A stretch of 40,768 nucleotides of DNA from Cladosporium halotolerans (taxonomy: Eukaryota). The translations under genes and the position numbers were made by a program. Every line of letters begins with the position of its first letter. Position 1 is the first letter of the stretch. The stretch covers positions 1 through 40,768 of the forward strand of contig NW_027191520.1 in the NCBI RefSeq assembly GCF_011745625.1, read 5' to 3'. Below, in pieces: positions 1 to 40,768 of the stretch. Under the pieces are notes generated by a model, which was given only the letters and a program-made list of their open reading frames with translations, did no database searches and was not told where the DNA came from.

Positions 1-296
1 ATGGTTCACCATCTGGTCAAATGGTTCTTACATGTCGAGTTGCCGGTTGGTGTCGGTTTGACCACAGAACCAGCACCAACCGAACCAATAACAGCACTGA
101 TTTTGTAGCAGCTGCAGAGAGTCTGACACAGGCCCATCGCACATTGTTCAAACATCGGCTTGCGGAACTGCATGGGATTGGCTACTTTGGCAACATCCCA
201 GTTGCGTTGGCGACGCTCGACAAGATCTGGGCGCTAGATCGCCGGCGCCGATGGACGCGTGAGGCGGGCATAGTTGCGCCAGTCTTGGTGATTTGA
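1..296 (+). CDS. 3' end of a probable fungal-specific transcription factor (Fungal_trans_2-like C-terminus), truncated by the window edge
   Basis: The frame ending at TGA 294-296 reads FVAAAESLTQAHRTLFKHRLAELHGIGYFGNIPVALATLDKIW, resembling the C-terminal 'F.AG.E...R....L.......GN...A...L..IW' pattern of Zn2Cys6-associated proteins. The first ~95 nt look non-coding and may be intronic. Confidence 0.45.
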   Translation, partial: GSPSGQMVLTCRVAGWCRFDHRTSTNRTNNSTDFVAAAESLTQAHRTLFKHRLAELHGIGYFGNIPVALATLDKIWALDRRRRWTREAGIVAPVLVI

Positions 297-428
297 TGTT
301 AAAGATTTCCTTCTATACATCAGGGTACTATGCATTGACGAAAGGTCATACCGCGATATATGAGTCGCACCATTGAACGCAGTACTCCCTGTTTGCACAA
401 GTCCAGCCGTCCTCGTCCGGGTTCTAGA

Positions 429-1796
429 TCAAACTTTTTGACGCAAGAATAGACCCCGTTGCGTCAACCAAAACTTCGTGTAAGCCCTTGGTGTTCCAAC
501 GGCCAAGGAAGATCTGCCTTCGCGCTCTCTCAATTCATCATCATCTGTCTCCCGAACCTTCCACGAGCGTAGACCCCAGATACTGAGGGCCCCCAAAACA
601 TACATGCAGCCGACAAACACCTGAGCTGAGAGATAGCCCGAGGAAGAGACGAGTCCAAGAGCGATGCCTTCTGCAAACGTCGTCGGTAGAACCAATGAAA
701 GACATACCATACTGAAAGCAAGTGACAACTTCTGCATGCCAACAATCTCAGCAGTCACTGGGACCACCGACGCCCAGAAAGTCCCAGTCACCGTTCCGCT
801 AGTGAGGGCGAAAATGATTAACACAGCGTAAGATTTAGCGGGGATCCACAAGGCAAAGCAAAGGACTCCACATGCAGCCGTTGTGAATATTGCCACGTTG
901 ATCCGCCCATGCCGGTCAGCCCAGTAGCCCATGGGCGGGCGTCCCAAAGCAATTCCAAGACTAAGCATCGCTCCGACAACCGAACCTTGTCGCGCGGTGA
1001 GACCAATAGAGAGAGAGTAATTTGGAAGGGAGTAGAGAAGAGTGATGTACCCCAAATCAGTGACAACGCCCCAGGTGATAATCAGCCAGGTAGAGACGTG
1101 CGCAAACAAGCGCCGATCGAAGAAACGTCTTTGCGGCTGTACAACTTTGTTGCGATCTCGAATTAGCATCACGCATACAGTGTTGGCTAAAAGAGTACTG
1201 ATTGCCAACACAATGTATGTCCAGCGCCATCCAAGTTGTTCTATACCACTTCCGACTCCAAGGTTGTAAGCAAGACCTCCGAAGCCCGCACCGGATGATG
1301 AGATGGCAACGGCAAGACTTCGTCGCTTCGAAAACCATTGAGGCAGCACGGCCGATCCCGTGATGTACAGAAACCCCATGCCATAGCCAAAACAGGCTCC
1401 TTGGCTCAAGAAAAGTTGCCATACGCTGGTCGCGTAGGAAGAAGCCAGCATCGACACAGAGATGAGAAGCGTCCCAATGGCCAGACTTGCACGTGTGCCC
1501 AATTTGTCGTTAGATGTGCTGACCACCGAAGACACCAGTAGGGCCTGAGAGATGGAGAGCCCACCGATGAGCGCGTATTGCAGATGAGTAGCGTTCTCAA
1601 ACTGCGACTGGGATAAGAAGTGAGCGAGAAAAACTCCCCATGAGCTGTTCACTCCCCATGTGTGAACGTTGATCAGGAAAACGCAGGCAGCCACAACCCA
1701 GCCATATCCACCATCGGGAGGAACATCTTCTCGCTCAGCATAAAGCGGCTGTCCGTCGTAAGCGTCTCGTTCAGTTTCCATTACGTATGTTGGCAT
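429..1796 (-). CDS. MFS transporter, monocarboxylate porter (MCH/MCT-like), ~455 aa, intronless
   Basis: PPDGGYGWVV MCT signature, QWFSKRRSLA and GYWADRHGRIN loops, and about 12 hydrophobic segments. First plausible ATG is at 1796; the ORF track extends to 1922. Confidence 0.9.
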   Translation of the reverse strand: MPTYVMETERDAYDGQPLYAEREDVPPDGGYGWVVAACVFLINVHTWGVNSSWGVFLAHFLSQSQFENATHLQYALIGGLSISQALLVSSVVSTSNDKLGTRASLAIGTLLISVSMLASSYATSVWQLFLSQGACFGYGMGFLYITGSAVLPQWFSKRRSLAVAISSSGAGFGGLAYNLGVGSGIEQLGWRWTYIVLAISTLLANTVCVMLIRDRNKVVQPQRRFFDRRLFAHVSTWLIITWGVVTDLGYITLLYSLPNYSLSIGLTARQGSVVGAMLSLGIALGRPPMGYWADRHGRINVAIFTTAACGVLCFALWIPAKSYAVLIIFALTSGTVTGTFWASVVPVTAEIVGMQKLSLAFSMVCLSLVLPTTFAEGIALGLVSSSGYLSAQVFVGCMYVLGALSIWGLRSWKVRETDDDELREREGRSSLAVGTPRAYTKFWLTQRGLFLRQKV

Positions 1797-2710
1797 GTCG
1801 AAAGATGTGTACCCTGTCCAGACGTGCCAGCGTGACGAAAAGCATTTGCGAGGGTGCGCAACTCGAACAGATACTTCCATTGAACCTGTAAAGTATTGCT
1901 TATCACGGTACCGCGATGTCATTCGGTTCGGCTGGAACGCGTAGAGCTCCTCGTGGAGAGAGCTCCGTCATCGCGTCAGCATCCTCTGCAATCATGACGT
2001 CGAAGAGCGACCGTTCGGTTCACAAAAGAGAGGCCTCAGTATTCTGTATATTAGCTGGGTTCGTCTGTTTACCAGTCTCAGCTAGTAAGCCTTTTCAGCA
2101 CAACTCAGACCGACCGTGAGTGATCTCATATACCAGAAACAAGTGCTTCGACGGTCGTCCACAGAAGGACCAGTGATGTATTTAGCCAAGTTGAAAAGAG
2201 TTTCGGAAAGGCATGAGCTGAGTCCTAGCCGAGGAACCGAACAATCCCACAGGGGAACACGCTGCGTTACGATGGTATTTCATTTTATTGCCGTCTTCAC
2301 GGATTCCTCGTGAAACACTTCCGGCACTGGTTCGATGGCACAAGATAGCGAACAAGGCAATGCTTCAAAGCCGCCTTTGGATGCATGTTTGAACTTGACG
2401 TCTGTTTCAAGAATTCTTCAGAATCCCAGCTCCACGTCGTGGACTAAGGTTAAAGAATGAAAAGACGATACCTTATGCTTATCATGACCACTCCTAGACC
2501 CATGAAAGTAGGCCCGTGCTCTGCCAGCGTGAAGGCCCAGCTGCCAGGCTGCTGGTGCGCCAGTGACGTCAGAAACGGTCGCGCGTCTGATCGTCGTCCC
2601 GACTCCCACGACCACCGGCCACGCGTAGGAGCCTCACGTATCCCCTGTGTACACGCGACAGCAAGCTCGTTCCATTGGGTTACCATGGATTCGTAGGAGC
2701 CATCACGGCC

Positions 2711-5292
2711 ATGGCACAGAAAAGAGCTCTCCAGCGCCTGAGCGCGCTCTCCGCCCACCTCACTGGGACGCGGGGTGTGAATGCCGCCGTTGTCAAGAAG
2801 CGATGGAACTCTGGCGAGGCCGGCGAGAACAAGACCGGCCACATCCAGACAAATAATCTGCAAAGCGTCCTGTTTTTCAACAATCTTCTGCCGGTCAACT
2901 TGCAATGGCTCTTTCGAATCCCGTGGACCCTTGAGAAGACCTTCCCAAAGGTCCTGGACCGTAACGAAACAAGCTCCATCTCTGCCGTCAACCCCGTCAA
3001 AGTCCTCGAGGAAGCGGCAAAGGCCAAGAATATTCCCGAAATCAAGGTTCTGGAAGTGCTGCCTCGTCTCAAGGAAGGTGGCGCTTTTGTCAAATTCTCG
3101 CACAACGAATCTACGACGTCTGACGCTGTCTCCGAAGCTGTGAGGGAATATCTGAAAGAGAACAAGGTCCGCCCTTGGTGGGACCCTCTTGCGCGCGTAA
3201 AAGCTAAGCTAGTGCTTGGGAAGCCATGGGTTGAGGATCTGTTCCGTCTGCCTTCACCACGCTTAAAAGTCGAATTTCTCCCTTCTCAGCCTGGTGCCGA
3301 AGCTGCGGAACTCAGTCAGGAACAGCTCTACTCTTTCTTCAGGCCCTACGGAAAGCTTCTCGATATCATCGCTCAGCCGTCAGACTCCAAGGTTCTACCT
3401 CGTTATGCCTACTTGGACTTCGCGCAAAAGCGCAAGGCGATTATGGCGAAGAACTGCATGCACGGCTACACAGTTGGCGAGGCGCAAGGCGGCGGTAAGC
3501 TTGGGACCATTTTCCGTCTGACTTACGAGAAGAAAGCTCGCTTTGGATGGATCAAGGACTGGATTTTCGGCCACCCGAGACTTGTCATTCCTGCTCTCGC
3601 TGCTCTTGTCGCCGGTATTACCGTCTCTGTCTTTGATCCTCTCCGTACCGTTGCCATCAAAGCTCACATCACCCGTGCATTCCACGTCGAGGATAATGTG
3701 GTCTTCCGCTGGTTCAAGTCACAAGGCGAAGACCTGATCAGCAAGGTCAAAGCACTTCAAAAGCATGACGACCCTGGCGACGCGGGAATGCAGGTCGTGT
3801 GGGACGATCGCAAGCCTCAAATCGAACAGATTCAGGCGTGGCTCATGGAGACTGCGGACACCTTCATTGTCGTACAAGGCCCTCGAGGCGCTGGTAAGAA
3901 AGAGCTAGTCCTTGATCATGCGCTCAAACACAAGCGCGAAGCGCACAAAGTGCTCACGCTCGATTGCAAGCCCATACAGGAGGCCAGAGGAGATTCTGCA
4001 ACCATTAATGCTGCTGCCGGACAAGTCGGATACTGGCCGGTTTTCTCCTGGATGAACAGCATCAGTGGTCTGATTGACTTGGCTGCTCAGGGTGCAGCTG
4101 GCGTAAAGACTGGATTCTCAGAGACCCTCGAAAACCAATTGGGCAAGATTTGGAACAACACTGCCTCGGCTCTGAAGACCATAGCGCTTGACGGGCGCTC
4201 CAAGAAAGACAAAGATGCTAAGCTGGGCGACGATGAGTACCTGGAAGTACATCCCGAGCGACGCCCGATCGTTGTCATCGAGAACTTTTTGCACAAGAGC
4301 AATGAACCGGGAGCCGCGCTTGTGTACGACAAGATTGCTGAGTGGGCAGCCCGTTTGACCACCAGCAACATCGCACATGTCATTTTCCTCACAACCGATG
4401 TCTCCTACAGCAAATCGCTTGGGAAGGCACTCCCCGATCGCGTCTTCCGACAGATCTCGCTCGGCGATTGCTCCCCAGAAGTGGCCAAACGCTATGTGAT
4501 GAACCACATCGACTTTGTCGATACCGATGAAGAGGACAGTTGCAAAGATGAAGAAGGCGCAAAGAAGCTACCACCAAGCCAAAAGCGTAGTGATTTGCAA
4601 GAGCTGGACAATGTCATTGGTCAACTTGGTGGCCGCCTGACGGAGCTGTGAGTATCTTGATCCTGAAAGTCCATCACCTCATGTATTGACCAACTCGCAG
4701 CGAATACCTGGCCCGACGCCTCCACGCAGGAGAAACGCCCACTGCCGCCGTAAAAGCAATGATTGAGCAATCAGCGTCGGAGATCCAGAAAATACACATT
4801 GCCGCCGCCAGCGAAGAACGGCAATGGACCTCTCAGCAAGCGTGGCAGCTGATCCGCAACCTCGCCAAATCCGATGCGCTGCGCTACAACGAAGTCCTCC
4901 TGACCGACGCCTTCTCATCAGGCGGCGAAAAGGCCCTCACAGCGCTCGAGCAAGCCGAGCTCATCAGCATTCAGTCGCAGAACGGCCGACCGTACAGCAT
5001 CAAGCCCGGCCGCCCGATCTACGGCCCTGCATTCCAGGAAATGGTCAAGGACCGCGTGCTCGCCGCCAAGATGGATCTGTCGCTGCTGAGCATGCAGATT
5101 GGGGCAGAGAACAAGAGTATCGACAAGTACGAGCAAGAGCTCAAGTTGCTGGGTGGCTTACCGAGTCAGGCTGGCGAGCTGAAGTCAAGGATTTACTGGC
5201 TGCTTGGCAAGATCCAAGGGAGCCAGACTAAGGTTGAGGGGTACGAGAAGGAGGCTGGCGACATGAAGAAAGTCCTGCAGACGGAATTCTAG
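2711..5292 (+). CDS. YME2: Mitochondrial escape protein 2 (Yme2/Rna12), ~842 aa; exons 2711-4647, 4701-5292
   Basis: Basic presequence-like N-terminus, PRLKEGGAFVKF, GKPWVEDL, an RRM (LYSFFRPYGKL...YAYLDF), a TM segment, and the P-loop VVQGPRGAGKKEL. Intron 4648-4700 (GTGAGT...TTGAC...CAG) restores GGRLTELEYLARR. Confidence 0.93.
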
Positions 5293-5608
5293 GCATGCCG
5301 GGTCAGCAACAATGTGTACAAGAGCGCACTGTAAGGTGAGCCGGAGACAGTGTGCGCCCCTACGCTGAGCCATGCAATCGATGGTTTGGACTCTTCACTC
5401 CATCTTTTAACATCTGAGAAGGAAACTCAGTTCCATCCACATCGCCAGAAAGCGTTGTCTTAGTGTTCAATAATACCAAATTAAAAATGTCATTCGCACC
5501 AGACAATCAGCAGGCTCCCCACCAGGTATCAGTCCACAGCCAGCTTCACCACACGCCACGAACATCTTTCCACCACTCTCGATCAAAAAGTTAACACCTA
5601 CCTACCCG

Positions 5609-6285
5609 TCAGTCCCCAGACTCCTCCGCCGACAACACCGTTTCTGAACCCAATCCCGTGAGCGCCGCCGCACCAGCAATCGACGCTCCAATAATCACCC
5701 ACCCCGACCTTGCAACCTGCCTATTCGTAATGCCCCATGCAGACTTCCAAGCCAAAAACCTCAGCGCATTAAATCCATGAAACGCAAAAACCCAGCTAAT
5801 GACAAACTTCACCGGCATCTTGACCCAAGGTGACATCCCGCCAACAGCCGCGGCAACCGAAGTCGCAGAAACCTCGAAGCCCAGGGAAGGCGACGTAAGG
5901 TAAACCATTGGAAACAAATAGAGAGTTCCACTGAGCGCTAGGCCCGTGAGGCGCTCGAGAACCGAGAGGACGGAGGTCATTTGCGGACGGTAGATGCTTA
6001 GATGAGGGGTGAGTGGACGACGGAGACGTTGGGCGGCGAGAAGGGATGGTGCTGAGTTTGGGTTGGTTCGTGGGCTGCGGGCTGTGTGAAGTGCCGCTGG
6101 TCTCGGTGGGGTGCGTTGGAAGGCTACTCGGGGAGCGATGAGGGAGGATGGCGTTGCCTGTTTCAGGCAGAGGGTTGAGAGGCGGTGGGCAGGCGCTGCT
6201 GTTTTGTCAACTGTGAATGAAGGTATTGGAGGGATGAGGTGCCCTGGGAAAGACACCGACCTGCGCGTGACGGGAGAAACGGCAT
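5609..6285 (-). CDS. SDH3: Succinate dehydrogenase cytochrome b560 subunit (SdhC/Sdh3)-like, divergent paralog, ~204 aa; exons 6285-6261, 6198-5609
   Basis: QRLRRPLTPHLSIYRPQ...R.TG and FH..N.LR motifs plus three TM helices. ATG 6285 (MPFLPSRA) joins the main frame via intron 6260-6199 (GTCGGT...TTGAC...ACAG). Arg/Ser/Ala-rich presequence. Confidence 0.85.
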
Positions 6286-7167
6286 GGCGAATGGAATATG
6301 CGCCTCAAAAGGTCGAGGCAGTCGATAGGTGCTAGTATCGACGGCGGTCGCGAGACTGTCAATAGGGGCTCCAAGATGAATGCTAACAATCTGGAATTAG
6401 CTGTCCTATGCCCTTTCATACTAGCAGCATCTTGACCAGCAACACGTATCTCCGACGGTAACCTCGCCCTGCGTTCCGCGAATCGCGTCGCTTGGGAATT
6501 AACACTGGACGCGACCAATCAAACGAGATGCTTTGTTCTGTCTGCCGTCTCGAATGTTGCAAGCGAGCTAGACGCAGGCATGGACAATCCTTCTCGCGAA
6601 GTGAGACCGGAGATACGCGGAGTAAGCGGACGGCGCAAGGGAGTGTTGTAGCAAGAACGTAGGCGCCGCCTTGCCATATGAACATGTTCCTACTCCTGTC
6701 CATTTCATTATGGTTGGCCATCACGCGTCAGCAATGTTGGGAGAAAGTACCACATCTTTTATCGAGTCTGCTGGCATGCCGCATGATTTGTGACGAGCGC
6801 ATTTCACGTGATGGCTGTGTGGAATACCGATTCGATGAACACAATGCTGGCCATCTTGCATCCGATCGTTATTCGTATATACTTTGTTCAAGATGGTCGT
6901 TCGATCATTATGTCCCTGGTTTCGTCAATGGCAAATTCAGGTATACGTTAAACAAGCAGGTGGAGAGGTATGTAGGTACAAAGTCAAGCTTGGGGGCCAC
7001 AGTTAGAGTTAGAGTAGGTGGACCCTGTGTTAGCGACCCACCACGCGCCGCTCGACCCGCACCGGCGCCATCCAAAAGTGGAAACCTCTCAACTATCGAC
7101 ATGTGAGCCCGCCCGCCGCCCGCCCACCTGCGCACCCACACACGCCCTCTGGCACTCGTCCAGTACT

Positions 7168-10100
7168 ATGGACGAGGTCGAGAACCCAGCTTTGCCGGCT
7201 GCAGACGAGTCGAGCCCGACCATCCCTCCTATCGCCGACGACACTCAGCCAGATGTTCCCCTGGTCACCGCCGAAGATGGGGAAGCAGCCCCCGCCGCAC
7301 CCAAGGACGCAGACGGCCCGCCGCCCAAACCTCCTCGGCCTCCTCTGAAGCGCGACAGCAGCTCTGGCTCAGCAATCCCGCCTCAGCAGCTCCCGCCCGC
7401 GCCTCCAGCTGCAACGAGCGAAGAGCTGGCTCAAGACACGCCTGACTCGCTCACTCTCGCCGATCTGAAGAGGATCCGCAGCGCGTTTCCTAACACCACG
7501 ACACCACTAGAGCGCGAGCAGTTACTAGACTACCGCCGGGTCTACGATTTCGAATATCAAGACGCCCAGTCGTTTCCCGTGGAGCTGGAGGAATGGTTCA
7601 GCTACAGCGAAGAAGAGGATCTGAAGCTGCGGCGTTGCAAGACCGTGTTCAACGAACAATGGCGGTCCACAGAAGAAGGAACTCAGGATTGGTTGGATGT
7701 CACCGAGGATGCAAGGCGGAATTACGTGCAAGTGCAGATTGAAGCGCTGCGCGAAGGAGAAGAGGAAGCGGTGACCGCTGCTTTACAGAACTTGACCTAC
7801 ATTGGGTTGGGTGTGTGGGAAGAGACTGCTGGTAGGCAAGAAGGCTCCCCGCTCGAGACCCTGTTTCCGCACAGCATTGAGGGTGGTGCCAGGCTTGAGG
7901 ATTATGCTTCTTCGAGCCTGCAGCTCCAATGGATCGTGAGCATGGTGGATACAATAAGGTCTTGCGGTGGCCTCAGCGCTATCTATGAGACGCTGAGGAA
8001 GATTTGCGACGACGACTTTCAAGCAGCATCGCCTGAGCTATCTGCCAGGGGTGAGAATCAAAGTCGACGAGCGGATGAGAGCATGGAGCTTTGGTGCTGT
8101 CTCACGCTCGTGTATCTGTTTGTGGAGGTCGCACGAACAGCGGACGGTTCGAGCGGGCAGACTATGAAGAGCGAGATCCTTGCTCTGGAGCCGAACTTCC
8201 TCAACTACCTTACTCAGATCGTAGCTCGACTGCGCTGGGATGAGACGGCTCCGATTCCGCTGACCAAGATGCTGCTGTTGGCTTGGAAGACAATTTTGGT
8301 CTCACTTGGTGGGATCAAGGACATCGAGCACATCAAGGAGTCGCTCAGAGAGGACAAAGATGAGATGGACGCTCGGGGCCAGCCGATTATCACAGCTTCT
8401 CCACTTGACTACCATCTCTTCCGCCAAGAGATCAACTCCAAATACCCAGCGTACCAACCTCCCGAGCCGCTCTTCCCACTGGAGCCTGAGAACAACAGCA
8501 TTCTACCACCACTAAAACACCGTCGGCCAAGTGCGGTATCTGATGCTTCGTTCGCCAGCGCACCGTCTGCCGGAAATGGCTCGATCATGCATCAGCCAGT
8601 GCACATCGCCACCCCTGCGCCTTCGCCGCCTCCGTCGCCCGGAGGACCCGGTAAAGCTGGTAAGAAGCAAAACTATCAGACAAATCAGATGTTTCCCTTC
8701 TTGTATCCGCCCTTGGATGAGAACAGCAACGAGCTTGGCGGCAAAGGTAGTACTGAGCTGCAAGACGCGCTGGTCGGCAGGAGATGGGAAGGAACAGATA
8801 TCCCAACGAGCATCCTTGAGGCCGCTGAGTTGTTTGCCAAGCGGATGCGCGCAACGCGAGGTATGAAGCAACTGTGGGAGACAAGAGTCGACTACATGAA
8901 GTACGAACGCGGATGGAAAGGCAGCGCGGATCTCGACAACAACGACGTGGACGACTTCGAGCTGGTGCCCAAGCCAGCGGAAGAGGAGACTGCCGAGCAA
9001 GGCGAGCCGGTTCCGCAGACGGAGGAAGAGCGAAAACTTGCCGCCGTCAACGATTACTACCGCGATTCGCTGCCTTATTTGCAGAGCGTCGTGATTGTGC
9101 TGCTGAAGGCAGTGCTGCAGAACGTGACCGACCTCGTCACGAAAGGCAACGGTCAGAACGGGCTGCAGGCTGGGTTCCAGTTCAACGAGCCCAATGGCAT
9201 TAATGGCTCGGTGAAGCCGGTCGAAAACGGCAACGGACACATCGAGCACGGCGAAAGCACGGCCGAGGAAATCGACAAGCTTCGCTCGCAAGAAATAGCT
9301 GCCAAGGCCCTGAGCTCAATCCTTCTGCTCCTGCTAAAATGGTTCAAGCTGAACCACATCCTGCAGTACGAGTACATGACGCAGCTTTTGCTGGACTCAA
9401 ACTATGTCCCGCTGATCTTGAAGTTGTGGCAAACGCACGAGATTGGTCGTGCGTGCCACTTCCCGCTCGAGCGAGAGGAGTCAAATTTCTTCTACTTCTG
9501 CCAGTCGACGTCTCGCCAAGGCGCTCCTCAACCACGCCACGACTCTACGGCTCAGGCGGAAGAAGACGACTCGGAAGACGACGCAGTCCCGCCTCCGATC
9601 AAAATGAAGCGCGACGACCCCGACGCCGCTGTCACCTCGCCGCCCGAGCCGGAATACAGCCAGCAGCAGCAGCCGCCGCCGGAGATCGACGAGCTGGGCT
9701 ACCCCCAGACTCCTCTGCCACCAGACCCCATCACCACCTACTCGTGGCGCAATGTTTTCACCTCCATCAACTACCTGCGGGTGCTGCAGAAAATCACCCG
9801 ACGCAAAACACACCGCTCCCTTCTCCTCGTCAGCTACAAATCCAGCCTGCACCTCAAAAAGACCCTCAAGATCCCCATCGCCCCGCTGCGGTACTACACG
9901 CTGAAGCTCTTCAAATCTCAAGTGCCCTTCTGCGGCCGCAAGTGGCGACAAGGCAACATGAAGATCATCACGGCGGTGTGGCTGTCGGTGCCGGCGGAAC
10001 TGCGCGACGACTGGCTGTCGGGCGGCGGTGGCGGGATGGGCGGCGGGTGGGTTGGAGATGTGGACGGGAGTGTGGAAGATGCGCTGCCGCTGGAGCAGAG

Positions 10101-10305
10101 CCTGCGGGCGCTGACGCATTGGTGGAACGTCAGGAATTTCAGGGAGGTGATGGGCGTTGAGGAGGGGATGTTGAAGGAGGGCGAGGAGGGGTTTTTTGAG
10201 AGGGAGTTGGAGAAGTTGGAGATTGCTAGGGGTGTGATGGGTGGTGGGGAGGAGGAGGGTGGGGAGGGAGAGGGGGAGTGGCATGGGCCTGTTGAGGGAT
10301 ATTGA
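7168..10305 (+). CDS. FAR11: STRIPAK component Far11/HAM-2/PRO22 (STRIP1/2 family; N1221 + DUF3402 domains), ~1045 aa
   Basis: Motifs ELEEWFSY, ITASPLDYHLFRQEINSKYP, KKQNYQTNQMFPFLYPP, LLKWFKLNHILQYEYMTQLLLDSNY, YTLKLFKSQVPFCGRKWRQGNMKIITA. First in-frame ATG is at 7168. Confidence 0.93.
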   Translation: MDEVENPALPAADESSPTIPPIADDTQPDVPLVTAEDGEAAPAAPKDADGPPPKPPRPPLKRDSSSGSAIPPQQLPPAPPAATSEELAQDTPDSLTLADLKRIRSAFPNTTTPLEREQLLDYRRVYDFEYQDAQSFPVELEEWFSYSEEEDLKLRRCKTVFNEQWRSTEEGTQDWLDVTEDARRNYVQVQIEALREGEEEAVTAALQNLTYIGLGVWEETAGRQEGSPLETLFPHSIEGGARLEDYASSSLQLQWIVSMVDTIRSCGGLSAIYETLRKICDDDFQAASPELSARGENQSRRADESMELWCCLTLVYLFVEVARTADGSSGQTMKSEILALEPNFLNYLTQIVARLRWDETAPIPLTKMLLLAWKTILVSLGGIKDIEHIKESLREDKDEMDARGQPIITASPLDYHLFRQEINSKYPAYQPPEPLFPLEPENNSILPPLKHRRPSAVSDASFASAPSAGNGSIMHQPVHIATPAPSPPPSPGGPGKAGKKQNYQTNQMFPFLYPPLDENSNELGGKGSTELQDALVGRRWEGTDIPTSILEAAELFAKRMRATRGMKQLWETRVDYMKYERGWKGSADLDNNDVDDFELVPKPAEEETAEQGEPVPQTEEERKLAAVNDYYRDSLPYLQSVVIVLLKAVLQNVTDLVTKGNGQNGLQAGFQFNEPNGINGSVKPVENGNGHIEHGESTAEEIDKLRSQEIAAKALSSILLLLLKWFKLNHILQYEYMTQLLLDSNYVPLILKLWQTHEIGRACHFPLEREESNFFYFCQSTSRQGAPQPRHDSTAQAEEDDSEDDAVPPPIKMKRDDPDAAVTSPPEPEYSQQQQPPPEIDELGYPQTPLPPDPITTYSWRNVFTSINYLRVLQKITRRKTHRSLLLVSYKSSLHLKKTLKIPIAPLRYYTLKLFKSQVPFCGRKWRQGNMKIITAVWLSVPAELRDDWLSGGGGGMGGGWVGDVDGSVEDALPLEQSLRALTHWWNVRNFREVMGVEEGMLKEGEEGFFERELEKLEIARGVMGGGEEEGGEGEGEWHGPVEGY

Positions 10306-11046
10306 TGATGATGAATTGGAGAAATGGGCGTGGTCTAGACAAACGCCTGCCTTCCGTTTGCTATAAGTCCTGCTGTTGGTGTCTGGGATGTTGGAGGGAT
10401 ATCACTCCAATGATATAATGAAAATGCCAATGCCCGACAGCGGCTTCACCTCTTACTAGGTCGTTATCCCGCCGCCAACAGCTCAATATGTGGAGATGAG
10501 TGGTCGAGTAGCCAAGCAAAATAACACCAAAGCCGAATGTTGTACAGATGCACGTGAAGAATAGACCGGTTGTTTGTGAATAGTTAGTGAGATGTAGGCA
10601 TATAGAGGACACACGTGCACGCTAGTCGGACAAGTCGGGAAAAGCGCCCGCTCAACCGGCGTCTCCTAGGGCGGGTAATCCTCGGTGGGCACCCGGCTAG
10701 CCTGACGCGCAGCTGTTGGGCAGCTGGGAGGGAGGGAGCTGCGCGAGTTGATGGAAGGACATAAACATATTGATGGGCAACTCATGAATACATTGACGAC
10801 AATGGATGGGATATTCATGAGATTATCATTCTTGCCACCCGCTCCCCTGACGACGCAGCACTGTCCAGCCGTCCTCGTCCGGCGACGCTCGCAGCACGTG
10901 CCAAGCCAGCTAGCCCGGCGGAGGCAGCCGTGCTTTTTCGAGGAGCTCCGATCTGAACCGCAAACCTCTCCCTTGCCCGTCAACCTCTCCCAAGCTACTC
11001 CTCCTCCATCCCTCTCCACCCACATCACCCCCATCACACCGCAATC

Positions 11047-12945
<1,899 letters not shown>

Positions 12946-14160
12946 ATTCGTTAAACGCGAAATGAGAGGCTTCTTTTGAGGGTGGTGTGGTCTAGATGGA
13001 ATAAACGAGGAGGGGAAAGGAGATGTGCGATGCAGGGCCCGCCTCGCTTCGGCTCTTACCCGGTCAGGCGCGCGGATTTCTAAAGTCGATGTTTTTCCAC
13101 TGTACAAAAAGCGCGCTTGTTGTACTGAAGCCGGGAGCTGGGGAGAGCTTATCTAGTGAAGCGAGGGTTCTTTCGAAGGGGTCCCTGCTATCCGTGTGTA
13201 GATTATTGCGAAAGCGAATTTCTCTTTTGTTCCATTTATCATGTCCGATTTGCATCGTGTCTCTGCCTCTCTGGTCTGTGTGACGTCGATGGTTTGAATG
13301 TCATCATGTGCTTATGCATGCGAGCTAGTTTTCGACTTTGCTTGTGGTCATTGAATTGGTAAGGCGTACGAAAGGCTTGTGTCAAGTCAAAGCGATCATA
13401 TCTCATTATTCTCCAGCTCCTTGAGTGAATCAGATGAGCTTTTTCTGACTAAGGGGGCTAGGCCGATGTCAAAAGCAGGTGGTTGTTAATGAACACCAGA
13501 ACGAGTTGCAGATTAAGGGCATCGAAACGCCTCAGCGATGCAATTATAGAGAAGTGGCTTTCGCGAATCCGCCAGGCTTGGATGTTCATTGTCACGACGG
13601 CACTTGCATTGAGCAAGACTATCACTCTAATGCTATGCTTGGTTGTTCGTGTTTGAGGGGGAAAACTGGGACGATGAATTCGGTGTCACACGAGACTTGC
13701 GGAAGCGGACAGTGAAGTTGGCGTTGGCATTGGTTTAGGTCTCTGTTCTGACATGGCTGTTCTGTCATCAGAGGTGATGCTGGACTGACTTTAGGCCTCC
13801 GTCTTCAGGGATTCGATGAACTTCTCTGGTGGTGAGAACAGTCAGGGTACTCGCTTCATACGTACAAGACGTGGGATCGCAGATCGCTTTGATTGACACT
13901 ACGTGTATCTAAAGCGAGCTTTTGCTCTGGCGCTGTTCATGTGGACTGCTTCGTCGTCTTCAGCCCATCAAGGTCATATTTAGTGTCAACGGCCGGAGAA
14001 CCTTGGAAATGCCCTTCGCGGTGATTGCTTCTTGCTAAGCTGCGCTTTAGAATAGCCAGTATCATACGCGAAAATTTATTCGGATGGACATACATGGCAT
14101 TTGTGATCGACGATGCATTAAGCACCATTCATGATACCTCTATGAAGCTGGACTTCTGAG

Positions 14161-14180
14161 CCAACCCCAACCCTAACCCT
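14161..14180. repeat. Interstitial telomere-like repeat CCAACCCCAACCCTAACCCT
   Basis: About three degenerate (CCCTAA) units read directly from the sequence. Confidence 0.7.
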
Positions 14181-14675
14181 TCTTACACTTCCATGGCGTC
14201 TTCCAGCAAGCATCCTCTCATGACTTCTCAAGAGGGTATGAGAAAATGCTACCGCGGATCGGTATATTGTGCATTTGAATGTCTGCCATCGTCACGGAAC
14301 CCGGTGCCCGCGGACGACTCCAGCAATCCCTAACAGATCACGGCTTGCGGGCAGCCATGCTCTAACGCGTCTCTAGCTTGCATCATCTCCCTTCATTTTG
14401 TGTACGTCCTGGACGCCAGTTTGTCGATAGCATTCCTCAGGAGGATAGCTGTACTTCGTTCATCAGTGCAGCAATGTCAATGCTAATGCCAATATCCTAC
14501 ATCGTCAGTCGTCCCGAAGCTGTCTATTAGCCTATGCATTGAGAACGTTCGCAAGCCAGACCAGACTGGCCAAAAACTCTCAGTCTGCCCCTAGTAGCTC
14601 GCCGGACCCTTTGAGAAAGGTCTCAGACCAAAAAGCAAAAAGATCAGTTGCCCTAGTGGGCTGATAGATAGGAAT

Positions 14676-14793
14676 AGCCGAAGGTGGGGCTCGAACCCAC
14701 GACCTTGAGGTTGATCTCTTGAATTCACCAAGTACGTAATGGTAGAATGGTGGTCCTAAGAGCCACACGCTCTACCGATTGAGCTACCCCGGC
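14676..14793 (-). tRNA. tRNA-Lys(CTT) with a 45-nt intron (14712-14756)
   Basis: Reverse strand reads GCCGGGGTAGCTCAATCGGTAGAGCGTGTGGCT-CTT-A[intron]ACCTCAAGGTCGTGGGTTCGAGCCCCACCTTCGGCT. A and B boxes are present, the intron sits at canonical 37/38 and contains AAGAG complementary to the anticodon loop, and T-tracts follow (~14630-14641). Confidence 0.95.
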
Positions 14794-16165
14794 AAGGTCT
14801 TTGATTGATGAGGAGGAAAGGGCAGCAACGTGTCAAGACAACCGTTCCAAAACTACCTGATTTTTCTCGATTTTTTCCGATCAGAATTGGCGGAGAAATC
14901 ATTTTTCAAAATTTCCATTCACTTACACTGGCGTGCCTTCCGTTTGCGACCAACTTTGCGAATTTCGTCGTGAGGAAGCCGCGAGGCAGAGGTTCCATGC
15001 AGAGCGCTTGCCAGAACACTTTGGCAGGTGCAACTTGTTCACAAGTCGCCACCCGTGCTTGGGGGCTCTCCGCGGAAGATGTTAGGGTAGATGCAGTAGC
15101 GCGGGAGTGAGATGTTCTAGCGCATGCTTATTCGCTGGGGACGAGCATGCTTCTACATTCATGCAGGGAGAATTGCTGTAGCGACCGGCGCATCAATGGG
15201 TTCAATGTTCATCGCATGCGAATGATCGATGCTTTAGGCTTGTTCTAGGCGAAGTAGCCGTATTCCACCCACAGGAGCGTAGCTCTGGCGGCCAACCTCC
15301 AAGAGCTCGTGGGCAAGATGGCAGCTTTGTTTGCAGTAGTTGACCCGTCGATCAGTCATATCATTGCAAAGGACCAAGCGGATCCTCATGCCATAGGGTG
15401 CATTGCTGCCAAAGCATGGAAAAGCTCGAACTACCATCAGGCGCAAACAATATGGTGGGTGTGAACGCTATCCGCCGGCCTAGAGTGCTCTCAAGGATGT
15501 CATGAAGCGGCCTCCTTGGCGAGTATTTGCACAAGTGTAGGAGCTTAGCTTCACCACAGCAGTCATATCAATCACAACCATAGACTTCCGATGGCAGGCC
15601 TCAAACAGTGCCAACAGAATGGGTGATAGGCTTACAGGCTATGGGAACGGATGCACTTTTGCAAGGATTCCAAGCCTTTAGTGACGAGGGTATGGTGTCC
15701 CTCGGGTCTTTTTGCTGAACCATTGCCCCCCGGTGTGTGAAACTTTGTTGCGCCTGATGCTCACATGCAACCCGAAGAGTGATGGACAATGAATGAATGA
15801 AACCGTTCAACCTTGGTGTTTCCCACATGGCTACCTTTACATCAAAGCGTTCTTGCATCGCCAAAAGGCTGGTTTCGCGGCTCACCGAGTGAGCCAAACG
15901 TCAGTCGCGCATTGAAGAAAAGTCAGTAGCAAGACCTCAGCGGGACGTCACGTGCACACGACCTTTCACATCACTGCAGTGAGCAGCGCAGCTGATGCTG
16001 GCACATGTCAAAGCAGGGGCTGTTGAATCACGTGCGGTTGGCGCTCTTGACAGTAGTCCACTCGTACTCACCCAGCCTCCGTCTCCTTTTTTCACAACAG
16101 CCTCACGCACCGCTTCTACGTCTCTTACACCACCCAACCAATCCACAATACAATATCACGAGACC

Positions 16166-17149
16166 ATGGTGACCTCCAAGGGTGTCAAGGTCTATCTCGT
16201 TCGCTACGAGGACCACGAGCCGTATGCAGAGTACTTGCTTCCTCGTGGTGCCCTCAAACACTCGGACAAAGAAGAGGTAGTTTTTGTCGAGGCAGTTACC
16301 GGAGAGCGATTCGGAATCATCGTGGAGCTGCTGCCGGGATTTGATTTCAAATCAAAGCCCGCCGTGGAGGTCGCGTACAGCATCGACGGCAGTGATGGGT
16401 TCACCGACCATTTGTCCGCCGAAGACGCCAAGAGGCCTACGGCTGTGATTGGAGACCGTCGCTGTGAGGCATGGACTACGGGACGTTTGATTCATGGAAA
16501 ATGGTGGAACTGCAGCTTCTTCTTCGCTGAGCTGCGTGTTGGTACGTTGACCTTCGCGACAACGTGCGTTGGCCGGGACTGACAACCTGTTAGACAAGGA
16601 AAGCCGGATGTGCTCTGAAGACGCCTTACGTCAGGTCAAAAAGATCAACCAAATCACCGTCGAGTTGAGACGTGGCCAAGTCGGCGAGACTGTACCTGCT
16701 GGCAACCCGCGTTCCTGGGAAAAATACGCGCATGACAAGACAATCGAAGACTCGTGCGCAGAAGTGGTAGAGATGTACAGCAGAGATCAGATTGTCAAGT
16801 CCGTTATTATTTGTGGCTCATATCGTTTTCACTACTAATCTCCAGTCTAGATACTCCCGACTCGAAGAGCTCGAGTCCCCACAATACGCAAATGAATTTA
16901 TCGAAGAAGAGGACGGAAACAGAGGCGGAGATACCATCCGCTTTGTCTTCCATTATCGCTCACGAAGTATTCGCCTCTATATCATCTCCACAGCTCAAGT
17001 CACTGACAGTGAAATCAGGCCACCTCGAGGAGCTCGGATACCCCTTCATCAAATTTGCCGTTGATGCCTTCAAGCACGCGCTCTTCGAACCCGGCCGAGC
17101 CAGAGCCGATGAACACCCTAATGCAGGCTCATTCCCCCGAGTCGAGTAG
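16166..17149 (+). CDS. Hypothetical fungal protein (DUF7918-like), ~275 aa; exons 16166-16541, 16594-16798, 16851-16966, 17019-17149; possibly frameshifted with an intended end at 17252
   Basis: Three introns with branch sites (CTGAC, CTAAT, CTGAC) preserve the frame. Motifs EY...FVEAVTGERF.I, SIDG, FFFAEL, ITVELRRG and FVFHYRSRSHLEELG match a recurrent fungal hypothetical family; family name recalled from memory. Confidence 0.7.
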
Positions 17150-17541
17150 CAAGAGATCGGCCGCCCTCCTGCGCATAGAGGAGGAGGAAGTGAGCCTGCG
17201 CCAGCAAGAACTCAGGATCAAACGCAGAAAGCTCGAGATGGGGTTGGATTGAGAGACAGCTTTTGGAAAATTGGTTGCGCCTGAGTGCGGCGCCCACCCA
17301 CACCAACAAATGTCTTTGAGAGAGACATCTTCTCGGGCTTCTTCAAATGTGCTACGGACGACAGCGCAAGGACGACCGGAGACTGAATGCCAACAGCATG
17401 TTTACATAACGGGTGCATGTGTCGGCTCATCCAACGAGCCGTTCTAGCTGCCAGAACGCAAACATGAAGCGACATCAATCAAGACCCAGATAGCATGACA
17501 AATAGCAGGGTATCATTATAACTACACACTCACTGCACCCA

Positions 17542-20500
17542 TTACGCAACTGCGACAACCAGCCGCCTACTCTCCCCAAGCACCTCCCCTTCCTCCCCCT
17601 CGCACAAGCTCAGCGCTTCGCGCGCCGTAGCAGTAAGCACCAACCTCCCCACGAGAAGCGGACAAAACGCAAAATCCACTACCTTGCTCTCACCCGCTTC
17701 CAGCGCAGCTACGAAGCGCGAAAGCGAGCCCGCGACAGCCCTGCGGCGGTCTTCGGGCGCAGCGCCGCCGAGCCGGGGCAACAGCTCGACGAGGAGAGGC
17801 GCAGAGCGAGTCGATCTGTTGCGGATGGTGGCGCGGAGGGTGAGGAAGGAGCCGATGGATGCTGGTTGTTTGTCCTGCAGGGAGAGCTGGACGGCGATGG
17901 AAGGGCCGCGGAGTGTGTCAATGGCTTCGGCAGGGAGCGCGAGGTTGTGCAGGGGCACATGGCCGTTGCGGGCGTCGACGGACCAGGTGATGCGGAAGCG
18001 GTCGAGGAGCACTTTGCGGAGCTCGTCAGGGCTTGGCTGGTCGGGTTTGGTCTCGTGAACCCAGCGGCGCAGTTTAAGGTAGATTCGTTGTACTTCGCCG
18101 GGGGCCATAGAGCTCTCGTACTGAGTGTCCCAGGAGTCTGAGTTGAAGGTGCTGCATGAGAAAGAGACTGATTTGGGCCAGGCATTGCCGAGGTCGAAAG
18201 ACACGCATATGAGGTCATCCGCATCTGATTCCGAGACGTCGAGGTGGTGAGCTTGCAAGGCCGCATTGACGGTGACGGTAATTGGGACAGAAAGCATGCG
18301 AGCAAACTCAACATTCTTGCCTGGACCTGCGTAGAAGACATCCGCGCGGAGGTGCGACATCCCTGCTCTGCCAACCACCTCCAGAGTGATCATAGCAGAC
18401 TCTTTCGGGTTGATGACTGCAACCGACTCTTTAGCCACGTACAGACCCGCCGCGCTACCGACGACATCCAGGATCGATGCGTTTTGGTCCGTTGTGTTCT
18501 CTACAATTGCTTCGAAGGTGTGCTTCTCGCCCTCGAGCAGCATCAAGCTTGACTCCACTAAAGAAGTCCCCCTCAGAGCCAGAGTCGGTAAATTCGATAT
18601 CACTTCCACAGTCACGGTGGCTGTCTCAGCCTCTGTGAGCTTTTGCTTCGGATCGTGGTCCCCAGACCTTGCATCTTGACCGAGATGTTTCACCACCAGC
18701 GACCGCTGCTCGGACCAAGGTTTGCGGATGATAGGGAAGTACTGCTCTCGGAAACTGGTCATCTTCACTCTGCAGCCCTTGATTTGCGCCTTGCCTGTGG
18801 TCGAAGGCGTGACCGAGATAGAAATTTGCTGAAGCTTGGCAGGTGCGATGTGTATGGTTCCATGTGCTGCCTTCATTTCCGCGCCCTCAGTGACGAGCTG
18901 GATCGACTCAATGTCAAGTCCAACCTCGTACGGGTTTTGCAGCGTTAGAAGGCAGTCGATGGGCTCGCCTTGCACCAAGACTGCACTCTGCTCCGCGGTC
19001 GCCTGACGTCTTGCGTTCGGGTCGTAAAGCAGTGGATTCCCTGGGTTCAAGTCCGAAGTGGACGGCCTCGCGCCTTTCAATTTGGCCCAGTCGATGAGCT
19101 CGACGGCCGTTTGTCGTGGTGAAAAGGTGATTCCCCGAAGTAGATATGGGTCCCAGTACTCTGCCTGAGTACCTTTCAAGCCAAGCTGCTTCGACACGCC
19201 AATTGTCCTACTAATAGTTGAAGCCAGGTGTGCTTGTTCGTCCTGCGCGATAGAAACTCCACCGTCTTCGGCTCCGTTATCGACAGCACCGCGCGGTCCA
19301 GCAGAGGCGAAAAAGGAGGCGATGAGACGGAGGATACCGTAAGGATCTGGCGAAGCCTCGCACAAAGCCAACAAGTCTCTCAAAGTACCGAACTTCATCC
19401 CCTCGCCGCCAAAAGCTCTGGCGCGCGTGTTCTGAAGATGTTGGTCGGAATCTTTATCGTTGGGATCCGCACTGCCTCCTATCAGATGCACGCCATAAAT
19501 GTTGGCAACGTCGGCTATCATGTTGAGCAACCCGCCGCTCTCTTTTATGGAAGCAGTCAGCGATTCCGCTCCATGCTCAGCCGAAAGGCTTGCCGCAGGG
19601 TGAATCCCCATCTCTGCAGCACCTAGTTTTCGTGCTTGATTGAGAGCAGCAGTCAATCTGACGACAAGCTCCTTGATTGTCATGGCTTTCTTGCGATCCA
19701 TGCGCAATATAGAATATACTGACGCTACACCGCCCAGGATTGTCAGATGGTCCTGTACTGCTATCGAGTCGTCGTTGGTGGGCATTCCAGTGACGAGAAC
19801 CTCTGCGATGGCACTTCCTGCGAGAAGTCGAGAGCTCTGATTTGTTGAAGTCTTAAGGGCGACACCGGGTGATGTCGCGGAGAGGGGTCGATCAGAGGCT
19901 TCGGCTGATACAATTTGCTCGAGAGCACTCTTATTGAGCGTGCCCGAATTATTGTGCAGCATTGCAAGCAATTTAGACAGCCGTACTGTCGCCTCGCAAA
20001 CGATGAGAGAAGGTAGCTCCAATGGACCTTCATTCGACCGGTAAAGGATTACGATCTGCCGGACCAGATCTGGTAGCAATCCTGACAGACGGCGTAGAGT
20101 AGCTTCCCTGGTAGTCGCAGATTCACCGGGATTGTCGGCAGAAAAGCGTTGCGCCGTCTGCTTTGAGAGAGATTTCTCAACGACTTGTTGACACAAGGTA
20201 GGGACCTGAAAGTCGATCTCCGCCCACGCTTGCAGCAGCTGACACACCACGATATTCTCAAGACCTTTGGCACACCAAAGGTGATCTTGGAGTATCCTTG
20301 CTTGCCCGGTATGTTCAGTCAACAATTGCAGCGCCTCCATCCACATGCCCGCCATCATATACAGCGAGCCGACAACGATGTTGACGCGAGCTTTTCCTCG
20401 CTTCTTCGTTTTCTCCGCCGATGTATTTGTCCCAAAGCCTTGGAGGGCAACCCGGTCTTGACTAGACGCTCTTGCATTGTGTCCCCGATTGCTGTCAGAC

Positions 20501-21297
20501 CGCGCGAGTACACCGGCGGCGGTATTGGGACTTGGATTCTGATCGATCGAATTGGACGGTGATGTCAAGCTGCGCGAAGGAGGCCTTGAAGGGCCGTCTT
20601 CTCCAGGCGGTGGACTACTGACGTCTCTGGGGGTGCCATATCCGGAACCAGAGGCGGACTTGCTGTCTGCGTCTCGCATCCAGGAGACACGCTGGAGAGA
20701 GCGAGCCGTCTGGCCAGGCGTGGGTATACTAGGCGAAGCTTGCATGGCCTGTACGTATGTGGATAGTTCGCGCAGGAAGCGAATTGCCAGGCCGTGCATT
20801 GCATTTGTGAGAGACGGATGGCCACTTTGGAGAGCTTGTTCAACCAATGCTGCACTATCCGATTTCCCAAAGCCCTTGTCCTCTCCTTCTTGCAGCACAA
20901 GCAGATGCCTATGCACTACACGTGGATGTCTCTCCCGCAGAAAGTCGGTGGCAGCCTTGAGCTCCTTTCGCGCTTCTTCCTCATCCTCTCCCAGTCCTCT
21001 CACGACACCAACCACAAGCAGTGGCTCCCTGAAGATATCATATGGGCTAAGATTCAGGACAGCCTCGCTGACACTGCTTGTGGTATAGTTGAGCAGCAAG
21101 CAGCCTCGCTCGAACTTTCGAGGGGAGAGCAAGAAGTTGGAGTCCCCAACATGATCCTTCAGATCCTGGTACTGGATTATTGCAGCCTCATCCTGCAGTC
21201 TTCGCACGAAGCGTAGGAAGGTGTCGCGCTCAATGCGCCCTACTGGCAGCACGAGCACTCGAACGTGCGCCGCTGCTACTGGAGAGAAACGGTCCAT
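17542..21297 (-). CDS. TRS120: TRAPP II complex subunit Trs120/TRAPPC9, ~1251 aa, intronless
   Basis: MDRFSPVAAAHVRVLVLPVGRI, LSPYDIFREPLLVVGV, KKRGKARVNIVVGSLYMMAG, RKLGAAEMGIHPAA, AEYWDPYLLRG, LTLQNPYEV. Confidence 0.93.
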   Translation of the reverse strand: MDRFSPVAAAHVRVLVLPVGRIERDTFLRFVRRLQDEAAIIQYQDLKDHVGDSNFLLSPRKFERGCLLLNYTTSSVSEAVLNLSPYDIFREPLLVVGVVRGLGEDEEEARKELKAATDFLRERHPRVVHRHLLVLQEGEDKGFGKSDSAALVEQALQSGHPSLTNAMHGLAIRFLRELSTYVQAMQASPSIPTPGQTARSLQRVSWMRDADSKSASGSGYGTPRDVSSPPPGEDGPSRPPSRSLTSPSNSIDQNPSPNTAAGVLARSDSNRGHNARASSQDRVALQGFGTNTSAEKTKKRGKARVNIVVGSLYMMAGMWMEALQLLTEHTGQARILQDHLWCAKGLENIVVCQLLQAWAEIDFQVPTLCQQVVEKSLSKQTAQRFSADNPGESATTREATLRRLSGLLPDLVRQIVILYRSNEGPLELPSLIVCEATVRLSKLLAMLHNNSGTLNKSALEQIVSAEASDRPLSATSPGVALKTSTNQSSRLLAGSAIAEVLVTGMPTNDDSIAVQDHLTILGGVASVYSILRMDRKKAMTIKELVVRLTAALNQARKLGAAEMGIHPAASLSAEHGAESLTASIKESGGLLNMIADVANIYGVHLIGGSADPNDKDSDQHLQNTRARAFGGEGMKFGTLRDLLALCEASPDPYGILRLIASFFASAGPRGAVDNGAEDGGVSIAQDEQAHLASTISRTIGVSKQLGLKGTQAEYWDPYLLRGITFSPRQTAVELIDWAKLKGARPSTSDLNPGNPLLYDPNARRQATAEQSAVLVQGEPIDCLLTLQNPYEVGLDIESIQLVTEGAEMKAAHGTIHIAPAKLQQISISVTPSTTGKAQIKGCRVKMTSFREQYFPIIRKPWSEQRSLVVKHLGQDARSGDHDPKQKLTEAETATVTVEVISNLPTLALRGTSLVESSLMLLEGEKHTFEAIVENTTDQNASILDVVGSAAGLYVAKESVAVINPKESAMITLEVVGRAGMSHLRADVFYAGPGKNVEFARMLSVPITVTVNAALQAHHLDVSESDADDLICVSFDLGNAWPKSVSFSCSTFNSDSWDTQYESSMAPGEVQRIYLKLRRWVHETKPDQPSPDELRKVLLDRFRITWSVDARNGHVPLHNLALPAEAIDTLRGPSIAVQLSLQDKQPASIGSFLTLRATIRNRSTRSAPLLVELLPRLGGAAPEDRRRAVAGSLSRFVAALEAGESKVVDFAFCPLLVGRLVLTATAREALSLCEGEEGEVLGESRRLVVAVA

Positions 21298-21971
21298 TGG
21301 CACGGATACAGCGCTGCATCATGGCATTGTTCTCGTGGAGGTCGTTAGGCGTCCATAGCGATAGTGACGGTCGTGGGATGATCGTGTATGTCGAGGTGCG
21401 TCGCTATGCGGCAACAACAAAGATAATAGGGGACCAGTCCCACGTCTCAAGCAGCAATGACAGCACGCCCACACGCGAGCTCCATAGCGCAATCCGACTG
21501 CCGACGTCTACTGACGAGAGGGGCAAGTGCAGGCGGGACGCGGTGCGAGCCGAACACGTCACCGGGACGGCGCGGCGGGGCAGCCGCGGAAGCGCATCCC
21601 GCCCGCCGCCCGCCGCTGCCGTGGGCTGGCAGTTCTGGCCCTGCCTCGTTGCGCTTTTCCTCGCTTCACGGCGACACCTGACCCGCACGCCATCCTTCAC
21701 GCGCCTGCAAACCGCGATCATGGCGTCTTAAGCGACGGCAGCCCTTTTCGCACGGCGCACTCGATGGAGAAACTGCACCCTTACCCGGCGACTTGTCACT
21801 GGACGCCGCGATGAGAGCGCCTACACCAGACTCCGCTTTCTTCACAACGCCACGCCTCGTCTGAGCAAAGGCCCTGGATGATCGTCGCTCGCGTCCGAAC
21901 GGCTATGAAATTGACCCTGCACCGCTGTCTGGTCGACCTCTACCGACCTTCTTGATTTGTCTTCCTGCTAT

Positions 21972-24900
21972 ATGGACGAAAAGGATGTCTGGGGCACGCC
22001 CGAGTGGAGGCCACTGTCGAGTCTGGGATCCGGAGGCCCATACTCGGCGTCGAATTCACGTCGTGGCAGCCTCGATGCCGGCTTCTCCCCTGGTTCCGCC
22101 CATCATGATGGAGTGGCCTGGGAAACTAATACATGCGACATGTTGATCGAGTCTCTTGAGACCGAAGGACCCCTCCAGGCTGCGCTTCAAAGGACTAAGG
22201 ATGTTTTTCAACGACACGCAAAATGGTTCACGCAAGCAGGGCTCGCGAAACTTCTGCAAACTGCTCTTTTACGTACTGCAAACTCCAGGGCTACTGTTGA
22301 TCTATATGCTGCGCTGGAGTTCACCGATTCGATTGGCACATTTGCCGTCATGCCACCGGAGAGCATTTTCCCCGCCGTTCGCTTCATCGCATACACATAC
22401 TACCAAGGCACGCGAATGAACAAGCACAAAAGTTTGGCCGACAAGGCTTGGACCGTCTGTCAGCATATGCTTCAGAGCCACCTCAACCAGCAAGTGATCG
22501 GCGCTATTCTGGACATATTACGCTTTGCTCAACAGTACCAGAGCAAAGCTGAGTTTGCTGCTGCATCGGGTGCACTAAGATTGATAGAGGAGAAGTTACC
22601 ACTGGGCGATCGCACCGAATCTCGACCTCCGTTCGTGCCGGTCTTCCAGCTTTTGCCCTGTCTAGGCACAGTCGCACAAGGTAGCGATGAGATTCTGAAA
22701 GAACAAGTCTTCAATATTCTGAGCAGAATCTTCAACGAAGAGTTGGCAGTGTCAGAAGTACGGCTCACCTCCAGCTGGAATGTGTGCATTGATGTGCTTG
22801 AGATTTGCTACAGCTCTGCGCAGGATGAAGACACACGGGCAATCCTGGAACACGTTGCAAAGCATTCAGCACATTTTGAAAGGAGCGTCCTCGAGAAGGT
22901 TGCTTTTGTCTTCATCAAAGCCGGCCAGCCGCTTACCGAACCTATGCTTGAAGCCTTGCTCAGCGCCCCTTTTGCATCTTCGCCTGCAGAAGCGCCTCCG
23001 CTCATCCAGCATGAAGAGCTATTCGAGCTACTTTGTCGTACTCAGGAACCTGAGCACCACAAGGCCCTTCAGAGATTGCTTGCATTGCATTTGGGATCGA
23101 TTATATACACGGAAGGTGACTTGGCTTGGGAGAGTCTGGTCGACATGTGTTCGGCTCAAGCTCTTCGCGACACATGTACCACACAAGCTGCGATCTTGTG
23201 CACCGCGGCAGTCGGAACCATATTTCATCGCGCTTTTGCGTATCCTCAAAAATCAGACCGGTTGACCAGGACCATCAAGAAGCTTATAGAAGTCACCACA
23301 GACATCGCAACTTCTGCCTTCACCGCGGAGGCGCGAATGGTCGCTCTGAGGGTGCTCTCGCGTTTGCGTGCTGCCGTGGACGGCGCGGTTCATCTAGCTG
23401 GAGATGATGGATTGGACAACGTTCCATCAGCCGCAACAATACCCAATGAACAAAAAGCTGTAGACTTGCCCTTGGACAAATGGATGGACCAGCTCATCGC
23501 TTTAATCGATGGTCATGCCACGAGCCAGGATCAGCATTGCCTTAACTTTGTGCTGGCCACTCTACCGGAGCAGCTCAGCAACCTATCCCTCTTCTACAGG
23601 CGACCGCAGTATCCTAAGCAGCTATATCAAATCGCATGTGCAAGGCTCAGCTCTGGAGGTGGCCCACACGCTGCTTCGTTTGTACATTTGCTCACCACAC
23701 TCATCAGCTATCGCAGCTTGCTCTCGTCGCAAGAAGAGCGACAAATGGTTGCCGTGTTCATAAACACAGCTGGTTCTTCTGAGTTAGTGAGCAAGGCTTG
23801 CATTCACGCGCTGACTGTATGCTGTTACGAAATATCAGCTGCAGCGATGCGCCATCTCGAGGACATTGTACAGAAAATGCATAGGATGGTCACCCAGCGG
23901 CATTTGGCGATTCACGTTCTGGAGTTCCTAACCGGTCTGTCTCGTTTGCCATATCTGTACAACAATTTCCGGTTCGACGACTTCAAAAGGATCTTCGGCG
24001 TATGCTTCAGTTATCTGGATTACCTGAGAAGCAGCGAAGCCGACTCGGCTGTAGCAATATCGGATCAGGGCAGCAGCAGCGATCGCAACTTGCAGCATTC
24101 GCCACAGTACGTGCATGCACTAGCATATCATGTCATCGTCTTTTGGTATTACGCCGTCCGCTCAAGTGATAGGCCAGCCATCAAGGAGTACGTCACTGGT
24201 CGGCTGAAGGAACCGACCAAAGATGGCCACGAGATGTGGTCAGACCAGGCTCTTGTAACAATAGATCTCATGGACAGCGTGGATGCAGAAGCAGGACTTG
24301 GCGATTTGCCAGAGAGCAGGTTTCAAGACGAGCCTTTCGACGAGAAGCTGGATGGTCGCCTCACGGTGAGGCATCGGCTTTTCGGTCTGCTACTCATCTC
24401 AACAACCACTGCACTACGGAATGGTAGAACACTGGTCACTGTTAGAAGACCATCGGGTACTTTCAAATCCCACATCCGCGGCGGCGCTTCGTCAGTGGCA
24501 CGTACGCCTCCTACAGCAGAGCCGACATTACATATCGAAGAGGAGTGGGGCAGAGCTGCGGACACCGCAGCAAGAGTGGGCGATAAGGTCCCAGTATTTT
24601 ACGACGACCCCGAAGGTCGACTTTACGGAACGATTACCGTCCCTAGTCCTAGATCACCACTCGGTGCGGCAGGCCTTATTGAACTTCCAGACGCGGAGAG
24701 TGTGCAGTCTGCCATCCGGATGTTCGACAGGACACCAGGTCTTGACTCACACAAAGCCGGAGTTATTTACATCGGCGAAGGCCAAGCCACTGAGACTGCG
24801 GCTTTCGCCAACTCAAGTGGCTCGCCCGACTACAGAGAACTTGTAGAGCATCTTGGCCAACTACGAAGGCTGAAAGGCGCGAACTTCAACACCCAAGGCC

Positions 24901-25538
24901 TCGACACTCGCGACGATATGGACGGCGAATTCGCGATCGTGTGGAATAACGAAGTGACCGAGCTAGTATACCACGTCACGACCATGATGCCGACATCAGC
25001 CTACGACGACGAAATGTCCGTGATGGCCAAGAAAAAGCGACACACGGGCAACGACTACGTGAACATCGTCTTCAACAACTCCGGCGAGCCCTTCCGCTTC
25101 GACATGTTCCCGTCCGCCTTCAACTACGTCTACATCGTCATCACGCCATCCGTGCGCACGACTTTCCTGCAAACGCGCACGCACACGATGCAGACGCCGG
25201 TCGAAGACCGCTTCTACCGCGTCGAAGTCATGACCCGTGACGACTTCCCCGGGATCTCGTCCGCGCACGAGCCGAAAGTGATCTCGGGCGCGTCGCTGCC
25301 GCGCTATGTGCGCAACCTGGCGCTCAATGCGTGTATCTTCGCCGAGGTCTGGGTCAACAAGGACGTGCAGGACTACAGGTCAAGCTGGCGCGAGCGGCTG
25401 TCGCAGATTCGGCGGTTGAGGGATCGGTTTGGGCAGAAAGAGGTGAAAGCTACACCTGACCATAACGGCAAAGGGAAAGAAAAAGAAAAAGAGCGCGCGA
25501 AGAGCGTGCTGGCGTCTTGGATTGGGGGTGGGAAATGA
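21972..25538 (+). CDS. TSC2: Tuberin (Tsc2), Rheb GTPase-activating protein, ~1188 aa, apparently intronless
   Basis: Tuberin domain (CIHALTVCCYE, LAIHVLEFLTGLSRLPYLYNNF, LAYHVIVFWY, TVRRPSG) and Rap-GAP domain (DSHKAGVIYIGEGQ, YHVTTMMP, KKRHTGNDYVNIVFN with the catalytic Asn, WRERL). Confidence 0.93.
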   Translation: MDEKDVWGTPEWRPLSSLGSGGPYSASNSRRGSLDAGFSPGSAHHDGVAWETNTCDMLIESLETEGPLQAALQRTKDVFQRHAKWFTQAGLAKLLQTALLRTANSRATVDLYAALEFTDSIGTFAVMPPESIFPAVRFIAYTYYQGTRMNKHKSLADKAWTVCQHMLQSHLNQQVIGAILDILRFAQQYQSKAEFAAASGALRLIEEKLPLGDRTESRPPFVPVFQLLPCLGTVAQGSDEILKEQVFNILSRIFNEELAVSEVRLTSSWNVCIDVLEICYSSAQDEDTRAILEHVAKHSAHFERSVLEKVAFVFIKAGQPLTEPMLEALLSAPFASSPAEAPPLIQHEELFELLCRTQEPEHHKALQRLLALHLGSIIYTEGDLAWESLVDMCSAQALRDTCTTQAAILCTAAVGTIFHRAFAYPQKSDRLTRTIKKLIEVTTDIATSAFTAEARMVALRVLSRLRAAVDGAVHLAGDDGLDNVPSAATIPNEQKAVDLPLDKWMDQLIALIDGHATSQDQHCLNFVLATLPEQLSNLSLFYRRPQYPKQLYQIACARLSSGGGPHAASFVHLLTTLISYRSLLSSQEERQMVAVFINTAGSSELVSKACIHALTVCCYEISAAAMRHLEDIVQKMHRMVTQRHLAIHVLEFLTGLSRLPYLYNNFRFDDFKRIFGVCFSYLDYLRSSEADSAVAISDQGSSSDRNLQHSPQYVHALAYHVIVFWYYAVRSSDRPAIKEYVTGRLKEPTKDGHEMWSDQALVTIDLMDSVDAEAGLGDLPESRFQDEPFDEKLDGRLTVRHRLFGLLLISTTTALRNGRTLVTVRRPSGTFKSHIRGGASSVARTPPTAEPTLHIEEEWGRAADTAARVGDKVPVFYDDPEGRLYGTITVPSPRSPLGAAGLIELPDAESVQSAIRMFDRTPGLDSHKAGVIYIGEGQATETAAFANSSGSPDYRELVEHLGQLRRLKGANFNTQGLDTRDDMDGEFAIVWNNEVTELVYHVTTMMPTSAYDDEMSVMAKKKRHTGNDYVNIVFNNSGEPFRFDMFPSAFNYVYIVITPSVRTTFLQTRTHTMQTPVEDRFYRVEVMTRDDFPGISSAHEPKVISGASLPRYVRNLALNACIFAEVWVNKDVQDYRSSWRERLSQIRRLRDRFGQKEVKATPDHNGKGKEKEKERAKSVLASWIGGGK

Positions 25539-26117
25539 TTTACGATACCCGGGATGAAAACGGACGACTACAAAGTGCCGAAAAGTTTTTGATTTTTGAT
25601 TCTGGGTGTTCTGGTTCTGGAATGGTTGGTTTCTTGCAGGGCTGTCTGTACCCTTATGCTTGTGTCTATCAAAAGTTTTGGTTTACTCTGTCTACACTCT
25701 TCGACTTCCCGTTCGTTTCCTCGTTGTTCTCTTCAGCGTAACAGTCCCTGCCTTCGCTCCCATCAGAGGGTATATCATGCCGGGCTTTCTAAAAAGCAGT
25801 CTCGTAAGGCTGACGCCGACACTGTCCGCGGCGAGGATCTGACGACCCTTCAACCTCGATGTCTTATGCTCTAATTCTCTCATTGTCTGCCGGACGGAAG
25901 GCCTGGGCTCTGTGGGCAGTCTCCGGGCGCCATAGGTTTCCGATACCTGAACTGAGACGTCCTGTGGCAGAGGCTGGCCAACAGACGCTCATGTCCTTCA
26001 GCATATCATCAGTGGAGCAGCCATTTCGCCCGACACCTTCGACCTTCCGAAAGCATCCAAGACCAAGGCAAGCTCGTCCTTGCTATAACAGGATCAACTC
26101 CCGCACCTCAACACACC

Positions 26118-27122
26118 TCAAAACACCTCCGCACCAACCCTACTCCCAAACCAATTCCCAAGCTCATCGCCCTCCTCCTCCTTTCCACCCATCATAAACC
26201 CTGTCAACCGCATATTCCCAGCCTCACCCTCCCCAACGTCAGGCCACTCAGCCTTCGGCCCGCCACCCTTAACCTCTAGCATCTCTTTCGCTGTCCCCCA
26301 ACTAAACCGGCACTCGCTTCCCCACCCGAACAAAGGGTCCATATTCGCCCGCATCCACGCCGTGCACCGCGCATCAGACGGGTACCCAGAGCCCCACGCG
26401 ACCTCCCCACCGCTCTCGTCGTATGACTCCCAAAGCACGTCCAGGGCCGCATCGCGCGTCACCTTCGCGCACACCGACGCCGCCGACACGCACGGGTACA
26501 AGCTGTCGGCCTTCTTGGCCACTGTTATCCGCAAGTTCGGGAAGATCTTCTCGAGCCGCTTCTGGTAGGCATCCGGCGGGCCGATCGTATCAATATACAC
26601 CTCCTCCACGTTAACCCCTTGCTCCAGCACGCCACGGATCAAGTCGACCGTCGCATCCATGGCCTGCGCGTTAAGGTTGTACGGCGCGGTAGGCCGGAGC
26701 TGCGCAGCAGAAATGTCCCTCGCGCTCATGACGCGGGTGGCCCAGCCGCAGTTCTCGAACAGGTCCGTTTCCGGCGTGCAGATTTTCTCCATGAGCTCTG
26801 AGCGCACGGCGGGCGTCAGGACCTTGCTGTCGTCGAAGTGGTGCGTTTCAGCGAGCAGGGAGCGGTGGAGGGCGAGCGGGAGGTAGAGGAGGGCGTAGAC
26901 CATGGGACCGAGGACGGGGCCGCGGCCTGCTTCGTCAACGCCGAGGACGCAGGGTGTGGAGAGGTCGGCGCGGACATTGGAAGGAATGGGAGAGTGGTGG
27001 GTGTAGCTTGCGCCGGAGAGGACGAGGGGTTTCGTTATGGAGGGAGCGAGGAAGATGGTGTTTGGAGGGGTTTCATTTTCGAGTGCTTGGGAGTCGGGGG
27101 CATCTTCTAGAGTGTCACCCAT
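26118..27122 (-). CDS. RNH201: Ribonuclease H2 catalytic subunit A, 334 aa
   Basis: LGVDEAGRGPVLGPMVY, FDDSK, VYIDTIG, KKADSLYPCVSAASVCAKVTRD, GSGYPSD. Confidence 0.96.
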   Translation of the reverse strand: MGDTLEDAPDSQALENETPPNTIFLAPSITKPLVLSGASYTHHSPIPSNVRADLSTPCVLGVDEAGRGPVLGPMVYALLYLPLALHRSLLAETHHFDDSKVLTPAVRSELMEKICTPETDLFENCGWATRVMSARDISAAQLRPTAPYNLNAQAMDATVDLIRGVLEQGVNVEEVYIDTIGPPDAYQKRLEKIFPNLRITVAKKADSLYPCVSAASVCAKVTRDAALDVLWESYDESGGEVAWGSGYPSDARCTAWMRANMDPLFGWGSECRFSWGTAKEMLEVKGGGPKAEWPDVGEGEAGNMRLTGFMMGGKEEEGDELGNWFGSRVGAEVF

Positions 27123-27228
27123 GTTCGGCAGACGTTGAAGTGTTGGTTGATGGTGTATGTGGGGTTGTCAAGGCAGGCAGTAGGATACGAGAGCTTCCTG
27201 TGATATAATAAGTGAGGCAACTGTAGAT

Positions 27229-27302
27229 TGACGTCGCGCGCGGGAAGACGCGTCGAGCGCGACTTGCTACCAGTGACCGCGTCGTGGGGTAATCACGTGA
27301 TT
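27229..27302. promoter_or_regulatory. RNH201/TF divergent promoter with MCB element(s) and a palindromic E-box
   Basis: ACGCGT at 27248-27253 plus several CGCG cores, and the perfect 12-bp palindrome AATCACGTGATT at 27291-27302. MCB sites are typical of G1/S DNA-metabolism genes. Confidence 0.5.
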
Positions 27303-27609
27303 TTGGGTCAGGTTGATCGTCCTCCTCTACTCAATTCTTGGTCACTTCCTTCACGGGACCCCCTCCGCCTCGCGTCTATGCAAGGTTTGGTGGCCTGTCT
27401 AGCGCGCCACGAAGCTTTGAGGCTCGAGAGACCGTCACGTGATGCGACCGCCGCTCGGTACCTCTTGTGAGGCAGACGTGCCTCGTGCGCGGCGGCAGCC
27501 GTCCCATCCATCCAGTCCAGCGACTCCACTTGGTCACGAGGGTTGCCGCCAGCAGGCCTGAATTGGCCTTGCAAGGTGAGAGACAGCCGTATCTCACTCG
27601 CCAACTCCA

Positions 27610-30011
27610 ATGGCCACCCGCATACCTCAGAACAACGTTTGGTCACCCGCCAATTCCGAGCCGAGCAGACGCGTTCGTGGCCATATCACACATACAGCCT
27701 GTGAGCGGTGCCGTAAACGCAGGATCAAGGTACTTCCCAGTCCAAGTCTATATCAGCGGATGACGTGAGTAATGCGGTCTTCTGCCAGTGCGACGGCCAG
27801 CGTCCGTGTGTGTGGTGCCGTGAGCTTCCTGAAGTCTGCAACTATGAAACCAGGCCCGGCGAAACCAGAGACCAGGCCAAGAAGAGGAAGTACGACGATC
27901 TTGAACGCGCCCACGACAGCCTGCTCAAGCTCGTAGACCTTGCCTCCTTCAGGCTTGACGCTCCGGAGATCCTTGGTCAGGTGAAACAAGGCCGGGATGT
28001 CGACGAACTCCTGGGCTTTCTCCAGCATGGCGACGTTCAGTATGAAAGCAATCTTGGAGCAGGCTCTCGAGTGAGGCATCTCATCCTGTGTCTGTTCGTC
28101 CAAAGCACCGCCTCGCTTGATGAAATCGTCGCACTAGCTCCGAGGCTGATCGATGAGAGCCCCGGTAATGACTTCCTCGACAGCCGCGAGGTCCTCGGAC
28201 TGAAGAATCGGACGATCGACGGGCAGCTCCTCGCAAAAACTATCCAAGAATATGGGGCTCACAGCTCAACGCGTGCTAAGCCGGAGCCGGATACTGGTCA
28301 GCCGCCTGTCATCGCCCGTTGTGATATCAATGTTCCTGCCTGGCCCTGGACAAGATTAGACGCAGACGACGGCTTGGTCTCGCACCTGGTCTCAATCTTC
28401 CTCAATTACAACAATGTGTACTGGCGAATTGTGGAGGAAGATCTCTTTCTCACGGACATGCAAGCTGGCAGCATCGTTGCCGAATATTGCTCTCCTTTTC
28501 TGGTCAATGCTATTTGTGCACTGGCTTGCGTAAGCATTTGTCACTCCAGGCCGCTGCATCAGCTGCTAACAGTTGAACGAACAGATGAGCTCAGAACACC
28601 AAGCAGTCTACGTGCGTCAAGATGATTTTATTACTCGAGGTCAGCACTTCTACGATGAAGCGCTGCGGTTATGGCTGCTGGAAGAAGGCAGATCGTCCCT
28701 GGCCAACCTGCAAGCGCTGGTTCTCATGGCGATGCTGTAAGTTCACGAGCTGTTTGATGCATTACACAAGCTGCTGATGCGTCAATAGAGCTGGCCTTAA
28801 AGGCAAGGATAAGCTGGGAACTGGATTGCTCGCAATTGCTTTGGAGATGAACAAAGGCCTACCTTTTCCTAGCTCTTCGTCCGAAACAATGCAGATGTCC
28901 AACGAGATGAGAGCGCGAACATGCGCAGCCTGGGCCACTCATTTACTCGATGTGTACGTGAGACGTCCGGATGCCCATACTACTGCCCTCATGCATTACT
29001 GACGAGACAGTTCTGGCTCCCTTGGGTTTCTCAAACCTTCAGCGCCAATCCATCCAAGACTTCAGTTCTCACCAAACCTGCCAGAGATCTATCGCGTCTG
29101 GACCGGTGAGCCTTTTCTCAATGTCAGGACAAGATTCCGGCCCAACGCTTTGATGCGTGAGCGGTGCCAGCTAGTCAGACTGATCGCCGAGATGGTTCAT
29201 TTGTTTTTCGCCGTCCCGAGCCTCAGATCAATGGACAAGATCAGGGACGAAGGCTTTGTGTTGATGACGAGATTGCAGCAATGGTACGACTTGCTACCGT
29301 CTGATCTCGAATTTTCTGAACATCTTGCAGCGCCGTTGTACGAGTTACAGTGAGTAATATCCGCATGGAGCTTCTCATGTATCAACTATGTTGCTAACCC
29401 ACTATCACAGCACACACTTCCACTCTGCCATGATTGCTCTACAGCTGGCGTTAGAAAAGACAAGGACCGTGGACCCTCCACCCAATTCTTTCCCTCAACT
29501 TCAGAAGCCGCCTCAGCCAACCATCAACATCTTGGAAGCCACATTGGCTGCGGTGCGGCTCCTCGGCCACTATCGCCAGCGATACGGCTTCAAGTCGTCA
29601 GTTCCCTTCAACTTCCAGTTGGCGGCTGTTGCATCCTCCGTACTTCTCGGCCACCTCAACCCGCCCGTCGAAACTGAGAGCGGCCTTCGAGACGCCACTT
29701 ATAGTGCCCGTGCAGCCTTCGGTGAAAGTTACCGCTGCCTGCTGGCGATGGGCACACGCATGATGATTGCGCGCGGCTTCGCACGCATGATCTACCATAC
29801 CGCGAAAAAGAACAAACTGCAGCTCCCGCGCAATGTGCAGCGCATGCTCGACGTCGTCGCGCAAGTCGTCTGGGAGGCGCGGGACGTGGAGCAGATTAGT
29901 TCGAATCTCCCCATGGTAGCCTCGACGGGCACGTTCGATGTTAGAGAGGAATTGCGAATGGAGGCGCTGTTGAGGAAGTTCGAGAGTGTGGAGCTTAAGG
30001 CCAGGGGATAG
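27610..30011 (+). CDS. Zn(II)2Cys6 transcription factor (NirA-like architecture), ~705 aa; exons 27610-27729, 27789-28529, 28585-28736, 28789-28953, 29011-29349, 29411-30011
   Basis: Spliced cluster ACERCRKRRIK|CDGQRPCVWCRELPEVCNY. Middle homology region PWT...VSHLVSIF...FLTDM...YCSPFLVNAICALAC...GQHFYDEALRLW. All five introns are GT-AG and in frame. Confidence 0.9.
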
Positions 30012-30208
30012 GACTCCACGACTATGGCCATGGCCCATGTTCGTGCTGCGTCATTTACCTAGCATCAGCGCGCATTTGTTCAAAATTGACACCTCTCAGC
30101 GTAGCTGTACTGTCAAATCATAAGCGAAGGTTCCAGTACCGATCCTCCAGATCGATAACCTTTTTAGTAAACACCTGATTGACACGCAGTTTGGACGTGC
30201 GGGCGTTA

Positions 30209-30225
30209 CCCCAACCCTAACCCTA
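30209..30225. repeat. Interstitial telomere-like repeat CCCCAACCCTAACCCTA
   Basis: Read directly; the first 16 bp are identical to 14165-14180. Confidence 0.7.
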
Positions 30226-30869
30226 TTATCCCCAATGACGATCAGCAGATCGTGGGTAGCGAGGCAATTGATAGTCCCCAGTCATCGAGATGGCTTTTCG
30301 CTTCAATCGAACAATGTTAGTGTAAAGTTTTTGGTAAGTGAGGTCACCAATGCGCAGGAATGTGGAATGCCGCCCGCAAATCTCGTGTCGTCAAACGTTC
30401 TAATCACCCGGACAACAGAGTTGCACCTCACGCCTGATATCGCACGCTAACAGCATGAGCATAGTCACAAGGGAGTACTGCACGACGAGACACCTTACTG
30501 TAATCATGCGAGAGCTGCATGCCACGACCGACGGGATGATCGTGTTCTCGAGGGCACGTTAATGCGCCAATAACAGAGACGCGGTCTGATCAGGTCTGGA
30601 AATAGAAAGCTGTAACGAGAGCAGAAGAAGCATACGAATCGAAGGGCTCAAAGCCGATCGGCGCAGGACCACCCAGTCCAATACGCCCGGCATAAATCGC
30701 TTTGTTGAATGCTACCTAATGCTCGACAGAACGGGAGACCCCCAAGAAAATATGCGCCCGTGGTAATGTTACAACCCGCTGCAAGATTCACCAAAAAGTC
30801 CTGTACTCGTGTTTGAACATCCCTTTCGTCGTCGTGCTCGAGTGAACAGCGTGCTCTGCCACCGGCGAC

Positions 30870-32235
30870 CTAAGACCGGGCGGGAGCATTGCCGTCGCCG
30901 CGAGGGCCACGGCCGCGTCCGCCGCGGTTGCGGCCTTCGTTTCCGTCACCGCGGTTGCCTCTGAAGGGCCCGCCGCGACCGCGTCCACCACCGCGACCGC
31001 CACGGCCGCCGCGCTCGCCCTCGCCGCGGCCACGGTTGCCGCCACGTCCACCTCTAGTCCTGCCGGGAACTTCGTGGAAGCCGTCGTCGGCTGTGCCGTT
31101 GGTGGGCGCTGAGGTGTCCGCTGCGGCTTCACCGGGTGCCTTCGTGTCCCAAGCCTCTCCTGCGGTGTTCCCAGCGGCGGGCTCGTCGGCCCAGCTGGTG
31201 GTCTGCTGCTGCTGGGATGCCTCGATGGGCGCAGCGGCGGGGGTGTCCACCTCGTCATTCGGCCTGGGCACGATTTCGTAGCTCTCCTCCATCGCATCCT
31301 TCTCGGCACCAGTAGCTGTGTCCCAACGTTCACCGGCGACGTTGCCTTCAGCCTGGACGGTAGATGTGCTCTGCTCGGTCGCGGGGATACCGTTGGTCTG
31401 AGGCTGCTGGAGCTCGGTAAGCCCGGCGTGGGTAGTGGTAGGGTCAGAGCCGGCGGCGACAGCCTCGACGGTAGGTTCGGGCTCTTCGGTAGGGAAAGGG
31501 GCGTGCTCGACGGAAGCCTGCTTGACTTGGGAGACTGCATGACATGTTAGCAAAGGAGTTCAACTCAGCAGCGTGGCGCAGCCTGATCCATGGGATCTCC
31601 AGACTGCAAGGGGACTCACATTTGACAGGGAGGAGAGTGCCTTCTATGCTCGTCACCTGCTCGTCGGTACCCTCAATCAAGCTCAAAGCAGTGTCCACCG
31701 CCTTCTGGTCACCACCGTACACAAGCAGCAGCGTGCCCTCGAAGGCCCTGTTCTCATCCGTCTCCGAGTCCTCTTCCGCATTCCTCTTAGCAGCAGCTGC
31801 GCGCAAGAACTGCGAAAAAACCAACAGCTTCTTCTTCAGCTCAGCCTCACCGTTAGCAAGCGCCTCAGCCTGAGCCTCCTGCTTGATCTTCTCCACCTCT
31901 GCGCTGTGAACCGAGGTGAGGTCCTGCTTCTGCTTCTGCAGCTGTGTCTGGTACTCTGCGTCGAACTTCTTGTACTGCTGCACCTGCTCCTCGAGAGCAG
32001 TGAGTTGGGCTTGCAGCTGGGGCTTCTTGAGAGCGGATGCCTTCTGGTCATGGTTGATCTTACGCTGGGAGACAAGCTCGTCAAGAGAGACGTTAGGGTT
32101 CTCCTTGATCACAGCGTCGGTCTTGTGCATCGCAGAGAGCTTCTTGTTGATTGCGCGCATGTTCTTGACCAAAGAGGTGATGTAGGGGTTCTCGGAGCCG
32201 CCCTCGACGGACTCAGTGACTGGAGTGGAGGCCAT
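30870..32235 (-). CDS. Caprin/YAG7-like RNA-binding protein (coiled-coil N-terminus, acidic linker, RGG tail), ~426 aa; exons 32235-31620, 31534-30870
   Basis: NPYITSLVKNMRAINKKL...RKINHDQKASALKKPQL, SQFLRAAAAKR, AFEGTLLLVYGGD, SWADEP, DDGFHEV and a long RGG array. Intron 31619-31535 (GTGAGT...GCTAAC...CAG) joins the two ORFs in frame. Confidence 0.8.
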
Positions 32236-32588
32236 TGTGAGTAGGCAATGGATGTGATGAAAGCTGCGTAGAGAAGCTGAAAGAAGAGAAAGTTGCGAGA
32301 TGTGTGCGTAGGTCGTTTGACTAGGGTCGAGAGTGTTTGTTCACAGCTTGGGCACTGCGCATGAGCTGGCTTCGAGAAACGTCCGTCCGTGTGTCGCGCG
32401 ACTGCCAATTAAGCTTTGGCGCTAGTGGCCGATAAGCTCTTATCGCATACCATACCAAAGGTCGCGCGGAGGAGTTAGAACAGACCGAGGTGGACTTTCT
32501 TTGACGTCTTATTACCTTACACCTACACTTTCTACCACCACCTCGCTGAAAGTGTCGCCACCTCGTCATTTGGTGAGGTGTCTTTATA

Positions 32589-33992
32589 ATGGCCAGCTCT
32601 CCCTCCCAAGCGCTGGCCAAGCGCTCTCACGAAAATGCGCTCATGCCACCTCCGCCACCACCCAAGCGACAAAAGCGGCCTGCGAAAGTGCTGGACGAGG
32701 ATGTATACTCCGACGCGCTCTCACACATCATTGCGCGTGACTTCTTCCCTGGCCTTGTTGAGTCCGAGGCGCAACAACAATATCTGTCCGCCTTGGATAG
32801 CAACAACGATGACTGGATCCGCGAAGCTGGCAGGAACCTGACGCAGGTGATGACACCAGGGCCGGATGGGCGAAGGAGGCATGGAAGAGGAACAAGCTTT
32901 ACACCCAAAAGAAGCACTGTAGCGGGGGAAACGCCTCGAGGGTGGACAGGGGATACACCTGGGCGGACGCCCATGACCGAGGCGGGCGGTGACCACTTTG
33001 TGCCGGAAGAGAAACCAGAAGTGGACGTCAATATGTCTCTAGGAGCCTTTCAGGCCAAGTACACGAGTGAAGACAACGAGAGCTTCAATGCTTTGCTGGA
33101 CAAACAGAACGAAAAGCGAGCAAAAAGCTATGGATTCTTCCACACTGGCAACAAGATACCTACAAGTCGCCAGATAGCGCACAAGGAACGAGAGCAAAAG
33201 CTGCTTGAGAGCGGTGACGGTGCACACTCTACGGCTTTGATCACAACGAATGCTGCGGGAGAGGAACGTCAGTTGTTGGCTGCGAACAGACCATCTCAAG
33301 ACCTTGACACCAGGCCGGCTTCTGTCGAGTCCTTCCCTAATCGCTCAGGCCCGCGAAACCACCTTATGTTCGGACCAGACGGCGTGGAGGACCAGGTTGC
33401 CACACGGGCGCAGATATCGGAGGAACGATCCCTTGCCGCACCGAAAGCAACCAACTACGCAGGCACACGCTTTGCCTCGCAGACCAGCACGCCTGCGCAG
33501 ACGGTTCCTCCGAGTCCCTCAATGAGCGCTATTGACGCTGCCATAGCTGGGAGACCGAAGCCCACAGCTTCCGAGCCAGGCTACACCGGCGCCGAGACTC
33601 CGCGCGTGAACGGCTACGCCTTCGTCGACGCCGAGCCGACGCCATCCGAGCTCGGGCAGCCAGTCTCGGACGCAGAAGCAGACGCGGCGGAGCGCGAAGC
33701 AGCGCGCGCACTGCTCCCTAAAGCTGACGAGTCTGGCCCCAGTCCTTTCACAATCCACGGGCGAAGCAAACGCGAAGACCTGCATCACAGGCTTGTTGAG
33801 AAGGCTGATCAAGCGCGGAGGAAGAGTGGCCGGGGAAGGGTGGAGGAACTTTCAAAGCTGGGAATCACGCCTGGACGAACGCCGACGCCGAGGTTCAAGA
33901 CTGCAGAGGGCCTGAAAGGTGGTAAAGGAGGCATGACGCCTGCAGCGAGGAATCTGGCGGAGAAGTTGAGGACGCCGCGAAAGGGGTGGTGA
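32589..33992 (+). CDS. ESS2: Splicing factor ESS-2/DGCR14 (nuclear protein Es2), 467 aa
   Basis: VLDEDVYSDALSHIIARDFFPGL, MSLGAFQAKYTSEDNESF, RNHLMFGP, TPRVNGYAFVD, MTPAARNL. Confidence 0.92.
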   Translation: MASSPSQALAKRSHENALMPPPPPPKRQKRPAKVLDEDVYSDALSHIIARDFFPGLVESEAQQQYLSALDSNNDDWIREAGRNLTQVMTPGPDGRRRHGRGTSFTPKRSTVAGETPRGWTGDTPGRTPMTEAGGDHFVPEEKPEVDVNMSLGAFQAKYTSEDNESFNALLDKQNEKRAKSYGFFHTGNKIPTSRQIAHKEREQKLLESGDGAHSTALITTNAAGEERQLLAANRPSQDLDTRPASVESFPNRSGPRNHLMFGPDGVEDQVATRAQISEERSLAAPKATNYAGTRFASQTSTPAQTVPPSPSMSAIDAAIAGRPKPTASEPGYTGAETPRVNGYAFVDAEPTPSELGQPVSDAEADAAEREAARALLPKADESGPSPFTIHGRSKREDLHHRLVEKADQARRKSGRGRVEELSKLGITPGRTPTPRFKTAEGLKGGKGGMTPAARNLAEKLRTPRKGW

Positions 33993-34719
33993 TGATGGTG
34001 ATGGCTATGATGACTGCTACTTTGCTTGCTGCTTTTCTTTCGATATGATGATACCCCTACACGCTTGCAATCATACTATTCATTGTCATCGCCGCTATCA
34101 ACATCCTCGCAAAGCTCCCCTGTAGACTCGTACTGCAACAAACCCCGGCCCGCCATGGCGCCGCCGCCGGGCAAGCTCCCTCCGATCTGATAAGCCGCCA
34201 GGAGGAAGGGCTTGGGTGATCTTCAGCAAGCGTGCTGAGCTGAGGGCCGAAGGCTCCTCCGGATCCCGCAATCCGGGGCTTGCGGGAGTGAAGATGTCGT
34301 GCATTAGCGGATCAATGCAGGTACCCTGTGCGTTTGCTATTCCTTCGTGAACAGATGCTAGTCCATCTTTTGATAGCATTTCGGCAGGAAGGCGTATGGG
34401 GGCCTGCGACGATGATGCGGGCTGGACGGTCTTCCAACAGCATGTAACGAGGCAACCCTAGGCATCATACTGTCCTGAAATGCAGTGCGATGCGACACTA
34501 AGGTATACGCCTTACCGCGCATAGCGTTTTCGCAGTATGCATTACAGGAATAATGAGGCTGTAAAGGGACTATGTCACGTGATTGCGCGTTCTCAGCGCC
34601 AAATACAGCATGCTACAGGCTTCAGTGATCGAACGAATTCGAGTGGACGCGTTCTCCGTGTCACAATGACAGTCTGATGTGTCGATGCTCACCTATCGCG
34701 TCGTTGTTGTTGGCATTGA

Positions 34720-39465
<4,746 letters not shown>

Positions 39466-39845
39466 TACTTGCATCCATCGGCCTGGTTCGGCCACCGGAT
39501 GGGATAGATGGTCCGCTCACGCTGCGGTGTAGATCAACGGCAAAAAAACAATAAACGAGAAATGGCATTGAGGTTCGGATTGGCGCAATGACTGATTCAC
39601 GAATGGGTTTAAAATACGGGAAAATCAAAACAAGCCGCGTCTCGAAACGCAGGCAGACAGGCAAGCATGCAAGCTCGCGCGCACAGATCGCGCGCAGTTG
39701 TTCTCTTTTTCGTACTTCTGCTTTTTCAAAAACACCACACTTCCAGATAGCCGTAGTCGCCGCTGCTATACAGCAGTGCTGTACGATCCGAACGTAATGA
39801 AGGAATCTCAACCACCTTCTCGATCCCCTTTCTTCATCATCCCCC

Positions 39846-40154
39846 CTAACGGTTTGACTTAGGAGCTGCTGTCGTGATAGTCCTCGTCAAAGGGATATAT
39901 CCCTCGTAATTCTCCTCCCGCTCTTCCTGGCCGTCGAGTCCGCCTCTTGAGCGTCTGCGGGCTTCCGCATGCTCGCGGACGTAGGCTTTGCAGATGGTAA
40001 AGAGTTTGGATAGGCGGGCGCGGAGGCGGAGGCGCGGGCAACCATTGCGTTTGGGTTCATTGGGAGCGTCTTTTGGTTGGTTGTGATTTGATTGCGTTGG
40101 GTGATTTGATCTTGGGAAGAAAAGTGGCGGCGGGAAAGGGTTGGTTGTGGACAT
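39846..40154 (-). CDS. Small hypothetical protein, 102 aa
   Basis: ATG in good context (CCACCATGT). The 5' C-rich to 3' G-rich composition resembles the real genes here, and there is an amphipathic stretch RLRARLSKLFTICKAYVREH. No recognised domain. Confidence 0.45.
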   Translation of the reverse strand: MSTTNPFPPPLFFPRSNHPTQSNHNQPKDAPNEPKRNGCPRLRLRARLSKLFTICKAYVREHAEARRRSRGGLDGQEEREENYEGYIPLTRTITTAAPKSNR

Positions 40155-40675
40155 GGTGGTTTGCGCTCGGGCGACATAGCAATGAGAGGGATTTCGATTG
40201 GTTACATGAGTTTATAGGTGGCTTGGAGGCGAGAAAGCGAACACGAGAGCTTAGTGAATGCACAATATAATTGCGCACAGTCTGAAGGCTGGATGAGCAG
40301 TGAATGCGTTTCCTGAAATAGTTTTGGAAGCAGGTGACTCGAGCAAAGTGTAGGAAAACAAGAATTCGTTTGCTATATCCACTAGAGTCATGTATGAAAA
40401 GCAGACTGATTTTGATAATGCACCGATTAACCCAACCCGAAAGCCATAAAAAGACATGAAAACGGTCTCAACCTTGCAATGCCGCTGGCGCTTGCAGATC
40501 TCATGATTTCTGCAAGGAACAAAGCCTGTTATACCACGCATTAAGGCCTGAGGCTGAGTGAATCTATTAGTCCACCAACGATTCATGATCAGTCAGTCCT
40601 ACTCATCATAATCGTCTTAGGTACGCTTGAGGTCCAGGAAGTCCTCGTAAGCTACGTGGTGCTTCAAGAGCATAG

Positions 40676-40768
40676 ATCTTGAATCTTGAATATTCAGAAT
40701 CAGGTGAAGCTCAATCAGGAATCAAATCAGTCAGGTGGGCGCTCAATCAGAAATCAATCAGCAATCAG
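40676..40768. repeat. AATCAG-rich imperfect tandem repeat running off the window end
   Basis: Six AATCAG copies in 40698-40768, and two tandem ~31-nt units at 40700-40730 and 40731-40761. Confidence 0.75.

What the first reader, a model, noticed from the sequence alone, without database searches (positions are those of the whole stretch)
5609..6285. Divergent SdhC paralog with a remodelled quinone site: candidate natural SDHI-fungicide-resistance subunit or neofunctionalised Sdh3
Seen: the Qp-site helix reads PQMTSVLSVLERLTG (~5942-5986), helix 2 reads FHGFNALRFLAWK (~5744-5782), and there is an acidic C-terminal extension (GSETVLSAEESGD). Established (consensus and numbering recalled from Zymoseptoria tritici SdhC): the canonical subunit reads PQITWYLSALNRVTG and FHSLNGVRHLVWD, and W80S, A84V/I, N86 and H152 substitutions are SDHI-resistance changes. 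A dispensable SdhC paralog also gives standing resistance to fluopyram-type SDHIs in that species. This copy carries W80S-, A84V-, N86E- and H152F-equivalents plus WD>WK together, yet keeps Ser83, Arg87, Gly90 and the heme-ligand His. Inference: it is an alternative complex II anchor with altered inhibitor or quinone binding, or a copy specialised for Sdh3's second role in the TIM22 translocase.
Basis: partly seen in the sequence, partly recalled or inferred. Interest (0 to 1): 0.7.

Follow-up and report, generated by a model that had tools for sequence, protein, structure and literature searches.

The report
Second succinate dehydrogenase anchor in Cladosporium
This mould carries a second, spliced copy of a respiratory-chain membrane subunit whose fungicide-binding pocket is altered; such spare copies are known in other fungi, and this one belongs to an old lineage shared across Cladosporium, so it may give natural fungicide tolerance but did not arise from fungicide use.

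Summary
The gene is a 204-aa SdhC (named C. halotolerans WHR41_09174), and the genome has a separate canonical SdhC at 44% identity. Its intron is spliced in run X20. Numbering maps as claimed.

It belongs to a clade of 22 proteins; flanking genes place the fetched relatives in Cladosporium. Ser80, Val84 and Phe152 are fixed in 22 of 22, Glu86 in 1 of 22, and the acidic tail is private. Relatives show dN/dS 0.07-0.22, like the canonical gene, so the pocket predates SDHI fungicides.

Two changes (W80S, A84V) fall on inhibitor-contact positions and match listed resistance changes; N86E and H152F do not. This copy has moved locus, has a leader with 12 upstream ATGs, and one allele differs by 11 replacement versus 6 silent changes, so it may be decaying. 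TIM22 specialisation is unlikely.

Best reading: an old, weakly expressed alternative complex II anchor with probable SDHI tolerance, untested. A new variant of a known kind.

The parts
6261..6285 (-). Exon 1 (start codon, 8 codons plus one base)
   Evidence: matches P0002 N-terminus
6199..6260 (-). Intron, 62 nt, GT..AG
   Evidence: joint 6198/6261 in run X20; the contig of RNA run X1 ends at 6198; ends checked
5609..6198 (-). Exon 2: rest of presequence, SdhC domain, tail, stop
6044..6285 (-). Likely mitochondrial presequence region (aa 1-60, intron included in the span): 7 Arg, 1 Lys, no acidic residue, 11 Pro
   Evidence: targeting is inferred from composition, no predictor was run
5942..5986 (-). 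Qp-site helix I (aa 80-94): Ser84 (W80), Ser87 (S83), Val88 (A84), Glu90 (N86), Arg91 (R87), Gly94 (G90)
5744..5782 (-). Helix II (aa 148-160): His149 (heme-ligand position), Arg155, Phe156 (H152), Lys160 (D156)
5612..5650 (-). Acidic C-terminal tail, private to this species cluster
6286..6914 (-). Long transcribed leader in run X20, with 12 ATGs upstream of the start codon
   Evidence: contigs cannot show start sites, so shorter transcripts may exist
6696..6750 (-). Leader intron, 55 nt, GT..AG
   Evidence: joint in X20; ends
2591..5292 (+). Neighbour: RNA12/RRM (YME2-like) gene, convergent; not part of the element
   Evidence: the name YME2 is recalled from the RNA12 family
7168..10305 (+). 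Neighbour: N1221/DUF3402 (Far11/STRIP-like) gene, divergent; may share a promoter
   Evidence: X20 contig starts at 7170; the name Far11 is recalled

Best explanation
An old second SdhC lineage of Cladosporium that serves as an alternative membrane anchor of complex II. Shown: a spliced gene, an SdhC fold, intact Ser83, Arg87, Gly90 and heme-position His, and purifying selection in relatives. Inferred: the protein is imported by its basic presequence, pairs with the single SdhD and with SdhA/B in competition with the canonical SdhC, and still reduces ubiquinone through the kept Ser/Arg pair. Loss of the Trp80 wall and a larger residue at 84 should weaken binding of SDHI-type inhibitors, above all the fluopyram type. 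It is probably a minor isoform (GC3 0.6 against 0.9), kept for tolerance to natural Qp inhibitors or for metabolic tuning, long before synthetic SDHIs. In C. halotolerans the copy has moved to a new locus and may be under weaker constraint.
For: Two PF01127 genes and one SdhD in the genome. Splicing in X20; a 662-nt contig of RNA run X1 covers 5537-6198. Model with pLDDT 93 from a 113-row alignment; the rows shown for ranks 1-16 are all SdhC chains. Clade of 22 rows, SH-aLRT 98; 95/97 in a 61-row tree; 89 with both pocket motifs removed. Ser83, Arg87, Gly90, His145, Arg151 and Trp155 are kept in 22 of 22. dN/dS 0.07-0.22 in 16 of 16 within-subclade pairs, against 0.04-0.23 in 44 informative canonical pairs. 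Yeast Sdh3 residues at the bixafen site are Leu81, Trp90, Ser93, Ser94, Arg97 and Ile98; this protein changes the Trp90 and Ser94 positions and keeps Leu81, Ser93 and Arg97, with Leu for Ile98 (PMC13066397). A84I/V gives fluopyram resistance, and alt-SDHC works by competing for the complex (PMC6941823). Phe at the H152 position occurs in the working Ascaris enzyme (3vr8_C).
Against: No protein, assembly or inhibitor data exist for any clade member. Against function of this copy: allele X1 differs by 11 replacement and 6 silent changes (pN/pS 0.67), not different from neutral and above omega 0.15 (p 0.002; core 6 of 8, p 0.011); this is one allele and small counts. P0284 differs at 12 residues. 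The X20 leader has 12 upstream ATGs. Position 84 varies widely even among near-canonical fungal SdhC (Ala 44, Ser 29, Ile 17, Gly 9, Met 8, Leu 1 of 108). Query-versus-relative dN/dS (0.15-0.32) rests on near-saturated dS of 1.1-2.1.
Confidence: 0.58

Rival explanations
1. The lineage works in other Cladosporium species, but the C. halotolerans copy is a relocated gene that is decaying. It is transcribed divergently from the neighbouring promoter, barely translated, and drifting.
For: No synteny with relatives' loci; loss of the usual amidohydrolase neighbour; private tail; longest branch in the clade (0.48-0.57); 11:6 replacement-to-silent ratio, including changes at aa 82-83 in the Qp helix; 12 upstream ATGs, and a leader that reaches to within about 260 nt of the divergent transcript.
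Against: The frame is intact, and the X1 allele's 17 changes include no stop; all six key conserved residues are kept; a diverged haplotype in run X3 (142 differences in 1055 nt) keeps the region beside the same neighbour; polymorphism usually overstates dN/dS (general knowledge).
Confidence: 0.25
2. A condition-specific isoform for another quinone or for reverse (fumarate reductase) flux under low oxygen, as in parasitic nematodes.
For: The best sequence match among solved structures is the Ascaris rhodoquinol-fumarate reductase subunit, which shares Phe at H152; PMC6941823 raises metabolic adaptation as a role of paralogs.
Against: The E-value gap to yeast Sdh3 is small (4.5e-18 against 7e-16) and Ascaris keeps Trp80; by fold, yeast Sdh3 ranks first. 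No rhodoquinone pathway was searched for.
Confidence: 0.07
3. A copy specialised for the TIM22 carrier translocase.
For: Yeast Sdh3 is a TIM22 subunit (6lo8_C matches); PMC6941823 mentions this second role.
Against: The yeast role runs through an Sdh3-Tim18 module, and Tim18 is a Saccharomycotina-only duplicate of Sdh4. This genome has one CybS gene; two other hits at E about 0.2 were under the cut-off. The quinone-site Ser and Arg are invariant in the clade. The paper notes that expansions of TIM22 in other fungi are unknown, so this is not excluded.
Confidence: 0.04
4. A self-resistance gene of a cluster that makes a complex II inhibitor (atpenin or harzianopyridone type).
For: Such clusters, with succinate dehydrogenase as the target, are listed in PMC10320164. 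In 5 of 9 relatives' loci the gene lies tail to tail with an amidohydrolase gene, followed in L011 and L013 by a transcription factor.
Against: The 16 window frames scanned (4, the paralog among them, and 12) gave housekeeping families or nothing, and no PKS or NRPS; nor did 13 frames from relatives' loci. The amidohydrolase looks secreted (my reading) and is absent from this genome (best 26%).
Confidence: 0.04
5. A recent adaptation selected by agricultural SDHI fungicides.
For: W80S and A84V match listed resistance changes.
Against: The states are fixed in 22 of 22 clade members, across loci whose synonymous divergence reaches 1-2.6, far older than these fungicides.
Confidence: 0.02

Closest known systems
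Zymoseptoria tritici ZtSDHC3 (alt-SDHC)
   Same: Second SdhC beside a canonical gene, with a larger residue at position 84 (Ile78 there, Val88 here); PMC6941823 sections 8 and 10.
   Different: alt-SDHC is 54% identical to SDHC, differs at one Qp residue, is species-specific and is proven functional. This copy is 44% identical in the core, also loses Trp80 and His152, spans several Cladosporium lineages and is untested. Its sequence was not retrieved, so orthology was not tested.
Zymoseptoria tritici ZtSDHC2 (SMR59342 = P0085)
   Same: Older, divergent Dothideomycete paralog that has lost Trp80; weak or no expression.
   Different: Keeps Asn86, His152 and Asp156; groups with canonical Capnodiales SdhC, not with this clade, in three trees, although sisterhood was not rejected (p-AU 0.20).
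Fusarium SdhC1/SdhC2 pair
   Same: Two SdhC genes at about 42% similarity that set intrinsic SDHI sensitivity (PMC13144763 abstract and section 2.1).
   Different: Both Fusarium copies are functional and mutually redundant; described as a Fusarium-lineage split. No named Fusarium sequence was in my trees.
Unstudied second SdhC genes of Phlyctema, Coleophoma, Hymenoscyphus, Coccidioides, Aspergillus terreus and Cercospora
   Same: Most share the Ser80 helix state, and all group loosely with this clade (support 85-91, unstarred).
   Different: 38-52% identity; the grouping may be an ancient paralog lineage or long-branch attraction.
Yeast Sdh3 in TIM22 (6lo8)
   Same: Same fold.
   Different: Needs Tim18, which is absent outside Saccharomycotina; one CybS gene here.

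Membership tests
SdhC / cytochrome b560 (PF01127, TIGR02970) | Profile match over the curated cut-off | tested here: met
   76.8 bits against 25.8; 66.2 against 52.3
SdhC / cytochrome b560 (PF01127, TIGR02970) | Three long helices in the SdhC fold | tested here: met
   pLDDT 93, TM 0.65-0.76 to SdhC chains; the alignment held mostly canonical relatives, which favours this result
SdhC / cytochrome b560 (PF01127, TIGR02970) | Quinone-site Ser and Arg, heme-position His | tested here: met
   Ser87, Arg91, His149; 22 of 22 in the clade
Resistance-conferring dispensable SdhC paralog (ZtSDHC3 type) | Coexists with a canonical SdhC | tested here: met
Resistance-conferring dispensable SdhC paralog (ZtSDHC3 type) | Transcribed and spliced | tested here: met
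   joint 6198/6261 in 1 of 4 runs laid (X20); X1 contig ends at the exon edge. Level unknown.
Resistance-conferring dispensable SdhC paralog (ZtSDHC3 type) | Val or Ile at the A84 position | tested here: met
   Val88
Resistance-conferring dispensable SdhC paralog (ZtSDHC3 type) | Assembles into active complex II and shifts SDHI sensitivity | not testable with these tools
   needs biochemistry
ZtSDHC2 ortholog group | Monophyly with ZtSDHC2 | tested here: inconclusive
   not joined in free trees; forced clade not rejected, p-AU 0.196
TIM22 Sdh3-Tim18 module | A Tim18 partner (second Sdh4-family gene) | tested here: not met
   one CybS gene, three exon hits on C1; the assembly may be incomplete
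Self-resistance gene of a biosynthetic cluster | Backbone enzyme (PKS/NRPS) nearby | tested here: not met
   none in the 16 window frames scanned; frames under 220 aa beyond 13 kb were not scanned, and the contig ends at the window's edges

The most novel reading that the evidence does not exclude
Cladosporium species carry, largely unannotated, a genus-wide second complex II anchor whose pocket already holds both W80S- and A84V-type states. It would form a natural SDHI-tolerant isoenzyme, evolved against microbial complex II inhibitors and held down by a leader rich in upstream ATGs, and would be a standing reservoir of SDHI tolerance in a very common leaf and air fungus.
Probability: 0.25. 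Interest if true: 0.62.

Novelty: new variant of a known kind. Interest (0 to 1): 0.36.

Why it matters
Target-gene paralogs are an under-monitored source of intrinsic fungicide tolerance: PMC6941823 shows this for one species and says the biological role of fungal SdhC paralogs is not known. This lineage offers a natural test of that question, because the altered pocket is old, fixed and under purifying selection in many Cladosporium lineages, while one species may be losing it. If functional, SDHI sensitivity surveys and resistance genotyping in Cladosporium should include the second gene. If silent, it is an ordinary decaying duplicate. Searches for Cladosporium with SdhC and SDHI terms and for SdhC paralogs listed no paper on it, and the species table of PMC6941823 has no Cladosporium. 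The library lacks most subscription papers.

Tried and rejected
The first structure model, from a 17-row alignment, was poor (pTM 0.31; no Foldseek match under E 0.001) and was replaced by a deeper one.

Origin of the clade: AU tests rejected neither a duplication inside Cladosporium (p 0.176) nor sisterhood with ZtSDHC2 (p 0.196). 137 columns cannot settle it, and the bootstrap had not fully converged.

The acidic tail as a functional feature was rejected: it is absent from the other clade members aligned, and L010/L012 have an unrelated extension.

Bacterial origin was rejected: the clade sits among fungal sequences and has spliceosomal introns.

A link to the amidohydrolase in distant fungi was tried through locus tags: none of the named hits belonged to the species that hold the distant paralogs, so nothing was shown.

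Expression level could not be ranked: all four runs are contigs, the kind of X20 is not on record (I infer RNA from three spliced GT..AG joints), and X20 may be the source strain (no differences). X4 covers only up to 5817. Only 40 of 341 differences were shown, so counts for X3 are incomplete and were not tested.

Cross-subclade dN/dS pairs (20) were set aside as saturated. 31 of 280 rows were left out of the large tree as too short.

No complex prediction was sent: the spliced SdhD was not available as one unaltered sequence, and an SdhC-SdhD pair would pass by likeness to solved structures.

Earlier scan findings: three look-ups returned nothing. PMC10421077 passages held nothing relevant.

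Full report
Observation. The window holds a minus-strand gene with a start codon at 6285, a 62-nt GT..AG intron at 6260-6199 and a stop at 5611-5609. The spliced frame is 204 aa and equals protein P0002, which its source labels Cladosporium halotolerans WHR41_09174. It matches PF01127 and TIGR02970 over their cut-offs. The three motifs lie at the stated coordinates. N86E and H152F are not in that list. Z. tritici SDHC1 itself was not retrieved.

A true paralog. Searches of the own genome with the protein and with PF01127 each gave 2 of 2 candidates: this gene and G000:C196:139061-139450 at 44% identity. The second has Trp80, Ala84, Asn86, His152 and Asp156 and groups with canonical SdhC of C. 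fusiforme and other Capnodiales. There is one SdhD-family gene.

Expression. Four runs were laid. A contig of X20 skips the intron exactly and also skips a second minus-strand intron at 6696-6750 and an intron of the neighbouring gene, so I infer that it is RNA. It has no differences from the window and may be the source strain. A contig of RNA run X1 covers 5537-6198 at 97% identity and stops at the exon edge. Contigs give no level and no start site. The X20 transcript reaches 6914, and this leader holds 12 ATGs before the real start. GC3 is 0.60 in the core against 0.91 for the canonical gene, and 0.58-0.68 against 0.78-0.90 in relatives, which suggests low expression (inference).

The family. 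The protein falls in a clade of 22 rows with SH-aLRT 98 in a tree of 249 of 280 rows, 95/97 in a 61-row tree and 89 when both pocket motifs are dropped. No other member carries a species name. A metagenome scan kept 80 of 555 confirmed loci; 9 of the 80 carry the clade motifs (L010-L018). Their hosts are very probably Cladosporium. Flanks of L011 and L014 match own-genome contig C153 at 70-82% DNA identity and in order. The neighbouring amidohydrolase of L011 is 88% identical to a C. inversicolor protein and 69% to a C. fusiforme protein. Six of the nine loci share an assembly with six Cladosporium-type canonical SdhC loci. No paralog from those two annotated species surfaced in my searches, so it is lost or unannotated there.

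The pocket. In the clade, Ser80, Val84 and Phe152 are fixed in 22 of 22, as are Ser83, Arg87, Gly90, His145, Arg151 and Trp155. Glu86 occurs in 1 of 22 (Gln 14, Met 7) and Lys156 in 15 of 22. Among 108 near-canonical filamentous sequences Trp80 is kept in 107 and His152 in 105, so the clade is truly unusual for fungi. Position 84 is variable there, though never Val. More widely, Ser80 occurs in 46 of 144 distant representatives, and Ser80 with Val/Ile/Leu84 in 34 of 252 rows outside the clade. Phe152 occurs in the Ascaris enzyme. These states are therefore compatible with working enzymes elsewhere. In yeast complex II with bixafen, the Sdh3 residues at the site are Leu81, Trp90, Ser93, Ser94, Arg97 and Ile98 (PMC13066397, passages). 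The paralog changes the Trp90 and Ser94 positions and keeps Leu81, Ser93 and Arg97, with Leu for Ile98. The N86 and H152 positions are not named as contacts in those passages. PMC12508127 (passages) shows that yeast complex II works without heme, so the kept His proves little. A model from a 113-row alignment has pLDDT 93 and matches SdhC chains. The acidic tail is private to this species cluster.

Selection. In 16 of 16 within-subclade pairs of relatives, dN/dS is 0.07-0.22 at dS 0.17-0.97. For canonical genes, 44 informative pairs of 45 give 0.04-0.23. The lineage is thus constrained, and dS of 1-2.6 between subclades makes it far older than synthetic SDHIs. The window's own copy looks weaker. 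The X1 allele has 11 replacement and 6 silent changes (pN/pS 0.67), which is compatible with neutrality and above omega 0.15 (p 0.002). Two of these changes lie in the Qp helix. This is one allele with small counts, and polymorphism tends to overstate dN/dS.

Locus history. No window frame other than the gene matched any of the 80 loci. In 5 of 9 relatives' loci the gene lies tail to tail with an Amidohydro_2 gene; L015 lacks it, and L010, L012 and L017 end too early to tell. This genome lacks that amidohydrolase (best match 26%) and shows no remnant of the pair at the matching C153 junctions. The copy has therefore moved and now sits among housekeeping genes.

Origin. P0085 is ZtSDHC2. It groups with canonical Capnodiales genes, while this clade groups loosely with second SdhC genes of Leotiomycetes, Eurotiomycetes and Cercospora. 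AU tests rejected neither a Cladosporium-only duplication (p 0.176) nor sisterhood with ZtSDHC2 (p 0.196), so the origin is open.

Mechanism. By analogy with ZtSDHC3 (PMC6941823: abstract, sections 8, 10 and 20, S4 Table and the text of S2 Fig seen), the protein most likely competes with the canonical subunit for the single SdhD and gives a minor complex II form with weaker binding of SDHI-type inhibitors (0.58). Import, assembly, activity and tolerance are all inferred. The main rival is that this copy is decaying (0.25). TIM22 specialisation is unlikely (0.04), because the yeast role depends on Tim18, which arose within Saccharomycotina (PMC7523481, passages). A self-resistance role (PMC10320164, passages) has no cluster to go with it.

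Comparison and verdict. Second SdhC genes are known: 17 of the 80 species in the S4 Table have two or three, and the Fusarium pair sets intrinsic SDHI sensitivity (PMC13144763, abstract and section 2.1). I found no paper on the Cladosporium lineage (search listings only). It is a new variant of a known kind: real, old, genus-level and testable, but without functional proof. Interest 0.36.

Noticed in passing
window 6286-6914 (-): The transcript in run X20 has a leader of about 570 nt after splicing, with its own intron (6696-6750) and 12 upstream ATGs; it reaches to within about 260 nt of the divergent N1221/DUF3402 transcript.
   Followed up: partly
window 5292-5609: One X20 contig runs through the gap between the convergent RNA12-family gene and the paralog, and an X4 contig runs from the neighbour to 5817; overlapping 3' ends or read-through are possible.
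   Followed up: no
L011:8700-9713 (-), L014:1185-2144 (-): Cladosporium Amidohydro_2 protein, distantly like 2-pyrone-4,6-dicarboxylate and 4-sulfomuconolactone hydrolases, with a signal-peptide-like start; absent from this genome.
   Followed up: partly
G000:C153:191965-323343: Genes that flank the paralog directly in L011 lie about 131 kb apart in this genome, in the same orientation: a rearrangement at the place where the paralog and the amidohydrolase are missing.
   Followed up: partly
window 5976-5978: The X1 allele and an X3 haplotype differ in the codons for aa 82-83; the second is the position of a listed Z. tritici resistance change (T79).
   Followed up: no
P0017, P0019, P0027, P0182, P0212 and relatives: A separate, fully supported clade of 17 rows of second SdhC genes in Aspergillus and Penicillium, mostly with Ile at position 84 and Trp80 kept; these could be cluster self-resistance genes, not checked.
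   Followed up: no
window 11100-40768: The rest of the contig holds housekeeping families: ATP synthase beta-type, Trs120, tuberin, RNase HII, Es2 and a JmjC protein; four frames of 233-302 aa and one of 252 aa had no Pfam match.
   Followed up: no
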